From: Candidatus Sulfomarinibacteraceae bacterium
GTDB lineage: Bacteria; Acidobacteriota; Thermoanaerobaculia; Thermoanaerobaculales; Sulfomarinibacteraceae
Assembly (NCBI GenBank): GCA_963796455.1
Contig: CAWCLO010000008.1
Span: 89,361-153,360 of the forward strand
Direction of reading: 5' to 3'
Length of the DNA stretch: 64,000 nt
Part shown: positions 1 through 64,000 of the stretch, in pieces
How the letters are laid out: every line of letters starts with the position of its first letter
Numbering within the stretch: the first letter of the stretch is position 1
The notes under the pieces: model-generated
Seen by the model: only the letters and a program-made list of their open reading frames with translations
Told to the model about the DNA's origin: nothing
The model's database searches: none
Made by a program: the position numbers and the translations under genes

Positions 1-233
1 ACCATCACGATCTCGCCGCAATGATCGCGCATCTCGTGGATCAGCAACTCGGCCATCAGTGGTGAAGTGATCGAACCCGGGATGAAAAGATCCCAACCGA
101 GGTTGACCTTGAGCGCCACCTTGGCGCCGGCGGGTATGGCCTCCTTCCAGTCAGCTCTCTCGAGGGCGCGCCGGATGGCCGATCGCACGTCGGATCCGAC
201 CTTTTCTACTGCGACAACAGCCTGTTTTTCCAA
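1..233 (-). CDS. DUF362-like protein, N-terminal part (runs off window)
   Basis: Manual translation from TTG at 233 with GAGGAG SD gives MEKQAVVAVEKV...GAKVALKVNLGWDLFIPGSITSP; KVxLKxN pattern typical of DUF362. Confidence 0.6.
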   Translation of the reverse strand, partial: MEKQAVVAVEKVGSDVRSAIRRALERADWKEAIPAGAKVALKVNLGWDLFIPGSITSPLMAELLIHEMRDHCGEIVM

Positions 234-443
234 ATCATCTCCTCGCTCGGTTGGGTTCGACGAAAACCTTTTGATCGGGTTCTTCGGCGCGATCATGCCG
301 TGAAGTCGGGATGCAGGTCAAGGAAAACACCGCAGGATCAGAGGATAGTCCGGCAGCGGCGGGGAGGCAACGGCGCGAATCTGCGGGACGTGAGACACTG
401 CTGGAAATCGGGGGTAAGGGATGAAAAGCACGGGGGTTCAAAG

Positions 444-2110
444 ATGAAGAGATGGCAACTGGCGTGGATCGCGGTGGTTGTTGTCGGTCTTTTCATCAAT
501 CTCGGAGGATATGGACTGATCGAGCCCGACGAGGGCCGCAACGCCGAGGTCGCCCGAGAGATGGCCGCGACCAACGACTACGTTCTGCCCCATCTCAACG
601 GTCTGCCCTACCTCGACAAGCCGATTGTTTTTTTTGCAGCGGCGGCGGCCTCGATCGAGGTCTTCGGCGCCAACGAATGGGCGGTGCGGCTGGTGCCGTT
701 TTTCTTTGCGCTGGCGACGGCCTTTCTGGTCGGCTTTTTTGCCCTCCGGGTATTTGGTCCCGATGAGGCGTTTGTAGCCTTTGTGGCAACCGCCACAGCT
801 CCATTGGCTCTGGCGCTGTCACGGATCGTCATCATGGATTCCACCCTGAGCTTTTTTGTGGTGCTCAGTCTTGTCTCCTTCTACCCAGCAATCGAAGGCC
901 GTCGTCGGGCACTCCGGGAGAGGCTTCCGGCTCGCACCTGGATCGGCTGGACGCTTCTGGCATGGGCGGCGATGGCGGTCGGCGTGCTGACCAAGGGACC
1001 GGTGGCGCTGGCCGTGCCGTTGTTGGCGGCCGCTCCATATGCCGTCTGGCGCCGCGCTTCGCTGGCCGTGTGGCAGCCTCTGGGAGCGGTCCTCCTGGCG
1101 CTGATCGTGGCGCCGTGGGTCTGGGCCGTCTCCCTCGAGATTCCGAATTTCCTGGAATACGTGGTCCTCACCGAGACGGTTGCCCGAATGACCACCGATG
1201 AGCTCCGGAGATCGAATCCCTTCTGGTACTTCGTGCCGGTCCTCTTGGCGGGGACGTTCCCGTGGTCGCTGCTCGCGATCTCGAGTTTGCGGCGGAAGTC
1301 TGAGTCGCGGAAGAGCGACGCCGATCACCGGCGAGTGTACCTCTGGCTGTGGTTGCTGGTGCCCTTTGTTCTCTTCTCCATCTCGAGCGGCAAACAGGCG
1401 CAGTACGTGCTGCCGTTGGTGCCGGCGGTGGCGCTGCTGGCGGCTACCGGGAATTTGCCACGCACCATGGGGGCCCGAACGGCTGCCGTCGGGTGGGGGG
1501 CGCTCGGTCTGGTTTTCGTCATTGCCGCTGGTCTGGGCCTGCCCGGGGTCGATGCCGGGCCCGGTGAAATGGCAGTCGCCTCCCGAACTGCGCTCGCGAT
1601 CGGATTCATCGCGATCCTCGCGGGAGCCTTTGCCTGGTTCTTCAGCCCTCGCCGGGCGGCCGCGGTGGCGGCCCTGAGTGTGCCTCTTGTGCTTTTTCCG
1701 TTGGTCACGGCCCCTGCGATGGATCTGGTGGCGGGACAGCGTTCGGTCGAAGCCCTGGCCGACTCGATCGCAGGATCCTCGAGCAGGGCACCGAGGTCGT
1801 TGCGGTTGAGGCCTTTGCCGGAGGGCTCGCCTTCTACCTCGAACGGGAGATTCCGCTTCTGAGCGCCGACGGCGACGAACTGCGGAGCAACTACGTGGTG
1901 CGCAACGCCGAGCGCTGGCTCGGACCGGATGGGACGCTTCGGCCGGTGGAGAGCGCGATCTCAACCCTCGCTGATTGTGATCGACCCCGGGTCGTCGTGT
2001 TCAAGAAAACCAATACCGATTTCTTGACGACCGTCGAGGAGACCGGTCACCCTCTACTCGGCGAGAGCCGCAAACTGCTCGCATTCGGCCCGGCCTGCGG
2101 GCCGGAATGA
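444..2110 (+). CDS. ArnT/PMT-family (GT39/83) glycosyltransferase, one frameshift near 1775
   Basis: EPDEGRNAEVAREM, YLDKP and LTKGPVA motifs, many TM helices; C-terminus continues in the frame of ORF 1895..2110. Confidence 0.85.
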
Positions 2111-2196
2111 GAAGACGATAGGACTCCCTGTTCCGAGAATCTTGAGATGATGTGTTCGGATTCCTGATCTCAAACTCCCCCAAGGGGGCGCCGTGG

Positions 2197-3609
2197 TTAC
2201 GGATTCCCTCCTGCAGTGGAACTCCAGCGCCACAGGCTGCCCGGTCCGGCAGGGTTGAACCACTCGAAGTCGTCGCAGATATAACGCAGTGCTCGATGTC
2301 GCGACTGATGACGAATGGATGGTTGGTATTGGCGGGGTGCGGGACGCCGTCCCAGGTCAGGCTCCGCCAGTCGACGGCCAGCCGTCCGTACCATCCGTGG
2401 GCTCCGGGAAACTGTTGGTTGTTGTCGTTGTCCCAGGTGTTGTACTGAACCTGCGGGTCATCGATCCCGTCGCCGTCGTGATCAAACGCGTTCGGTCCGG
2501 TCACGACCCGCGCTTCGATACTCACACCCAGGTCGTCACCGCTCGCCACATCGCTGCCCCAGACCACGAGGAAACCCACGGGCCCGAGGTCGGCGATGCG
2601 CGGATGGGACTGGGTATCATCCGTCACCGTGTTGATCCGAAAATCGGGTCCGAGAGGCACGAGGTCGGCATCGAAGAGCCGGCCCCGGACCTCAGTGCCG
2701 GTTCCGGCGTCGTCTCCGCTATCTGCCCACACCACGAGCACGTTCCCGTTCCAGCCGATTGCCGCGTCGACTTCGGACACCTGGGCCGTTAACAACGTAC
2801 TGATCTGAAAGTCGTTGGCGAGCGCTGCGCCGCCGGCATTGAAACGGCGGCCCCACACGTCGCCATAGTCCTGCCACGTCGCCAGGAATCCGCCGTCCTG
2901 AAGCTCGGTCACCGAAGGGTAGCTCTGGCTGGTGCCGGTGTTCGAGTTGACCTGGAACTGGGCGCCGGGGATGCCTGCGGCATTCACCAGACAGCCCTCG
3001 ATGCTCCAATTGGTATCGCTGCCCGATGCCTGGTTGCTTTTCCACACCACCGCGAAACCACCGCCGCTGCCGTCAGGAGTTCGCAGCGCGGCCACATCGG
3101 CAAATGCGTTCGATGCTTCAAGTGTCGAGAGCGTGCTCAGGAGTTGCTCGGCGCCCACCGGATTGCCATCGGCGCCGAACGCCTGACTCCGGATCCTGAT
3201 CCGATTGACCCCGGGGGGGACCTGCTCCCAACTTTGGTAGATCACCAGGAAGGAGCCATCGGCCGACACCGCGACTCTGGCGAGTTGTTGTTGGGCTGCG
3301 GTTGTCGTATTGACCATCGCCGGATCTCCGAGGGGATTGCCTTCTGAATCCCACCGCCGCATGAACACCTCGGTGCTCACGAGCCCTGTACCGGCTGCGG
3401 ACCAGACATGGATGCGCCGACCCATGTTGTCGACCGCCACGTCGGGGTACACCGGACTGCCAGGCCAAACAGCATCGGGTCCGTCGATCCAGAGCTCGGG
3501 CCCAACGATATCGGGGAACGCGAGTTGAGCCTCTCCCTCCCGCAGGCCGAAAGCCCAGGTCAGACTCAATGGCCACGAATAGAACGCAGAGCACGAATGA
3601 TCTCTTCAT
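2197..3609 (-). CDS. Secreted repeat (beta-propeller-like) protein, frameshifts near 3565 and 2280
   Basis: Signal peptide MKRSFVLCVLFVA in ORF 3118..3609; repeats of (F/V)xVNT..Q..P.V....DG.F.V.W; C-terminus DDFE...W in ORF 2197..2394. Confidence 0.7.
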
Positions 3610-3955
3610 CTCGACTCTTCCCTTCTGTCGTCCCTCCCTGGACCTTGCCAGAAGAGGTTTCGGGACTTAGTGAATTGTGATAGTAGAAAGTGTTTGTGCG
3701 ATCACTATAACACCATCGAGACAAATCTCATGTTGATGTTCCTCAGAAGTGCCTCTGTAAGACGTCAAGGGTGATTATCTCGTCGTCGAGGCGAAGAGTT
3801 TGTCAAAGGTTCCCGGCGCTGCTTTGCAGAACTGCGAACTTCATGGTTCCTCATTTGCGACGAGATCGAGAGCTTTGGCATAAGAACTCTCTGCTCCCGG
3901 TCCCTGACCCCTCGACCTCCGCCCCACTTCGGGCTGTTCCTCCTATAATCCCTCC

Positions 3956-4852
3956 ATGCCAAACGTCGCTGCTTTTGCCGGTGTCGCCCGTGCTCCATTC
4001 CTGCTGTTGCCGCCGACCCTTGTGGCATCGGGTGCCGCTGCCGCGGCCTGGGACGGGAGCTTTTCGTGGGCTCGGACCCTGCTTGCCCTGGTCGGTCTGG
4101 TGACGCTGCACATGGCGGTCAACATCCTCAACGAGTGGAGCGACCTCCGGACCGGAATCGATTTCAACACGGAGCGAACACCCTTTTCCGGTGGCAGCGG
4201 CACGCTGCCCGCGGGTGGGATGAGCAGTCGTGCGGCCTTGATCTTCGGTCTTCTCTGTTCGGCCATCGGGCTCGCAATCGGAATCTGGTTCCTCGCCCAG
4301 GTGGGTTGGGTCCTGTTGCCGATCATTCTGGCGGGTGCGGTCTCGGTGCTTGCCTACACCGATCTTCTGGCCCGGATCGGCGTTGGTGAGGTGGCCGCCG
4401 GTTTCGGTCTCGGTGCCGGTCCCGTGATCGGCACCGCCCTGGTGCAAAATGGTAGCTGGAGCACCGCCGCGGCCTGGGCCGCGGTTCCGGCATTCTTGAT
4501 GACCTTCAATCTTCTCCTGCTCAACGAGTTTCCGGACGAAACCGCGGATCGCGAGGGTGGGCGGCGAAATCTCGTCATTCTGCTCGGTCGTCGAAATGCT
4601 TCGAGGGTCTACGCGCTGGCAGCTCTGTTGACCCCGACCTCCATCGTCGCTGCGGTGGTCCTTGGCGCCTTTCCCATCTTCTGCCTTATTGCAGCGCTGC
4701 CTTCGCTTTTGTTGTTGCAACCGCTGAAATGGGTCTTCGATGACGCCGCGCAGCCGGTCCCGATCCCTGCGCTGGGGTCAAATGTTGCGTGGAATCTGGC
4801 GACCAATACGGCGCTCGCAGCAAGCCTGCTGGCGGCCGTTCTGATGCTCTAG
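3956..4852 (+). CDS. menA: UbiA-family prenyltransferase, MenA-like
   Basis: NILNEWSDLRTGID and NEFPDETADREGGRRNL Asp-rich motifs, multi-TM. Confidence 0.75.
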   Translation: MPNVAAFAGVARAPFLLLPPTLVASGAAAAAWDGSFSWARTLLALVGLVTLHMAVNILNEWSDLRTGIDFNTERTPFSGGSGTLPAGGMSSRAALIFGLLCSAIGLAIGIWFLAQVGWVLLPIILAGAVSVLAYTDLLARIGVGEVAAGFGLGAGPVIGTALVQNGSWSTAAAWAAVPAFLMTFNLLLLNEFPDETADREGGRRNLVILLGRRNASRVYALAALLTPTSIVAAVVLGAFPIFCLIAALPSLLLLQPLKWVFDDAAQPVPIPALGSNVAWNLATNTALAASLLAAVLML

Positions 4853-4869
4853 GACCGGCGTTCATTTTC

Positions 4870-5124
4870 GTGGTTGCCCCGCCTCCGCGCCCGGATTGCA
4901 GCGACAGCGACGGCGTCCAGCGTCAGCGACAGGCAACAGCGAACAGGGACAGCGGTCAGTATTCAGCGACGGAGAGCAGCGGCAGCTGTCCGGAGTTCAT
5001 GCGGCGAAGTGGCCTCCTCCGGGTCGTTCAACAAAAGGGGTAGCCGTTGTGGTGCAGGCGTCTCGCCTGAACACCGTGCGGCCGAGACGGCCGCACCACC
5101 AAAGGCGGGGTCCCGAAGAAGTGG
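4870..5124 (+). repeat. Mosaic intergenic cassette copy A: CAGCGW array, 15-bp core CCTCCGGGTCGTTCA, REP-like doublet
   Basis: 4992-5124 is highly similar to the reverse complement of 8182-8314; 4870-5046 is similar to the reverse complement of 10144-10350. Confidence 0.85.
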
Positions 5125-5213
5125 AGTACTGTCCCCCGTCGCTGTCCCTGAACGCTTTCCGAGACTCTTTCTTGGACCAGAATGGTCCCGAGTCGATTTT
5201 TCGGATCGATGCC

Positions 5214-7490
5214 TCAGAACAGAAGCCGATATATCAACGATACGTCCCTGCCCGGCAGCGGCGCCTGGAATTTCAGAAACGATACGTGGTTGTAGGCTGC
5301 CTCGTCATTCAGGTTGCGGCCGCGCAGAATGAGTTCGTGCACGGTTGCTCCGGCAAAGATTTTGTAACCGAAGGCGGCGTTGAGCATGAAATAGCCCGGG
5401 GTCTGCGTTTCGTAATCGGCAACCTTCGTCTGTTCGTCCACCCACCATCCTTCGATTCGGGCGTCCCACCGTTGGTCGAGGTAGATCAGCGCCAGGCGTC
5501 CACGTCGCGGCGGAATCCGCGGCAGATATTCACCCGTGTCTTTGAAGTCGGCTTCGACCTGGTCGTAGGAAAAACCGAGGTGAAGGTGTCGGTCGGCGCC
5601 GTGTAGGATCTCGAAATGGCCGTGGACTTCGAAGCCCTTGAACTGGGCATCCTCTTGAGAAAACTGCAGGATTTCGAGACCATCGACCACCTCGCCGGTC
5701 TGGTCGAGATAGATGAAGTCGCGGAAGGTGGTGGCGAAGGCCGAAAGGGTTGCCTCGAAACGGTCATAGGTCGCCCGCAGTGAGAACTCGAGACCGGTGC
5801 CGACTTCCGGATCGAGGGTGGGATCGCCGATTTCGTAGGCGAAGGTGGCGAGGTGGGGGCCGTCGGAATAGAGCTCTTCGGGCGTCGGCGCCCGTTCGGG
5901 CCGGTTGACGGTGGCGCCGAGACTCCAGACCTGAGAAATATCCCACACCATACCGACCGAGGCCGTCCAGGTTTGAAAATCGCGATCGGGCAGGAGTGGA
6001 TCGGCCGACCGGGTGTCCTGGTTGTCCCAACGCAGACCGAACTGGAAGCCCACCGGATCGACATCGGTCTCCTGGAAGATATAGGCGCCCAGCTTGTCGG
6101 TGTCGGTGGGCTGGACAAAGGCCTCATCGCCGAATGCGGCGAATTCGCGGTTTGCATATTGCAGACCGAGAGTGCCCTCGAAACCGAGAAACGTTTGGTT
6201 GACGAAATCCAGACGGGCCTCGGTCCACTCGTTTTGAAAAACCGTTCCGATCTGCTCACCCTCGATCTCCGAATGTTGGTAGTCGCGCCATCCGGCCTTG
6301 AATCGAAGCTCCGTAAAACCAGCAAAGGGATTGTCGAGGCGGCTGTGCAGGTCAACGCGCTTTTGCTCGAGTTCAGAGTGAACCCCCGTTTCCCCGTCGT
6401 CGTGGTCCGAGGCTTTTTCTTCGTGGTGGTGATGTCCGGGGATTCCAAAATCGGTGTCGTAGCCGCCGACTGCGATGCCGATGTAACCCCTTTCAGCGAC
6501 GTAGGAGACACCGACGGTCGAACCCTGAGCCCTGGTCCAAGAATTCTCGACTGTGCCGGTCTCGAGTTCTTCCTCGTGCCCGTCATGCTGTTCTTCTTCG
6601 TTCTGGCTTTCGAGGCGGGGCGCCGGACTCGAGTAGTCGTCCTGATCGCGAGCATAGAGATCGAGATGAAAGGCCCAGTTTCCGAAGCCGCCATCGAGCT
6701 TCGCGGCGCCGGCCGTCTTGTCGGAATTGGATCCGTATTCGAGCTGGATCGCGCCGGTAATCGGAGCGGTGACGGGGCGATCCGGGACACGACCGTCGAG
6801 CACGTTGACGACGCCACCAATAGCATTGGCACCCCACAAAACCGTCGCGGGCCCTCGTACCACCTCCACCTGTTCGGCGGCGAGTGGATCGGTGGCCACC
6901 GCATGGTCGGGTCCAACGGAGGCAACGTCACCGGTGTCGAGGCCGTTCTCGAGGATGCGGATGCGGTCCTCGCCGAGACCGCGGATCACGGGCCGGCTCG
7001 ATCCCTGACCATAGGTTGTGGCGGTAACACCTGGTTGCTGGGCCAGGGTCTCACCGAGGGTCGATTGTTTGCGCAATTCGAGTTCCATACCGGTCAACAC
7101 ATCGACCGGGTTGACCACTTCATCGAGACCGCGCGCGACGCCTGAGGCGGTTACCGAAATGCGCCCGGCGTGAACCATCTGATCGAGAATGATCTCGTGG
7201 ACCTCGATCGATCCCGCGATGACCTTGAATCGTCGCACGGCGCCGCCGAATCGTTGTGAAGCGACGTGGACCAGATATTCTCCCGGAACCATATCCTTGA
7301 ATAGAAAGCGGCCGTCATCGTCGCTGACGGTATCCCGCCGGATTTCGGGCAGGCTCACCGTGGCGCCGGCCACCGGATCGCCGCCGGCCGAAAGTACCGT
7401 GCCGGCGAACTGTGTCCTCTCGTCGGCGGTTGCAAGCAATGGTGCGACCATCAATATGGCCGCCCAAACGAGGCTTTTGAAATTGTTCAC
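5214..7490 (-). CDS. TonB-dependent receptor, ZnuD-like metal uptake
   Basis: Signal peptide, carboxypeptidase-regulatory-like domain, plug motifs RPVIRGL and EVVRGP, His/acidic loops (GHHHHEEK), C-terminal Phe; GGAGGAG SD. Confidence 0.9.
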   Translation of the reverse strand: MNNFKSLVWAAILMVAPLLATADERTQFAGTVLSAGGDPVAGATVSLPEIRRDTVSDDDGRFLFKDMVPGEYLVHVASQRFGGAVRRFKVIAGSIEVHEIILDQMVHAGRISVTASGVARGLDEVVNPVDVLTGMELELRKQSTLGETLAQQPGVTATTYGQGSSRPVIRGLGEDRIRILENGLDTGDVASVGPDHAVATDPLAAEQVEVVRGPATVLWGANAIGGVVNVLDGRVPDRPVTAPITGAIQLEYGSNSDKTAGAAKLDGGFGNWAFHLDLYARDQDDYSSPAPRLESQNEEEQHDGHEEELETGTVENSWTRAQGSTVGVSYVAERGYIGIAVGGYDTDFGIPGHHHHEEKASDHDDGETGVHSELEQKRVDLHSRLDNPFAGFTELRFKAGWRDYQHSEIEGEQIGTVFQNEWTEARLDFVNQTFLGFEGTLGLQYANREFAAFGDEAFVQPTDTDKLGAYIFQETDVDPVGFQFGLRWDNQDTRSADPLLPDRDFQTWTASVGMVWDISQVWSLGATVNRPERAPTPEELYSDGPHLATFAYEIGDPTLDPEVGTGLEFSLRATYDRFEATLSAFATTFRDFIYLDQTGEVVDGLEILQFSQEDAQFKGFEVHGHFEILHGADRHLHLGFSYDQVEADFKDTGEYLPRIPPRRGRLALIYLDQRWDARIEGWWVDEQTKVADYETQTPGYFMLNAAFGYKIFAGATVHELILRGRNLNDEAAYNHVSFLKFQAPLPGRDVSLIYRLLF

Positions 7491-7563
7491 GATCTCCTCC
7501 GCGATAGGCGCTCACCGTCCGATATGAACGGCGGTCCGACAGTGGTCTGGGTGCTTCCTGCTG

Positions 7564-7923
7564 TCAGGTGGTCGCTGGAGGGCCGCGGAAGGGATGGTGC
7601 CAACGGTGAGGGATGGCATCGATGATTTCGGTTGTGGAGGCGGTTTGTCTGGAACCTTCGGCCACGACGATCTTGGCCCCCGCCACTTCAATTGAAAAGG
7701 CCAAACCGTGACTGGCACACGCAAGACATGGGGCGTGCGCTCCGAGTTCCTCATCGCTCTTGATGTGTGAACAGGACGGCGCGGAGCAATCGTGGCTGTC
7801 GCATTGATCGAGAGAGACACTCACCGTGGCGTGATCGTGGGGTAGCACGAGCAGCACGCCCTCGAGGGCCACTGCGGCGATCAGCAGTGTCAGGAGTATG
7901 CAGTGAATGCTTCGTTTCGTCAT
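7564..7923 (-). CDS. DUF2946-like (CruR/CutF-type) leader protein with CxxC and C-terminal RGPP
   Basis: N-terminal hydrophobic segment, His/Cys-rich, CLAC, ends HRWHHPFRGPPATT, directly upstream of the receptor. Confidence 0.75.
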   Translation of the reverse strand: MTKRSIHCILLTLLIAAVALEGVLLVLPHDHATVSVSLDQCDSHDCSAPSCSHIKSDEELGAHAPCLACASHGLAFSIEVAGAKIVVAEGSRQTASTTEIIDAIPHRWHHPFRGPPATT

Positions 7924-8181
7924 CTGTGGGCTTAACCTACCAGCTCCGTGGTTTCATTTCCAGGCTGGAACTCTATGGCACCGTGCCACGCCAGGAAACC
8001 TGATACTGATCGGTGGGTGAATCGAGCATCCAGTATCACTCTTGTCCCAGACAGAGTCTCAGACAGCGACCGGGGACAGGGACGGGGAACGGCGGACAAC
8101 GTCAGGGAACAGGAGCCTGCGGCGGCGTTCAGTCATCAGCGACAGCCATCAGCGGCAGGGACTGTGACCGCGAATGGCACG

Positions 8182-8400
8182 CCACTTCTTCGGGACCCCG
8201 GCTTTTGTGGTGTGGCCGTCTCGGCCGCACGGCGTGCAGGCGAGACGCCTGCACCACAACGGCTACCCCTTCTGTTGAACGACCCGGAGGTGGCCACGCC
8301 GTCGCCTGGACTCCTGATCGCAGCCGCTGGAAACTGAACGCTGCCCCTGATCGCCGACCGCTGATCCCTGACGCTGCTAACTGTCGCTGCCGCTGCAATT
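8182..8400 (-). repeat. Mosaic cassette copy B, inverted relative to copy A
   Basis: Core at 8276-8290; REP-like doublet at about 8207-8258; GCTG-type array at about 8320-8400. Confidence 0.85.
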
Positions 8401-8465
8401 CGGGATCGGGATCGGACGCGGGGCAGTCACAAACCGGAAATGCCGAAAATCAACCCTCTCCGTGG

Positions 8466-9680
8466 TCACCTTCTGCTCGACTTCTTCGAATCACCGACTG
8501 CCACGAGACGGTTCCGACCGGAATTCTTGGCTCGATATAAAGCGCGGTCTGCGGCCCGAAGGACGCTTTCAGCAGTCGGGCGGCGCGAATCGGGCCCCGC
8601 CAGCCCGATGCTCACCGAGACGCTGATCAACCGCGGAGGGCGGCTCTTCAGTTTTGCCTGCGTGGGTTTTTTTCGCGGTCGGTCGGGCGCACGGATGGCG
8701 AACTTCCGGTCGGCGATCGATGACCTGACCTTTTCCAACGGCTCTCGGGCCTCAGCGGGCGGCGTTGTGGGGAAGACGACAGCGAATTCCTCGCCGCCGT
8801 AGCGATACGAACGTCCGCCGCCGCTGACCTTTTGCAGCTCTGCGGCAACCATGCGCAGGGCCTGGTCGCCGGCGCTGTGACCGTGGCGATCGTTGAACTT
8901 CTTGAAGTGATCAACATCGACCATGGCGAGGGCATAGCTTCCGTTCAAGGTGCTCAGGACTTCGTCGAGGGCCCGCCGGCCGGGAAGACCGGTGAGCTCG
9001 TCATGGTAGGCGAGACGATAAGAATCCTCGACCAGGCCGAGCAAAAGCACTAATTGAGCTGCTGTGAACGCGAGGGTTGCGGCGTGGACGCCGTGACCAC
9101 CGAGGAGGGCCAGTGCGGTGGCCGCCAGCACCCACAGGAGGGAGCCTTCGAAGACGCCCCTGCGGGCCGCAAAGGCCAGTGCGATGAATGCTCCGGCAAT
9201 GAGAAAAGTGAGTCGAGCGACATCGGGGGTGGCGAACAGTGCGCCGATTCCCCGCAAGGGTCCGCCATCCGCGACGACCGCGGGCGTGGCACCGAGCGCA
9301 TGTGCAAAGATGGCAAGCAGCATCACGATAACGATGGATGACAGGATCATCACGTGGGTGATCGGGCGTTCTGGAAGCAGGGCCAACACGGCCAGACAGA
9401 CCGGCACCAAAAAAGCGAGAGCGACAACACCTGGGCCGGGCGGGTTGAAGGCCAGAGGTCCTCGTATCAGGAAATTTGCCAGCGCCAGCAGCAGGGCCGC
9501 CACTGCCAGCCGGCCGCGTCGGAATCGCCATGCGAGTACGAGAAGAAGCAGCGCCAGGAACTCGGCCAATACATCGGTGACGGCGTGGTAGGCATCTGAA
9601 AAACCGTACAGACCGAGCACCCAGGCCGCCAGTACCGGCACCCCACCGGCGACTACTGTGATCGTACCGGCACCCCTCAC
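8466..9680 (-). CDS. Membrane-bound diguanylate cyclase (GGDEF)
   Basis: HDELTGLPGRR, DVDHFKKFND and RYGGEEF motifs; multi-TM N-terminus; GTG at 9680 chosen because the upstream extension is repeat DNA. Confidence 0.9.
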   Translation of the reverse strand: MRGAGTITVVAGGVPVLAAWVLGLYGFSDAYHAVTDVLAEFLALLLLVLAWRFRRGRLAVAALLLALANFLIRGPLAFNPPGPGVVALAFLVPVCLAVLALLPERPITHVMILSSIVIVMLLAIFAHALGATPAVVADGGPLRGIGALFATPDVARLTFLIAGAFIALAFAARRGVFEGSLLWVLAATALALLGGHGVHAATLAFTAAQLVLLLGLVEDSYRLAYHDELTGLPGRRALDEVLSTLNGSYALAMVDVDHFKKFNDRHGHSAGDQALRMVAAELQKVSGGGRSYRYGGEEFAVVFPTTPPAEAREPLEKVRSSIADRKFAIRAPDRPRKKPTQAKLKSRPPRLISVSVSIGLAGPDSRRPTAESVLRAADRALYRAKNSGRNRLVAVGDSKKSSRR

Positions 9681-9700
9681 AGTCTCATTGTAGTGGAGGC

Positions 9701-9770
9701 ACGGAGAAAGCGGGAAAGGGAGAAGAGGGGAAAGGGGGAAAGGGAGAAGGGGAGAAAGGGAGAAAGGGAG
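9701..9770 (+). repeat. Octamer tandem repeat (GGGAGAAA-like)
   Basis: gggagaaggggagaaagggagaaaggg seen directly. Confidence 0.85.
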
Positions 9771-9927
9771 ATCGCCCCCCGGCCGATCCCAGATACTCGA
9801 TGCTGGATGCTCGATCACTCTTGCCCAAGACAGCGTCGGCGAATTGGGGGCAGGGACAGGCAACAGCAAACTGGGACAGCGTCAGCGAACAGGAGTCAGC
9901 GGCAGGGACAGCGACAGCGAGCAGCAC

Positions 9928-10043
9928 TCACCTCTTCGGGTGCAAGAGCCGCCAGGTCATCGCACGGACTTGATCGCGATCCCTGCTGCTTCGAGGGCCT
10001 TCGAGTGGGCAACGAGGTTTGAGTTCGTGGCGGCGTTGGACAT
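9928..10043 (-). pseudogene. Internally deleted four-helix-bundle (23S rRNA IVP-like) gene remnant
   Basis: GGAGG SD and ATG at 10043 give MSNAATNSNLVAHSKALEAAGIAI, fused at GATC to an out-of-frame C-terminus DQVRAMTWRLLHPKR-stop; family recognised from memory only. Confidence 0.5.
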
Positions 10044-10044
10044 G

Positions 10045-10350
10045 GTCACCTCCGGGTCGTTCATGCCCATACCCACAAGCCGGTGTGGTGGCTGATGTCA
10101 AGGATGCCCTGCACCCTGCCTGTCCTTGACATCGGCCGCCCACCGGCTATACCCCTTCCTTTGAACGACCCGGAGGTGCCACTGCGTCGCCTGAACTCCA
10201 GACTGCTGCCGCTGCGCTCCGTCGCTGAACACTGACCGCTGTCCCTGTTCGCTGTTGCCTGTCGCTGACGCTGACGCTGACGCTGACGCTGGACACCGCC
10301 GCTGTCGATGTCGCTGTAATTCGGATTCGGACTCGGACACGGGCAACCAC
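10045..10350. repeat. Palindromic unit (cores at 10049-10063 and 10162-10176 around a hairpin) plus cassette copy C with GCTGAC array
   Basis: Inverted cores; inner palindrome gatgtcaagga...tccttgacatc; (GCTGAC)n at 10264-10291. Confidence 0.85.
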
Positions 10351-10602
10351 TAACCGGATATGCCAAAAACCAACCCGTAAACCACGTGTTGTCGGGTGGG
10401 AAACTTTAGGTGACGATCTTTTTCGACAGCAGTGATCCTGGATGCTCGATCACTCTTGTCCAAGACAGCGTCTCGGATAGCTATCAGGGGCAGCGGCAGC
10501 GGTCAGGAGTCCTTGCGGCGGAGTGATGAAGATCTTCGATCGGAACTCCGAGCTCCGAACTCTGAATCTTTCAAGAGCGGCCTGCGGTTTGTCGGTCCTT
10601 TG

Positions 10603-10962
10603 CTAACGTCGCCAGCGGATGCTTGGAATTTTCCCTTTGTCGGTCTCCAGCATCCACACCATATTGTCGTCATCGGAAAACTCGAGTTCGTAGTTCATGA
10701 CCCGGTCGCGCACCGTCACTTCGAGTCGGGTGTTTTTGCGCAGGACATAGGAGCCCCACTCCTGGCCATCGTAGGAAATGATTCCTTCGGCGAAGTGATA
10801 GGGCTGACTCTCCTTGAAGTTCATTTCAACCTGGTACCAGTCGCCCGAGATGCGAAGGTTGTTGTTGGAAAGGAGCGCGATGTGATCCCGATTGGTCCAC
10901 AGATACCATGCACCTGCAGCGAGAATGCCCAACATCGTGAGACGAATAAGAAACGATTTCAT
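10603..10962 (-). CDS. Hypothetical membrane-anchored protein
   Basis: ATG overlaps the MFS stop; N-terminal TM helix. Confidence 0.7.
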   Translation of the reverse strand: MKSFLIRLTMLGILAAGAWYLWTNRDHIALLSNNNLRISGDWYQVEMNFKESQPYHFAEGIISYDGQEWGSYVLRKNTRLEVTVRDRVMNYELEFSDDDNMVWMLETDKGKIPSIRWRR

Positions 10963-12488
10963 GATGCCTCCCCGGCCTTGTTCGGCGGCGCCACGATTCG
11001 GTTGTAGATGATGAGTCCGATGGCGGTCGTTACGGCCAGCACCGCAAAAAATACCCACATCGTGCCGGGCTTGTCGATACCGTGCGGGCCGAAATATTGA
11101 TAGGTGATGCCCGACAGGAGGCCGCCAAATAGATTGCCGAGGGCAACACACCAGTAGAAGTAGCCCATGTACATGCCGACCTTTTCAGGCGGTGCGATGC
11201 GGCCTGCGTACTCCTTGGACCTCGGACTCGCCAGCATCTCTCCAACTGAAAACACGAGCACCGCCGCGACCACGACCCAGCCGGAGGCGCCGGCAAGATA
11301 GATCAGGAAGCTCATGACGGTGACCGAGACACCGAGAATGATGCTGGTCAACGGGGAGGTCTTGCGGACCAGGTACGAGATCACGACCTGGAAGCAGATG
11401 ATGCCGAAGGCGTTGAGATTGATGATGTACTCGGGTTTGATCTGGCCGTTTTCGAGCAGGGCCCGGCTCCACGACGAAATGTCCGTGCCGACAAGGCCCG
11501 CCACGGCGGTCAGAGATGCCAGGAGATCTGTGGTGTCCACATAATCCCGGATGTACTCCGGCAGGGTCATGAAGATCTGGTTGAAAGAGGTCCAGAACCC
11601 GGCCATCAACAGGAGGAATACGAGATAGCGGCCTTCGCCGACACACATCGGCTGCAGCGGCCACGGTGCCGACTGGTCTTTGTGAGTGGCGCGGAGAACG
11701 AAATCGAGCAAAAAGTTGAGACCGAGCCAGACGCCGGCAACGATGGCGACCTTGCCGAAGCTCCACCACTTTGAACCCATCACCAACATCACCAACAGAC
11801 CAGCGACGACGATGAAGAAGCGGGGGTTGCCGACCACCTCGATCATCCCGCCGAACACATCGGCAAGACTGCGGCGGCTCTCGGCTTCGGCGTCGCGTGG
11901 TGGTTCGCGATAGAGCAGGAGGCAGGTGATGCCCATGACCACGATCCAACCGGCAGAGGCCCAGAAAACATATTTCCAGTCCCATCCGCGGACCACACCA
12001 GCCACGATCGGCCCGAGAAAGCCGCCGATATTGACCATCATGTAAAAGATCCCGAATCCCATTGATCCGGTTTCTTCATTGGTGGTCTTGGCGACGGTGG
12101 AGATCACCACCGGTTTGAACATTCCGTGGCCGACGGCAACCAGGAAATAGACCCCGAGAAATCCCCAGAAGGTCCTCGGGGCGGCCAGCAGGATATATGC
12201 CGGCGCCATGACAACCGTTGATGCGAGGAACATCCTGCGATAGCCGTAACGATCGGCCAGAGCACCAAAGACCGCCGGGAAGAGATACAGGAAGAAAGTG
12301 GCAAGACCCTGGATCACGCCGCGATCGGCGGAGCTGAAGCCGAGACCGCCATCGGTCACCGCGTTGGTCAGATAGAGCGTCGAAACCGCATAGAAGCCAT
12401 ACCACCCCATGCGTTCGAAGATCTCCATTGCATTGGCGACCCAAAACGATCGCGGAAACTGACGGATCAAGGACCCCTGTGTCGTCAT
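10959..12488 (-). CDS. MFS transporter, POT/PTR peptide-transporter-like
   Basis: EIFERMGWYG (ExxER), GALADRYGYRR, GFGIFYMMVNIG. Confidence 0.9.
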   Translation of the reverse strand: MTTQGSLIRQFPRSFWVANAMEIFERMGWYGFYAVSTLYLTNAVTDGGLGFSSADRGVIQGLATFFLYLFPAVFGALADRYGYRRMFLASTVVMAPAYILLAAPRTFWGFLGVYFLVAVGHGMFKPVVISTVAKTTNEETGSMGFGIFYMMVNIGGFLGPIVAGVVRGWDWKYVFWASAGWIVVMGITCLLLYREPPRDAEAESRRSLADVFGGMIEVVGNPRFFIVVAGLLVMLVMGSKWWSFGKVAIVAGVWLGLNFLLDFVLRATHKDQSAPWPLQPMCVGEGRYLVFLLLMAGFWTSFNQIFMTLPEYIRDYVDTTDLLASLTAVAGLVGTDISSWSRALLENGQIKPEYIINLNAFGIICFQVVISYLVRKTSPLTSIILGVSVTVMSFLIYLAGASGWVVVAAVLVFSVGEMLASPRSKEYAGRIAPPEKVGMYMGYFYWCVALGNLFGGLLSGITYQYFGPHGIDKPGTMWVFFAVLAVTTAIGLIIYNRIVAPPNKAGEAS

Positions 12489-12678
12489 TGCGCTCCTCTT
12501 CAGCTGAATCAGAACCCGATTTGTCGGGTGGTAGGTAGATCATACGAGATCTGGTGGCGCTGGGTGGGTTTTTTCGTTCCGTTCTTCGCCCCCCGAGACC
12601 AAGAAAAACGTGCGAGCAACCCGAGAGGGGAGGTGACCGTAGAATAGACGTGGTGGCGAAAGCGGTTCTCATGATCTG

Positions 12679-14007
12679 ATGGTTTCCTTTGTCTCGCTCT
12701 TTCTGTGGTTGATGACTGATATCCACCCGGTCAAGGTGGCGGTGGGCGACAATGTCGCGACAGTTGAGATCTTTCTCGATAGCGAGCCGATAGGCGTCGC
12801 CACGGGTCCCGATTGGGAGATTCCGTGTGATTTCGGCCAAAAAATCCGTCCGCATGAACTCACGGCCGTGGCGAAAGACGACATGGGAGCAGAGATCGGC
12901 CGTGCCCGGCAGCTGGTCAATCTCCCGCGCGCCGATGCCGAAGTGGAGATCGTCCTCGAGGCGGCGGAATCCGAAACACCGGGGAAAGTCCGGATCATCT
13001 CGGTCGATCGTTCGAAATCGTCGCCGCTGGCGATCTTCGTGACTTTCGACGGGCTTTCCCTGTCCCGTCACCCGGATGGCGGTTTCGTTCTTCCGGACTA
13101 CGATCCGAGATTGGTCCACATCGTCAGCGCCGAGGCCCATTACCCGGAAAACCTCGTCGCGCGTGCTGATGTGACCTTTGGCGGTACCTATGGCGGCAGG
13201 GTTACGACCGAGTTGACGGCTGTTCCGCTTGTGGCCGAGGGCCGGCGCCAGCTCCAGGTGGGCGACCTTCAGGGTCTGATGACCGTTCGCGGCAAGCCTC
13301 TCCTGGTTGCGGCCGTTGAGCGAACTCCCGCACAGGTATTTGTCGTCCGGGATCATTCGGCGTGGCCGGCGCTGACTCAAACCGGGGTTGCTGTCGACAG
13401 GCGGCACAACCGGATGCGGTCGGCGGGATTCCGTATGGCACCGCTACTGAACATCGACAACCTGAGCGACGTCGGCAGCGATGTAGATCGCTTTTTTCTT
13501 GTCGTTGCGAATGCTTCGGAATCCCGTGGCATCGCGCTCTATCCGATCGTCAAACCCTTTGATATAGACCACTTCGGTTTGCCTTGGCTCGTCACTCATG
13601 TCTCCAGCCCCACCGCATCGATCGTCGGCCAGCGGGTGGCCGAGGCGGTGGCGGTGGCGGGAGTGCGCGCCGCGGCCGGCGCCAGCCCTCGCGCTGTTGT
13701 GGTGATTCTCTCTGAAGGTTCCAAGGATGTCAGTTACTACCGGCCGACAGCAGTGCGCGAGTACCTCCGGGCTCTCCGAGTGCCGCTCCACGTGTGGTCG
13801 ACCGAGGGTGGGAAGCCCGACACCGAGTGGGGAAGGGCGGAAGATGTCGATGATGAAAGGACGCTTCAGGCGGCCTCAAAAAGGCTGTTGAAGAACCTCC
13901 GCCGGCAGTGGATCGTTTGGGTCGAGGGGCGGTACCTGCCGAGCGATATCGAACTCGCGGACAGTGCCGAAGGATTCAAACTGGCTGGAGAGGATCTGGA
14001 GAATTAG
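12679..14007 (+). CDS. Hypothetical secreted protein (Ig-like N-terminus, VWA-like C-terminus)
   Basis: Long ORF; HELTAVAKD Ig-like strand; RAVVVILSEG VWA-like segment. Confidence 0.6.
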   Translation: MVSFVSLFLWLMTDIHPVKVAVGDNVATVEIFLDSEPIGVATGPDWEIPCDFGQKIRPHELTAVAKDDMGAEIGRARQLVNLPRADAEVEIVLEAAESETPGKVRIISVDRSKSSPLAIFVTFDGLSLSRHPDGGFVLPDYDPRLVHIVSAEAHYPENLVARADVTFGGTYGGRVTTELTAVPLVAEGRRQLQVGDLQGLMTVRGKPLLVAAVERTPAQVFVVRDHSAWPALTQTGVAVDRRHNRMRSAGFRMAPLLNIDNLSDVGSDVDRFFLVVANASESRGIALYPIVKPFDIDHFGLPWLVTHVSSPTASIVGQRVAEAVAVAGVRAAAGASPRAVVVILSEGSKDVSYYRPTAVREYLRALRVPLHVWSTEGGKPDTEWGRAEDVDDERTLQAASKRLLKNLRRQWIVWVEGRYLPSDIELADSAEGFKLAGEDLEN

Positions 14008-14039
14008 GAATTAGGAATTAGGAATTAGGAATTAGGAAT
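14001..14039 (+). repeat. (GAATTAG)5 heptamer array overlapping a stop codon
   Basis: Seen directly. Confidence 0.95.
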
Positions 14040-14131
14040 GGCGACCCTGATCTTGATTCCAAAATATCCTCTCATCCGCGTGATCAGCGGTTTCTCCGAC
14101 TCGGGTGCTTTTGCAGGTCTGAATTTCGATT

Positions 14132-14797
14132 TCAGACCTGCGCTGACCGGCCACTGCCGGCGGGGTGAAGCAGGACGGCTGTCAAGGTCTGGCGGAAGGC
14201 CCGGGCTGGGTCGATGCGGAGCCTCGAGAGGCCCTCGTTTTCGAACACGTGGGAAATCGTCGCAGCGGCGGCCGAGACCTGGGAGAAGCCGGTCAGGATG
14301 GGGTCGAGCAAGACCAGGAAATCAAATGCCTGGTCGGTTGTCAGACCGGCTGTTTTTCCTGCGATCAGTTTTGACGTGACGCTGATACGATCTTGCCGCC
14401 GGTTCTGGAAGGCCGTCGCAGTCTTGACGTCGATGTTGGTTTCAAGAATCGGGTGGAGCAGGGTATACAGGCGAAGGAAGTGCTCTTGCCCGATCAGCGA
14501 CCGGGTGATGATGCGGGCGGCCTCGGCGGCATCGATCTGATTGTCGGTGGCTCGAAATGCCCTGTCGATTTCGTGATGCCAGCTGGTCTGGAGACTTTCG
14601 AAGACTCCGAGGAAGAGCGACTCTTTGGAACTGAAGTAGACATAGAGGGTGCCCTTGGAGACCCCTGCCTGGGCGGCAACTCGAGCCATGGTGATTTCGT
14701 CATAGGACCATCGATCCATCAATACCGCTGCAGCATTCAGAATCAGACTGCGCCGGTTGGTTTTTTCGACTGGGGTTGTGGCTCGATACCTACCCAC
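14132..14797 (-). CDS. TetR-family regulator
   Basis: ITMARVAAQAGVSKGTLYVYFSSKESLF HTH. Confidence 0.9.
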   Translation of the reverse strand: MGRYRATTPVEKTNRRSLILNAAAVLMDRWSYDEITMARVAAQAGVSKGTLYVYFSSKESLFLGVFESLQTSWHHEIDRAFRATDNQIDAAEAARIITRSLIGQEHFLRLYTLLHPILETNIDVKTATAFQNRRQDRISVTSKLIAGKTAGLTTDQAFDFLVLLDPILTGFSQVSAAAATISHVFENEGLSRLRIDPARAFRQTLTAVLLHPAGSGRSAQV

Positions 14798-14837
14798 TAT
14801 AATTGACCATGATTCAATTATAACTGAACACTGGTCA
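14798..14837. promoter_or_regulatory. Putative TetR operator(s)
   Basis: IR TATAATTGA-N7-TCAATTATA at 14798-14822; TGACCAnnnTTCA occurs twice in opposite orientation. Confidence 0.6.
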
Positions 14838-14882
14838 TTTAAAAATCAGAGAGTTTGCATGATGGAGATCGGGACATGCCGC

Positions 14883-14930
14883 TTGACAGGGGAGGTGGGA
14901 GAGGCCGAAGATGAATGAGCATTCATTCAT
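14883..14930 (+). promoter_or_regulatory. sigma70 -35 (TTGACA) plus FadR-type operator ATGAATGAGCATTCATTCAT
   Basis: Palindrome at 14911-14930 resembles the Bacillus FadR/YsiA box TGAATGA-N4-TCATTCA. Confidence 0.75.
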
Positions 14931-14941
14931 CCGGAGGTGTC

Positions 14942-15577
14942 ATGCCGGAAAGCGAGAAGTCCCGTGAGTTGTCGTCTCGTGAAATCAAACGCCAGCGGAT
15001 TCTCCGTGCCGCAATCGAGGTCTTTGCCAACAAGGGCTACTTTGCCGCACGGATGACCGATGTGGCGGAGTCGGCCCGAGTGGCGGATGGGACCCTCTAT
15101 TTATATTTCGAGGGCAAGGAGCACCTCCTGATGTCGATTTTCGACGACGTTCTGGGGCGCTTCATCGATCGCCTCGATGAGGAGATCGCCCTGGTCGAGG
15201 ACCCGGCCGAACGGCTCAGTCTGATGATTCGGCTTCACCTCGAAACCCTGGGTCGGGACCACGCTCTGGCCCATGTCCTGCAGATCGAAACACGCCATAC
15301 GCGGCGATTCATGAGCCTCTTTACCCGTGGTAAACTCGGCGAGTATTTGAACCGGGTTCGCGACATTATCGTAGAGGGCCAGAAGGTGGGCGCCTTCCGT
15401 GACGACATCGGTCCGGGTCTGGCCACGAACATGGTCTTCGGTGCGGTTGACGAATTGGTGACGAGCTGGCTCCTGGCCGAAAACCCGGGTGACCTGCTCC
15501 GTCACCACCGCCCGTTGGTGAGGATGCTCACCGATGGCATCGCGCCATGTCGCAGCCACGGGGGAGGGTCAACGTGA
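14942..15577 (+). CDS. fadR: TetR-family fatty-acid degradation repressor (FadR/YsiA-like)
   Basis: VADGTLYLYFEGKEHLL HTH; operon with acyl-CoA ligase; operator upstream. Confidence 0.75.
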   Translation: MPESEKSRELSSREIKRQRILRAAIEVFANKGYFAARMTDVAESARVADGTLYLYFEGKEHLLMSIFDDVLGRFIDRLDEEIALVEDPAERLSLMIRLHLETLGRDHALAHVLQIETRHTRRFMSLFTRGKLGEYLNRVRDIIVEGQKVGAFRDDIGPGLATNMVFGAVDELVTSWLLAENPGDLLRHHRPLVRMLTDGIAPCRSHGGGST

Positions 15578-17343
15578 GCGACAATACTGTCCTCGATCTG
15601 TACCGCCACGAACTCGAATCCCAACGTGACCAACACTACTTCCACTACAACCTGGATGGTCACACCACCCTGAGCACCGCTGAGTTCTTCAAACGAACAG
15701 CCGGGCTTGCCGGGGGGCTCGAAAAACTCGGTGTTCGCCGCGGCGACCGGGTGATGCTCCTAACCGACAACCGTCCGGAGTGGCACATGGTCGATCTCGC
15801 GACCATCGACGTGGGTGCGGCGGATGTCCCGATTTACGGCACCCTGACGGCCGATCAGATCGGCTACCAGGTCAAAGACTCCGGTGCGAAAGTGGCTGTC
15901 GTCGAAAACCCCGAGCAGATGGCGAAGTTCCTCGAGGTTTTTGGTGACTGCGCTGATCTCGAGCACTTGATTCAGATCGAAGGGGCGTGTGGTGATGGAG
16001 TGCTCTCGCTTGACGAGGTCATCGAGTCCGGGAGCTCTGGCGACGCTGAGGACCTCTTCTGGCAGCGTGCAGACAAGGTGGCCGCTGAGGATCTTCTGAC
16101 CCTGATCTACACTTCGGGTACGACAGGGAATCCCAAAGGCGTCACGCTCACCCACGAGAACCTGGTCCAGAACGTGATCCCTTCGGCGGAACGCGCTCCG
16201 GTCGGGCGCGACGATTTCTGTCTCGAGTTCCTGCCTCTGTGCCACGTGTTCGAGCGGATGCTTGGGTATCTCTATATGTACCGTGGTGTGACCAAGGCCT
16301 ACTGTTCGGTCTACCACGTCGGAGATCTGTTGGCATCGATCCGCCCGACCGTCTTTGCCAGCGTGCCGCGGATTTATGAAAAGGTCTACGACAAGGTCAT
16401 GGACAAGGTGAACTCAGCCCCGGCAGTTCGTCGGGCGCTCTTCAACTGGGCCCTCGGAACCGGTCGCAAATTCTACCCGGAACAACTCGCTGGAGCGGCA
16501 TCGGGAGGGCTGGCTCACACGCTGGCGGACAAGATCGTCTTGTCGAAGGTGCGTGAGGCGCTCGGCGGCCGGCTCCGGTTTTGCGTTTCCGGCGGCGCGC
16601 CGCTGCCGCTCTTCATCAATGAGTTTTTCCACTCCATCGGCGTTCGGATCCTCGAGGGTTATGGGCTCACCGAAACTTCACCGGTGATCGCCGTCAACGG
16701 TTTTGGCGGTGGTCTGACCCGGCTCGGGACCGTTGGTCAGCCGATATCGAATGTCGAAGCCAAGATCGCCGATGACGGCGAATTGTGCGTCAAAGGCCCT
16801 TCGGTTATGAAGGGGTATTGGAACCTGCCGGAGAAGACCTCCGAGGTCTTCGATGGCGACGGGTATTTTCTCACCGGTGATATTGCCGAAATCGACAGCG
16901 ATGGTTTTATCCGAATTACCGACCGCAAAAAAGACATCATCGTCAACGCGGGTGGCAAGAACATCGCACCGCAACCGATCGAGGCCGAACTCAAAAAATC
17001 GCCGTTGGTCGACAACGCCGTGATCATCGGCGATCGTCGTCCCTTCCTGGTCGTCCTGTTGTCCCCCAATTCTGAGGAGCTCGAGAAGTGGGCCGGAAAT
17101 CAGGGCATTTCGTTCGCATCGGTGGAGGATCTCACCCGCCACCCGCAAGTGGTCGAGGCGTATCAAAAGGTGATCGAGACGACAAATTCCGGACTGGCAC
17201 GTTACGAACAGATCAAAAAGCACGCTGTTCTGCCGCTCATGTTGTCGATTGATGATGGGACTCTGACTCCGACCCTCAAGGTCAAACGACGGGTGGTCGA
17301 AGGTCAGTACGAGGATCTTATCGAGGGCATGTACGAGGGGTAG
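15574..17343 (+). CDS. fadD: Long-chain fatty-acid-CoA ligase
   Basis: YTSGTTGNPKG, EGYGLTETSP, TGD, TPTLKVKR. Confidence 0.92.
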   Translation: MSDNTVLDLYRHELESQRDQHYFHYNLDGHTTLSTAEFFKRTAGLAGGLEKLGVRRGDRVMLLTDNRPEWHMVDLATIDVGAADVPIYGTLTADQIGYQVKDSGAKVAVVENPEQMAKFLEVFGDCADLEHLIQIEGACGDGVLSLDEVIESGSSGDAEDLFWQRADKVAAEDLLTLIYTSGTTGNPKGVTLTHENLVQNVIPSAERAPVGRDDFCLEFLPLCHVFERMLGYLYMYRGVTKAYCSVYHVGDLLASIRPTVFASVPRIYEKVYDKVMDKVNSAPAVRRALFNWALGTGRKFYPEQLAGAASGGLAHTLADKIVLSKVREALGGRLRFCVSGGAPLPLFINEFFHSIGVRILEGYGLTETSPVIAVNGFGGGLTRLGTVGQPISNVEAKIADDGELCVKGPSVMKGYWNLPEKTSEVFDGDGYFLTGDIAEIDSDGFIRITDRKKDIIVNAGGKNIAPQPIEAELKKSPLVDNAVIIGDRRPFLVVLLSPNSEELEKWAGNQGISFASVEDLTRHPQVVEAYQKVIETTNSGLARYEQIKKHAVLPLMLSIDDGTLTPTLKVKRRVVEGQYEDLIEGMYEG

Positions 17344-17371
17344 GGTCGACGCCCCACTGTCTTTGGGTTGC

Positions 17372-17465
17372 ATATCGCGATCGCTATCGGTATCGCAATC
17401 GCTATCGACCGGCCAGGCCCATCGCACATCATTCGATAGCGATCCCGATAGCGATAGCGAGAGCG
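17372..17465. repeat. Inverted hexamer arrays (ATCGCT / AGCGAT) between convergent genes
   Basis: atcgctatcggtatcgcaatcgct ... gatagcgatcccgatagcgatagcg. Confidence 0.8.
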
Positions 17466-17508
17466 GATCCCTGCCGGATTGAGAGCAGACTCTTGGCGGG
17501 AACCGCCT

Positions 17509-19014
17509 CTACTCTTTAAGCCGCTCGACGACGAGCAGCGTCGCGTCGTCCTGCATCGGCGCGCCGTTGGTGAATTCCTCGACGGCGGCCAGGATGCTCT
17601 CGCAGACGCTGTCTGCGGTGGGGTTGGAGAGCTTGGAAATCAAATCGGCAACCCGCTCGACGCCGAACTCTTCCTCATCGGCGTCCTCAGCTTCGGTGAT
17701 TCCATCGGTGAAGAGAACCATCAAATCACCCGGCTCGAGTTTTGCGCTATCGTCGCGGTAGGTCGCGATCGCCATGATGCCGAGGGGCAGGCCGCTGCTC
17801 ACGATCTCCTCGATGCTGCCATCGTTGCGCCTTAGGAGGACCGGCAAATGGCCTGCATTGACTGCGTGGAGCTCGCCATCGGGTCGAATGCTCGCCATCG
17901 CAAAGGTCGCAAAGCGATTGTCTGCTGTTGCGCCGGAAAGATATCGGTTGATGGTGGCGGCCAGTTCGGAAAGATCGCCTGTTCCGTCGGCCATCAATCG
18001 CACGCCGGCGTGCACGCCCGAGGCGATCATGCCGGCACCGACACCTTTGCCAGAAACGTCGGAGACGGTTGCAATCAAGACGCCGTTCCGGAGCAGGACG
18101 TCATAGGTGTCGCCTGCAACCTGAAGGCTGGACGAGGACCGCGCCGCAAGTCGAAAACCTGGAAACTCGGGATAGTCCTGCGGGTGGAGGTGGGACTGGA
18201 TGACCGCCGCCACTTCCATCTCACGTCGAAGGCGTTCTCGCTCGAGGGATTCCTGGGTGAGACGCACGTATTCAAGGGCAACCGTGACCTGAACCGCAAA
18301 AAGCTCGAGGAGCCGAACATCGTTGGGTGCAAAGGGCTCGGTTCCGGAACGGGCCTCTTTTTCGGCCGCGGCGATCACGCCGAGAGGACCCGAGTCGGAC
18401 TGTAAGGGCACCGCAACAAGTTCGTCGGTGTAGATCCCCTGAGTCCATGCCAGAGGCAGATCTTTCATTTCGAGCCGTGATGGGCCAAAGCCACCGACAC
18501 TCGACGCGGATTCCGGTGCGTCTCCGAGATAGATGTGGGCGCTTCGGACACCGAGCAGCCCGACCAGGTGGCTGATCAGCTCCTCGGCCAACTTCGAAGT
18601 GTCGAGAATGCCACCGATTCCGGTGGCGATCGATCGGATCGCCTCCAGCTCCCAGAGGTGAAAGCGTTCGTCGAACTTGGTGCGCTTGAGCTCTTCGCGG
18701 AGTTGCCAGGCGCTCAGACCGAGGCGGGTCGCATTGAGCGCCGACTCATCCAAACGATCGAGGTGGAGCAATCGGATACACCAGCCGCCGTCGATCCCGC
18801 TGAAGGGAAGCTCGCTCCAACCGTCGGTTGCCTCTTCGACCTGTTCGGAAACGGTTCGCGGCCACCGGGCGACCGCGCGGTCGCCGCGGCGCAGGATCCC
18901 CGCCCGTGAACCGGTTTCTTCAACGACCGCTCGGAGAACTTCCTCGGGGAGGTCCGGCCCGGCGTGGCCGCTGAGGGCGAGATCCGCCAGGCGGAGGAGG
19001 TCAGACAGCGGCAT
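17509..19014 (-). CDS. GAF + PP2C/SpoIIE phosphatase (RsbU-like)
   Basis: VAGDTYD, DVSGKG, NAGHLP, FTDGITEA, DDATL. Confidence 0.92.
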   Translation of the reverse strand: MPLSDLLRLADLALSGHAGPDLPEEVLRAVVEETGSRAGILRRGDRAVARWPRTVSEQVEEATDGWSELPFSGIDGGWCIRLLHLDRLDESALNATRLGLSAWQLREELKRTKFDERFHLWELEAIRSIATGIGGILDTSKLAEELISHLVGLLGVRSAHIYLGDAPESASSVGGFGPSRLEMKDLPLAWTQGIYTDELVAVPLQSDSGPLGVIAAAEKEARSGTEPFAPNDVRLLELFAVQVTVALEYVRLTQESLERERLRREMEVAAVIQSHLHPQDYPEFPGFRLAARSSSSLQVAGDTYDVLLRNGVLIATVSDVSGKGVGAGMIASGVHAGVRLMADGTGDLSELAATINRYLSGATADNRFATFAMASIRPDGELHAVNAGHLPVLLRRNDGSIEEIVSSGLPLGIMAIATYRDDSAKLEPGDLMVLFTDGITEAEDADEEEFGVERVADLISKLSNPTADSVCESILAAVEEFTNGAPMQDDATLLVVERLKE

Positions 19015-19369
19015 CCACGTCGATCGCGGCCTGCGCGGCAACGCGGTCCGGGTAGACCGCCGCATACTGCACCAAACCCATTATTTCGAAGGTCTTGGCG
19101 ATTGTCGGTGTCAGGTTGCAGAAGGCCAGCTTGCCCTTTTCATCCATCAACTTTTCGAGGATCTCGAGCAGGATCGAGACCCCGATCGAGTTGATGATCC
19201 GCGTCCCATCGAGGTCGATGAGCAGGGTCTTGGCCCCCTGGTCCATCAACTCGGTCGCCGCATCAGCGATGGCCTGTCCGCCCTCATTGTTGATGTATCC
19301 AGTCGCTGCGATCAGACCGACGTTGTCGTTCAAAAGGTCACGAGAAATCGTGATGCGATCTTCGTTCAT
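19001..19369 (-). CDS. STAS anti-sigma-factor antagonist (RsbV-like)
   Basis: LIDLDGTRIINSIGVSIL with phosphorylatable Ser; FEIMGL. Confidence 0.88.
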   Translation of the reverse strand: MNEDRITISRDLLNDNVGLIAATGYINNEGGQAIADAATELMDQGAKTLLIDLDGTRIINSIGVSILLEILEKLMDEKGKLAFCNLTPTIAKTFEIMGLVQYAAVYPDRVAAQAAIDVDAAV

Positions 19370-19782
19370 TATGCACTCTCCACATACTTCCGCATGGATA
19401 CCAGCGTCATGCCCGGGGTCGACTCGATGTGCACCTCGTCCATCAGCTCTCGTATCAGGGTCAGGCCCCAGCCGCGCTTGGAGGCGCTGCCGAGAACCCT
19501 CGTCGAGCTGTTTTTTGGTGCCGTTGCCGGATCGAAGCCATGACCGTGGTCTTCTACCTCGATGACCAAACACGGTTTTGCGTCGTGGTTCTCACTTCGC
19601 AGGCGGACCGTGACCGGACCCCCCCCGTGCTCCATGGCATTGAGACAAGCCTCGACCATGGCTACGCTTGCGGCTTCCACGTGGGTCTGCTGCATACCTA
19701 AGGCCCCGCCGACGGTTTCTACAGCCTTGGCCGCCACCAGCTCCACGTTTGACACCACCGGAAGGTGCAGCACCACCTCCAT
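19369..19782 (-). CDS. Anti-sigma-factor Ser kinase (RsbW-like HATPase)
   Basis: EACLNAMEHG, VEDHGHGFD, RGWGLTLIRELMD. Confidence 0.9.
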   Translation of the reverse strand: MEVVLHLPVVSNVELVAAKAVETVGGALGMQQTHVEAASVAMVEACLNAMEHGGGPVTVRLRSENHDAKPCLVIEVEDHGHGFDPATAPKNSSTRVLGSASKRGWGLTLIRELMDEVHIESTPGMTLVSMRKYVESA

Positions 19783-19789
19783 GATGAGC

Positions 19790-19942
19790 CTATAACTGTA
19801 ACAGAACCTGGGTCAGCGTCCACGCCAATTGGAGTTGTTCCAAGGGGAATTCAATGCTGAGGTTCAGTACTTGGGCCGCGGTTGCGGCCAGTGTTGAGAG
19901 TGCTGCGGTCGTGGAATACCGCTTCAGCGCCTGTGACCTCAT
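19790..19942 (-). CDS. Unannotated 50-aa small ORF
   Basis: GGAGG SD 7 nt before ATG; MRSQALKRYSTTAALSTLAATAAQVLNLSIEFPLEQLQLAWTLTQVLLQL; stop 7 nt before the rsbW-like ATG. Confidence 0.55.
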   Translation of the reverse strand: MRSQALKRYSTTAALSTLAATAAQVLNLSIEFPLEQLQLAWTLTQVLLQL

Positions 19943-19966
19943 CAAACAACCTCCGCCAGGGCAGAT

Positions 19967-19982
19967 CGCAAGATGTATGCCA
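19967..19982 (-). promoter_or_regulatory. sigma54 -24/-12 promoter TGGCATACATCTTGCG
   Basis: GG-N10-GC spacing matches TGGCAC-N5-TTGC. Confidence 0.75.
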
Positions 19983-20086
19983 GCAAAACATTCGGTAATT
20001 GAACCAAGGAAATGTTGTGTTTTGCAACACGGTGAGAGTCGAACGAATCAAAGTTGACTTAAAGTATTGTAAAGGTTTGTTTTATA

Positions 20087-21568
20087 TTAATTGATGCTTT
20101 TTGCATCGTATGTTGCAAAACGCTGCATTTTGCGATAGAGGGTTGTACGATCGATGCCCAGAATCCGAGCCGCCTCCTGGCGGTTGCCATCGACCGCTTC
20201 GAGAACACCCTCGATGTGGCGACGTTCAATCTCGTTCAGGCTCAGCATCCCGGTGGAGCTTGGCTGGGGGCTGCCTTCGGCCCCGAGTCGAAGGTCTTCG
20301 ATCGAAATCGTTTCTTCAGGCGAGAGCGCGATCGCCGCCTGGATGGCATTTTCCAACTCCCGGACATTGCCCGGGAAGGGGTGGCTCATGAGGGCGGCCA
20401 GGGCCTCGCGGGACAAGGAGAGCCCCGGTCGACCGAATCGTTCTCCATAGAGTTCGAGAAAATGGCGGGCCAGCAGCGGGATATCGGTTCGACGTTCTCG
20501 CAATGGCGGTACATCAACGACGACCACCCGGAGACGGTAGTACAGATCTCGCCGGAACTCACCCAGTTCGACCATGGCTTCGAGATCACGGTTGGTTGCG
20601 GTCACCAGGTGGAGATCGACCGGGATTCTCTCGCGGCCGCCAAGGCGTTCGAGTTCCCGCTCCTGTACAACCCGGAGCAATTTGGCCTGGAGAGCCAGCG
20701 AAAGATCCCCGACCTCGTCGAGGAAGAGAGTGCCTCCGTGAGCCAACTCGATCTTTCCGTGGCGACGCTGCACACCTGTGGCCACGCCTTCTTCGATGCC
20801 AAAGAGCTCGGACTCCAGAAGAGACTCGGGTAGGGCGGCGCAGTTGAGTGGAACAAACGGACCCGAGGCGCGATCTGAAAAGGAATGCAACAGTCCGGCG
20901 ATCCGCTCCTTGCCGACTCCGGATTCGCCGCGGATCATCACGTTGACCCCGGTGGGTGCGGCCCTTCGGACCAGTTCCAGCATCTCTGCAATACCCGGTG
21001 CCTCGCCGATGAATCCTTCCCTCCGAGCGACATCCCGGAGGGCGCGGTTCTCATCCGCAAGCCGTTGTCTTTCTCGTTCGATGGCCGCCACACGCCGAGC
21101 CGTCGCCACCGCGGTTGCCACCATACTCGCCATCGACATCAAGAATCGTGCGTCGTTTTCAGAAAATGGTATCCGACCCTGCCGGGTTTCCTTGTCGCCA
21201 AGCACCACCATGCCGACTGTCCGTTGTTGCCACAGCATGGGTGCCGCCATGAGTTCGAAGGGCGGTTCTTCAGTATTGCGCTGTGCACGAACCACCTGGC
21301 CCGCCGCAAGGTCCTCGAGCAGGTGGGCATCGAAGAAAGAACGAACAGTCTCGGTATTCTGCGGCAGGCCTTCCGAGCGGACGACTGCCTCCTGGCCACC
21401 GGGGTGAAGCGTACTGACGAGCCCGGAACCTGCATCGAGGGTGCCGACTGCACGTTGCAGGAGCTCCTCGACCAACTCCTCTTCGGACAGAACACCACCA
21501 ATGGTCAGTGACAGATCGACCAGGGTTTCGAGCTGCAGCCCGCGCCAGTTGCGATCAAAGGAGTCCAT
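20087..21568 (-). CDS. GAF-domain sigma54 enhancer-binding protein (Fis HTH), GAFTGA replaced by GVATGV
   Basis: GESGVGKE Walker A, LFLDEVG Walker B, FPGNVREL, LGIDRTTLYRK. Confidence 0.92.
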   Translation of the reverse strand: MDSFDRNWRGLQLETLVDLSLTIGGVLSEEELVEELLQRAVGTLDAGSGLVSTLHPGGQEAVVRSEGLPQNTETVRSFFDAHLLEDLAAGQVVRAQRNTEEPPFELMAAPMLWQQRTVGMVVLGDKETRQGRIPFSENDARFLMSMASMVATAVATARRVAAIERERQRLADENRALRDVARREGFIGEAPGIAEMLELVRRAAPTGVNVMIRGESGVGKERIAGLLHSFSDRASGPFVPLNCAALPESLLESELFGIEEGVATGVQRRHGKIELAHGGTLFLDEVGDLSLALQAKLLRVVQERELERLGGRERIPVDLHLVTATNRDLEAMVELGEFRRDLYYRLRVVVVDVPPLRERRTDIPLLARHFLELYGERFGRPGLSLSREALAALMSHPFPGNVRELENAIQAAIALSPEETISIEDLRLGAEGSPQPSSTGMLSLNEIERRHIEGVLEAVDGNRQEAARILGIDRTTLYRKMQRFATYDAKSIN

Positions 21569-21631
21569 CTCGTCTCAGTGTAGCGTGGACGATCTCTCTG
21601 CTGCTCGATTGCTGAGTGGTGATCGCAGTTC

Positions 21632-21847
21632 TCAGCCTTCGGGCGAGTGTCCGATGAGCGCCTTCGGGGGTGGTGTTTGTTCCCCGGGCTCGGGCGCAGT
21701 CGAGGCCGCCATGGCGATGAAGAGCCCCACCACGTACAAAATGATGACAAGTCGGGCAAGGCTGAATCCCGGTTTCGACAGTGCGGCCTCGGCAGCACAG
21801 TCGGGAATCTCCTCCGGGGAGGCGGTGTTCAGAGTTGGTGTCTCCAT
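21632..21847 (-). CDS. Small (71 aa) single-TM protein
   Basis: METPTLNT...LARLVIILYVVGLFIAMAA; GGAG SD; directly behind a sigma54 promoter. Confidence 0.55.
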   Translation of the reverse strand: METPTLNTASPEEIPDCAAEAALSKPGFSLARLVIILYVVGLFIAMAASTAPEPGEQTPPPKALIGHSPEG

Positions 21848-21868
21848 TCTCGCTCCGGGGGAGATTGT

Positions 21869-21884
21869 CGCAAGACTGATGCCA
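21869..21884 (-). promoter_or_regulatory. sigma54 -24/-12 promoter TGGCATCAGTCTTGCG
   Basis: Consensus spacing; near-identical to the site at 19967-19982. Confidence 0.75.
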
Positions 21885-21998
21885 GGATCGACAAAGGCCC
21901 CTCGGGAATGGTGCTGTCCGGTGTGTTTCAAGTCGGAACAGTTCCCTGTTGTGGCTGCTGTACAATGCGCGGCCGAAGAACGTTGTTCGTGGAGTCGG

Positions 21999-23354
21999 AT
22001 GTTGAAGAATTCAAATTTCCTGATGCTCGCAATAATCAGTTTCCTGGCCGCGGCGGCCATTGTTCCGGGTGCGCGCTGTGAAGCGGCCGAGCAACGTCCG
22101 TCGATTGTGGTGATCACTGTCGACGCATTGCGGGCCGATCGACTCGGCTGCTACGGTTACGAACGATCGACGTCGCCGAATATCGATCGTCTGGTGGCCC
22201 GGGGAGTCCGATTCGAACGCGCGTGGACCCCTGAACCCTTGACCGGACCCGCCATGTGCTCGATGGTGACCGGGCTCTTGCCGCACCAACACGCCGCTTC
22301 GAGGAACGGTCTCCGCATGAAGGCGGGCCTCGATTCTTTTCCGCTCGCGCTGGCGGAGCAGGGCTGGAACACGGCGGCCTTCGTCGGAACCTGGACTCTC
22401 AAGGACAAATTGACGCGGCTCGGGGAGCACTTCGACGACTATGGTGAACGCCTCAAGCGCAAGCGATGGTTCGGGGTCCTCAACAGCGAAGCGACCGCGG
22501 AAGACGTCACCGATGACGCGCTCGACTGGGTCAAAAATATCAACAAAACCGACCCGGACTCGCCTTTTCTTCTCTGGACCCATTACATCGAACCTCACGC
22601 GCCCTACAGGTTTCACGATGAGTACGCCGAGCGCCTGGATGTCAACAACGACAAACTGACCAAGTCAGACCGATACGACACCGAAATCGCCGCGGTGGAC
22701 GAAAGCATCGGTCTTCTACTCGATGGAATCAGGAGATACGTCCATGAACGTGACCTGATCGTTGTCTTCACCGCCGACCATGGAGAGAGCCTCGGGGAGC
22801 ATCACTACTGGGGTCACGGCCGCTACCTCTATGAGCCGTCGCTCAGGGTGCCGCTGGCGATCGTCTGGGAAGGGCGGATCGAGGCAGGCAGCGTGACCGA
22901 ACAGGCCAATCTGATCGATCTCGCTCCGACCTTGCTCGGGCTCGCAGGCCTCGAAGCGCCGGATGATCTCCCGGGCCTGGACTGGTCGGATTCAATCCTC
23001 GCGAATGCTCCCGTTTCCGAGCAGGCTCGTTGCTTTCAGGCTCACAAGGGCGCGGTCCACGGTGGCCGCGACTCCGAACGGGCCCGATCCAAGGGTCTTT
23101 TGTGGGTTGGAGTGATCGACGGGGATCACAAGGAGATCTTCAAACCTGGTCGCCAGATCCTCCAGATATATGACCTCGGCGCCGATCCCGGTGAGCTCGA
23201 GACCCTCGCGACAGTGGAGACACGTCCGTCGGAAGAGCTGATTGCCTGTCTGGCCGAGGTGTCCGACGGACTTGGAAGTCTCGATCGCCTGGCGACTCAG
23301 AAGCTCGACGACGAAACCATCGAACAGCTCAAAGCTCTCGGTTATCTCGAGTAG
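21999..23354 (+). CDS. Sulfatase/alkaline-phosphatase-superfamily hydrolase
   Basis: ITVDALRADRLG, TSPNID, HYIEPHAPY, TADHGE, C-terminal LKALGY; Thr at the nucleophile position (LTGPAM). Confidence 0.88.
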   Translation: MLKNSNFLMLAIISFLAAAAIVPGARCEAAEQRPSIVVITVDALRADRLGCYGYERSTSPNIDRLVARGVRFERAWTPEPLTGPAMCSMVTGLLPHQHAASRNGLRMKAGLDSFPLALAEQGWNTAAFVGTWTLKDKLTRLGEHFDDYGERLKRKRWFGVLNSEATAEDVTDDALDWVKNINKTDPDSPFLLWTHYIEPHAPYRFHDEYAERLDVNNDKLTKSDRYDTEIAAVDESIGLLLDGIRRYVHERDLIVVFTADHGESLGEHHYWGHGRYLYEPSLRVPLAIVWEGRIEAGSVTEQANLIDLAPTLLGLAGLEAPDDLPGLDWSDSILANAPVSEQARCFQAHKGAVHGGRDSERARSKGLLWVGVIDGDHKEIFKPGRQILQIYDLGADPGELETLATVETRPSEELIACLAEVSDGLGSLDRLATQKLDDETIEQLKALGYLE

Positions 23355-23824
23355 ATGAGCTCCTCGAGGGCTGCCCTGAGGTGGTCCATCTGCCCGAACC
23401 CGAGACGCTGACCGATCTGGCTGGCGAAATAGAGGCAACCGCCAAGGATGGCGATCAGCGGGATCGCGATGAGGGCCCAGGGGGTCTTTTCGGTGGCCCA
23501 CTGAGCATAACCCCAGGTGGTGCCGACGAGCAGCGAGAAACCGAGACCAAAGGCGAGAAAGAGATAGAAGGTCCAAACGCTCGGGTGGGGCGAAAAGCGG
23601 CCACGAATCACCGTTCCGTCGCCGCCTTCGTCGGCCGTGACGCTGAGCCATGGCGACCACACCCTCCGTTCGTTTTCCGGGACGAAGAGCTCAGCATGGC
23701 GGCCGATCGAAACACCGGTGCAATGTGGACATGAAGGAAGCCGTTCGCGAAGTTGCTCCATGAGACTGTCGGGGTCTGTGCCAACTTCGAGTTCGAAACG
23801 AGGTCGGACTCTCGGTGCCGCCAT
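23342..23824 (-). CDS. Hypothetical membrane protein
   Basis: ORF with 2 TM segments; GGAG SD before MAAPRVRPRF. Confidence 0.7.
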   Translation of the reverse strand: MAAPRVRPRFELEVGTDPDSLMEQLRERLPSCPHCTGVSIGRHAELFVPENERRVWSPWLSVTADEGGDGTVIRGRFSPHPSVWTFYLFLAFGLGFSLLVGTTWGYAQWATEKTPWALIAIPLIAILGGCLYFASQIGQRLGFGQMDHLRAALEELIYSR

Positions 23825-23990
23825 TGTTGCTCCCCTGTCCTTCAAAAATGATTCTTGATCGCAAGTCTACCTCAGCCATCGGTGCAAAAACCTCGGTATA
23901 CGGTTTGGTCGCCGGGACCGGGGTTGACGGAGGCTGCCTGGGGATAGACCATATTCTGGTGAGACACGAGGATTCGGAGGTTGAGCCACT

Positions 23991-24287
23991 ATGATCAGAC
24001 GACGAAAAATCGCTGGTTCTTCAATCGTCAAGGTGAGCTTTGTTCTGGCGGGAGATGACTCTCGCCTTCCGGCATCGCTGGTGGGTGAATTCAACGATTG
24101 GGATCCGGCGGCGGATCCATTCCGTCGCCGTTCCAACGGGACCGTCAGCGCCGTCGTGTCGCTCCAGCAGGGGGAATCATGTCGTTTCCGATATCGCAGC
24201 CATGATGGTTCGTGGTTTGACGAAGAAAATGCCGATGGTTACGATGCGAATTCGTACGGTACGAACGATTGTGTGGTGACGGTCTGA
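23991..24287 (+). CDS. Isoamylase early-set (CBM48/AMPK-like) domain protein
   Basis: SLVGEFNDWDP...FRYR...WFDEENADGY; GGAGG SD. Confidence 0.8.
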   Translation: MIRRRKIAGSSIVKVSFVLAGDDSRLPASLVGEFNDWDPAADPFRRRSNGTVSAVVSLQQGESCRFRYRSHDGSWFDEENADGYDANSYGTNDCVVTV

Positions 24288-24291
24288 GTTT

Positions 24292-24888
24292 CTACCGGAT
24301 CTGGGTCTGTTCCCCGAGTTCGAAGGGAATCCGGGCCGTGCTCTCTTCGAGATCGATCATCAGCACCCATCTTCCAGCCTGGACTCCCACCATTGGAGTG
24401 AAGACGAGCGGTCCGCTGCACCACTGATCCGTCTGCAGACGGATGGAGGACCGATCTGCAAAAGTTCCGGCCGGGGCCAAAAACCACACTTCGCAGGCCC
24501 GGCCGAGCCCTTCGAGGCGGCGCGCCGGCGGCCCCCAGGCATCCATTGATTCGAGAGCGATTCGGATTTTGGGAGCAACGCGCTGGAATTCTTTTCTTTC
24601 CATCAGAGGCAGTTCGCGCCCGTCATTCGTGCGAACCCTGATGTTCTTGGCGTCGACCGTCGGAGACCCACCAGGGGCGGCGGTGAGCGAAATTTTGAGA
24701 ACCAGCCACTCGTGGCCGAGGTGGTCGCTCGCCCAACGATAGATCAGCTCGGCCTTGATTTCAGGCCCGTCGTAGAGGGCGACATAGCGGGAACTCTGGG
24801 TGACTCCAGGGGTATCGGTGGGATAAGAAGTCGAGCACGCGGCCAGGATCGTGAGGATCGGAAAGAGAAGGAGCCGATGTGTCCGCAT
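24292..24888 (-). CDS. Hypothetical lipoprotein
   Basis: Lipobox ILAAC; GGAGG SD. Confidence 0.7.
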   Translation of the reverse strand: MRTHRLLLFPILTILAACSTSYPTDTPGVTQSSRYVALYDGPEIKAELIYRWASDHLGHEWLVLKISLTAAPGGSPTVDAKNIRVRTNDGRELPLMERKEFQRVAPKIRIALESMDAWGPPARRLEGLGRACEVWFLAPAGTFADRSSIRLQTDQWCSGPLVFTPMVGVQAGRWVLMIDLEESTARIPFELGEQTQIR

Positions 24889-24967
24889 GAGACCTCCGGG
24901 CAAAAGTATACGAAGACCCGCAGGCGACGGGTTTGGTTTTTTGCATATCCGGTTCGCCGTGGCCCCG

Positions 24968-25075
24968 AGTTCGAGTCCGAGTTCGCGTCCGTGCCCGAGG
25001 ATTGCAGCGGCAGCGACAGTGTCCAGGGGCAGCGTCAGTGAACAGCGACAGCGACAGTGAACAGTGTTCAGCGGA
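24968..25075 (+). repeat. Hexamer-array cassette tail (GAGTYC + CAGCGW)
   Basis: Resembles the tails at 4896-4970 and 10220-10345. Confidence 0.7.
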
Positions 25076-25086
25076 ACGGCCTCGGC

Positions 25087-25668
25087 TGCTGCGAGGTAGA
25101 GAGGCCCCTCACGAAAAGAAAAAGCCGCCCGTTTGGGCGGCTATGAACTGAAGTGGCGGGGCCGACGAGACTCGACACCGCCGGCGGCTGCGGATGTCGG
25201 AGCGCGCAATCGGCAGGGCGGAGTGGGCTGCGACGACCCGCAGGCGACGGTGCTGCGAGGTAGAGAGGCCCCTCACGAAAAGAAAAAGCCGCCCGTTTGG
25301 GCGGCTATGAACTGAAGTGGCGGGGCCGACGAGACTCGACACCGCCGGCGGCTGCGGATGTCGGAGCGCGCAATCGGCAGGGCGGAGTGGGCTGCGACGA
25401 CCCGCAGGCGACGGTGCTGCGAGGTAGAGAGGCCCCCTCACGAAAAGAAAAAGCCGCCCGTTTGGGCGGCTATGAACTGAAGTGGCGGGGCCGACGAGAC
25501 TCGACACCGCCGGCGGCTGCGGATGTCGGAGCGCGCAATCGGCAGGGCGGAGTGGGCTGCGACGACCCGCAGGCGACGGTGCTGCGAGGTAGAGAGGCCC
25601 CTCACGAAAAGAAAAAGCCGCCCGTTTGGGCGGCTATGAACTGAAGTGGCGGGGCCGACGAGACTCGA
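25087..25668 (-). repeat. 164-bp tandem repeat (3 full copies + partial), each with 22 nt of the tRNA-Asp 3' end and a terminator hairpin
   Basis: Unit starts at 25087, 25251, 25415, 25580; tggcggggccgacgagactcga and agccgcccgtttgggcggct plus A-tract in each. Confidence 0.95.
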
Positions 25669-25723
25669 ACTCGCGACCTCAGGCGTGACAGGCCTGCGTT
25701 CTAACCAGCTGAACTACGACCCC
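25647..25723 (-). tRNA. tRNA-Asp(GTC)
   Basis: GGGGTCG acceptor, GTC anticodon, TTCGA T-loop, CCA encoded. Confidence 0.97.
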
Positions 25724-25744
25724 GCACAAACTCTTTCGGGTCTT

Positions 25745-25820
25745 TGGTGGGAGGTGGGGGATTTGAACCCACGACTCCCTGCGTGTAAGGCAGGTGCTCT
25801 GACCCCTGAGCTAACCTCCC
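25745..25820 (-). tRNA. tRNA-Val(TAC)
   Basis: GGGAGGT acceptor, CTTACAC anticodon loop, GGTTCAAATCC, CCA encoded. Confidence 0.97.
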
Positions 25821-25843
25821 GACGGCGAACCGTTGGGAGCGAC

Positions 25844-25872
25844 ATGGTAGAGGCCAACGCGATGCATGTCAA
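25844..25872 (-). promoter_or_regulatory. sigma70 promoter of the tRNA operon
   Basis: TTGACA-17bp-TACCAT. Confidence 0.8.
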
Positions 25873-25967
25873 CCCTGAAGGGTCGATTTGAACTTCACCG
25901 AGGAAGCGGTGGCCGGGGAGAGCGGATCTGCTTTACAACGCCCGTCGTGATGCAATAACCTGGGTCC

Positions 25968-27086
25968 ATGAGCGACCCTCACGAAATATGGCAATTCGGC
26001 CAGTGGATCGCGCGCCGGGAGAGCGGCGCGGCGCGCCTCGGATGGTCGAACGGCGAGTTGATCCTGCGCCTCCACAACGGACGAATTCGATTCGTCGAGG
26101 GTGTTGATCATCTTGAACTCGCGCGCCGGTTGAGTTGTGAACCAATCGGCAATGTCGATCTCCTCGAAGAAGCGCGTGCATTGGCCAGGGATCGGCAGAT
26201 CGCCGAGACCTTTGCCATGGGCGCAGCCAAGGAGCTTTTGCAGGCCAAACTTCGAGAGTGGTTCCTCGATCCGGAGAGGGAACTCGAAGTCGTCGAGGGT
26301 GACCCCGACGAGGTTGCCGGCGCGACGATCTCGATCACTCACACCCTGGTCGAACTCGTTCTGTCCGACACCACCGGCAAAACGGCAGCGGCGATCTTGC
26401 CCGATCTCGACGTTCTGTTGAGCCGGTCGCCCGATTTTCTCGATCTCTATGCTCCCCTGCGTCTGTCGGAGGAGGCGGATCTCATCGTCTCCAAGATCAC
26501 CGGCGAGCGCACCGCCGGCGAGGTGGCCGGTCGATCCGATCACGGACTCGACGAGGTCCATCGTTTGTTGGCTGCACTGGTTGTTACCGGGATCCTCGAG
26601 CCCGAACCGAGCCTCGTTGTGGACGGTGATGTCGATCTCCTGCCGATTGACGACCTCGATTCAAGTCCACAGCGGCGAATTCCTGTTATGTGGATCGTAG
26701 GAGCGGCCGTTGTGCTGGTGTTGGCTTTGGCAGTCATCGCCTGGATGACGAGGAAATCAGACCAAACAGCGCCGACGACATCGGCTGAGTCGGTGGAATC
26801 GGTTGGACCCGGATGGGCACTGGTCATCGATATGGGTTGCGAACCTCAGGATTTGCAACGAATTTCGGAGAAGGCCAACGAGGATCCGAAATTGAAACCG
26901 GTTGCCGCGGACTCGGGAAACGATGATCCTTGTTGGCGATTGGTGTGGGGTCGCTATCCAACACGGAAGGATGCAGCGGCGGCTGTCAGCGAGATTCCGG
27001 CCAAGTTCCTCCGGGAGGGATTTGATCCCCGACCCTTAGAAATCACCGAAGAGGATTTGGATTCACCGTATCCAGCCGGCGGCTGA
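25968..27086 (+). CDS. DUF4388-like + TM + SPOR-like domain protein
   Basis: RESGAARL...ILRLHNGRI N-terminus; TM helix; WRLVWGRYPTRKDA SPOR-like. Confidence 0.6.
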   Translation: MSDPHEIWQFGQWIARRESGAARLGWSNGELILRLHNGRIRFVEGVDHLELARRLSCEPIGNVDLLEEARALARDRQIAETFAMGAAKELLQAKLREWFLDPERELEVVEGDPDEVAGATISITHTLVELVLSDTTGKTAAAILPDLDVLLSRSPDFLDLYAPLRLSEEADLIVSKITGERTAGEVAGRSDHGLDEVHRLLAALVVTGILEPEPSLVVDGDVDLLPIDDLDSSPQRRIPVMWIVGAAVVLVLALAVIAWMTRKSDQTAPTTSAESVESVGPGWALVIDMGCEPQDLQRISEKANEDPKLKPVAADSGNDDPCWRLVWGRYPTRKDAAAAVSEIPAKFLREGFDPRPLEITEEDLDSPYPAGG

Positions 27087-27091
27087 CCATC

Positions 27092-28639
27092 ATGCCCGAG
27101 CCCAAACGTCAACCGCTGCCATCACTGCTGGCTGAACTTGCGTCGCGCAAATCGACCGGTTCACTGGTGGCTCATTCAGATGGAGAGACTCGGGAGATCC
27201 TGCTGACCAATGGCGAGGTCAGGGCATCCCGCTCGCACGTGGAAAGCGAAAAACTGGGAATGTGGTTGGTGTCCCAGGGCAGAATCAGTGAGGATGACCG
27301 CGCGCTGATTCTCCTGGCCCAGGGCGGCGGTGACTCGCCCCCTCTCGGCCACATCCTGGTGACAAGAGGCTATCTTTCCCGTGAGGAACTCGAACAGGAA
27401 CTTGAGGACCTGGCCTTGACGATCATCAAACGGGCGTCTTCCTCACGACGCACGAAATGCGAGTTTGTTGATGGTGGGGGAAAGTCTCAACTCGACACCC
27501 TACCCAATGTCGTGACCTCGGAGATCATCCTCATCGCCGCCCGCGCGTGTGCTGACGATGAAGCGATTCGGACCGTCATCGGCTCACCGAATCAGCCGGT
27601 TCGTTTGTCCAGTGCTCTCAGCGACATGCTCGAAGACGTCCAGTTGACACCGACCGAAGGCTTTCTCTTGAGTCGGATCGACAGCGCCAGCGACGTCGCA
27701 GGTCTGATTCAACTTTCGGGTTTGCCGGAGAGCGAAACTTTTACCACGCTCTATACATTGATGATGTCGGGAACGGTGGAAATCAGTGGCGTTGAACCGG
27801 TTACGATCGACCACAAGGTGGTGGGGGACGAGGAGTCGCCACCCGTGCGCGGTGGCGACGATCCGGAGGCCGCGGCGGTTGATCAGATCGAGTTCTCGGA
27901 TCGCCAGCTCGAAGAACGACGCCATATCCGCAGACTCGCCGACGACATCACCAAGGTCGATCACTACCGGGCGCTCGGGCTCAGACGAGAGGCCAAACCG
28001 AACGAGATCAAAGACGCGTGGGACAAGATCCAGGGCCGTTATTCCCCCGAGATGAGCGGGCCGCATCTGCTTGACATGATTCCCCATCTCGAGAGGATCG
28101 TCGAACGCGGCAGGGTCGCCTACGATCTTTTGTCTTCCTTCAAAGATCGACAACGCTACGACAAAATCCTCGATACGATGGAAGACGAACGGACGGCAGT
28201 CGAACAGACCCGAAAGGGCGACGTCGACCCGGCGGCGCGCAAGGCTCTGGTCGAAGCCAACCTCAAACGCGCCAACGAGCTGATCAAGCAGGACGAACTC
28301 TATCTGGCGATCCAACTTCTCGAACAGGCCTGTGCTCTCGACCCCCGGCCCGAAGAGCTGCTCAAGCTCGCCAAGCTTCTGCAACGCAACCCCCTCTGGG
28401 TCAACCGCTCCCTGGCTTGCATGAGGCGGGCGATCGAGGCGAATCCACGGTATGTGGAGGCGTGGCTCGAGCTCGCCTCATTCTGGCGCCGGCGAAACCA
28501 CTCGGAACGCCAGCGTAAATCGCTCGAACGCGCTTTGGCGATCGATCCCGATAATGTCCTCGCCAACCAGATGTACAAGGAGCTTGTCGGGGCCCGCGAA
28601 CTGCAGCGTCTGCTGCGCCGCGCCCGGCAGATGCATTGA
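27092..28639 (+). CDS. DUF4388-like + degenerate J-domain + TPR protein
   Basis: STGSL...EKLGMWLV, LTPTEGFLLSRID, DHYRALGL...YSPE (no HPD), TPR repeats. Confidence 0.7.
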   Translation: MPEPKRQPLPSLLAELASRKSTGSLVAHSDGETREILLTNGEVRASRSHVESEKLGMWLVSQGRISEDDRALILLAQGGGDSPPLGHILVTRGYLSREELEQELEDLALTIIKRASSSRRTKCEFVDGGGKSQLDTLPNVVTSEIILIAARACADDEAIRTVIGSPNQPVRLSSALSDMLEDVQLTPTEGFLLSRIDSASDVAGLIQLSGLPESETFTTLYTLMMSGTVEISGVEPVTIDHKVVGDEESPPVRGGDDPEAAAVDQIEFSDRQLEERRHIRRLADDITKVDHYRALGLRREAKPNEIKDAWDKIQGRYSPEMSGPHLLDMIPHLERIVERGRVAYDLLSSFKDRQRYDKILDTMEDERTAVEQTRKGDVDPAARKALVEANLKRANELIKQDELYLAIQLLEQACALDPRPEELLKLAKLLQRNPLWVNRSLACMRRAIEANPRYVEAWLELASFWRRRNHSERQRKSLERALAIDPDNVLANQMYKELVGARELQRLLRRARQMH

Positions 28640-28649
28640 GCCCTTCGAT

Positions 28650-29096
28650 ATGCCGGTTGTGATCGACGGCAACAATCTCCTCCACGCCACAGTCGGCGCC
28701 CGCGACCGGGGAGACGTCCGCCGCCAGGCACTTGAATCGGTCCGCAACGAGGGGATGGATCTGACCGTCGTTTTCGATGGTCCCCCACCATCCGGTTCGC
28801 CCGTCCTCGAGCACCTTGGCCGCGTCACCGTGCACTATGCGGGAGGCCGGTCCGCCGATGAGGTCATCCTCCAGATCATACCCAACGGCCCGCGCGCCAC
28901 GGAATGGGTGGTCGTGACCGACGATCGGGAGCTGCGTGATCGAGCGCGTGGTCGGGGTGCCCGGATCCGGTCTCTTTCTGAGTGGCGTCGCCGTCGGGTG
29001 AGGCGTCCGGTTCGAGCGACCCACGAAGCCAAGCTGTCTCCGCACGATGTGGCCGACTGGGAGGCATTCTTTGCCCGCAATGAAGATGAAGACTGA
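28650..29096 (+). CDS. NYN/YacP-like PIN-fold protein
   Basis: IDGNNL, VVFDG, SADEVI, VVTDDREL. Confidence 0.8.
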   Translation: MPVVIDGNNLLHATVGARDRGDVRRQALESVRNEGMDLTVVFDGPPPSGSPVLEHLGRVTVHYAGGRSADEVILQIIPNGPRATEWVVVTDDRELRDRARGRGARIRSLSEWRRRRVRRPVRATHEAKLSPHDVADWEAFFARNEDED

Positions 29097-29186
29097 AGCT
29101 GGGCTTTTGTAGGCTTGCCACTTGGCATCATGGGGAGTGGCTAGTACACTCCCGCCGCAACGAACAGTCGAGGGAGGATCCGAATC

Positions 29187-30743
29187 ATGAACGATACCCT
29201 GAATGACCTCAAGAAATCATTTGCAGACCTCGGAATCGATATCGAGTTTGGAATCGAAAAATCGAATATCGGCGCCTGTACGGGCGATTGGATCGTCGCC
29301 GACGATATGCACGAGGTGGTCACGCTCAATCCAACCGACGGCGAGCCCATCGCATCGGTGATCCAGGCCGATGAGGGCGCGTACAAAAACGTGGTTGCGG
29401 CTGCCAAAGAGAGTTTCAAGACCTGGCGGATGATGCCGGCTCCGATGCGCGGCGAAGTCGTGCGCGAACTCGGCAACGAACTGCGGCGCGCCAAAGATCC
29501 GCTCGGCCGTCTGGTATCGCTCGAGATGGGCAAGATTCTCTCGGAAGGGCTCGGAGAGGTCCAGGAGATGATCGACATGTGTGATTTTGCGGTCGGTCTC
29601 TCGAGGCAGCTCTACGGCCCGAACATGATGTCCGAGCGCCCCCGTCACCGGATGTACGAACAGTGGCATCCGCTGGGAGTCGTGGGCATCATCACCGCCT
29701 TCAACTTTCCGGTTGCGGTGTGGGCATGGAATGCGGCGCTCGCGGCGGTGTGCGGCAACACGATGATCTGGAAACCCTCCTCCGATACGCCTCTGACCGC
29801 GGTTGCCGTGCAACACATCTGCAATCGGGTGATGGCGCGCCACGGTCTGCACGGCGTTTTCAATCTCGCCATCGGCCCCGGCAGAGTGGTCGGCGAGACG
29901 ATGATCAACGATTCGGACGTTCCTCTGATCTCCTTTACCGGTTCCACCAAGATGGGCCGCCACGTCAACGAGACCACTGCCCGCAGATTCGGACGCAACA
30001 TCCTCGAGCTTGGCGGGAACAATGCAATCATCGCCGCCGAGGACGCCGATATCGAACTCGTGGTTCGCGCCGTGCTCTTTGCGGCGGTCGGCACGGCCGG
30101 TCAGCGCTGCACCAGCCTTCGCCGTTTGTTCCTGCAGAAATCCATCGCCAAAGAGGTCATCGACCGGCTGCTCAAGGCCTATCCGTCGATCACCATCGGC
30201 GACCCCCTCGCCGACGGAGTCCTCATGGGTCCCCTGGTGAATCAGCGCGCCGTCGAGGATCACTTCGCGGCCCTTGACGCAATCCGCGAGCAGGGTGGCG
30301 AGATTCTGTGCGGCGGCGGGAAGCCGGATCGCAGCGGTTTCTTTGTCGAGCCGACGATCGTCAAGGCCAACGCACAGATGGAGATCACGCGCCAGGAGAC
30401 CTTTGCACCGATTCTCTATGTCTTCGAGTATGGTGATTTCGACGAGGCGATGGCCCTGCACAACTCGGTTGATCAGGGGCTGTCATCCGCCGTCTTCACT
30501 GAGAGCGTCCGGACTTCGGAGCGCTTTTTGTCCCATGAAGGCTCGGATTGTGGAATCGCCAACGTCAATATCGGCACCTCGGGCGCCGAGATCGGTGGCG
30601 CCTTCGGTGGCGAGAAAGAAACCGGTGGTGGCCGCGAGGCGGGCTCCGACGCATGGAAGGGCTATATGCGGCGCCAGACCTGCACCATCAACTGGGGCGG
30701 CGAGCTTCCCCTGGCGCAGGGCGTGGAGTTTGACGTCGAGTAG
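29187..30743 (+). CDS. Aldehyde dehydrogenase, ALDH7/piperideine-6-carboxylate dehydrogenase-like
   Basis: AFNFPVAVWAWN, LELGGNNA, GTAGQRCT, GAFGGEKETGGGRE. Confidence 0.92.
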   Translation: MNDTLNDLKKSFADLGIDIEFGIEKSNIGACTGDWIVADDMHEVVTLNPTDGEPIASVIQADEGAYKNVVAAAKESFKTWRMMPAPMRGEVVRELGNELRRAKDPLGRLVSLEMGKILSEGLGEVQEMIDMCDFAVGLSRQLYGPNMMSERPRHRMYEQWHPLGVVGIITAFNFPVAVWAWNAALAAVCGNTMIWKPSSDTPLTAVAVQHICNRVMARHGLHGVFNLAIGPGRVVGETMINDSDVPLISFTGSTKMGRHVNETTARRFGRNILELGGNNAIIAAEDADIELVVRAVLFAAVGTAGQRCTSLRRLFLQKSIAKEVIDRLLKAYPSITIGDPLADGVLMGPLVNQRAVEDHFAALDAIREQGGEILCGGGKPDRSGFFVEPTIVKANAQMEITRQETFAPILYVFEYGDFDEAMALHNSVDQGLSSAVFTESVRTSERFLSHEGSDCGIANVNIGTSGAEIGGAFGGEKETGGGREAGSDAWKGYMRRQTCTINWGGELPLAQGVEFDVE

Positions 30744-30809
30744 GCGAGTCGACGGGGCAGGTTTCGAGACAACACGGCCGGTCCTCGAAGCTGGGGGCCG
30801 GTTCGGGCT

Positions 30810-33014
30810 CTATTCGATCAGATAGAGGTGCTCGGTGATCCCCTCGATTGAAGCGGTTCCGGCCGTCGGCACGATCCGCACGCGGGCGATGGTGAAATCG
30901 AGTTCGAGATCCGGGCCCTCGATGTTGTCGATTGAAAACCGGCTTTCGATGTTCGTCAGCGGCACCGCAGCTTCGAGGGAATAGTGGATTCTGATTGATT
31001 CGCCGACCGTCAAGCGGTCGGTTCGCACGTATTCCTGCCGTCGTCCGACGATGAGATCGTGGTGGAATCTGATGGATCCTTGCTCCCCCGTCAGTCTGGC
31101 CTCGATCTCGAAGTCGGCGCGGGTGCCGGCGTCAATGGTCAGAAACTGACCGCCGAACACGAATTGTTCGTCGGCGTCGGCCCAAACCGGCATCGGCCCG
31201 ACCGGAGTCAATTGCAGCTCTCGGGCCGCAGATTTCAGCACCTGACTGTTGAGGCTCTTGACCACACCTTCGGTCAGCCATCCGAGACGGGCCGGGTCCG
31301 TTGGTTGCAGATCGATGCCGGGAGCAAACAGGGTCTGAGAGAGATCAGAGGCGACACAGGCTTGCAGGTCTTCTGAACAGACCGCGATCCTTTGATCCCG
31401 CGAGAGCCCGGCGACGATGTGCAGGTGGGTGTTGCCCCACAAGATTTGTCGCGGCTCCCGGTAGCTGCGAAAAACCGAGCGGCCGCCAAAACCGAGCGAT
31501 GGATCTGCCAGGCCGAGAGCGTCCAGAATCGAGATCGGCAGGTCGAGTTGCATTGCCGGATGGTCGAAAATCCGGGGCGAAGCGCCTGGATGGAGAACCA
31601 CCAGAAAGCCCCAGGCCTGGAGAAAGGAATTGGCGATGTCGCTGTCCCCGGGGACGAGCTCTCTCGATTCGTCGCTGGTCAGAATGATGAGGGTGTCGTC
31701 AGGCACTCCCATCTCTTCGAGGCTGTCGAAGAACTCGCCGAGTGCTTGATCGAGATACTCCATCGCCCACCCGGGACTGTGCTGCGCGTAGGATCCCTTG
31801 AATTCAGGAGGTGGGTTGAAGGGATGGTGGGTGCCAACCGTCAACAGGGTGAGAAACCACGGTTGCTCGCTACGCTGCAGCTCTTCGATCTTCTCGACAC
31901 TCTGCTCGAGGAACGCGCGGTCGTCGATGCCCCAATGATTGCGGTGATAGTAGCGATCGAAAGACGTATCGCCGGCCGCTTTCGAGAAGCCGGCCTGGGG
32001 CATGAATTGATCTTTCAACATGAAGGCCATCGGTGCGGCCTGGAGATATGTGGTGGAATGCCCACCCGCTCGCAACGCCGCCGGCAGACAATCGAGGGCC
32101 GCCGAGCCGGCGAGTTCGGTCATTTTGGGTTCGGATGTGACGAGCTTCGGGTAGTCGCCGCAGAGCAGGGCGTACTCGCCTCGATTTGTCTGACGCTGGT
32201 GAGCGACGAAACTCGACCACGCCATCCCGCGTCGGGCCAGTCGGTCGAGTTCGGGCATTTCGATGGTCGTGTTCGCACCATGACGATCGCGGAGGGTCGG
32301 AATATAGGCTCCCGACACTCCCTCCAGAATCACCAGCAGCACGTTGGTTGTATGAGGCAGTTGCTCGATGACGAGCTCACCGTCGAGATCCGCCTCGACG
32401 GTACGATCGATGGTGGCGGGTTGTTTCCCGGGCGGGGAGGCGCTGCCGAACAAATTGCTTGTCTGGGCGAGGACGAAGTTGGTCTGCCGCCACGATGCAA
32501 CGGTCTGTTCTCGGGGCCAGATCAGACTGAGTGCGATCAGCGGCAGAGCGGCCAGCAGTAGGTATCGCACCGGGAACTGCCGTCGATTCCTCGTGATCCA
32601 CCACAACGTGAACCATGCTCCAATGACGACGGCGACCAACAACAAAGGACGGGCCGGGGCCATGACCGAGGCGCGAAAGAAAGTCGGGTCGGCCAGGTAG
32701 CCGGAGTGGGCGAGGGCGACCATCGATCCGAGCTCCCGGATGTGTTCGTAGTTGGCAAAGCTGAGGAGGATCCAGATGGTGCCGAGCACGAGGGCCGCCC
32801 AACGCCCGTGCTTCGAGGCACTGATCAGGGCGCCGAGGCCGGCTGCGATCACCAACGACACCGCGAGATCGGCCGTCAGACCGAAAAGATCATTTCGGCC
32901 GAGCCCCAGCTGAAGGTCGACCAGAAGCGCCATTCTGACGATCAGAGGGGGCAGTAGCGCCACGAGGACCAGGAGCGCCAGCGGTCGGCGGGGAGATCCG
33001 TCGCGGCCTGTCAA
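30810..33014 (-). CDS. LTA-synthase/MdoB-family membrane phosphoglycerol-transferase-like protein
   Basis: About 5 N-terminal TMs; LVILEG, QTNRGEY (Thr), THHPF, TSDE. Confidence 0.8.
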   Translation of the reverse strand: MTGRDGSPRRPLALLVLVALLPPLIVRMALLVDLQLGLGRNDLFGLTADLAVSLVIAAGLGALISASKHGRWAALVLGTIWILLSFANYEHIRELGSMVALAHSGYLADPTFFRASVMAPARPLLLVAVVIGAWFTLWWITRNRRQFPVRYLLLAALPLIALSLIWPREQTVASWRQTNFVLAQTSNLFGSASPPGKQPATIDRTVEADLDGELVIEQLPHTTNVLLVILEGVSGAYIPTLRDRHGANTTIEMPELDRLARRGMAWSSFVAHQRQTNRGEYALLCGDYPKLVTSEPKMTELAGSAALDCLPAALRAGGHSTTYLQAAPMAFMLKDQFMPQAGFSKAAGDTSFDRYYHRNHWGIDDRAFLEQSVEKIEELQRSEQPWFLTLLTVGTHHPFNPPPEFKGSYAQHSPGWAMEYLDQALGEFFDSLEEMGVPDDTLIILTSDESRELVPGDSDIANSFLQAWGFLVVLHPGASPRIFDHPAMQLDLPISILDALGLADPSLGFGGRSVFRSYREPRQILWGNTHLHIVAGLSRDQRIAVCSEDLQACVASDLSQTLFAPGIDLQPTDPARLGWLTEGVVKSLNSQVLKSAARELQLTPVGPMPVWADADEQFVFGGQFLTIDAGTRADFEIEARLTGEQGSIRFHHDLIVGRRQEYVRTDRLTVGESIRIHYSLEAAVPLTNIESRFSIDNIEGPDLELDFTIARVRIVPTAGTASIEGITEHLYLIE

Positions 33015-34463
33015 CTACCACACCGTGTCGAGCATCGCGTCCCACTTCAGGGTGTGCGCGACCATCGGGCCGCCGGTCACCGTCAGCTCGATCTCGTGAT
33101 CGGTGCTGCTCCGGTAGACGCGGAGGAGTTGGTGCTCGGGTTCCACTTCGGCTGTTTCGTCGTCGATGAGCTCGTTGCCGATACGTCGCCGCAGCACATA
33201 AGTCTGGGTGGACTGCGTCGGGTTCACCACTGCCAGCAGAAGTCCGCTGACCCCCAATCCGCTGCCGCGGGTCAGCAGGCGGCCGTAGCTATGGCGGTTG
33301 ATCGAGATTTTCTGTTCCGCGCCTTCTCGAAAACGCCGCCGCATTTCGATCACAGCGTTTTCTCCGCCATCGATCCGTAGCCACCCCTGCCCGGAACCGC
33401 CGGTGGCAAAAGCGGTGAGATCGAAGACTCTGTTCTCACCTGCTGCAACTACGATTTCCTCGACCGCGACGAGTTGGCCCGACGAATCGATAGCGCTGAG
33501 AGCAGTTGAGGTCTCGTTGGATTCGGGATTGTTGATGTCGAGGAACTGTTGAAGCCCATCCATCGCCCACGGTACGAAGGCAACCGCTCTATGGTCGAGA
33601 GCGCGCAACCCGTCAGTTTGTTCGAGCCAGGCAGATGTGTCCGGCTCCTTCTGGGCATCGGATGGAGCGAGCCAGTCGGTATAGATCCCGAAAACTCCCA
33701 CCCGGCGCAAGGCTTCCATCGTCAGCCGGTCGTTGATCGTGTGGACATAGACCGGTGTCCCGGAAGACGCGAGGCGTGCCGCGAGATCTCCACTCCTGGC
33801 CCGGCCGGGGGGCATTGTCACCGCCCACAATCCTGCAGACTCGGCGAAGGAGACGATCTCGGAATCGGGCAGCTCGGTCATATAAAGGGTAAAAATGATG
33901 CGTTCGAAACCGAGGGCCTCGACGCGGTCCATTTCCTCCGGATGATAGATCTGGGGCACGAATCGATGGCGGAGTTTGGGGTATCGATCCACTATGCGCG
34001 TCAGCCCCTCGAGGTTGCGCTCTTTGATATCGGTCACGAGAGCGACTCCGGGATTGCCGCGGAGAAAAGGCTCGAGATCGTCGAGGCTCAGTTGGGTGAT
34101 GCCCCACGGTGATTCGGCGGCGAGAAAATCCGTCCGCGAGAGTTGTCCGGGCTCTCGATCGAAGATCCGCACGAATTCGCGGTCCCAATCGTGAACCAGA
34201 ACAAGATGATCGTCGCTGGTCCAGGAAAGATCGATTTCGATCAGGGTGTGGCCCGCGGCGACGCTGTGGTCGAGGGCCTCGAGGCTGTTTGTATAAACGC
34301 GGTGGTTGCCGATACCGCCGGCATGGGCGATCAAGGTCGGCGGGGTTTCGCGGACCGGCGGCCTGTCGCTGCACGCCGGCGCCACAGCCAGGAGAATTGT
34401 GGCAGTCAGGATGTGCAGGGTTGTCATGACGCGAAGTCGAGTATCGGTTCGGGAGGTATTCAC
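33015..34463 (-). CDS. Glycerophosphodiester phosphodiesterase-family lipoprotein with C-terminal beta domain
   Basis: IAHAGG, NSLEA, IEIDL...TSD, HDW, TDIKE, HTIND, GIYTD. Confidence 0.82.
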   Translation of the reverse strand: MNTSRTDTRLRVMTTLHILTATILLAVAPACSDRPPVRETPPTLIAHAGGIGNHRVYTNSLEALDHSVAAGHTLIEIDLSWTSDDHLVLVHDWDREFVRIFDREPGQLSRTDFLAAESPWGITQLSLDDLEPFLRGNPGVALVTDIKERNLEGLTRIVDRYPKLRHRFVPQIYHPEEMDRVEALGFERIIFTLYMTELPDSEIVSFAESAGLWAVTMPPGRARSGDLAARLASSGTPVYVHTINDRLTMEALRRVGVFGIYTDWLAPSDAQKEPDTSAWLEQTDGLRALDHRAVAFVPWAMDGLQQFLDINNPESNETSTALSAIDSSGQLVAVEEIVVAAGENRVFDLTAFATGGSGQGWLRIDGGENAVIEMRRRFREGAEQKISINRHSYGRLLTRGSGLGVSGLLLAVVNPTQSTQTYVLRRRIGNELIDDETAEVEPEHQLLRVYRSSTDHEIELTVTGGPMVAHTLKWDAMLDTVW

Positions 34464-34510
34464 TGATCCATTCTACCGGCGTTACCGGAACCTGGTGCTA
34501 CCATGAATTC

Positions 34511-35851
34511 ATGGAAGGTCGCGTACTGATCATCGATGACGATCCCGGAGTGCGGAAGGTCCTGCGGCGGATTCTCTCGTCTGCCGACTACGATGTGGAC
34601 GAGTCCGAGGATGCGTTTCACGCCCTCGATTCCTTGGATGCGAATCCTCCCGATGCGGCCCTGCTCGACATCAAAATGCCGGGCATGGATGGTCTGTCGC
34701 TGCTGGACAATCTGCAGCAACGGGGCCTCGATATTCCGGTGGTGATCCTGACCGGCCACGGAGATGAGTTCACTTCATCCCGGTGTCTGGATGCCGGCGC
34801 CGCTGGATATCTCACAAAACCTCCCGACCGGGCCGATCTTTTGCTGGCGGTCCGCGGCGCGGTGGCTCAGGGTCGGGTGGCTCGCGAATTGGACGACGTT
34901 GGAGAACCGCCTCCGATTCTCGGCGACAGCCCGTCGATACGCCAGCTGAGAGAAGAGATCTCGAGGGTTGCGCCGTCCCACGCGACGGTCATGATCCAGG
35001 GCGAGTCGGGCACGGGAAAAGAACTTGTGGCGAGACGGCTGCACCACCTCTCGGGCCGGGCACGGCGCCCATTTATCCGGGTGAATTCGGCCGCGATTCC
35101 CGAAGAGTTGATCGAATCGGAGCTCTTCGGACACGAGAAGGGCTCCTTCACCGGGGCGCACCGGCGCCAGGTCGGAAAGTTCGTTCAGGCGGACGGAGGA
35201 ACGATCCTCCTCGATGAGGTCGGGGACATGAGCCTCAAGACCCAGGCCAAGGTTCTGCGGGTCCTGCAGGACGGTGAGGTCGAACCGGTTGGCGCGGGCA
35301 GTGCGTTTCGGGTCGATGTGCGGGTCATTGCCGCGACCAACAAGAACCTGGTGGCCGAAGTCCAGGCAGGTACCTTTCGTGAAGACCTGTACTACCGGTT
35401 GGCCGTCGTGGTGCTCAATACACCGCCGTTGCGTGAACACCCCGATGATGTCCCGCCTCTGGTGGCCCACCTGTCCGATCATTTTTGTACCGAATACAAC
35501 CGTCGCCCCAAGACCTGGAGCGACCACGCGCTGCAGCAGCTCATGCGGCACCCCTGGCCGGGCAACGTCCGGGAGCTCAAAAATGTCGTCGAACGGGCGG
35601 TCATCATGGAACTCGATGACACCGTTTCCGAGGTCGACCTCCCGGAACAACCTGCCGGCGGCGCCATTGATGCGTTGCTCGACCTCGCATCCTTGCAGGA
35701 GTTCCAGCGCCAGGCTGAAATCGCCTACATCCTCCATCATCTCGAACGAAACGGTTGGAATGTGGCGGCGACCGCACGCATTATCGGCACCCCGCGGTCC
35801 AACCTCTACAAAAAGATGCGTGCCTACGGAATTGAAAGGGAGCAGTCGTGA
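34511..35851 (+). CDS. sigma54-dependent response regulator (NtrC/NtrX-like)
   Basis: REC (LLDIKMP), [22 protein letters not shown], Fis HTH. Confidence 0.92.
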
Positions 35852-36432
35852 GCTCAAACCTCAATCTCGGCGTCCTCACGGCCTGCGGCGCCCACCAGCA
35901 GGGTCATTTTCTCCTGTCGTCGGGCCTCCATTCGGGGGACTACCTCCAGTGTGCGCTGTTTCTGGCCAATCCGCGCCGGGCCGGGCGGGCCGGCGAGTTG
36001 CTCGCCGAAGAAATCAAGGGAGCGGGTCTTGACCCGAAGATCATCGTTGCTCCGGCCATGGGCGGGTTGATCATCGGGCACGAAACCGCCCGTGCGATGG
36101 ATCTACCCTTTCTTTTCACCGAGCGGTCGGATGGAGAGATGATGCTGCGGCGCGGTTTCGCCATCACGCCCGGCCAGGAAGTCGTGATCATCGAGGATGT
36201 GGTGACCACCGGGCGATCGACCCGCGAGGTGATCGCGATTCTCGAAGCAATGGGCGCCGTCGTCCTCGGTGTGGGCTCCCTGGTCAACAGGTCGGGGGAT
36301 CCGCGGCCCTTCGAACCACTGCCGAGCAGGCATCTGTTGACCGCGGATTTTCCCACCTGGACCGCCGAAGAGTGTCCCTTGTGCCGCGAGGGCGTGCCGA
36401 TCGCCAAGCCGGGTTCTCGACCGATCAGCTAG
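35848..36432 (+). CDS. pyrE: Orotate phosphoribosyltransferase
   Basis: GHFLLSSGLHS, IIEDVVTTGRS. Confidence 0.92.
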   Translation: MSSNLNLGVLTACGAHQQGHFLLSSGLHSGDYLQCALFLANPRRAGRAGELLAEEIKGAGLDPKIIVAPAMGGLIIGHETARAMDLPFLFTERSDGEMMLRRGFAITPGQEVVIIEDVVTTGRSTREVIAILEAMGAVVLGVGSLVNRSGDPRPFEPLPSRHLLTADFPTWTAEECPLCREGVPIAKPGSRPIS

Positions 36433-36437
36433 ATAGG

Positions 36438-36568
36438 TTTGAGTGTTGAGTTTTAAGTTTTGAGTTGACTCGAACTGTTCGCAAGCGTGTGTTCAGAGCT
36501 CCACGCAACTCAAACTCATGGCTCTATGCCTATAACTCAAACCTCATAACTCAAAACTCAACACTTCA
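36438..36568. repeat. Inverted heptamer arrays (GAGTTTT / AACTCAA) between pyrE and folK
   Basis: tgagtgttgagttttaagttttgagttg ... aactcaaaactcaacac; the array overlaps the folK 3' end. Confidence 0.8.
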
Positions 36569-37044
36569 ATGATGCCGTGCGGGTCTTGTTCGCGCGCCTT
36601 GGCCAACAATTCTTCGATCGTGTGGCCGAGCAGTTGGTGGCGCCAACCGGGGGCGATCTCGGCGGCCGGTTCGAGGGCGAAACGCCTTTCGTGAAACCGC
36701 GGGTGGGGGAGCTCGAGCTCCGGCCCCACGCAGACGATCCGCTCGGCGACGAGCAGATCCAGATCGAGGACCCGCGGCCCCCATCGCTGTTCGGTCTCTC
36801 GATTCCGCCCGGCGTCGATCTCGAGTTGCCGGCACCGTGCGAGCAGGGCCCCTGGTCCCGCCGGCCAATTGATCACCGCGGCGGCATTTGAAAAATCGGG
36901 TTGCTCGGGCCCCACGGGCCGGGTTTTCCAGATCCGCGAAACAGCACTCACTTGCCCCGCATCGTCGAGTTCGGAGAGCGCAGCCGCAATGGCCGCCGCC
37001 GGATCTCCGAGATTGCCGCCGAGTCCGAGAAGTACCTTCAACAT
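36544..37044 (-). CDS. folK: 2-amino-4-hydroxy-6-hydroxymethyldihydropteridine diphosphokinase
   Basis: LGLGGNLGD, RWGPRVLDLDLL, LPHPR. Confidence 0.93.
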   Translation of the reverse strand: MLKVLLGLGGNLGDPAAAIAAALSELDDAGQVSAVSRIWKTRPVGPEQPDFSNAAAVINWPAGPGALLARCRQLEIDAGRNRETEQRWGPRVLDLDLLVAERIVCVGPELELPHPRFHERRFALEPAAEIAPGWRHQLLGHTIEELLAKAREQDPHGIIEVLSFEL

Positions 37045-37159
37045 CGAAGCCGATCATAGATGACCCCGGTCACAGAGTGTTGAGAGGCGTTTTCCTAATC
37101 TGGAATGAGCGGCCTGTTACCGCGCCACGGTAACGATGGGGGGCACGAAATGGCTTTGA

Positions 37160-38558
37160 ATGGAAAGGGCGCCCGGATTGCGATCGTCGTTGCGGCGATC
37201 GCATTTCTTTATTCTTGCATCAGCTGAAGCAAAGATGCCGGCCACGGAGGCGGTCGTTCCTGTACTCGAGTTCGTGGCGGAGGGAGATGTCCGGATCGCA
37301 TCCGACGGTCTCCTCGAGGAGCGGCTGATCGTACCGAAATCGATCAGCTCCGCGCTGGCAAATACGCTCGAAGGCGAGGCCGTCACAGTTTCCGGTTGGC
37401 CCGTGGGTGTGGCCGACCGCCGCACCGTCCATATGAAACGGGTGGCAATTTATGCTCCCGGAGCCAGGATCTTCGAGGTCTCCGCGGGCGGGATACGGCA
37501 GCTTTCGCGTTCCCGACACATTCATTTCGTCGGCACGATCGAAGGCGAAAGCGAGAGCGGAGTCTTGATCATTGTCGACCCGGAGAGCGGCGGCACGAGC
37601 GGGCTGTCGATGACAAACGGCGAGAGCTACGACCTGGTGCCGGTTGTGGGTGGGGTGTCCGGCGATGTTCGGGTGGTGGCGACTCACGAAGGCCACGCCG
37701 AACAGGACCACTTCTTTGACTGTGGTGGTGACAGCCTCGATTTTCCTGCGTCCTCGCTTTTGGCAAAAACAATCAGTCGGTGGCGCGGCAAGCGCCAAGT
37801 CCTCGGGGCCCTTGGAGGCTGTTCTCGCAATCGACACCGACACCGAGCTCCTGAGTCAGAAGTTCTCGAACAACACAACTGCAGCAGCGAACTATGTAGC
37901 GGATCTGATCGCCGCGATGAATGTCATGTACTCGCGGGACCTCGATGTCACCCTCCTCCAGGGAACCACCTATCTCAGAACCGGTTCCGACCCCTACAGC
38001 CAGAACAGCGGCGGCGGTGCGTCGTCCTCGGAGCTCAGCGAGTTCGGCAATTACTGGAAGAGCAACTACTCCTCGGTGGACCGGGCCCTGGCGGCCATGC
38101 TCTCCGGCAAATCGCCGTCGAGCAACTCGGCGTCGGGCATCGCGTGGGTCGGCGGGCTGTGCTCGACCAACTACGGCTACAGCTTCTCGAAGGTGTTCAA
38201 ATCAAATTATCTATCGGGGGACGCCAAGCTTGTGGGACACGAACTCGGTCACAACTTCGGATCGCCTCACACTCACTGTTATAACCCGCCGATCGACCAG
38301 TGCTACAACCAGAGCGGCTGCTACTCTGGGGCGACATCCTGTCCGTCCGGCGGCGCGGGTACGGTCATGAGTTATTGCCACATCACCGGATGCGGAAGCA
38401 CCCTCGATTTCCATCCCTCGGCCGTCAATCTGATCCTCACGAATCACGTCAACCCGGCGACCGGGGTGTGCATTTTCGAGGCATCCGGTGGTGGCAACCA
38501 GATCTTCTCCGATGGTTTCAGTAGCGGTGGATTCGATGCCTGGAGTGAGTCTTCCTAA
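37160..38558 (+). CDS. M12/reprolysin-like zinc metalloprotease 1, frameshift near 37775
   Basis: Prodomain in ORF 37160, catalytic part in ORF 37644; HELGHNFGSPH and Met-turn TVMSYC; start uncertain. Confidence 0.8.
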
Positions 38559-38665
38559 TGACAAAGTTTTGTTAACAGAGGGGCCCTGTCTCAGTCTCTG
38601 TTGATATTCTGGAAGAGGTCGAGAAGTCCGCGGGGGGCGGGCGAATCCCTTTCTGGAGCATCAAA

Positions 38666-40176
38666 ATGTGGTTGTTGAATGAGCGTTTCCGCAGCGCCCT
38701 CGTGTTCTTGGTGTGGATGGTGGCGGCCGGATCGGGTATTTCCAGTGCAATTGCAGCGGAGATCAGGCCTTCGGTGGACGAAGCCTCCGTTCGTGGTGAG
38801 ACGCCGCGGTGCTCTTTGCCGAAATCGATGGTGTCGCATCTCGATCCATCGAGAAACGCACCCACGAGTCGTTGCTCGTAGCACCGGCCTTTGTCGCAGA
38901 CTTTGCGGCGGTTGCATCAAAGGGATCGGTGATCGTGGAAAATTGGCCGGTGGCTCCGGGCGACCGACACCGAGTGCGCTTCGAAAGAGTCGATGTCTAC
39001 GCCCCGGGCGCCATGGTGTGGGTTGACGACGGCCGTTTGATCCGAGAAATCCCGAGGTCGAAACGAATCCGGCTCGTTGGGCGGTCCCTCGACAACTCAT
39101 CAATTGAGGTTTTTGTCTCCATTCACCCCGGCCGCCGGACCATCCGTGGACTGTCGACCCATCCAGGCAGAGAGAGTTACACCATTGACGAGCCGTCCAA
39201 AGAAAACATGACCCTCCATTCTCTTTCGAAAGAGCGTGAGACGGCGCCCGGATCCGGAGAGCCCTTGCGCTACGGTTGTGGATTCGATGAGCTTCCCTGG
39301 CGGGAAGAGATCGATGACGAACTTTTCCAGGCAGCGCCTGGTCGGGCGGCGAACAAGACGTCGAGCCTTCGGCAAATCGTGGTCGCCGTGGATACCGACA
39401 ACGAATTCAACCACAAGAAATTCGGCAACAACACCTCGGAAGCCGAGGACTGGATTGTTGATCTTTTTGCTCTCATGACCGCCCTCTACGAACGAGATCT
39501 GTCGCTGCGAATTCTGAAAGGGGACACGATCTACCGGCTCGACACCGATGCATCACCAACCTATGACGATGATCCCTACTCGCTGACGGGCTCACCGGTC
39601 TCGAGTGCCCAATTGGGCGAGTTTGGTTCTTACTGGTCGGCCAATATGAGTGGTGTCGATCGTGCGTTCGCCATGTTGCTTTCGGGTAAGTCGGCCTACG
39701 ACAGCTCGTCCTCCGGTCGTGCCTGGTTGGACGGATATTGTGAGAAACAGAGCACGGGAGGCGGATACAGCGTGAGCCAGGTCTTTCTGGCGAGCTGGGT
39801 CTCCATCACGAATGACCTGAGAGTGATCGCCCATGAACTCGGGCACGAATCTGGGTTCGCCGCACACCCACTGTTACAGCCCTCCGTGGATAACTGTTAC
39901 GCCTGCGAAAGCGGCTGTTTCAGCGGCACCGTTTCCTGTCCAGGTGGTGGCACCGGCACACTGATGTCGTACTGCCATTTCGCCACCAACCCGGCCTCAT
40001 GCGGTGCCAACTGCGGCGGGAATCAAGCCGCCCTGCATTCGACGGTTGGGTCGTTGATGGATGGATACGTTACGTCCCACACACCTTCGTGTGTGGAGTT
40101 GGTTTACCAGAACGCCTTTTTCACCGACAGCTTCGAGGTCGGCAACAGTTCGAACTGGACCGGTACCGTGCCCTGA
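38666..40176 (+). CDS. M12/reprolysin-like zinc metalloprotease 2, frameshift near 38800 and compensating indels at about 39847/39885
   Basis: Signal peptide in ORF 38666; removing one base restores HELGHNLGSPHTHCY; TLMSYC. Confidence 0.8.
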
Positions 40177-40246
40177 TCGGGCGCTGCCACAGAATTGCCA
40201 CAAGCACGCCATCGAGTGATGCGGAAACTTTTGCTACAGTTGCAGC

Positions 40247-42796
40247 GTGGTTATCAAGGGTATTCGCATCCGTAAAAAAGGCGCGGCCAAAAAAGGGTCC
40301 TCCAAGACGAGATCCGGGACGCCGCTCATTGTCGTTCTCTTTGTCGTTGCAATCGCCGGATCGGTGGCAGGTGCGCTTGGCGGCTGGATCATCGCGCAAT
40401 CTCTCCACGTGCCGCAGGTCGATCTGTTGGCCACCTTCGAACCGGCATCGACGACCCGGATCTATGGTTCCGATGGGGAGCAGGTTGCTTCGTATGCCCT
40501 CGAACAACGCGTGGTGCTTGGCCCCAACGAGATCCCAGACCACTTCAAGCAGGCTGTGGTCGCGATCGAGGATGCGGATTTCTATTCCCATGGCGGGGTC
40601 GATCCACAGGCCATCATGCGGGCTGCCTGGTACAGCCTGCTCGATCGAAAGATCGGTTCACGGGGTGGGGCATCGACCCTGACCCAACAGCTCGCCCTCA
40701 ATCTGTTTTTGAAACGTGAACGGACGATCGGCCGCAAGATCAAAGAGGCTCTGTTGGCGCTCGATATCGAGAAGAGGTACAGCAAAGATCAGATCCTCAC
40801 GATGTACGCCAACCAGGTCTTTCTCGGACACGGAGCCTATGGGGTCGAAGCGGCATCCAATCTCTATTTCCAGAAGCCTGCCAATGAGCTCAATCTTTCC
40901 GAGGCAGCATTGCTTGCCGGCATGATTCCGAGCGCCAACAACAAGTTCGATCCCATCAAACGACCCGAGAATGCCCGAATCCGGCGCGACAAAGTGCTCG
41001 CCCGAATGCTCGAACTCGGTCGTATCGACAGCGCAGCCTATGAAGAGGCCGTTGCCCAGGAGTTGGGCGCGGAACTGCACCGGGAGCAGGTGCACAGCGG
41101 CGCCTATTTTCTCGAAATGACCCGCAAAGAGATCGAACAGCGATACGGTACTGACGCGCTGTACACGAGCGGTCTCCAGGTTCATCTGACGATGGATCCC
41201 TGGATGCAGCGCACCGCAGAGCGGGCGCTGCGCGATGGTTTGGTCAGCCTCGAGATGAACTATCTCGGCTTCCGTCGTCCACCGAATGTTCTCGCCGACG
41301 AGCTGGTCGAGGCCGTTGCAGACTTCCAACACCCCTCGTGGCAGCAACTCGAGCTGATGCCGGGAGCGATGGTCAAGGCGGTAGTCGTTGCATCGGACAC
41401 GAAATCGGCCGAGGTCCGGATTGGAGAGAACCGGGCCCGTATCGATCGCGAGGCCGTCAAGTGGACCGGGTCCTCTTCGGTCAAAAGGGTCCTCAAGGCG
41501 GGTGATGTCGTGCTTGTGCGGCTGCCGGATCCTCTGAGTTGGAACGAGGAGATGGTCCTCGATGTCGACCTGATCCAGGAACCGGAGATCGAAGGCGCCA
41601 TGATCGTCATGGACAATCGTTCCGGAGCGATCCTGGCCCTGATCGGGGGATTCGATTTCGAACGATCCGAGTTCAACCGCGCGGTGCAGTCCACCCTGCA
41701 GTGCGGGTCGACCTTCAAACCTTTTGTCTACCTCACCGCCTTCGAGCAGGGCTTCACACCGGCGGACACGCTCTTCGATTCGCCCTTCCTGCTGCCGGAT
41801 GCCGAAGGCGAACTCACCTATTGTCCGAAGAACTACTACGAAAAGTACTACGGGATCACGACCCTGCGGCGGGCCCTCGAATTGAGCTACAACGCGAGTG
41901 CGGTCAAACTGCAGCAGTTGGCGGGCAGCCGGGCGGTGGTGGACACCGCAAAACGATTCGGGATCAGCACCGAGCTCCACCCCTATGCCTCCTTGGCCCT
42001 CGGGTCGCTCGGCGTACGGCTGATCGACCTCGTGCGGGCCTATTCCGGCATCGCGAATCTCGGCGTCATCCCGGAGCCTTACTTCATCAAGGAAGTCTAC
42101 GACCGTGACGGGCGGCTTCAGGAGCGCTTTTTCCCGCACTCGGAGCGGGTCATGCCCGAGGCCGTGACCTATCTCGGATTGTCGGTGCTCGAGGGCGTCA
42201 TCGAAAACGGGACCGGGATGTCGGCGAAGTGGCTCCCGGGACACCTGGCCGGCAAGACCGGGACCACCGACTCGTACTCCGATGCCTGGTTTGTCGGGTT
42301 CTCTCCGCGGATCACGGTGGGGGTGTGGGTCGGCCGCGATCGCAAAGCACCGATCGCCAGGAAAATGACCGGCGCCAAGGCTGCGCAACCGATATGGAAT
42401 TCGTTCATGGCCGCCTACCTCGAAACGCTCAGCCCCGAGGAGCGCGAACAGGACTTTCCGGTTCCGGCCGGAATTGTGTTCACCCCCGTGGATGAGATCA
42501 CGGGAGAACGCGCCGTGCCCCCGTGCAGCTATCAATCAAAAGTGATCCTCGAGGCATTTCTGGACGGCACCGAGCCCATCGATCCCTGTAGTGAAAAGAT
42601 GGGCGAAGTCGTCGAGTTGATCTGGCCCTTCCAGATGCCTTTTTACGTGCCAAAGCCCGGGGAGCCGATGCCTACGGTGGAATCGATCGAAGTGGCCGAC
42701 GAACGGCTCAAACCGACGCCGACCCCCGAGGAACAAAGGGTCCTGGATCGGGAAGCCGCCGCAGAGACCTCAGCGGCAGCGGCACAGAGCCGCTAG
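40247..42796 (+). CDS. mrcA: Class A penicillin-binding protein PBP1A
   Basis: AIEDADF and GASTLTQQL transglycosylase motifs; STFK, SYN, KTG transpeptidase motifs. Confidence 0.9.
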   Translation: MVIKGIRIRKKGAAKKGSSKTRSGTPLIVVLFVVAIAGSVAGALGGWIIAQSLHVPQVDLLATFEPASTTRIYGSDGEQVASYALEQRVVLGPNEIPDHFKQAVVAIEDADFYSHGGVDPQAIMRAAWYSLLDRKIGSRGGASTLTQQLALNLFLKRERTIGRKIKEALLALDIEKRYSKDQILTMYANQVFLGHGAYGVEAASNLYFQKPANELNLSEAALLAGMIPSANNKFDPIKRPENARIRRDKVLARMLELGRIDSAAYEEAVAQELGAELHREQVHSGAYFLEMTRKEIEQRYGTDALYTSGLQVHLTMDPWMQRTAERALRDGLVSLEMNYLGFRRPPNVLADELVEAVADFQHPSWQQLELMPGAMVKAVVVASDTKSAEVRIGENRARIDREAVKWTGSSSVKRVLKAGDVVLVRLPDPLSWNEEMVLDVDLIQEPEIEGAMIVMDNRSGAILALIGGFDFERSEFNRAVQSTLQCGSTFKPFVYLTAFEQGFTPADTLFDSPFLLPDAEGELTYCPKNYYEKYYGITTLRRALELSYNASAVKLQQLAGSRAVVDTAKRFGISTELHPYASLALGSLGVRLIDLVRAYSGIANLGVIPEPYFIKEVYDRDGRLQERFFPHSERVMPEAVTYLGLSVLEGVIENGTGMSAKWLPGHLAGKTGTTDSYSDAWFVGFSPRITVGVWVGRDRKAPIARKMTGAKAAQPIWNSFMAAYLETLSPEEREQDFPVPAGIVFTPVDEITGERAVPPCSYQSKVILEAFLDGTEPIDPCSEKMGEVVELIWPFQMPFYVPKPGEPMPTVESIEVADERLKPTPTPEEQRVLDREAAAETSAAAAQSR

Positions 42797-42840
42797 GAAT
42801 TTGGAATTCCGCATTCCGAACTCAGAATTCCGAACTCGAG
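42795..42840 (+). repeat. GAATTCC-type heptamer array at a convergent junction
   Basis: ggaatttggaattccgcattccgaactcagaattccgaactc. Confidence 0.8.
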
Positions 42841-43317
42841 TTAGAGATAGCTTTCGACGCGCTCCATGAAGCCTGCGGGTGGGAAATAGCCGGTGATCCG
42901 TCCGATCTCGCGACCGTCCGCATCGAGCATGACCACCGTCGGGAGATCGCGGACGCCGTATTCGTTCGAAATCTCGAGGCCCTCCTTCTCCACATTCAAG
43001 TTGACGGCAACCACCCTGTTGCTCAGCATGGTTGCGACCGAAGCGTCCTGAAGTGTGGTTGACTCCATCCGTTTGCACCAGACGCACCAGTCGGCATAGA
43101 AGTTGACCAACACCGTCTTGTTTTCTGCTCGGGCACGTTCGAGGGCCGCCGTGAGATCACCCTCCCACCGCACCTGAACGGTGCCGTGGTTGGAGATCGG
43201 TGCCACCGTATCCGGGGTCGCGGTCGCCTCCGGCTGCGATCGGTTGCAGCCCACGGAAACAAAGGTCGTCGCAACCAGTACGAACATGAATAGAATGGTC
43301 AATCGAGTACGGATCAC
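42841..43317 (-). CDS. Thioredoxin-family lipoprotein
   Basis: VGC lipobox; FYADWCVWCK; LPT cis-Pro. Confidence 0.88.
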   Translation of the reverse strand: MIRTRLTILFMFVLVATTFVSVGCNRSQPEATATPDTVAPISNHGTVQVRWEGDLTAALERARAENKTVLVNFYADWCVWCKRMESTTLQDASVATMLSNRVVAVNLNVEKEGLEISNEYGVRDLPTVVMLDADGREIGRITGYFPPAGFMERVESYL

Positions 43318-43484
43318 GGTTCCTCCTTGGAAGGACTGCGTCGAGGCCTCGCGCAGTCTATCACCTTTCGGCTATACAGTTCTTTGGCTGATTCGAGACC
43401 TCGGTTACCGGGAACAACCGCGGCTTGGTGAAGGCGATGACACCGTTTCTTGCACCTTGGTTCTTTGCATGGCATGATCCGCCC

Positions 43485-44714
43485 ATGCCGAGAACCGATC
43501 TTTCACTCTTTCGCCGAATCGAGCGTGCGCTTGAAACCATTGCCCTGGGACCGGACGCGCTCGAAACGATTCACAACACAGCTGATTTTCTGGCTGAGAA
43601 TTTTGCTGAGGATCTGGGGATCCAGGGTGGTCGGATCTACTCCCAGGACGACGGAAGTTTCGAGCTGGTTGAGACCTTTGGAAGTGCGTCGCGCAACCCC
43701 ATCGGTTTTCGCGTGTGGAAGACCTATCCGCCATTCGAGCAGTTGCTGGACGTCGGTTCGGTGGTGATGCGACGCGACGATCCCCGCCTCGATCAGCGGA
43801 TCGAGGCCGATCTCGGAACTCAGGAATGGTTTGCTGCGATCGCGGTTGCCGATTCGAAATATGTGCTCTCCTTTGACGTGGAGTCGACTGGAGACGATAA
43901 CGAATATCTGGTTTCCACCCTCAACATCATGCGTCTCGCGATCAACCAGAAGCTGCGTGAAGAGCGGGTGATGGGGATCATCGAGGAAGCGCGCCAGATC
44001 CAGAACTCGATCCTTCCTCGACACCTGCCCCAACCCGGTGATTTCGAGATTGCCGCGAGGTCGGTTGCAGCCGAGATCGTGGGTGGAGATTTTTACGATG
44101 TCATCACGCTCGATGAACGGAACTTCGACGTGGTGGTGGCGGACGCCACAGGCCACGGACTCCCGGCCGCTCTCCAGGTGCGGGACGTCTTCACCGGTCT
44201 GCGGATGGGTCTTTCTCGCGAGTTCAAACTGGGGCGGACGGTCCAGCGTCTGAACCGGATCATTCACCGCAGTCGATTGGCGACCAAGTTCGTGACCCTG
44301 TTTCTCGGTGAGATCGACCTCGATGGAACGGTTTTCTACTGTAATGCCGGACATCCTGCAGCGTTGCTGATCCGGGCCGACGGTTCAGTTGAATATCTCA
44401 GATCAGGCGGCATGATCCTCGGTCCAAACCCGGATGCGTCGTACACCGTCGGTGTCGAACACATCGAACCGGGTGATCTCCTGGCCCTGTATACGGATGG
44501 CATCACCGAGGCAGAGGATGGACACGACGAAGAATACGGCCGTGATCGTCTTGTTCGCACCCTGCGCAACGCCCGCCACCTCGACCCCCTCGCGATCGTC
44601 GACCGGATTTTTTCCGATGTCGACGACTTCGCCGCAAGATCGCATCCGGCAGACGACCAGACGCTGTTGGTCGTCAAGAGAAGGCCTTCCGACCCCGAGG
44701 AGATTCCAGCATGA
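43485..44714 (+). CDS. PP2C/SpoIIE phosphatase with GAF-like N-terminus
   Basis: VGGDFYD, DATGHG, NAGHP, YTDGITEA, DDQT. Confidence 0.9.
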   Translation: MPRTDLSLFRRIERALETIALGPDALETIHNTADFLAENFAEDLGIQGGRIYSQDDGSFELVETFGSASRNPIGFRVWKTYPPFEQLLDVGSVVMRRDDPRLDQRIEADLGTQEWFAAIAVADSKYVLSFDVESTGDDNEYLVSTLNIMRLAINQKLREERVMGIIEEARQIQNSILPRHLPQPGDFEIAARSVAAEIVGGDFYDVITLDERNFDVVVADATGHGLPAALQVRDVFTGLRMGLSREFKLGRTVQRLNRIIHRSRLATKFVTLFLGEIDLDGTVFYCNAGHPAALLIRADGSVEYLRSGGMILGPNPDASYTVGVEHIEPGDLLALYTDGITEAEDGHDEEYGRDRLVRTLRNARHLDPLAIVDRIFSDVDDFAARSHPADDQTLLVVKRRPSDPEEIPA

Positions 44715-45415
44715 TCGATTTCCGGCCCGCGGCATTTTTTGATCTCGAGGGATTTACTCATCGTGGAGTTTTTGACGAGTCGGCCCCGGTCTGGGAATGC
44801 CTCGGCAAGCGGCTCGCCGGTTACCTCGAATCGAGGGACGAGTGGGAAATCGAAATCGATCTTCATCCCAGTGTGCATCTGCTGGGAGAGAGGATCGCCA
44901 TCGGTCCCGGATGCACGATCGAGCCCGGGGCCGTGATCATCGGGCCCGCCGTTCTCGAATCCGGCGTGACGATTCGAACCGGCGCCTATGTCCGGCAGAA
45001 CGTGGTCTTGGCGGAAGGCAGCCTGGTCGGCGCCCACAGCGAGGTCAAGGGATCGCTTCTCCTTCCCGGTGCAAAGGCACCCCACCAGGCCTATGTCGGT
45101 GATTCGGTGCTCGGCCGGGACGTCAATCTCGGCGCGGGAACGATCTGTTCGAACGTCAAAAACGTCGGCCGTGAAGTGAGCTTTTCAGCCGGTGGAAAGA
45201 TCGTGCATACGGGTCTGCGTAAATTTGGTGCGGTGCTCGGAGATCGCTGCAAAACCGGCTGCAACACCGTACTCAACCCCGGAGTTCTGATGGGGCCCGA
45301 TTCGGTGACCTACACCAATGCCAGCATCCGGGGCGGCTACTTCCCGGCCGGGACCTTGATCAAGGTCCGGCAGACCCAACAGATCACCGAGATGCGGAAG
45401 CTGAAGCGAGGTTGA
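44711..45415 (+). CDS. Hexapeptide-repeat acyltransferase (GlmU C-terminal-like)
   Basis: Left-handed beta-helix repeats; HQAYVGDSVLG, NLGAGTIC, RKFGAVLGD. Confidence 0.85.
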   Translation: MIDFRPAAFFDLEGFTHRGVFDESAPVWECLGKRLAGYLESRDEWEIEIDLHPSVHLLGERIAIGPGCTIEPGAVIIGPAVLESGVTIRTGAYVRQNVVLAEGSLVGAHSEVKGSLLLPGAKAPHQAYVGDSVLGRDVNLGAGTICSNVKNVGREVSFSAGGKIVHTGLRKFGAVLGDRCKTGCNTVLNPGVLMGPDSVTYTNASIRGGYFPAGTLIKVRQTQQITEMRKLKRG

Positions 45416-45522
45416 AATTTCGGATTTCGAATTTCGGATTTCGAATTTTCTCTCACAAAGTCGAGTTTTTCTGCATGTGGCCGGCGATCAAATCCGAATT
45501 CCGAATTCCGAATTCCGAAATC
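45413..45522. repeat. Inverted heptamer arrays (GRATTTC / GAATTCC)
   Basis: Seen directly. Confidence 0.85.
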
Positions 45523-45531
45523 TGTCCTTTC

Positions 45532-45547
45532 TGGCACGCTCGTTGCA
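45532..45547 (+). promoter_or_regulatory. sigma54 promoter TGGCACGCTCGTTGCA
   Basis: Perfect TGGCAC-N5-TTGCA consensus. Confidence 0.85.
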
Positions 45548-45575
45548 CTCTTCAGCGATGACCGGGAGGTGGACC

Positions 45576-47714
45576 ATGAAGAAGGTCCTGATTGTTACAG
45601 TTTTCATCGTATTGGCCGGCGGCACAGTGGCCTCTGGCGAGGACGAGATGACCTCGTTGAGCTACATATCGTATCTCGAACGATACGCTACCGTTTCGCC
45701 CGCAAGTCAGGACGAGAATCTCGAGGCGGTGATCAATATGCCGCTGGTCGCCGGCGATCGGGTCGACACGGCCCGTGAGGCCCGGATGGAGGTCGTCCTC
45801 GCCGATGGCAACACCATGTGGCTGGATGAATACACCACCCTGAGTCTGGATACCGTTGCATTCAGCCGCGATGGTGAGTCGGAACGCACGGTGATTTTCC
45901 TGGCCGATGGTTCCATCATCATCGAGGTGACGGAGTTTGCCCTCACGGACAAACCGATGAGAATCGATAGCCGCGGGGCAACGGTCTACCTCGATGAACG
46001 CGGTATCTATCGGCTTCAGACGCTGCCCTCAGGCGGTCTGCGTGTCGAGGTGATGGCCGGTCTGGCCGAGGCCTCGACCTCGGCAGGCGGTGTTTTGGTG
46101 CGCCCGGAGACTGCGGCCGAGGTCGGTGGTGGCGAAGTGCAACGGTCGGAACCGAATGTGACCTGGAACGACGATTTTGCCGCCTGGGTGCAAATGCGGC
46201 GGCAAACGATCGCTGGCGAGAGCGAACAACACGTGGATCTTCGCCACTCTCGGCAAGCGGCGCAACTCGACAGTTACGGCACCTGGGTCTACGAAGATTC
46301 TCTGAACGCCTGGGCGTGGCAACCCGCGGTCGATGCCTCATGGCAGCCGTATCGTGCCGGCCGTTGGTACTGGACCCCTTCCGGGTGGTCGTGGATCTCC
46401 TACGAACCATGGGGTTGGCTGCCCTATCACTATGGATCCTGGCACCTTTCGGTTGGTTTTGGTTGGGTGTGGTCCTGGGGCGGCGTGTGGGGCCCCGCCT
46501 GGGTGAACTGGGTTCGTTGGCCCGGTTATGTGGGCTGGTGCCCGGCCGGGTTCTATGGCAACTGGTGGTATGGCCACGGAGGCTGGGGACACCCCGGCTA
46601 TGGCGGCCATCCCGGCGGCGGGCGTCCTCCCTACCCGGGTGGCGGCGGAGGTCATGCTCAGCCGGATCGGCGCAATGTGGTACCCCCAACTCGACAGGCG
46701 GACGGCAGACTGGCTCCGGAAGGATCCCAGCTTCCGACTGCCCAGACTCGAGAGGGTTCGCAGACCCTCACATCGCAGACCCGAAGGCCGTCTGAACAGG
46801 CCCTCGACATCAACGGCCGCGTGCGGATGGCCGATATCGATCGTCGCGGATGGACGGCAGTGGCCGACAGTGATTTTGCCAGCCCGAACCTGCCCCGCCT
46901 GGTTCGCGGCGGTGATCAGGTGATGCCGAGAGATGGTGATCAAACCGGAGTGGTGATGAGTGGGCCGCTGTCGACCCGTTCACCCTCGGTCGCCAACACC
47001 CGTACCGAGATCGACAGTGTATTTCGCGGTGTCGAGGCGCGTTCCAGAACGGATGTGTCGCGACTCATGGCGCGAGACAACAGCCTCAGCACTGACGCCC
47101 TGCAGACATTGGCCAAACCGACGTCTGCAGCCGCCTTGAGCCGGCGGGGCGCATCGTCATCATCGCCGGTCAACCGGCAATCGAACTCGGCTCTGTTGTC
47201 GACCGGAACCAGTTCGCCCTTCTCGACCTCGGGGACTTCCCGCTTGGCACAACCGAACCTGTATCGTCCGACGATGTACAACAATCCGGGAACCGCTTCG
47301 GGGTCTCTGGATGGCTACACCGGGTCGGGAACTCGACCTTCGGTGGCGCCGAGGACGGGTTCCGGTTCGGCCGGATCGCGGCCGGTGGTGGTGCCGCCGA
47401 CCAGTTCGTCATCCGTGGGGCGGAGCCCCGCAGGCACGTCGCGGTCGGTCTCGCCACGCGTTCGGCCGCCGAGCTCGCTTCGGACAAGCCCGAGCAGCAG
47501 GCCTACAACCCGATCGACCACCATGGGGACCCGTCCACGTTCATCGTCACCTTCGGCCAGCAGCCGGTCGCGCTCGTCCGGCGGCAGTGTGCGCTCGTCG
47601 CCAAGCCGCTCGAAACCTTCCTCCGCCAGGTCTTCGCGGTCCTCGGGAGGCAGCAGCCGATCCTCTGGCGGAACTTCGTCGAGTGGATCATCCGGCGGCG
47701 CGAGAAAGCGCTGA
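45576..47714 (+). CDS. FecR-like + DUF6600 secreted protein with Ser/Arg-rich tail
   Basis: NMPLVAGDRV, LDSYGTW, WQPYRAGRW, EPWGWLPYHYGSW, WGPAWV; GGAGG SD. Confidence 0.8.
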   Translation: MKKVLIVTVFIVLAGGTVASGEDEMTSLSYISYLERYATVSPASQDENLEAVINMPLVAGDRVDTAREARMEVVLADGNTMWLDEYTTLSLDTVAFSRDGESERTVIFLADGSIIIEVTEFALTDKPMRIDSRGATVYLDERGIYRLQTLPSGGLRVEVMAGLAEASTSAGGVLVRPETAAEVGGGEVQRSEPNVTWNDDFAAWVQMRRQTIAGESEQHVDLRHSRQAAQLDSYGTWVYEDSLNAWAWQPAVDASWQPYRAGRWYWTPSGWSWISYEPWGWLPYHYGSWHLSVGFGWVWSWGGVWGPAWVNWVRWPGYVGWCPAGFYGNWWYGHGGWGHPGYGGHPGGGRPPYPGGGGGHAQPDRRNVVPPTRQADGRLAPEGSQLPTAQTREGSQTLTSQTRRPSEQALDINGRVRMADIDRRGWTAVADSDFASPNLPRLVRGGDQVMPRDGDQTGVVMSGPLSTRSPSVANTRTEIDSVFRGVEARSRTDVSRLMARDNSLSTDALQTLAKPTSAAALSRRGASSSSPVNRQSNSALLSTGTSSPFSTSGTSRLAQPNLYRPTMYNNPGTASGSLDGYTGSGTRPSVAPRTGSGSAGSRPVVVPPTSSSSVGRSPAGTSRSVSPRVRPPSSLRTSPSSRPTTRSTTMGTRPRSSSPSASSRSRSSGGSVRSSPSRSKPSSARSSRSSGGSSRSSGGTSSSGSSGGARKR

Positions 47715-47739
47715 CCTGAATTCGGGTTATTATTGCTCC

Positions 47740-48162
47740 ATGTCTGAGCGCGAAAACACAAGCACCGATCGCCTCATCGCCGCGGCTGACGCGGCCCGCG
47801 GCCGGGCCCGGGCGCCCTACTCGAATTTTGCCGTGGGTGCGGCGGTAATCGATGACGAGGGCAGGATCCACGTCGGGTGCAACGTGGAGAACGCGTCCTA
47901 TGGCCTCAGCGTCTGCGCGGAACGGCATGCGATTGCAGCAGCGGTGGTCGCCGGTGCCGAATCCATCAAGGCTCTGGCGGTTGTCACCGGAACCAGTCCG
48001 CCGGTTTCGCCCTGTGGGGCGTGCCGGCAGGTTCTGGCGGAGTTCGGTGATTTCCCGGTCGTGCTGGCGAATTCATCGGGCGAGCGCTTGACCACCCGGG
48101 TGAGCGAGTTGCTCCCTCTGGCCTTTGTCCCGGAGTCGCTCGATCCCTCCAACCGAGAGTGA
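47740..48162 (+). CDS. cdd: Cytidine deaminase
   Basis: APYSNFAVGA, NVENASYG, CAER, PCGACRQ. Confidence 0.95.
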   Translation: MSERENTSTDRLIAAADAARGRARAPYSNFAVGAAVIDDEGRIHVGCNVENASYGLSVCAERHAIAAAVVAGAESIKALAVVTGTSPPVSPCGACRQVLAEFGDFPVVLANSSGERLTTRVSELLPLAFVPESLDPSNRE

Positions 48163-48325
48163 TTTATCTCATCGACGAGGGCGGTTTGTCCGGCGAATTC
48201 GAGTCCCGTGATCCAGGCGTTTTTTGATTTGCGGTCGGGCTTTGAATTGGATGGTCGATAGCTATAAGCTATTTATTTAAAGCATTTACCGCAATTTTGG
48301 TGAAAGTTTTACCTGTTTTATGCCC

Positions 48326-48354
48326 TTGACACTTGAGTTTTCAAAACCCATATT
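48326..48354 (+). promoter_or_regulatory. sigma70 promoter TTGACA-17-CATATT with AT-rich upstream
   Basis: Seen directly; no credible ORF follows before 48828. Confidence 0.65.
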
Positions 48355-48360
48355 GAAGGT

Positions 48361-48475
48361 GTCATCCGGAGACCGTGGGTGTTGGACGGACCTCACAGCC
48401 ACGTTAACCTCTGAAAAGGTCCGGGCGGGCATACCCGCCGAGACGAAATCCCGCATGCGCGGGGTTTCGTTATGT
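48361..48475 (+). ncRNA. Candidate structured small RNA
   Basis: Stems TCCGGA/TCCGGG, CGTGGGTGT/ACAGCCACG, ACCT/AGGT, GCGGG/CCCGC and terminator-like ACGAAATCCCGC/GCGGGGTTTCGT. Confidence 0.5.
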
Positions 48476-48724
48476 CTGGGCCGGTAGTTATATCGGTCCC
48501 GTGACATTTGGATCCTGTAGGCTCTATGTGTGCAGGCAATCGAATGAGGGGTCGTGGGGATGAGGTCGTGAGGGATTTGAACGAGGTTTCCTCTTGCGGG
48601 GGGAGATCGTAATTCTGAGACCCGCAACTCAGTTGGACTTCTCGACCCCTCATTCGATCGCCCGCATGTGGTTTGCGGTTTGAGACCTGAGGCTTGACAT
48701 ACTCCAAAGCCTGCTCGATCGTTC

Positions 48725-48775
48725 AAAGCCCCAAGCCCCAAGCCCCAAGCCCCCAAGCCCCAAGCCCCAAGCCCT
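48725..48775 (+). repeat. (AAGCCCC)7 heptamer array
   Basis: Seen directly. Confidence 0.95.
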
Positions 48776-48827
48776 CCTCATTGACGTCATCTCCGATCCC
48801 GACGACACTTCCTTCCGGGAGAGCCGC

Positions 48828-49439
48828 GTGACCGACCTCAAACACCAACTCGCCATGGAGCGCCGCCTCGAGAGGCAACGACGCCGTCGAGAGGAGTACC
48901 GGCAGGGTTTGCGCTCCTTCGCCATTGCGGCGTGGAACACGACCAAGGAACACAATGTCGGTTCTTTGGTCCGCAGCGCCCACGCGGCAGCCGCCTCGGA
49001 GCTCTTGTTGATCGGTGAGCGCGAATGGAATGTGGAGGCTGCGCGGACTTCGGAGTTGTACACCACCGTCACCCACCTCCCGGATGCTCGTGCCCTGCTG
49101 GATCACGTAGCTGAAAGGGGCTGGCAACTGGTTGCCGTGGAACTCGACAGTCGATCGGTTGGAATGTTCGAGGCCGAGTATCCGGAAAATCCTTGTTTTC
49201 TGCTCGGGGCCGAGATCGGTGGTGTGCCCGAAGAACTGTTGGATGCGGCGGAATTGGTCGTCCAGATACCCCAGTGGGGGCTCGTCCCGTCTCTCAATCT
49301 CGCGGTGGCGGGATCGATCGTCGTTTACGACTACCTGGCGAAGCTCCATCAACGCGGTGCTCTCCGGCGCCCGGACGGTGGTCTTCTCGATCCTGATTCC
49401 TCGCCCTTTGATGACAGAGATCACACCGGGAGCTCTTGA
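48828..49439 (+). CDS. TrmH/SpoU-family RNA methyltransferase
   Basis: NVGSLVRSA, LGAEIGG, IPQWGLVPSLNLAVAG. Confidence 0.88.
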   Translation: MTDLKHQLAMERRLERQRRRREEYRQGLRSFAIAAWNTTKEHNVGSLVRSAHAAAASELLLIGEREWNVEAARTSELYTTVTHLPDARALLDHVAERGWQLVAVELDSRSVGMFEAEYPENPCFLLGAEIGGVPEELLDAAELVVQIPQWGLVPSLNLAVAGSIVVYDYLAKLHQRGALRRPDGGLLDPDSSPFDDRDHTGSS

Positions 49440-49535
49440 AGCGTCGAGCTCGATTGTTGCCGGTTGTTGACGACCATTCATCCTGCTAGAGTGATTGCGT
49501 ACAGCCAACACGCGAGTTGTCCCAAGGAGGCAAAT

Positions 49536-50114
49536 ATGCGCAGCCCGACGCGACTTACGATAGTCCTTGTGATGGTTTTCCTGGCACTCTCCATTGGCGC
49601 GTGCAAAAGCAGTGGCCCCAAGATGCAGGCGCCGCCGCCGGAGCCCACCAAGGCACCGGCTCCGGAGACCACGGACGAGGTCACCGAAGAGGTGATCTCC
49701 GAACCCGAAACCGGGACCATCGTCTCTCATGAGGTGACCGAAGAGCTTCCGCAGGACCTCGCCGAGCTCAATGCCCGAGGCTATCTCCAGGATGCCTTTT
49801 TTGATACCGATCGCTATGACCTCACCCCGGCCTCAAGGGATATGTTGACGGCCAACTCAGCCTGGTTGCAGCGACAGCCCACGATCTCGATTCTGATCGA
49901 GGGCCATTGCGACGAACGCAACACCCGCGAGTACAATCTTGCCCTCGGTGAACGGCGGGCGAGCGCCGTCCGCGACTACCTCGTCTTTCTCGGCATTGCG
50001 TCGCAGCGAATCCAGATCATTTCATACGGCGAGGAACGTCCCTTTGCGCTCGGCAGCGATGAGAGCGCTTGGATGCTCAACCGCCGTGCCCACTTTGTCA
50101 TCGTCGCACGCTAG
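49536..50114 (+). CDS. pal: Peptidoglycan-associated lipoprotein
   Basis: Lipobox IGAC; IEGHCDER, YNLALGERRA, SYGEERP, NRRAH. Confidence 0.93.
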   Translation: MRSPTRLTIVLVMVFLALSIGACKSSGPKMQAPPPEPTKAPAPETTDEVTEEVISEPETGTIVSHEVTEELPQDLAELNARGYLQDAFFDTDRYDLTPASRDMLTANSAWLQRQPTISILIEGHCDERNTREYNLALGERRASAVRDYLVFLGIASQRIQIISYGEERPFALGSDESAWMLNRRAHFVIVAR

Positions 50115-50125
50115 GAGCTTCATAC

Positions 50126-50971
50126 ATGCGCCAACTCAGTGTTATTGCCGCGGTCGTCTTTCTGGTCGGGTCTTTTACCGCCTGCAGCTCGTCGCAGGAC
50201 ATGGCGCTGCTGCACCGTGAGATCACCGACGTCCAACGGTCGGTGGATCAACTCGAGACCAACGTTCTCGACAAGTCGGACCTGGACGAAATGGAACAGT
50301 CGATGCAGAACCTGACGGACAAGAACATGCGTTCCAACGCGGATCTTGCTCAGAAGGTTTCCGAGCTCCAGGAGCAGATCGAGGCCCTCCACGCGAGCCT
50401 CGATCTGACGACCCGCAAATTGCAGCAGATCTCTCAGGAACTGGCTGCGGTCGCCGCGGTCGGCGCCGCCGGCGCCCTGTTGCCGCCTGTCACGGTTGCG
50501 CCACCGGCCGAGGGTTCGACCGGCACGGAGCCGGGGACCGCAGGGGCGGCAGCGGCGGCCGGAGCCGCAGCAGCCGGCGGCGGGATGAGCCCCGACACGC
50601 TTTACCGCTCGGCCTACGAAGATTACATGCGCGGCAACTACGATCTCGCGGCCGACGGCTTCGGCGACTACTATCGTCGCTATCCGAATACCGAGCTCGC
50701 GGACAACGCGCTGTACTGGATCGGCGAGTGTTTTGACGCCCAGGAGAAACCCCAAGAGGCCCTCGAGACCTTCAGCAGGGTGCTCGAGGACTACCCGACC
50801 TCGGACAAGGCGGCCGCCGCCCAGCTCAAAAAAGGTCTGATCTATCTCAAGGAGGGCGATCAGGGCCAGGGTGTGGTGAACCTCCAATACGTGGTCTACG
50901 AGCACCCGGGCACCCGCGAGGCCGACCTGGCGCGCGAACAGTTGAAGTCGCTCGGTCTCACCATCCGCTGA
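50126..50971 (+). CDS. cpoB: Tol-Pal protein YbgF/CpoB
   Basis: Follows pal; coiled coil + TPR (ADNALYWIGE, YPTSDK). Confidence 0.88.
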   Translation: MRQLSVIAAVVFLVGSFTACSSSQDMALLHREITDVQRSVDQLETNVLDKSDLDEMEQSMQNLTDKNMRSNADLAQKVSELQEQIEALHASLDLTTRKLQQISQELAAVAAVGAAGALLPPVTVAPPAEGSTGTEPGTAGAAAAAGAAAAGGGMSPDTLYRSAYEDYMRGNYDLAADGFGDYYRRYPNTELADNALYWIGECFDAQEKPQEALETFSRVLEDYPTSDKAAAAQLKKGLIYLKEGDQGQGVVNLQYVVYEHPGTREADLAREQLKSLGLTIR

Positions 50972-51195
50972 TCGCAGGGCCTTGAGGCTATGACCGGCCG
51001 CTGGGCGGCCTGGCGATGAGGCTATGGAGCCCGTCGCAGAGAACTATCGCGAGCCCCCGGTCGATGGTTGGCACCCACGGCCTCATAGCCTCACAGCCCC
51101 AAAGCCCCGACAGCACTAGCCTAATTTCGAGGTTTCCGCTATCATGTCCGACCCAGTGCCGTGCACAACGCGGTACGCAGTGAAGGAGTGAGTTG

Positions 51196-51486
51196 ATGGC
51201 AACGATCAAGGGTACGAAAAAACAAGCGCGCAAGCGCCACCGCCAGTCGCTCGAGCGCCGAATGCGCAATCGTTCGGTGAGGACCAGGGTGCGCCGGCAG
51301 ATGCGCCTGATGCGTGCCGCGATGGCCGATGGCGACGCGGACACGGTCAAGAAGCTTCTTCCGGACACCCTGTCGGTGATCGACATCGGTTGGCGTAAGG
51401 GCGTGATCCACCGCAACGCAGCGGCACGCTACAAGTCGCGGATGGCGAAGCAGGCCCAAGCGGTCATCTCCGGTAAGGAAGCCTGA
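51196..51486 (+). CDS. rpsT: 30S ribosomal protein S20
   Basis: RRMRNRS, KGVIHRNAAARYKSR. Confidence 0.93.
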   Translation: MATIKGTKKQARKRHRQSLERRMRNRSVRTRVRRQMRLMRAAMADGDADTVKKLLPDTLSVIDIGWRKGVIHRNAAARYKSRMAKQAQAVISGKEA

Positions 51487-51490
51487 GGCG

Positions 51491-52399
51491 ATGACGCGGG
51501 CTCTGCTCACCACCGAGATTCCCTCGGGAAACCTGGTGAGTCGGGGCAAGGTTCGTGACATTTTCGAAGTCGACGACGCACTGATCCTGGTCGCCACCGA
51601 TCGCATCAGCGCCTTCGACAGCGTCCTGTCTCCAGGAATCCCAGGTCGCGGCGAGATCCTGACCAGGCTCTCGACCTTCTGGTTTCGGCATTTCGAAGAT
51701 CGAGTGCCCAACCACCTCGTGGCAACCGAGCTTGCCCAGTTCCCCAAACCATTTGCAGATCACCCCGAGCTCGCCGGCCGCAGCGTGCTGGCTCAGAAGC
51801 TCGAGCCGATTCCGGTCGAATGCGTGGCCCGCGGCTATCTCGTGGGCTCAGGCTGGAAGGAGTACCAGGCGGACGGTACCGTCTGCGGTATCAAGCTCCC
51901 CGAGGGTCTGATCCAGGCATCAAAGCTTCCCGAGCCGATCTTCACGCCCGCCACCAAGGCCACCGATGGGCATGACGAAAACATCAGTTTCGAACGAATG
52001 GTCTCCATCGTCGGCGAAGAGACCGCGACAAGGCTTCGAGACCTGACGCTGGATCTCTACACGTCGGCCGCTGATTATGCCCGCGAACGAGGCATCATCA
52101 TCGCCGATACCAAGTTCGAGTTCGGGTTTGATGGTGATCGACAGATCGTTTGGATGGACGAAGCACTGACGCCCGATTCGTCGCGGTTTTGGCCTGCAGA
52201 CGAGTACGAACCCGGACGATCGCCCGCTTCATACGACAAACAATATGTGCGTGACTGGCTTGAAGCCAGCGGGTGGGACAAAGAACCACCTGCGCCGACG
52301 TTGCCCCAAGAGGTGGTAGACGGAACACTGTCACGCTATCAGGAGGCATACCGGTTGCTGACCGGTTCGGACCTCATCCCGGCCGCAGCAAGCGACTGA
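51491..52399 (+). CDS. purC: SAICAR synthetase
   Basis: GKVRD, DRISAFD, ECVARGY, ADTKFEFG, TPDSSRFW, DKQYVRD. Confidence 0.96.
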   Translation: MTRALLTTEIPSGNLVSRGKVRDIFEVDDALILVATDRISAFDSVLSPGIPGRGEILTRLSTFWFRHFEDRVPNHLVATELAQFPKPFADHPELAGRSVLAQKLEPIPVECVARGYLVGSGWKEYQADGTVCGIKLPEGLIQASKLPEPIFTPATKATDGHDENISFERMVSIVGEETATRLRDLTLDLYTSAADYARERGIIIADTKFEFGFDGDRQIVWMDEALTPDSSRFWPADEYEPGRSPASYDKQYVRDWLEASGWDKEPPAPTLPQEVVDGTLSRYQEAYRLLTGSDLIPAAASD

Positions 52400-52436
52400 G
52401 AACTCAAATCCACCCCGAGGAGCGGAGGACCCTTCC

Positions 52437-54518
52437 ATGACCGTGTACCAAACCGAGAACATCCGCAATGTTGCTGTGGTCGGCCACCCCGATACCGGCA
52501 AGACGTCGTTGGTTTCGGCAATGCTCTACGACAGTGGGGCCGTCAATCGTCTGACCAAGGTGGATGATTCCAATACCACCACCGATTTCGACGAGGACGA
52601 GCACGACCGGAAGATCACCATCAACACGGCGGTCGCCCATTTCGAGCGTCGAGGCGTCAAGGTGAATCTGATCGACACACCGGGATACGGGATTTTCTCG
52701 ACCGACGCGATGCAGGGCCTGCGGGTGGCCGATTCAGCGTTGATGATGGTCTCCGCGGTCGCCGGCGTCGAGGTCCAGACCGAAAAAATGTGGAAGGCCG
52801 CCGGTGGGTTCGAGTTGCCGGTGCTCTTCGCGGTCAATCTCATGGATCGTGATCGCGCCTCGTTTTCGCGCGTGGTCGAGATTCTGCAAAAGAAGTTCGG
52901 TCGTGCGGTGACCCCGTTGCAACTGCCGATCGGTGAAGAGTCCGCTTTTTCCGGCGTCGTCGATCTGGTCAGCGGCAAGGCCTTCACCTGGGAAAATGAC
53001 GAGAGTTCGAATGTCACCGAGGCCGAGATCCCGGGCGACATGGCCGACGCTGTGGCATCGGCCCGTGAGGCCTTGATGGAGATGGTCGCCGAGCAGGACG
53101 AAGACCTGATGGAAAAGTATCTCGAAGAGGGCGAACTTGACGTATCGACCCTTTCGACCGGCCTCAAGAAGGCAATCACAGCACGGGAGCTTCTGCCTGT
53201 CTTTGCGGTGGCGGGTGGCAAGAACATCGGTGTTCAGCCTCTGATGGATGCCCTCGTCGATTTCGCACCCGCACCCGACTGGCGCCCGATCCGGGCAACC
53301 GTGGATGGCGAAGAGCAGGAATTGGACACCTCTTCGGACGCTCCCTTTTCCGCCTATATTTTCAAGTCGATCTCCGACCCCTTTGCCGGCCACATCACTT
53401 TGATGCGGGTTTTCTCGGGCGGCGTCGCAACCGATGCCAACGTTTCCAACTCCACCCGTGATTCCGCGGAACGTCTGAGCGCGCTGTCGATCGCCCAGGG
53501 CAAGGATCTCGAGCACGTCACCGAGCTTGCCGCCGGCGATATCGGCGCTCTTCCAAAACTCAAAGCCACCCACACCGGCGACACCCTGTGTGAGGCCAAA
53601 AAGGACATCAAGCTGACTGCAGTGGCGATTCCCGAGCCGGCCATCAGTTTCGCCCTCGAGGCAGAGTCCAAGGGTGACGAGAACAAGTTGGCAACTGCGC
53701 TGGTCAAGATCCGCGACGAAGATCCGACGATCTCGGTCGGCCGTGACCCGCAGACGAAGGAAATGTTGATCTCGGGAACCGGTCAGTTGCACGTCGAGGT
53801 CGTGATCGGCCGGCTCAAGAAACGCTACAACGTCAACGTCGTGCTGCACCAGCCGAAGGTGCCCTATCGCGAAACCATCAAATCGTCGGCCGAGGTCACG
53901 ACCCGGCACAAAAAGCAGACCGGTGGTTCGGGCCAGTTCGCCCAGTGCTCGGTGATCATGGAGCCCAACTTCGGCAAGGGCTACGAATTCGTCGACAAGA
54001 TCTTCGGGGGTTCGATCTCCCAGACCTACCGCCCGGCGGTTGACAAGGGCATCCAGGAAGCCGCCGAGCGCGGCGTGGTTGCCGGCTATCCGATGGTCGA
54101 TTTCAAGATCACCCTCGTCGATGGCAAAGAGCACGCTGTGGATTCTTCGGAAATGGCATTCAAAATGGCCGGTCGCAAGGCCTTCAGGGAAGCTGCCGCC
54201 AAGTGCAAGGCCACCCTGCTCGAGCCCATCATGCAGATCGAGGTCTATGTCCCCGAGGACAACCTCGGCGATGTCATGGGCGACCTCAATTCGCGCCGCG
54301 GCCGCGTCCAGGGCATGGACTCCGAGGCCGGAACCACCACCGTGAAGGCGGCGGTCCCGTTGGCCGAGATGCTGACCTACGCGCCGACTCTTCGTTCGAT
54401 CACCCAGGGACGGGGTGACTTCCACATGGAGTTCGCCCAGTACTCCGAGGTTCCCAAACAGCTGCAGGAGAAAATCATCGCTGCGGCCTCCACCGACGAA
54501 GAGGACGAAGACGAATAG
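52437..54518 (+). CDS. fusA: Elongation factor G paralog (EF-G2-like)
   Basis: Full EF-G domain order; G1 GHPDTGKT, DTPG, VDSSEMAF; not in the str operon. Confidence 0.88.
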   Translation: MTVYQTENIRNVAVVGHPDTGKTSLVSAMLYDSGAVNRLTKVDDSNTTTDFDEDEHDRKITINTAVAHFERRGVKVNLIDTPGYGIFSTDAMQGLRVADSALMMVSAVAGVEVQTEKMWKAAGGFELPVLFAVNLMDRDRASFSRVVEILQKKFGRAVTPLQLPIGEESAFSGVVDLVSGKAFTWENDESSNVTEAEIPGDMADAVASAREALMEMVAEQDEDLMEKYLEEGELDVSTLSTGLKKAITARELLPVFAVAGGKNIGVQPLMDALVDFAPAPDWRPIRATVDGEEQELDTSSDAPFSAYIFKSISDPFAGHITLMRVFSGGVATDANVSNSTRDSAERLSALSIAQGKDLEHVTELAAGDIGALPKLKATHTGDTLCEAKKDIKLTAVAIPEPAISFALEAESKGDENKLATALVKIRDEDPTISVGRDPQTKEMLISGTGQLHVEVVIGRLKKRYNVNVVLHQPKVPYRETIKSSAEVTTRHKKQTGGSGQFAQCSVIMEPNFGKGYEFVDKIFGGSISQTYRPAVDKGIQEAAERGVVAGYPMVDFKITLVDGKEHAVDSSEMAFKMAGRKAFREAAAKCKATLLEPIMQIEVYVPEDNLGDVMGDLNSRRGRVQGMDSEAGTTTVKAAVPLAEMLTYAPTLRSITQGRGDFHMEFAQYSEVPKQLQEKIIAAASTDEEDEDE

Positions 54519-54750
54519 AATCAGGAATCAGGAATTAGGAATTCAAAACCGCCTCCCATGAAAACGGGAGGCGGTTTTTTGTCGCCATGGCGGGCACCTT
54601 TGTGGTGCGGGCGTCCCGCCCGCACAAATCCACTGGCTTCGAAGAGGTGTGGTCGAGGTCCGGTTTTGCCCTTCGGTCTGTTCCATGACAGGACAGGCCG
54701 CGCCACAATTTGGGCGGCATTCCTAATTCCTCATTCCTCATTCCTAATTC
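54518..54750. repeat. Inverted GAATYAG arrays (54518-54544, 54718-54750) enclosing the terminator and a REP-like hairpin (54601-54625)
   Basis: tgtggtgcgggcgtcccgcccgcac resembles the REP half-units in cassettes A and B. Confidence 0.8.
54545..54580 (+). terminator. Intrinsic (possibly bidirectional) terminator
   Basis: aaaaccgcctccc-loop-gggaggcggtttttt. Confidence 0.85.
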
Positions 54751-56128
54751 AAAGTTGCGTGTCGTCGTCCCAATCCTCGATCTTCGCCACGTACTCCGGA
54801 TCTTCGTATCGCGCGGGATGGAATGCACCGGCATACTCGGGCAGCTTGTCCCCGGCCACGTGCGCTGCGACCAATTCGGCGGTAGCGCATGATGCCATCA
54901 GCCCGAAACCCGACAGCGCGCCGTGCACGAACGCCCCCTCCACCGGAAGCGGCCCGGCCAGGGGCCGGTTTTCCTTTGTCTTGGTGTAGTAACCGCCGTC
55001 GATGTGCGGCTTCGGCATTCGTTCCACATAGGCACCGAGCCCCGGGATCATGGTGGCGATCCCGCGTATGCAGATCTCCGCATAATGGTCGGGTATGGGC
55101 AGAGGAAAGTTCTCTGCTACCGGGTTGAGATGATACGGCCACAGGATGAGCAGGTGGCCGCTCTCTCCACCACCCTCGATACGGGTGTGGACACCGGCCG
55201 GCATCTCGCCGAGCAGCAACTTCCCATCCTCCGTTTCAGCCAGGAACTCGCGCTCGTCCTCGGTCCAACCCAGATGCTGAGAGTCCTCCCAGATCATGAA
55301 TGGCGCATCGCGAGGCACGACCCCAAGGTGGTCTTCGATCGAGACCTTGAGGTGGAGTTCAGAAAAGACCGGCAGCTCGAGGCCCAACTGGATGCCGACG
55401 TCGTGGAGCAGGGGACCGGCGGCGTTCACGAATCGTGGAGTACTGATCGTGACCACCTCACCCGTGGTGCCCACCTGAACCGCCGACACGCGGCCTCCCG
55501 GTGTCTCGATCCACTCCACGCGCCCCTCGATGACCTCGACCCCGGCGTCCCTGGCTTGCTCGAGTTGAAGCATGCCCAGCTGCTGGCCCGAAAACCATCC
55601 ACAACGTCGGGCGTGGAGCACAGCGACGGTATCTTCCGAAAGGAACGGAAACTCGCGCCGGATCAGCTCGGGATCGGTGATCAGATCCGCACCATTCGGT
55701 TGATCTTTCCAGCCGTCACTCGGAGCCGGCCGGTAGTCGGTGCTATCGCCTTCGGGGTGGATCCGCACCGGCCCGGCGCCGTAGCTCGAGGCCAGGACCG
55801 CTGAAGCCCGCATCCCTTCGATCCGGTCCGGATCAGCAGTCGCAAAGAGATAACCCCGCCGGTTCAAAAGAAAGCGGTTGTCACTCGCCTCGGCCAGTTC
55901 CTCCAGCAGATCGATGGATCGATTCATGAGCTGCACCATGGCGTCGTCGGGCCCAGGCCACCAGTTTCGATACGCCTCGGTGGACTTGTCCGAGGTCAAT
56001 GTCATCGGAGCCCTCTCGTCCACCAGCACCACATTCTTCATGCCGTGGACAACGGCTAACTGCCGGGCCACCGAGATCCCCGCGATCCCGGCACCACAGA
56101 TCACAATTTCGGCCGTCCGTTGAGTCAC
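54749..56128 (-). CDS. FAD-dependent oxidoreductase (DAO / sarcosine oxidase beta-like)
   Basis: ICGAGIAG, VNAAG, GALSGFGLM. Confidence 0.88.
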   Translation of the reverse strand: MTQRTAEIVICGAGIAGISVARQLAVVHGMKNVVLVDERAPMTLTSDKSTEAYRNWWPGPDDAMVQLMNRSIDLLEELAEASDNRFLLNRRGYLFATADPDRIEGMRASAVLASSYGAGPVRIHPEGDSTDYRPAPSDGWKDQPNGADLITDPELIRREFPFLSEDTVAVLHARRCGWFSGQQLGMLQLEQARDAGVEVIEGRVEWIETPGGRVSAVQVGTTGEVVTISTPRFVNAAGPLLHDVGIQLGLELPVFSELHLKVSIEDHLGVVPRDAPFMIWEDSQHLGWTEDEREFLAETEDGKLLLGEMPAGVHTRIEGGGESGHLLILWPYHLNPVAENFPLPIPDHYAEICIRGIATMIPGLGAYVERMPKPHIDGGYYTKTKENRPLAGPLPVEGAFVHGALSGFGLMASCATAELVAAHVAGDKLPEYAGAFHPARYEDPEYVAKIEDWDDDTQL

Positions 56129-56544
56129 GACGTTGCGACCTCTTCGAGCGCTTCAGCCAGGGTGACCACGCGTACTCGCCCGACGACACTCCCAAAAAGA
56201 TGACCAAAATGTCTCCGATCGCCGGTGACCAGCAGGTCGGCTCCGGCAGCTGCAGCCGAAGCGAGGATGGGAGCGTCGTTTTCGGGAAGCCCAAGCTGCG
56301 TGGCCCAGGCGACCAGGACGGGGCCGGCTTCCGGAACGAGGCGAACAACCTTCAGGACATGATCGAACCTGTCCGTGCTCGAAGGTGATTTCACCATCAA
56401 GTTCCGCTCGACCTCAAAAACGGCGTGCTGCGATGAAATGATTTCGCAGTGCCCGGACTCGGATAATCTGAAGAGTTCATGCGCCCCGCCGCGGGACGAA
56501 TGCGCGGCTGAGAAGAGGACGTTTGCGTCGAGAAAGAGCCGCAC
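56125..56544 (-). CDS. PIN-domain toxin (VapC-like)
   Basis: LFLDANVLFSA, NDAPILA, LVTGDRRHF. Confidence 0.88.
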   Translation of the reverse strand: MRLFLDANVLFSAAHSSRGGAHELFRLSESGHCEIISSQHAVFEVERNLMVKSPSSTDRFDHVLKVVRLVPEAGPVLVAWATQLGLPENDAPILASAAAAGADLLVTGDRRHFGHLFGSVVGRVRVVTLAEALEEVATS

Positions 56545-56793
56545 TCACGACTCCTCGAGTTTCTTTCTGATCTTCTCCCGCAGTTCGTCGCTGATCTGAT
56601 CCTCCTCCATGAACTCGGCGACCCGCGCGTCGCTATAGAGCTCGATGGGATAGACCCCCGCAGGCCGAAGCAGAATCGACCCGTCGGCAGTGGCCTCGAC
56701 CAGCAGAATGGTCTCTGCCTCAATTCCCAGCTGCTCGAGCACCGCCTTGGGTATCGAGACTTGTCCCCGTTTGCCTAATTTCGCAGTTTCCAT
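56545..56793 (-). CDS. AbrB/MazE-type antitoxin
   Basis: KLGKRGQVSIPKAVLEQLGI. Confidence 0.88.
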   Translation of the reverse strand: METAKLGKRGQVSIPKAVLEQLGIEAETILLVEATADGSILLRPAGVYPIELYSDARVAEFMEEDQISDELREKIRKKLEES

Positions 56794-56868
56794 AAAATCA
56801 AGATAAATGATTTCATGATTTTCTGCAATTCGAATGATCAATCGACGACTCGACCGTTCAAATTGCGT

Positions 56869-57306
56869 TCAGTGCCGCCGCAACGGATGGCGCCACCGGA
56901 GGTCGGGGAACCGGTCGAAGTCTGAATCGGTGGTGATCAGTGTGCAGCCGTGCTCAATCGCGACCGCGGCATGTTGTGCGTCCGCTGCCAACTTGCCAGC
57001 GGCTCCAGACCTGCGGCAGAGGTCTTTGAAGATCTCCAGGTGGAGGGCACCCGGATGGATCATCCTTGCATTCGGGCGGCCGGTGAGTTCGTCGATGAAG
57101 GAGAACACCTCGTCGAGGGTCGACGGCCGTTGAAAAATTTTCGGATTGGTGACGATCCGGACCAGGCCGGAAAGAGCGAGTGAAGAAATAGCGAAGGGCT
57201 CGAAGCCGGTAGCCACATCCGTGAGCCATCTGGCATACGCGGCGTGGTCGTCGCAGGAATCACTTCGATGGGCGTAGATCAGCACATTGACGTCGGGCAC
57301 GAACAT
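56869..57306 (-). CDS. vapC: VapC-family PIN toxin
   Basis: PDVNVLIYAH, RIVTNPKIF, DAQHAAVAIEHG, TDSDFDRF. Confidence 0.9.
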   Translation of the reverse strand: MFVPDVNVLIYAHRSDSCDDHAAYARWLTDVATGFEPFAISSLALSGLVRIVTNPKIFQRPSTLDEVFSFIDELTGRPNARMIHPGALHLEIFKDLCRRSGAAGKLAADAQHAAVAIEHGCTLITTDSDFDRFPDLRWRHPLRRH

Positions 57307-57554
57307 CAGTCGTACCGCTCCTCGTCCTCGGCGACCATCAATTCTCGTGGCCGGTCGAGATCGATCTCCGGATACGGCCCGCCACCGCCGACCGTTACCA
57401 GACGAAACGGTTTCTCCTCCTCCGGCCGAAGTTCGCGTTTCATCGCGTCATCGAGCACGGCCGCGATCAACCCACTGACACTGCGACCCTCGGCGGCCGC
57501 CCGCCGTTTCACCGCCTCGAAGATCCGGTCATCGAGAGAAATCGTGGTCCTCAT
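57306..57554 (-). CDS. vapB: RHH-type antitoxin (VapB-like)
   Basis: MRTTISLDDRIFEAVKRRAA; stop overlaps the toxin start. Confidence 0.85.
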   Translation of the reverse strand: MRTTISLDDRIFEAVKRRAAAEGRSVSGLIAAVLDDAMKRELRPEEEKPFRLVTVGGGGPYPEIDLDRPRELMVAEDEERYD

Positions 57555-57665
57555 GCATAACATCATAACATTAGTATGAATATGATGCAAATCAAAAAGG
57601 CCGGGTTTGTTTCGTGTTGGTTTCCACAGCTCCCCAAAAATCCAAGGTCCAGGGGTGGTTGCGCG

Positions 57666-57700
57666 AAATTCCGAATTCCGAATTCCGAACTCCGAATTCC
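57666..57700 (+). repeat. (GAATTCC)n heptamer array upstream of tRNA-Leu
   Basis: Seen directly. Confidence 0.9.
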
Positions 57701-57722
57701 AGCTATGATGGCTGTGTCTCCT

Positions 57723-57805
57723 GCCGGAGTGGCGGAATGGCAGACGCTGGGGACTTAAAATCCCTTGGGAGTAATCCCGTGTGGGTTCGACCCCCACCTC
57801 CGGCA
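57723..57805 (+). tRNA. tRNA-Leu(TAA), CCA not encoded
   Basis: GCCGGAG/CTCCGGC acceptor, CTTAAAA loop, long variable arm, GGTTCGAC. Confidence 0.95.
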
Positions 57806-58243
57806 TTTCCACGCCAGGGTTACTGCGGCCTTTCGCCGCCGTGACTCGTCGGAACCAGCGGACGGCTCTGAGCCGCCTCCACCCATCCGCCCAGCGGCCA
57901 GAACCATGAACCGCTGCTTCTCGCCGTGAACGAACTCACCCTCAGCGGCGTGAACTCGGAGGCGCTGTCGGATTCGAGTCCGGCACGGCGTGTTGACCTA
58001 CCCGAGGTCGTCCTCCATAAACGGACGGATCTCGGTGTTTTCGCGTGCGCCCTGATTCCCGATTGGTGTGACGGAAGAACGATGACTTCCGGATGGAGTA
58101 CGATCGTCTCGACAGCTGAGTTGCGGCGAAGCGTGATCAGCGAGCGCACCATTCCGGACTCCGGGTCAGAGAGTTTTATTGGTGAACGGATCCCGGATTG
58201 GATGGTGTCAGGAGGTTCAAACAATTTCAGGGTGCTGCACGCG

Positions 58244-59190
58244 ATGAATTCGGCACGAGCGGTATTGATAGGGGGGACCTGCTGCCTGTGGGCGGTATTG
58301 TCTGCCGCGCAGGGCTGACGCCGCGCCTTACTGGCCGGCGCCAAGGGGCGTCAACGTCGCGGTCATCGGCTACGTGCATGCCGAGGGGGACGTGCTTTTT
58401 GACCCGACGGTTCCCCTGTACGGAGTGGACTCGAAGGTCGACATCGCAGTTCTCGGCTACCTGCGGACCTTGAATCTCTGGGGGCGCGGCAAACCTCGTG
58501 GTCGAACTGCCCTACGAGTGGTCAACGACCAAAGGCGTCCTCGTCGACACCCCGGCCGAAGGGAGCGTCTCCGGCTTTCGCGATTTCAACGCGACTCTGT
58601 CGGTCAACCTTCTCGGCGCGCCGACCATGACGCCTCAGGAATTCCAGGCGTTTCAAGCCGACCCGAAGCCGATCCTCGGCGTAAGCCTTGAGATCGTGGC
58701 CCCGACCGGCAAATACGACAGCAGCAGGATTCTCAACGCGGGCGGCAACCGGTGGGCGGTCAAAGCGGAGCTGGGTTCCATCGTTCGCCTGAGTCCTAAA
58801 TTGCTGCTCGAGATGGACGCCGGTGCGTGGTTGCTCGGCGACGACGACGAGTTCATCGCCGGCCCGAGAGAACAGGAGCCCATCCTTGCCTTCCAGGTCC
58901 ACCTCGTGCGGAGGTTCAAACCTGGTTTTTGGGCATCACTCGACGCCAACTATTTCTACGGCGGGCGGCAGACCATCGACGGCAGGCAGCTCATTGACGT
59001 GCAGCGGAATGCGAGGATCGGGGGCACGGTGGTGGTGCCGTTCAAGGGCCGCCACGCGGTCAAGATCGGCTACGCCATGGGCCTCTTCGCCGAGTTCGGC
59101 ACCGACTTCGATCAGTTCCTGATGAGCTACCAGATGCTTTTTTTGATCGGGCGGGGGAGTACCAGGAATCGGTCGCGTCGGCACCCATAG
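58244..59190 (+). pseudogene. Outer-membrane transporter-like (MetA-pathway phenol-degradation family) gene, several frameshifts
   Basis: Pieces LTPR.YWPAP, LFDPTVP, VNLLGAP, APTGKYD, NRWAVK, WASLDANY in different frames. Confidence 0.65.
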
Positions 59191-59271
59191 GTTTCGACTA
59201 GACTCCGAGGTGGACAAACTGAATTTCGTGACTTTCAGAGCAGAGAATTCGTTTTGAAGAGGGAGGACCCA

Positions 59272-60002
59272 ATGAAGAAAAGTGCGTTCCGGGTGTTGCT
59301 GGTGGCCCTGGCCGTATCGTTGATCATTTCGGGATGCGGCGCTGGTGGTGGGTCTGTTGCGGTCACTCCCGAGGAAGCACAGTTATCGCCAAGGAGGCCT
59401 ATATCTACGGTTTCCCCATGGTGATGAACTACAAGAAAACGCTCTACAACTACGTGATCGACACCTCGAACCCCGAGTACCCGGGGCCGTTCAACGAGGT
59501 TTCCTGTGAGGCCCGTCTGTTCACACCGGAGGACAAGGCGGTGGTGACTCCCAACGCCGACAAGCCGTACTGCATGTTCTGGATGGATCTTCGGTCGGAA
59601 CCGCTGGTGCTGACCGTGCCCGAAACGGAACCGGAATGGTTTGCCAGTTTGGGCGCGTCGATCTCTACACCCACAACTTTGCCTATGTGGGGACCCTCAC
59701 GACCGGAAACGGAGCGGGCAATTTCTCCTGGTTGGCCCCGGCTGGGAGGGAGAGCTTCCCGAGGATATTTCCGATGTGATCCGCAGCGAAACGGAGTTCA
59801 TCTTCAGCGTCACCAGGACCCAACTCTTCGGACCCGAAGACCTGGTGAGAGTGGAGGAGATTCGTGACGCCTATGCTCTGCAGCATCTCAGCGCGTATCT
59901 CGGGACGGATGCTCCGCCTCAGGCGGCGACGCCCGATTTCCCGGAGTGGGTCGAGGGTTCCCAGTTCGACGAGCGTTTCTTCGGTTATCTCGACTTCAAA
60001 TC
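59272..60002 (+). pseudogene. DUF1254-domain lipoprotein, frameshifted and truncated by the Y1 element
   Basis: IAKEAYIYGFP, VVTPNAD, WMDLRSEP, LVGPGWEG, RTQLFGP. Confidence 0.75.
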
Positions 60003-60100
60003 GGTGCCAGATGGGATGAGTAGGCCGGCCCCCTTTTACGAAGTAGCACAATGCTCTCCAAGTCTAAACGGGCTCGAGGCCCAAGACTAAGGAGACCGGC

Positions 60101-61125
60101 ATGGAATATTGTGGCATTGACGTACACCAAAAGTACAGTGAGATTTGCATCTTGGCCGAGGACGGCGAGGTGATGGAGACCTCGAGGGTCCAGACCATCG
60201 CGAAATGCCCTCGAACGGTTTTTCTCCAAAAAGAACCGATGAAGGTCGTCCTTGAGGCTGGTGGCTCATCACCCTGGGTATCGCGGCTTATCGAGGTCTC
60301 GCGGACACGAAATGGTCGTGTGTTCCCCGCGTCGGGTCCGACTGATCGCGGAAAGCACGCTCAAAAACGACACATCGATGCCGAGGTCCTGGCGCGTCTG
60401 GTGCGGCTCGACCCTGGGTTTCTCGGCCGATCCAGCACCGTAGCGAGGAAGCTCAGCTGCTGCGATCCAACCTGAAGGTTCGTTAAGCGCATCGTCGAGG
60501 CTCGCACCAAGTGGATCAACACCATGCGTGGAATTTTGAGAAGCTTTCGGATACGGGTGTTCCGGGTAGTGCTCCCAAGACATTCCACACTAGCGTCGAC
60601 ACAGATGTGAACTGCCCCCGGACTTGAGAGCTGTGATCGAGCCGCTGCTCGACAGCTAGAGCTCTGAATCGTGAAATCACCCGTCGGGTGAGCACCTTGA
60701 GGAGACGCTCAAGGACTACCGGAGGTCCAGCATCTGCGTCAGATCCCCGGTGTCGGGCTGGTCGTCGCGACGTACTTCGTGCTGACCATTGATGACCCTA
60801 TCGTTTCAGGCACAGTCGTGACGTCGCTTCATTTTTCGGACTCCGGCCATCCATGCGTGCGTCCGCCTCGGAGTCACACTTCGGTCGAATCACCAAAGAG
60901 GGTGACCCGGAGATGCGGCGACTACTGGTCCAGGCGGCGCATGGATGCTTCGGACCCGGGCAGATTCCGACCTCAGGACTGGGCTCTTGCACTCGCGGCG
61001 CGAAGAGGCAAGGCAAGGCGGTCGTGGCACTTGCTCGGAAGCTGGCGGTCCTGATGCACCACCTGTGGGTCACCGGAGAGGTCTATCAGGCGTTCCCGAA
61101 TAAAGAAGTTGCTCAGGCGGCTTGA
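60101..61125 (+). pseudogene. IS110-family DEDD recombinase, multiply frameshifted
   Basis: YCGIDVH, VVLEAG, KND.IDA, IPGVG, GLRPSMRAS, GRITKEGD, AVVALARKL across frames. Confidence 0.88.
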
Positions 61126-61129
61126 TGAC

Positions 61130-61400
61130 AAAACGCTCCAGAAAGGTGAAATGATCTTTGTTGATCACCAACGACGTTAGATTTGGGCGACTTCGGTAAA
61201 GCCTCGGAAGAGCTATCGGACGATAACCACCGCCGGCAGTCCGCGTGCCAGATGAAGCGCCCATCCTCGTCGGAACCCCCATGCACCGGTCGAACGCTCA
61301 TCGGCCATCAGAGTGCGGATAGAAGCGAGACGGGAAGATCATCCAAACACGACTGACACCAAAGGGGGTTTGTGACCGATCTAGATTCTGATTGACTATA
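61130..61400 (+). ncRNA. Putative bridge/seek RNA of the IS1111-group element
   Basis: Two internal loops carry target-matching (TAAAGCCT, GTGCCAG) and donor-matching (CCCAT, ATAGAAG) segments; transcript ends unknown. Confidence 0.75.
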
Positions 61401-61470
61401 ATCGGCCTACTCATAGAAGGCTTTAGAACCTTAGAAAGTTGAGGTAGGCTGTTGTCGGAGGAATTCGGCA

Positions 61471-62445
61471 ATGGCAAGACGGCCGAGAATCGTGGTCGAA
61501 GGTGGCCTGTACCACGTGTACAACCGGGTCTCGAGCGGAGAGCACATTTTCGCTGATCCTGAAGAGGCGATAGAGTTCATCGAAATCGTTCGGGATATCA
61601 AGAAGCGAGATGGCTGGACGATTTTCGCCTGGTGTGTGATGTCCAACCATATCCACGTGGTTTTGCGAACATCTACCGTTCCGCTTTGGCGCGGGATGCA
61701 TGGGATCCAGAACCGATTCAGTCGCGGGTTCAACCGGCGGCACGGACGAACAGGTAGCCTTTGGCAAGGGCGATACAAGACGAAGTACGTTGAGGATCAG
61801 AGCTATCTGGATCGGCTCGTTTTGTACGTTCACCTCAACCCGGTGAAGGGGGGCCTGGTGGACGACCCGGAGGAGTACCCATTTGCAGGGCACCGGGAGG
61901 TGAAGCGGCGGTTCCGATCGCCGTTGGTGGACGTCGAAGACATGCTGCTGTGCTTCGGCGAGACACAGAAGGCGGCTCGGCGTAGCTATCTGCAGGCCAT
62001 GAGAATCGGTGTCGATCCGGACGCTCCTGAGCTGAAATCCACATGGCACCCGTTTGGGAGAACGGAAGATGCACCACTCCGGGTGAACGCGGATGCGATC
62101 CATGTCGATCTCCAGGGCCGGACGACGGATCTCGAGCGACCGAGACTGGAAGCGAACGAGTTCATCCGTCGCGTTTGCGAGCTCGCGGGGTTCGATCCCG
62201 ATCAGCTTGCTTCAAGGGCGAGAGACCGCGATACCGCCAATGCCCGGAAAGTGGTCGCAACGCTTGGCGTCGAACGTTGGGGTCAAAGGAGAACCGCTTT
62301 GGCCGCCGTGTTGAACAAGAATCCGGATGTCGTGAGTTTTTGGGCGGGGGAAGGAGCGCGCAGACGACAGGAAGACCCGGACTACGCGGCGAAGCTCGAT
62401 GAGCTCGATAGACGCCTCTCGGCATCTCTCACCCGCAGGGGTTGA
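61471..62445 (+). CDS. Y1/HUH tyrosine transposase (RAYT-like) with C-terminal extension
   Basis: YHVYNR, CVMSNHIH (HUH), LWQGRY, YVHLNPV; intact ORF. Confidence 0.9.
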   Translation: MARRPRIVVEGGLYHVYNRVSSGEHIFADPEEAIEFIEIVRDIKKRDGWTIFAWCVMSNHIHVVLRTSTVPLWRGMHGIQNRFSRGFNRRHGRTGSLWQGRYKTKYVEDQSYLDRLVLYVHLNPVKGGLVDDPEEYPFAGHREVKRRFRSPLVDVEDMLLCFGETQKAARRSYLQAMRIGVDPDAPELKSTWHPFGRTEDAPLRVNADAIHVDLQGRTTDLERPRLEANEFIRRVCELAGFDPDQLASRARDRDTANARKVVATLGVERWGQRRTALAAVLNKNPDVVSFWAGEGARRRQEDPDYAAKLDELDRRLSASLTRRG

Positions 62446-62675
62446 AAATGCAACTTCCTAAGGTTCTAAAGCCTGGCACCAATAGAATTTGTCACAACGG
62501 GGTGGACGACGCGTTGTACTGTGTGTGGCGCAGAGTTTACGAAGGAACGACTGACCGACGGGCAATTGCTGAAGTGTCCGTCTCCGGATTGTCTAGCAGA
62601 GGCCTACGTTATTATCCGGTAGGATGAACGCTCACCCCTAGGTTTTCGGATTAGAAAAAGGTTGCTAGGCATCGA

Positions 62676-63640
62676 TTAATTTCCTCCGAGGACACCACTA
62701 CGGTGAAGTTCTCGGTGCTCGGTGAGGTTACTCCCCCGACAATCATGCCAATTACTTTTCCCATGGCCATTTAGCACGGGGCCACCACTGTTCCCTGTGC
62801 CTGTATTCTGGGTGATTGCAAACCACGAAAACGGCTTTTCTCCATCAGAGAATAGCTCCTCAACCTTTGATGAGTATCGATCCACTTTGCCGATAACGAT
62901 GCCTTCTTTTTCCAAGACGAGGAATCTCCGGTCCCCTTTGCCGCCAAGATCCAGCATCGTTCCCCTGGTTCAACCTTATTTGCGAGGTTGAGTGCAAGCG
63001 GGTTCGGTACCTTTAGGGCTCTCCTTGACACAGCCACAACGGAAAGGTCACGTTGTTTGGGTAGGTACTCTCGACCTTTTGATACAGGGTTTCAGCCAAT
63101 TTTTTGTTTCTGTGGATGGTAACTTCTCCCCCTTAGTAACATGGGAAGCAGTCGCGAGATATTCGAAATTCGTCCACTTTGATTACAAACCCTGTACCCG
63201 CCTCCTGAATATCCAGATATGAGGAGGCATAGAACAATTTGCAGGCATGGGCTGATTCCGAAAAAATCCGGAAGATCGATCGATTCTCAATGGAGTTTCT
63301 ACGCGAGAAAAACGGGGGGGGCTCAGGTTTTCAATTGGTGAACCTGTCTCAGAGTTCTGATTCAGTTGAATCTGAGTAGCACCTGTCCAGATCCACTACT
63401 TCCGGGTGCAGGCGGCCCACTAGTTTTCTGTTCCCGTGTACTGTCGAGAAAAGTGGCAAGACGGGACAATGACCGTTGAGACCAGGTGGAGTGCTGATCC
63501 TCCTTTCCTTTCTCAAGATTCTGTATCGCGATTAATATGACTGCCAATGCTACAAAGATGAGCCCTAGAACGATACGCCCGAGGCAACCACGTAGAAAGC
63601 AGCCACTCGGCTGGTTTTTGACTTCCGAGCCATACCCATA
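62676..63640 (-). pseudogene. Trypsin-like serine protease, frameshifted, lower GC
   Basis: GTGFVI and YLATASHV (about 63140-63200), GNSGGPVLN (about 62770-62800), upstream TM segment; boundaries approximate. Confidence 0.55.
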
Positions 63641-63931
63641 CAATATCTCACCTGCACAGCCGCAGCGATAGTCTTCGAAAACAGCTCGATCGCGAAAGCG
63701 AGAGTACAGACCTGACGAGTCGCGATTGGTTATGCCATGTGTACTGAGAGGGGGCAGATCCTCGTCGGATGGCCCTTTTTGATTCACTAGGTTGATGGTG
63801 CATTCTCGGTGCAAATGAATCCAAAATCCCGCATTCTTCACCAACAATCGACAACAGATTCTATAGGCGTTTTCTCTCGGCAACATATTGATTATATTAT
63901 CGTTACGTAATGTCTGAAGTTGTGGTTTGTT

Positions 63932-64000
63932 GCCGGGATATTGGCCCTGGTGAGACTTAAAATCCTCTCGCCGTATGGCGGTCCGGGTTCGAATCCCGGC
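63932..64000 (+). pseudogene. Degenerate tRNA-Leu(TAA) / att-like remnant (runs off window)
   Basis: GCCGGGA start, damaged D-arm, GACTTAAAATCC shared with 57752-57763, variable arm, CCGGGTTCGAATCCCGG T-arm. Confidence 0.7.

Follow-up and report, generated by a model that had tools for sequence, protein, structure and literature searches.

The window, the whole 64,000-nt stretch of DNA analysed here, carries at 60009-61417 an insertion sequence (IS) of the IS1111 type. A two-loop guide RNA is predicted in its 3' end, and judging from sequence comparison this RNA very probably directs the DEDD recombinase of the element to the outer tips of the terminal repeats that flank Y1 transposase elements of the TIRYT type. 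What is directly observed comprises the ends and the empty site of the element, a two-loop fold conserved among relatives, and guides that change together with their targets. The features discussed below are, in order of position:

60003-60008 (+): left target GGTGCC, the outermost bases of the Y1 element's left terminal inverted repeat, severed by the IS (from the intact sister repeat and the empty sites L202-L204)
60009-61417 (+): IS1111-type element, with a single AG core (the second AG lies at 61418-61419)
60009-60015 (+): core AG plus ATGGG, forming the 7-nt left extension (right donor; from the sequence and its relatives)
60016-60027 (+): left subterminal inverted repeat, 12 bp, a perfect pair with 61403-61414
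60101-61125 (+): IS1111-type DEDD recombinase gene (tnp) with about 20 one- or two-base frameshifts (profile matches and indel map)
61182-61340 (+): core of the predicted bridge/seek RNA, a target-binding loop followed by a donor-binding loop (consensus fold and model R1)
61185-61262 (+): target-binding domain, with outer stem 61185-61194/61254-61262 (bulged A) and inner stem 61205-61208/61240-61243
61197-61204 (+): right-target guide TAAAGCCT, whose complement is the top strand AG-GCTTTA (covariation with the right flank)
61245-61251 (+): left-target guide GTGCCAG, with an invariant AT after it (covariation with the left flank)
61267-61333 (+): donor-binding domain, with outer stem 61267-61271/61329-61333 and inner stem 61282-61286/61313-61317
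61276-61278 (+): right-donor guide as placed by the family register, CCC here for lack of an A (CCCA in relatives)
61319-61325 (+): left-donor guide ATAGAAG (in relatives, each guide compared with its own right end)
61392-61397 (+): -35-like hexamer TTGACT facing the right end (tally in relatives; part of a presumed junction promoter)
61403-61417 (+): right subterminal inverted repeat (12 bp, 61403-61414) and 3-nt extension AGA (left donor)
61418-61441 (+): right target, consisting of the core AG and the rest of the Y1 element's left terminal repeat
61471-62445 (+): intact Y1 (HUH) tyrosine transposase of 324 aa with a weak DnaA-C-like HTH (TIRYT/TnpA-Y1 subclass 2.1 type)
62451-62480 (-): the Y1 element's right terminal inverted repeat, a whole copy of the target that no IS occupies

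The element belongs to a known class. Its subterminal repeats form a perfect 12-bp pair (IS1111-type repeats measure 11-13 bp), and its extensions, fixed by the empty site, are the 7 nt on the left and 3 nt on the right that characterize the type, the left one preceding the repeat in the same manner in most of the elements whose left end is complete. The match to the top strand of the target (61197-61204) lies 5' of the match to the bottom strand (61245-61251), which is the IS1111 order, and the non-coding region 3' of tnp spans about 290 nt in the window and about 230-490 nt in relatives. At the protein level, the window recombinase gives partial Pfam matches under the cut-off, with PF02371 above it in a six-frame search; the recombinases of intact relatives (about 340 aa) show PF01548 (DEDD RuvC-like) and a C-terminal PF02371 above the cut-off in 3/3 cases, and match NF033542 with 262.7 bits against a cut-off of 140. 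All the strings quoted in the first-pass annotation of this DNA were found where it had placed them, and its main proposal, that of an IS1111-group element whose 3' region specifies a two-loop guide RNA aimed at the very repeat that hosts it, is supported, as the guides follow the targets and the matches fall in loops.

The IS is present as a single copy in its genome, since neither blastn nor the RNA model detected a second one there, and the other IS110 gene of the genome (L002) has no parsable ends and no match to the RNA model. Searches of viral contigs with the frameshifted N-terminal ORF and of plasmids with blastn returned no match; the nearest plasmid-borne recombinases are about 35-37% identical. 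The RNA region has no match in Rfam at E up to 1, and the PDB search yielded no IS1111-type structure. In a relative (L025:116-217), two IS left ends stand face-to-face at a distance of about 90 bp and make up a palindromic mini element.

The recombinase gene of the window copy departs from those of intact relatives by 19-22 frameshifting indels (0-2 in controls), while retaining a third-position bias (mismatch 0.115/0.10/0.43), and three further single-base gaps private to the window lie within the RNA. From the sequence, assembly error is a likelier cause of the frameshifts than decay, and the organism itself probably has an intact copy that was garbled during assembly. Raw long-read error typically looks like this, with about 20 indels per kb and hardly more second-position changes than expected, and the genes upstream are also fragmented, open-frame cover dropping at the end of the contig (0.55 and 0.47 in its last two bins, against a median of 0.92). 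Could the window copy instead be a truly decayed pseudogene, its frameshifts and the A missing from its RNA being real? Its long terminal branch (0.45) would agree with this, as would the nearly gap-free state of the adjoining Y1 element, whose gene shows 0-2 gaps relative to its relatives, so that errors are not uniform and true decay is conceivable; given the error-like pattern of the indels we nevertheless consider it unlikely. Among the public sequencing runs listed, none is of RNA and all DNA shares were below 0.2; four of them contain relatives only, with 61118-61204 uncovered, and so do not settle the indels.

The gene next to the IS encodes a Y1 transposase with the motifs HIH and YVHLNP (YxxxNP type), matching PF01797 (E = 1.4e-11) and NF047646 above the cut-off, and PF08299 weakly, below it. 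A 30-bp inverted repeat pair flanks this gene; the IS splits the left arm and leaves the right arm whole. In three related Y1 elements (L202-L204, 89-92% DNA identity), the left repeat is uninterrupted, GGTGCC being directly joined to AGGCTTTAGAAC. This empty site fixes the insertion point of the IS and, together with the inverted copy at 62451-62480, bears out the target GGTGCC-AG-GCTTTAG that the first-pass annotation had proposed. The 32 Y1 loci examined (30 from the homology search and two from this genome) almost all possess an inverted repeat pair scoring at least 12 (31/32), and in 29/32 the repeats start with a GGTGCCAGG-like motif, the split repeat of the window being one of the three exceptions. 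A genome-wide REP family was ruled out as the nature of the target, the full repeat having only two copies in this genome.

Several observations concern the surroundings of such repeats. In the window, a DUF1254 lipoprotein gene, read in several frames (59273-59999), stops abruptly at the start of the left Y1 repeat, and the contigs of relatives continue with other sequence at this point. Further upstream (56125-57806), two likely toxin-antitoxin pairs, one VapC being confirmed, adjoin a tRNA-Leu (57722-57806), possibly marking the edge of an island. Two near-identical Y1 genes in tandem, free of IS and with a repeat variant of their own (GGTGCCAGGTACGG...), occur at G000 C4 1143200-1147600 (L003, L004), and the IS copies L046 and L040 are inserted in sites of the GGTGCCAGGTACGG type. 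For the region 61440-62452, contigs from two sequencing runs (X4 and X2) have both repeats joined by a short spacer with no Y1 gene, which suggests non-autonomous miniature elements. Finally, 3' of the IS in L045, the target site is repeated directly about 99 bp apart.

Homology searches provided 200 loci, of which 135 had both ends, and 103 distinct relatives were left after removal of duplicates, of two extra copies of the window and of one false parse. All four guides could be parsed in 87/103, ten being dropped for short flanks and six for failed anchors. Folded alone, as the first-pass annotation had advised, the segment 61130-61400 gives a structure that is not significant (z = -0.35) and partly pairs the two target guides (their mean probability of being unpaired is 0.61 and 0.57), whereas the RNAalifold consensus of 19 aligned copies consists of two domains, both built around a two-sided internal loop, and places all four guides in loops, none in a stem. 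Changes on both sides affect 16/37 pairs of this consensus. The outer stem of the target-binding domain is 99% paired, with changes on both sides at two pairs (5 cells). The CTCG/CGAG stem drawn by the first-pass annotation around the donor loop is probably misregistered according to the consensus model, in which 61267-61271 pair with 61329-61333 instead: it is 85.5% paired, has no compensatory change and has one pair broken in 7/19 sequences, against 89.5% paired and one compensatory change for a six-pair version of the alternative, a modest margin. Model R1 scores the window RNA at 144.9 bits (the window itself being in the training set), and the RNA model finds the scaffold in 8/150 other genomes sampled from the phylum.

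In 200,000 mononucleotide shuffles of 61130-61400, matches of 8, 7 and 7 nt never occurred together. Covariation was evaluated with one element per distinct guide, at non-core positions, by shuffling sites 20,000 times. The left-target guide reached 82/90 matches (36.1 when shuffled; 0/20,000 reach this value) and the right-target guide 137/234 (71.9 when shuffled; 0/20,000), the latter in a fixed window that leaves some distant elements out of register and one mis-anchored. Among close kin only, the values are 29/30 against 19.7 (27/20,000) for the left and 87/114 against 49.0 (0/20,000) for the right. Guides and targets are both common to kin, and these counts thus overstate significance. 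On the tree, however, the GCTTTA guide has four separate positions and the GTCC guide has three, with flanks that mostly match (L130 is an exception), and held-out elements found by the RNA model only (L235 and three G212 copies) have guides that fit their own targets and ends, different as these are. The target guides change with the targets, and those at 61197-61204 and 61245-61251, both recognized in the first-pass annotation, hold on the two counts of covariation with the flanks and of an unpaired state in the consensus.

All five positions of the left-target guide are matched in 72/87 elements; the right-target guide tolerates mismatches, with 37, 40, 39, 32, 33, 30, 19, 22 and 11 matches at successive positions in 41 close elements. 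The base following the right-target guide is T in 43/44 elements and AT follows the left-target guide in 44/44, which would fit a post-exchange handshake pairing; as their DNA partners are invariant, covariation is uninformative at these bases. In G169 (L236, L243-L263; 19 copies), the balance is opposite to that of the group of the window: the right flank is fixed (AGTGGCCT) and the left flank retains CT only.

For the donor side, the proposal that all four guides are identifiable is not supported in the form given, the right-donor guide having been misplaced by a one-nucleotide deletion. An A after 61278, absent in the window, is present in 18/18 aligned relatives, and CCCAT, taken as right-donor guide at 61278-61282, exists only because this A is lacking. 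Such a 5-nt match arises in 23% of shuffles, CCCAT occurs twice in 61130-61400, and this register is matched 5/5 in 1/87 elements, the window alone. The family guide, a four-base string that stops five bases short of the inner stem, lies about 3 nt upstream of CCCAT. It is matched 4/4 in 61/87 elements and follows TGGG, TGAG and TTGG donors (42/48 matches, against 36 when shuffled; 30/20,000 reach this value), its last position being untracked in 21/87 (TGGT vs TGGA; TTGG vs TTGT or TTGC). The left-donor guide matches the right end at all five non-core positions in 83/87 elements, with a mismatch in 4/87, and co-changes with it in the ATAAA and ATGGA lineages; with only four variants, its shuffle test is not significant (20/20 against 17; 1,649/20,000 reach this value). 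The 19 copies of G169 have mismatches in both donor guides. In G212 (L240, L244, L247), the left extension is apparently one base longer (AG-ATAAGG), with a matching right-donor guide.

The AG core described for the window is that of the majority, being found on both sides in 64/87 elements, but is not fixed across relatives: in the remainder the left side reads TG (19) or the right side AC (4), and a fixed AG core was rejected on this count. In the subgroup with TG at the left junction (L022, L052-L063, L094, L099, L154-L176), the right junction reads CG, GG, GT or AG and the donor guide CG, the first core base thus differing between the two ends.

By analogy with IS621, ISEc11 and ISPa11, the IS would excise as a circle, with its right end joined to its left end across the core, and this junction would create a promoter transcribing tnp and the RNA. 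In 98/98 elements tallied, the last base of a TTGAC or TTGAT hexamer lies 19-20 nt from the right end, with no strong -10 consensus; the promoter scan found no sigma-70 promoter in the linear element, and no circle junction is among the joints listed for four sequencing runs. The recombinase would then bind the guide RNA, whose first loop would pair with both target strands, the top-strand guide coming first as in the IS1111 order, and whose second loop would pair with the circle junction, before the strands are exchanged at the core of 2 nt. What close kin recognize seems to be set mainly by GTGCC-AG and the next one to four bases, the conserved end of the repeat; the outer part of the right-target guide drifts toward repeat variants.

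Do IS1111 elements need a donor loop, as in a bridge RNA, or a short seekRNA only? The first loop could be the only one to guide, the protein reading the ends of the IS at the subterminal repeats and the second loop being structural or a by-product of processing. An 82-nt RNA with target matches alone was reported as sufficient for ISEc11 movement (PMC11187229), and in the present family donor sequences vary little, significance is not reached for the left donor, and mismatched donor guides occur in several lineages. Yet donor guides co-change with the ends in separate lineages, namely ATAAA (L143), ATGGA (5/6 such ends), TGAG (20), TTG (13) and TAAGG in G212, and IS4321, at only about 29-31% protein identity, has the same donor-loop layout with matching guides, which makes a guide role confined to the first loop rather improbable. 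The two-loop reading can be pursued in the natural series assembled here, which bears on this question: it contains about 50 guide sets whose targets are known, along with intact recombinases that are 42-100% identical, and gives a position-by-position view of guide tolerance for an IS1111-type RNA.

To what extent is this clade devoted to Y1 repeats? Sites were compared over 17 positions beyond the reach of the guide with a library of 51 Y1 repeats (threshold of at least 11). Repeat-like sites make up 19/41 distinct sites of close kin (window included), against 4.5% of 537 genomic GTGCCAG sites, and 11/41 close-kin sites, against 5/267 controls, have an inverted copy of themselves no more than 160 bp away. 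In distant kin, 5/50 sites are repeat-like. A Y1 gene occurs within 100 bp of 2/41 close-kin and 3/50 distant sites, many flanks being short. The sequences point to TIRYT repeats as a major target of the close group, though not the sole one, since 22/41 close-kin and 45/50 distant sites are unlike the repeat library.

Repeat targeting might be incidental, with a guide that reads GTGCC-AG-G and Y1 repeats being one frequent source of this word. Over half of close-kin sites are not recognisably repeat-like, 12/41 are the palindrome GTGCCAGGCAC, and lineages with left guides GAGCC, GCGGC or GTCCC have abandoned the GTGCC target. The roughly tenfold enrichment of repeat-like sites over ordinary genomic GTGCCAG sites weighs the other way, as do right-target guides that mirror particular repeat variants (L135 that of L216/L219, L138 that of L220, L109/L112 that of the window), and we doubt that chance supply of the word is the explanation. 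A stronger claim stands at about even chances in our estimate: that of an Acidobacteriota IS1111 clade specialised on TIRtrons, which would hold its left guide on GGTGCC-AG, retune its right guide to each repeat variant, split an end needed by the Y1 transposase, and have its donor loop selected to match the circle junction. If this is true, the donor loop is under selection and IS1111 elements use a true bispecific RNA, beyond a short target-seeking one. No literature linking IS110-family elements to TIRYT repeats was found in sources that included few subscription papers.

The system itself is not new. It is a further IS1111-type guide RNA, to which the present family adds a repeat target and a natural series for the donor loop, and the surprise is limited since the mechanism class is already published. 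Downstream guide RNAs with the top-strand guide first have been shown by experiment for IS1111 elements (PMC11187229), known IS1111 insertion points are compiled in a review (PMC13604230), orthologs have been screened (bioRxiv 2025.05.14.653916), and the structure and handshake of IS621 are described in PMC11208158 and PMC13626964. According to PMC11208160, a bridge RNA is predicted in 93% of ISfinder IS1111 elements, and donor-binding positions were inspected there in three IS110-group and three IS1111-group examples. The parts of its supplement that were searched do not contain the family motif, apart from one match in an unrelated-looking row, and the family may be in the database. The new scaffold announced by the first-pass annotation was thus an overstatement, the more so as the donor loop of IS4321 can be aligned to model R1 (E = 0.0055, E-values being rough) in the same register and with guides that match its ends, which makes the scaffold a clade variant of the IS1111 type. 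Of six plasmid IS110 loci compared with model R1, among which end detection is reliable for IS4321 only, weak matches were obtained in a Methylocystis element and IS4321, and nothing below E = 0.8 in ISShdy1, IS5708, ISGdi15 and a Ruegeria element.

IS4321 shares with the window element subterminal repeats with 7/3-nt extensions (AGA on the right), a 3' non-coding end, an alignable donor loop, and a target that is the terminal repeat of another element (PMC11208160, PMC11187229). It differs in protein sequence, as well as in target, core and host phylum, its target belonging to a Tn3-family transposon in contrast to a Y1 (HUH) element here. The seekRNA systems of ISPa11, ISEc11 and ISKpn4 (PMC11187229) likewise have an RNA 3' of tnp with the top-strand guide 5' of the bottom-strand guide, a DEDD enzyme of about 340 aa and natural retargeting among relatives, ISPa11 being directed to REP repeats. 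Their RNAs are experimental whereas that of the window is predicted, the comparison covers their published description, and in the window family covariation points to a donor loop. As for IS621 and ISCro4 (PMC11208160, PMC11208158), they also display two internal loops and four guides around a 2-nt core, short and tolerant right-side guides, a bulged A in stems, and a first core base that is less fixed than the second. Unlike the window element, they belong to the IS110 group, with an RNA at the left end, a reversed guide order, a CT core and short repeats; their solved structures resemble the window family in the C-terminal part only (E = 6e-14 and 4e-12).

On the target side, the Y1 element, from its sequence, fits both TIRYT/TIRtrons (PMC3733652) and TnpA-Y1 subclass 2.1 with a DnaA-like HTH (PMC6006769), with which it has in common a RAYT-like Y1 gene, a C-terminal HTH and flanking terminal inverted repeats. 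The GGGGWSAS consensus of many published TIRYT repeats is absent here, the repeats beginning with GGTGCCAGG; TIRs unrelated to GGGGWSAS also exist among published elements (PMC3733652), and this source may already list the GGTGCCAGG motif. The terminal repeats of TIRYT elements thus join REPs, attC sites and Tn21 repeats among the known landing sites.
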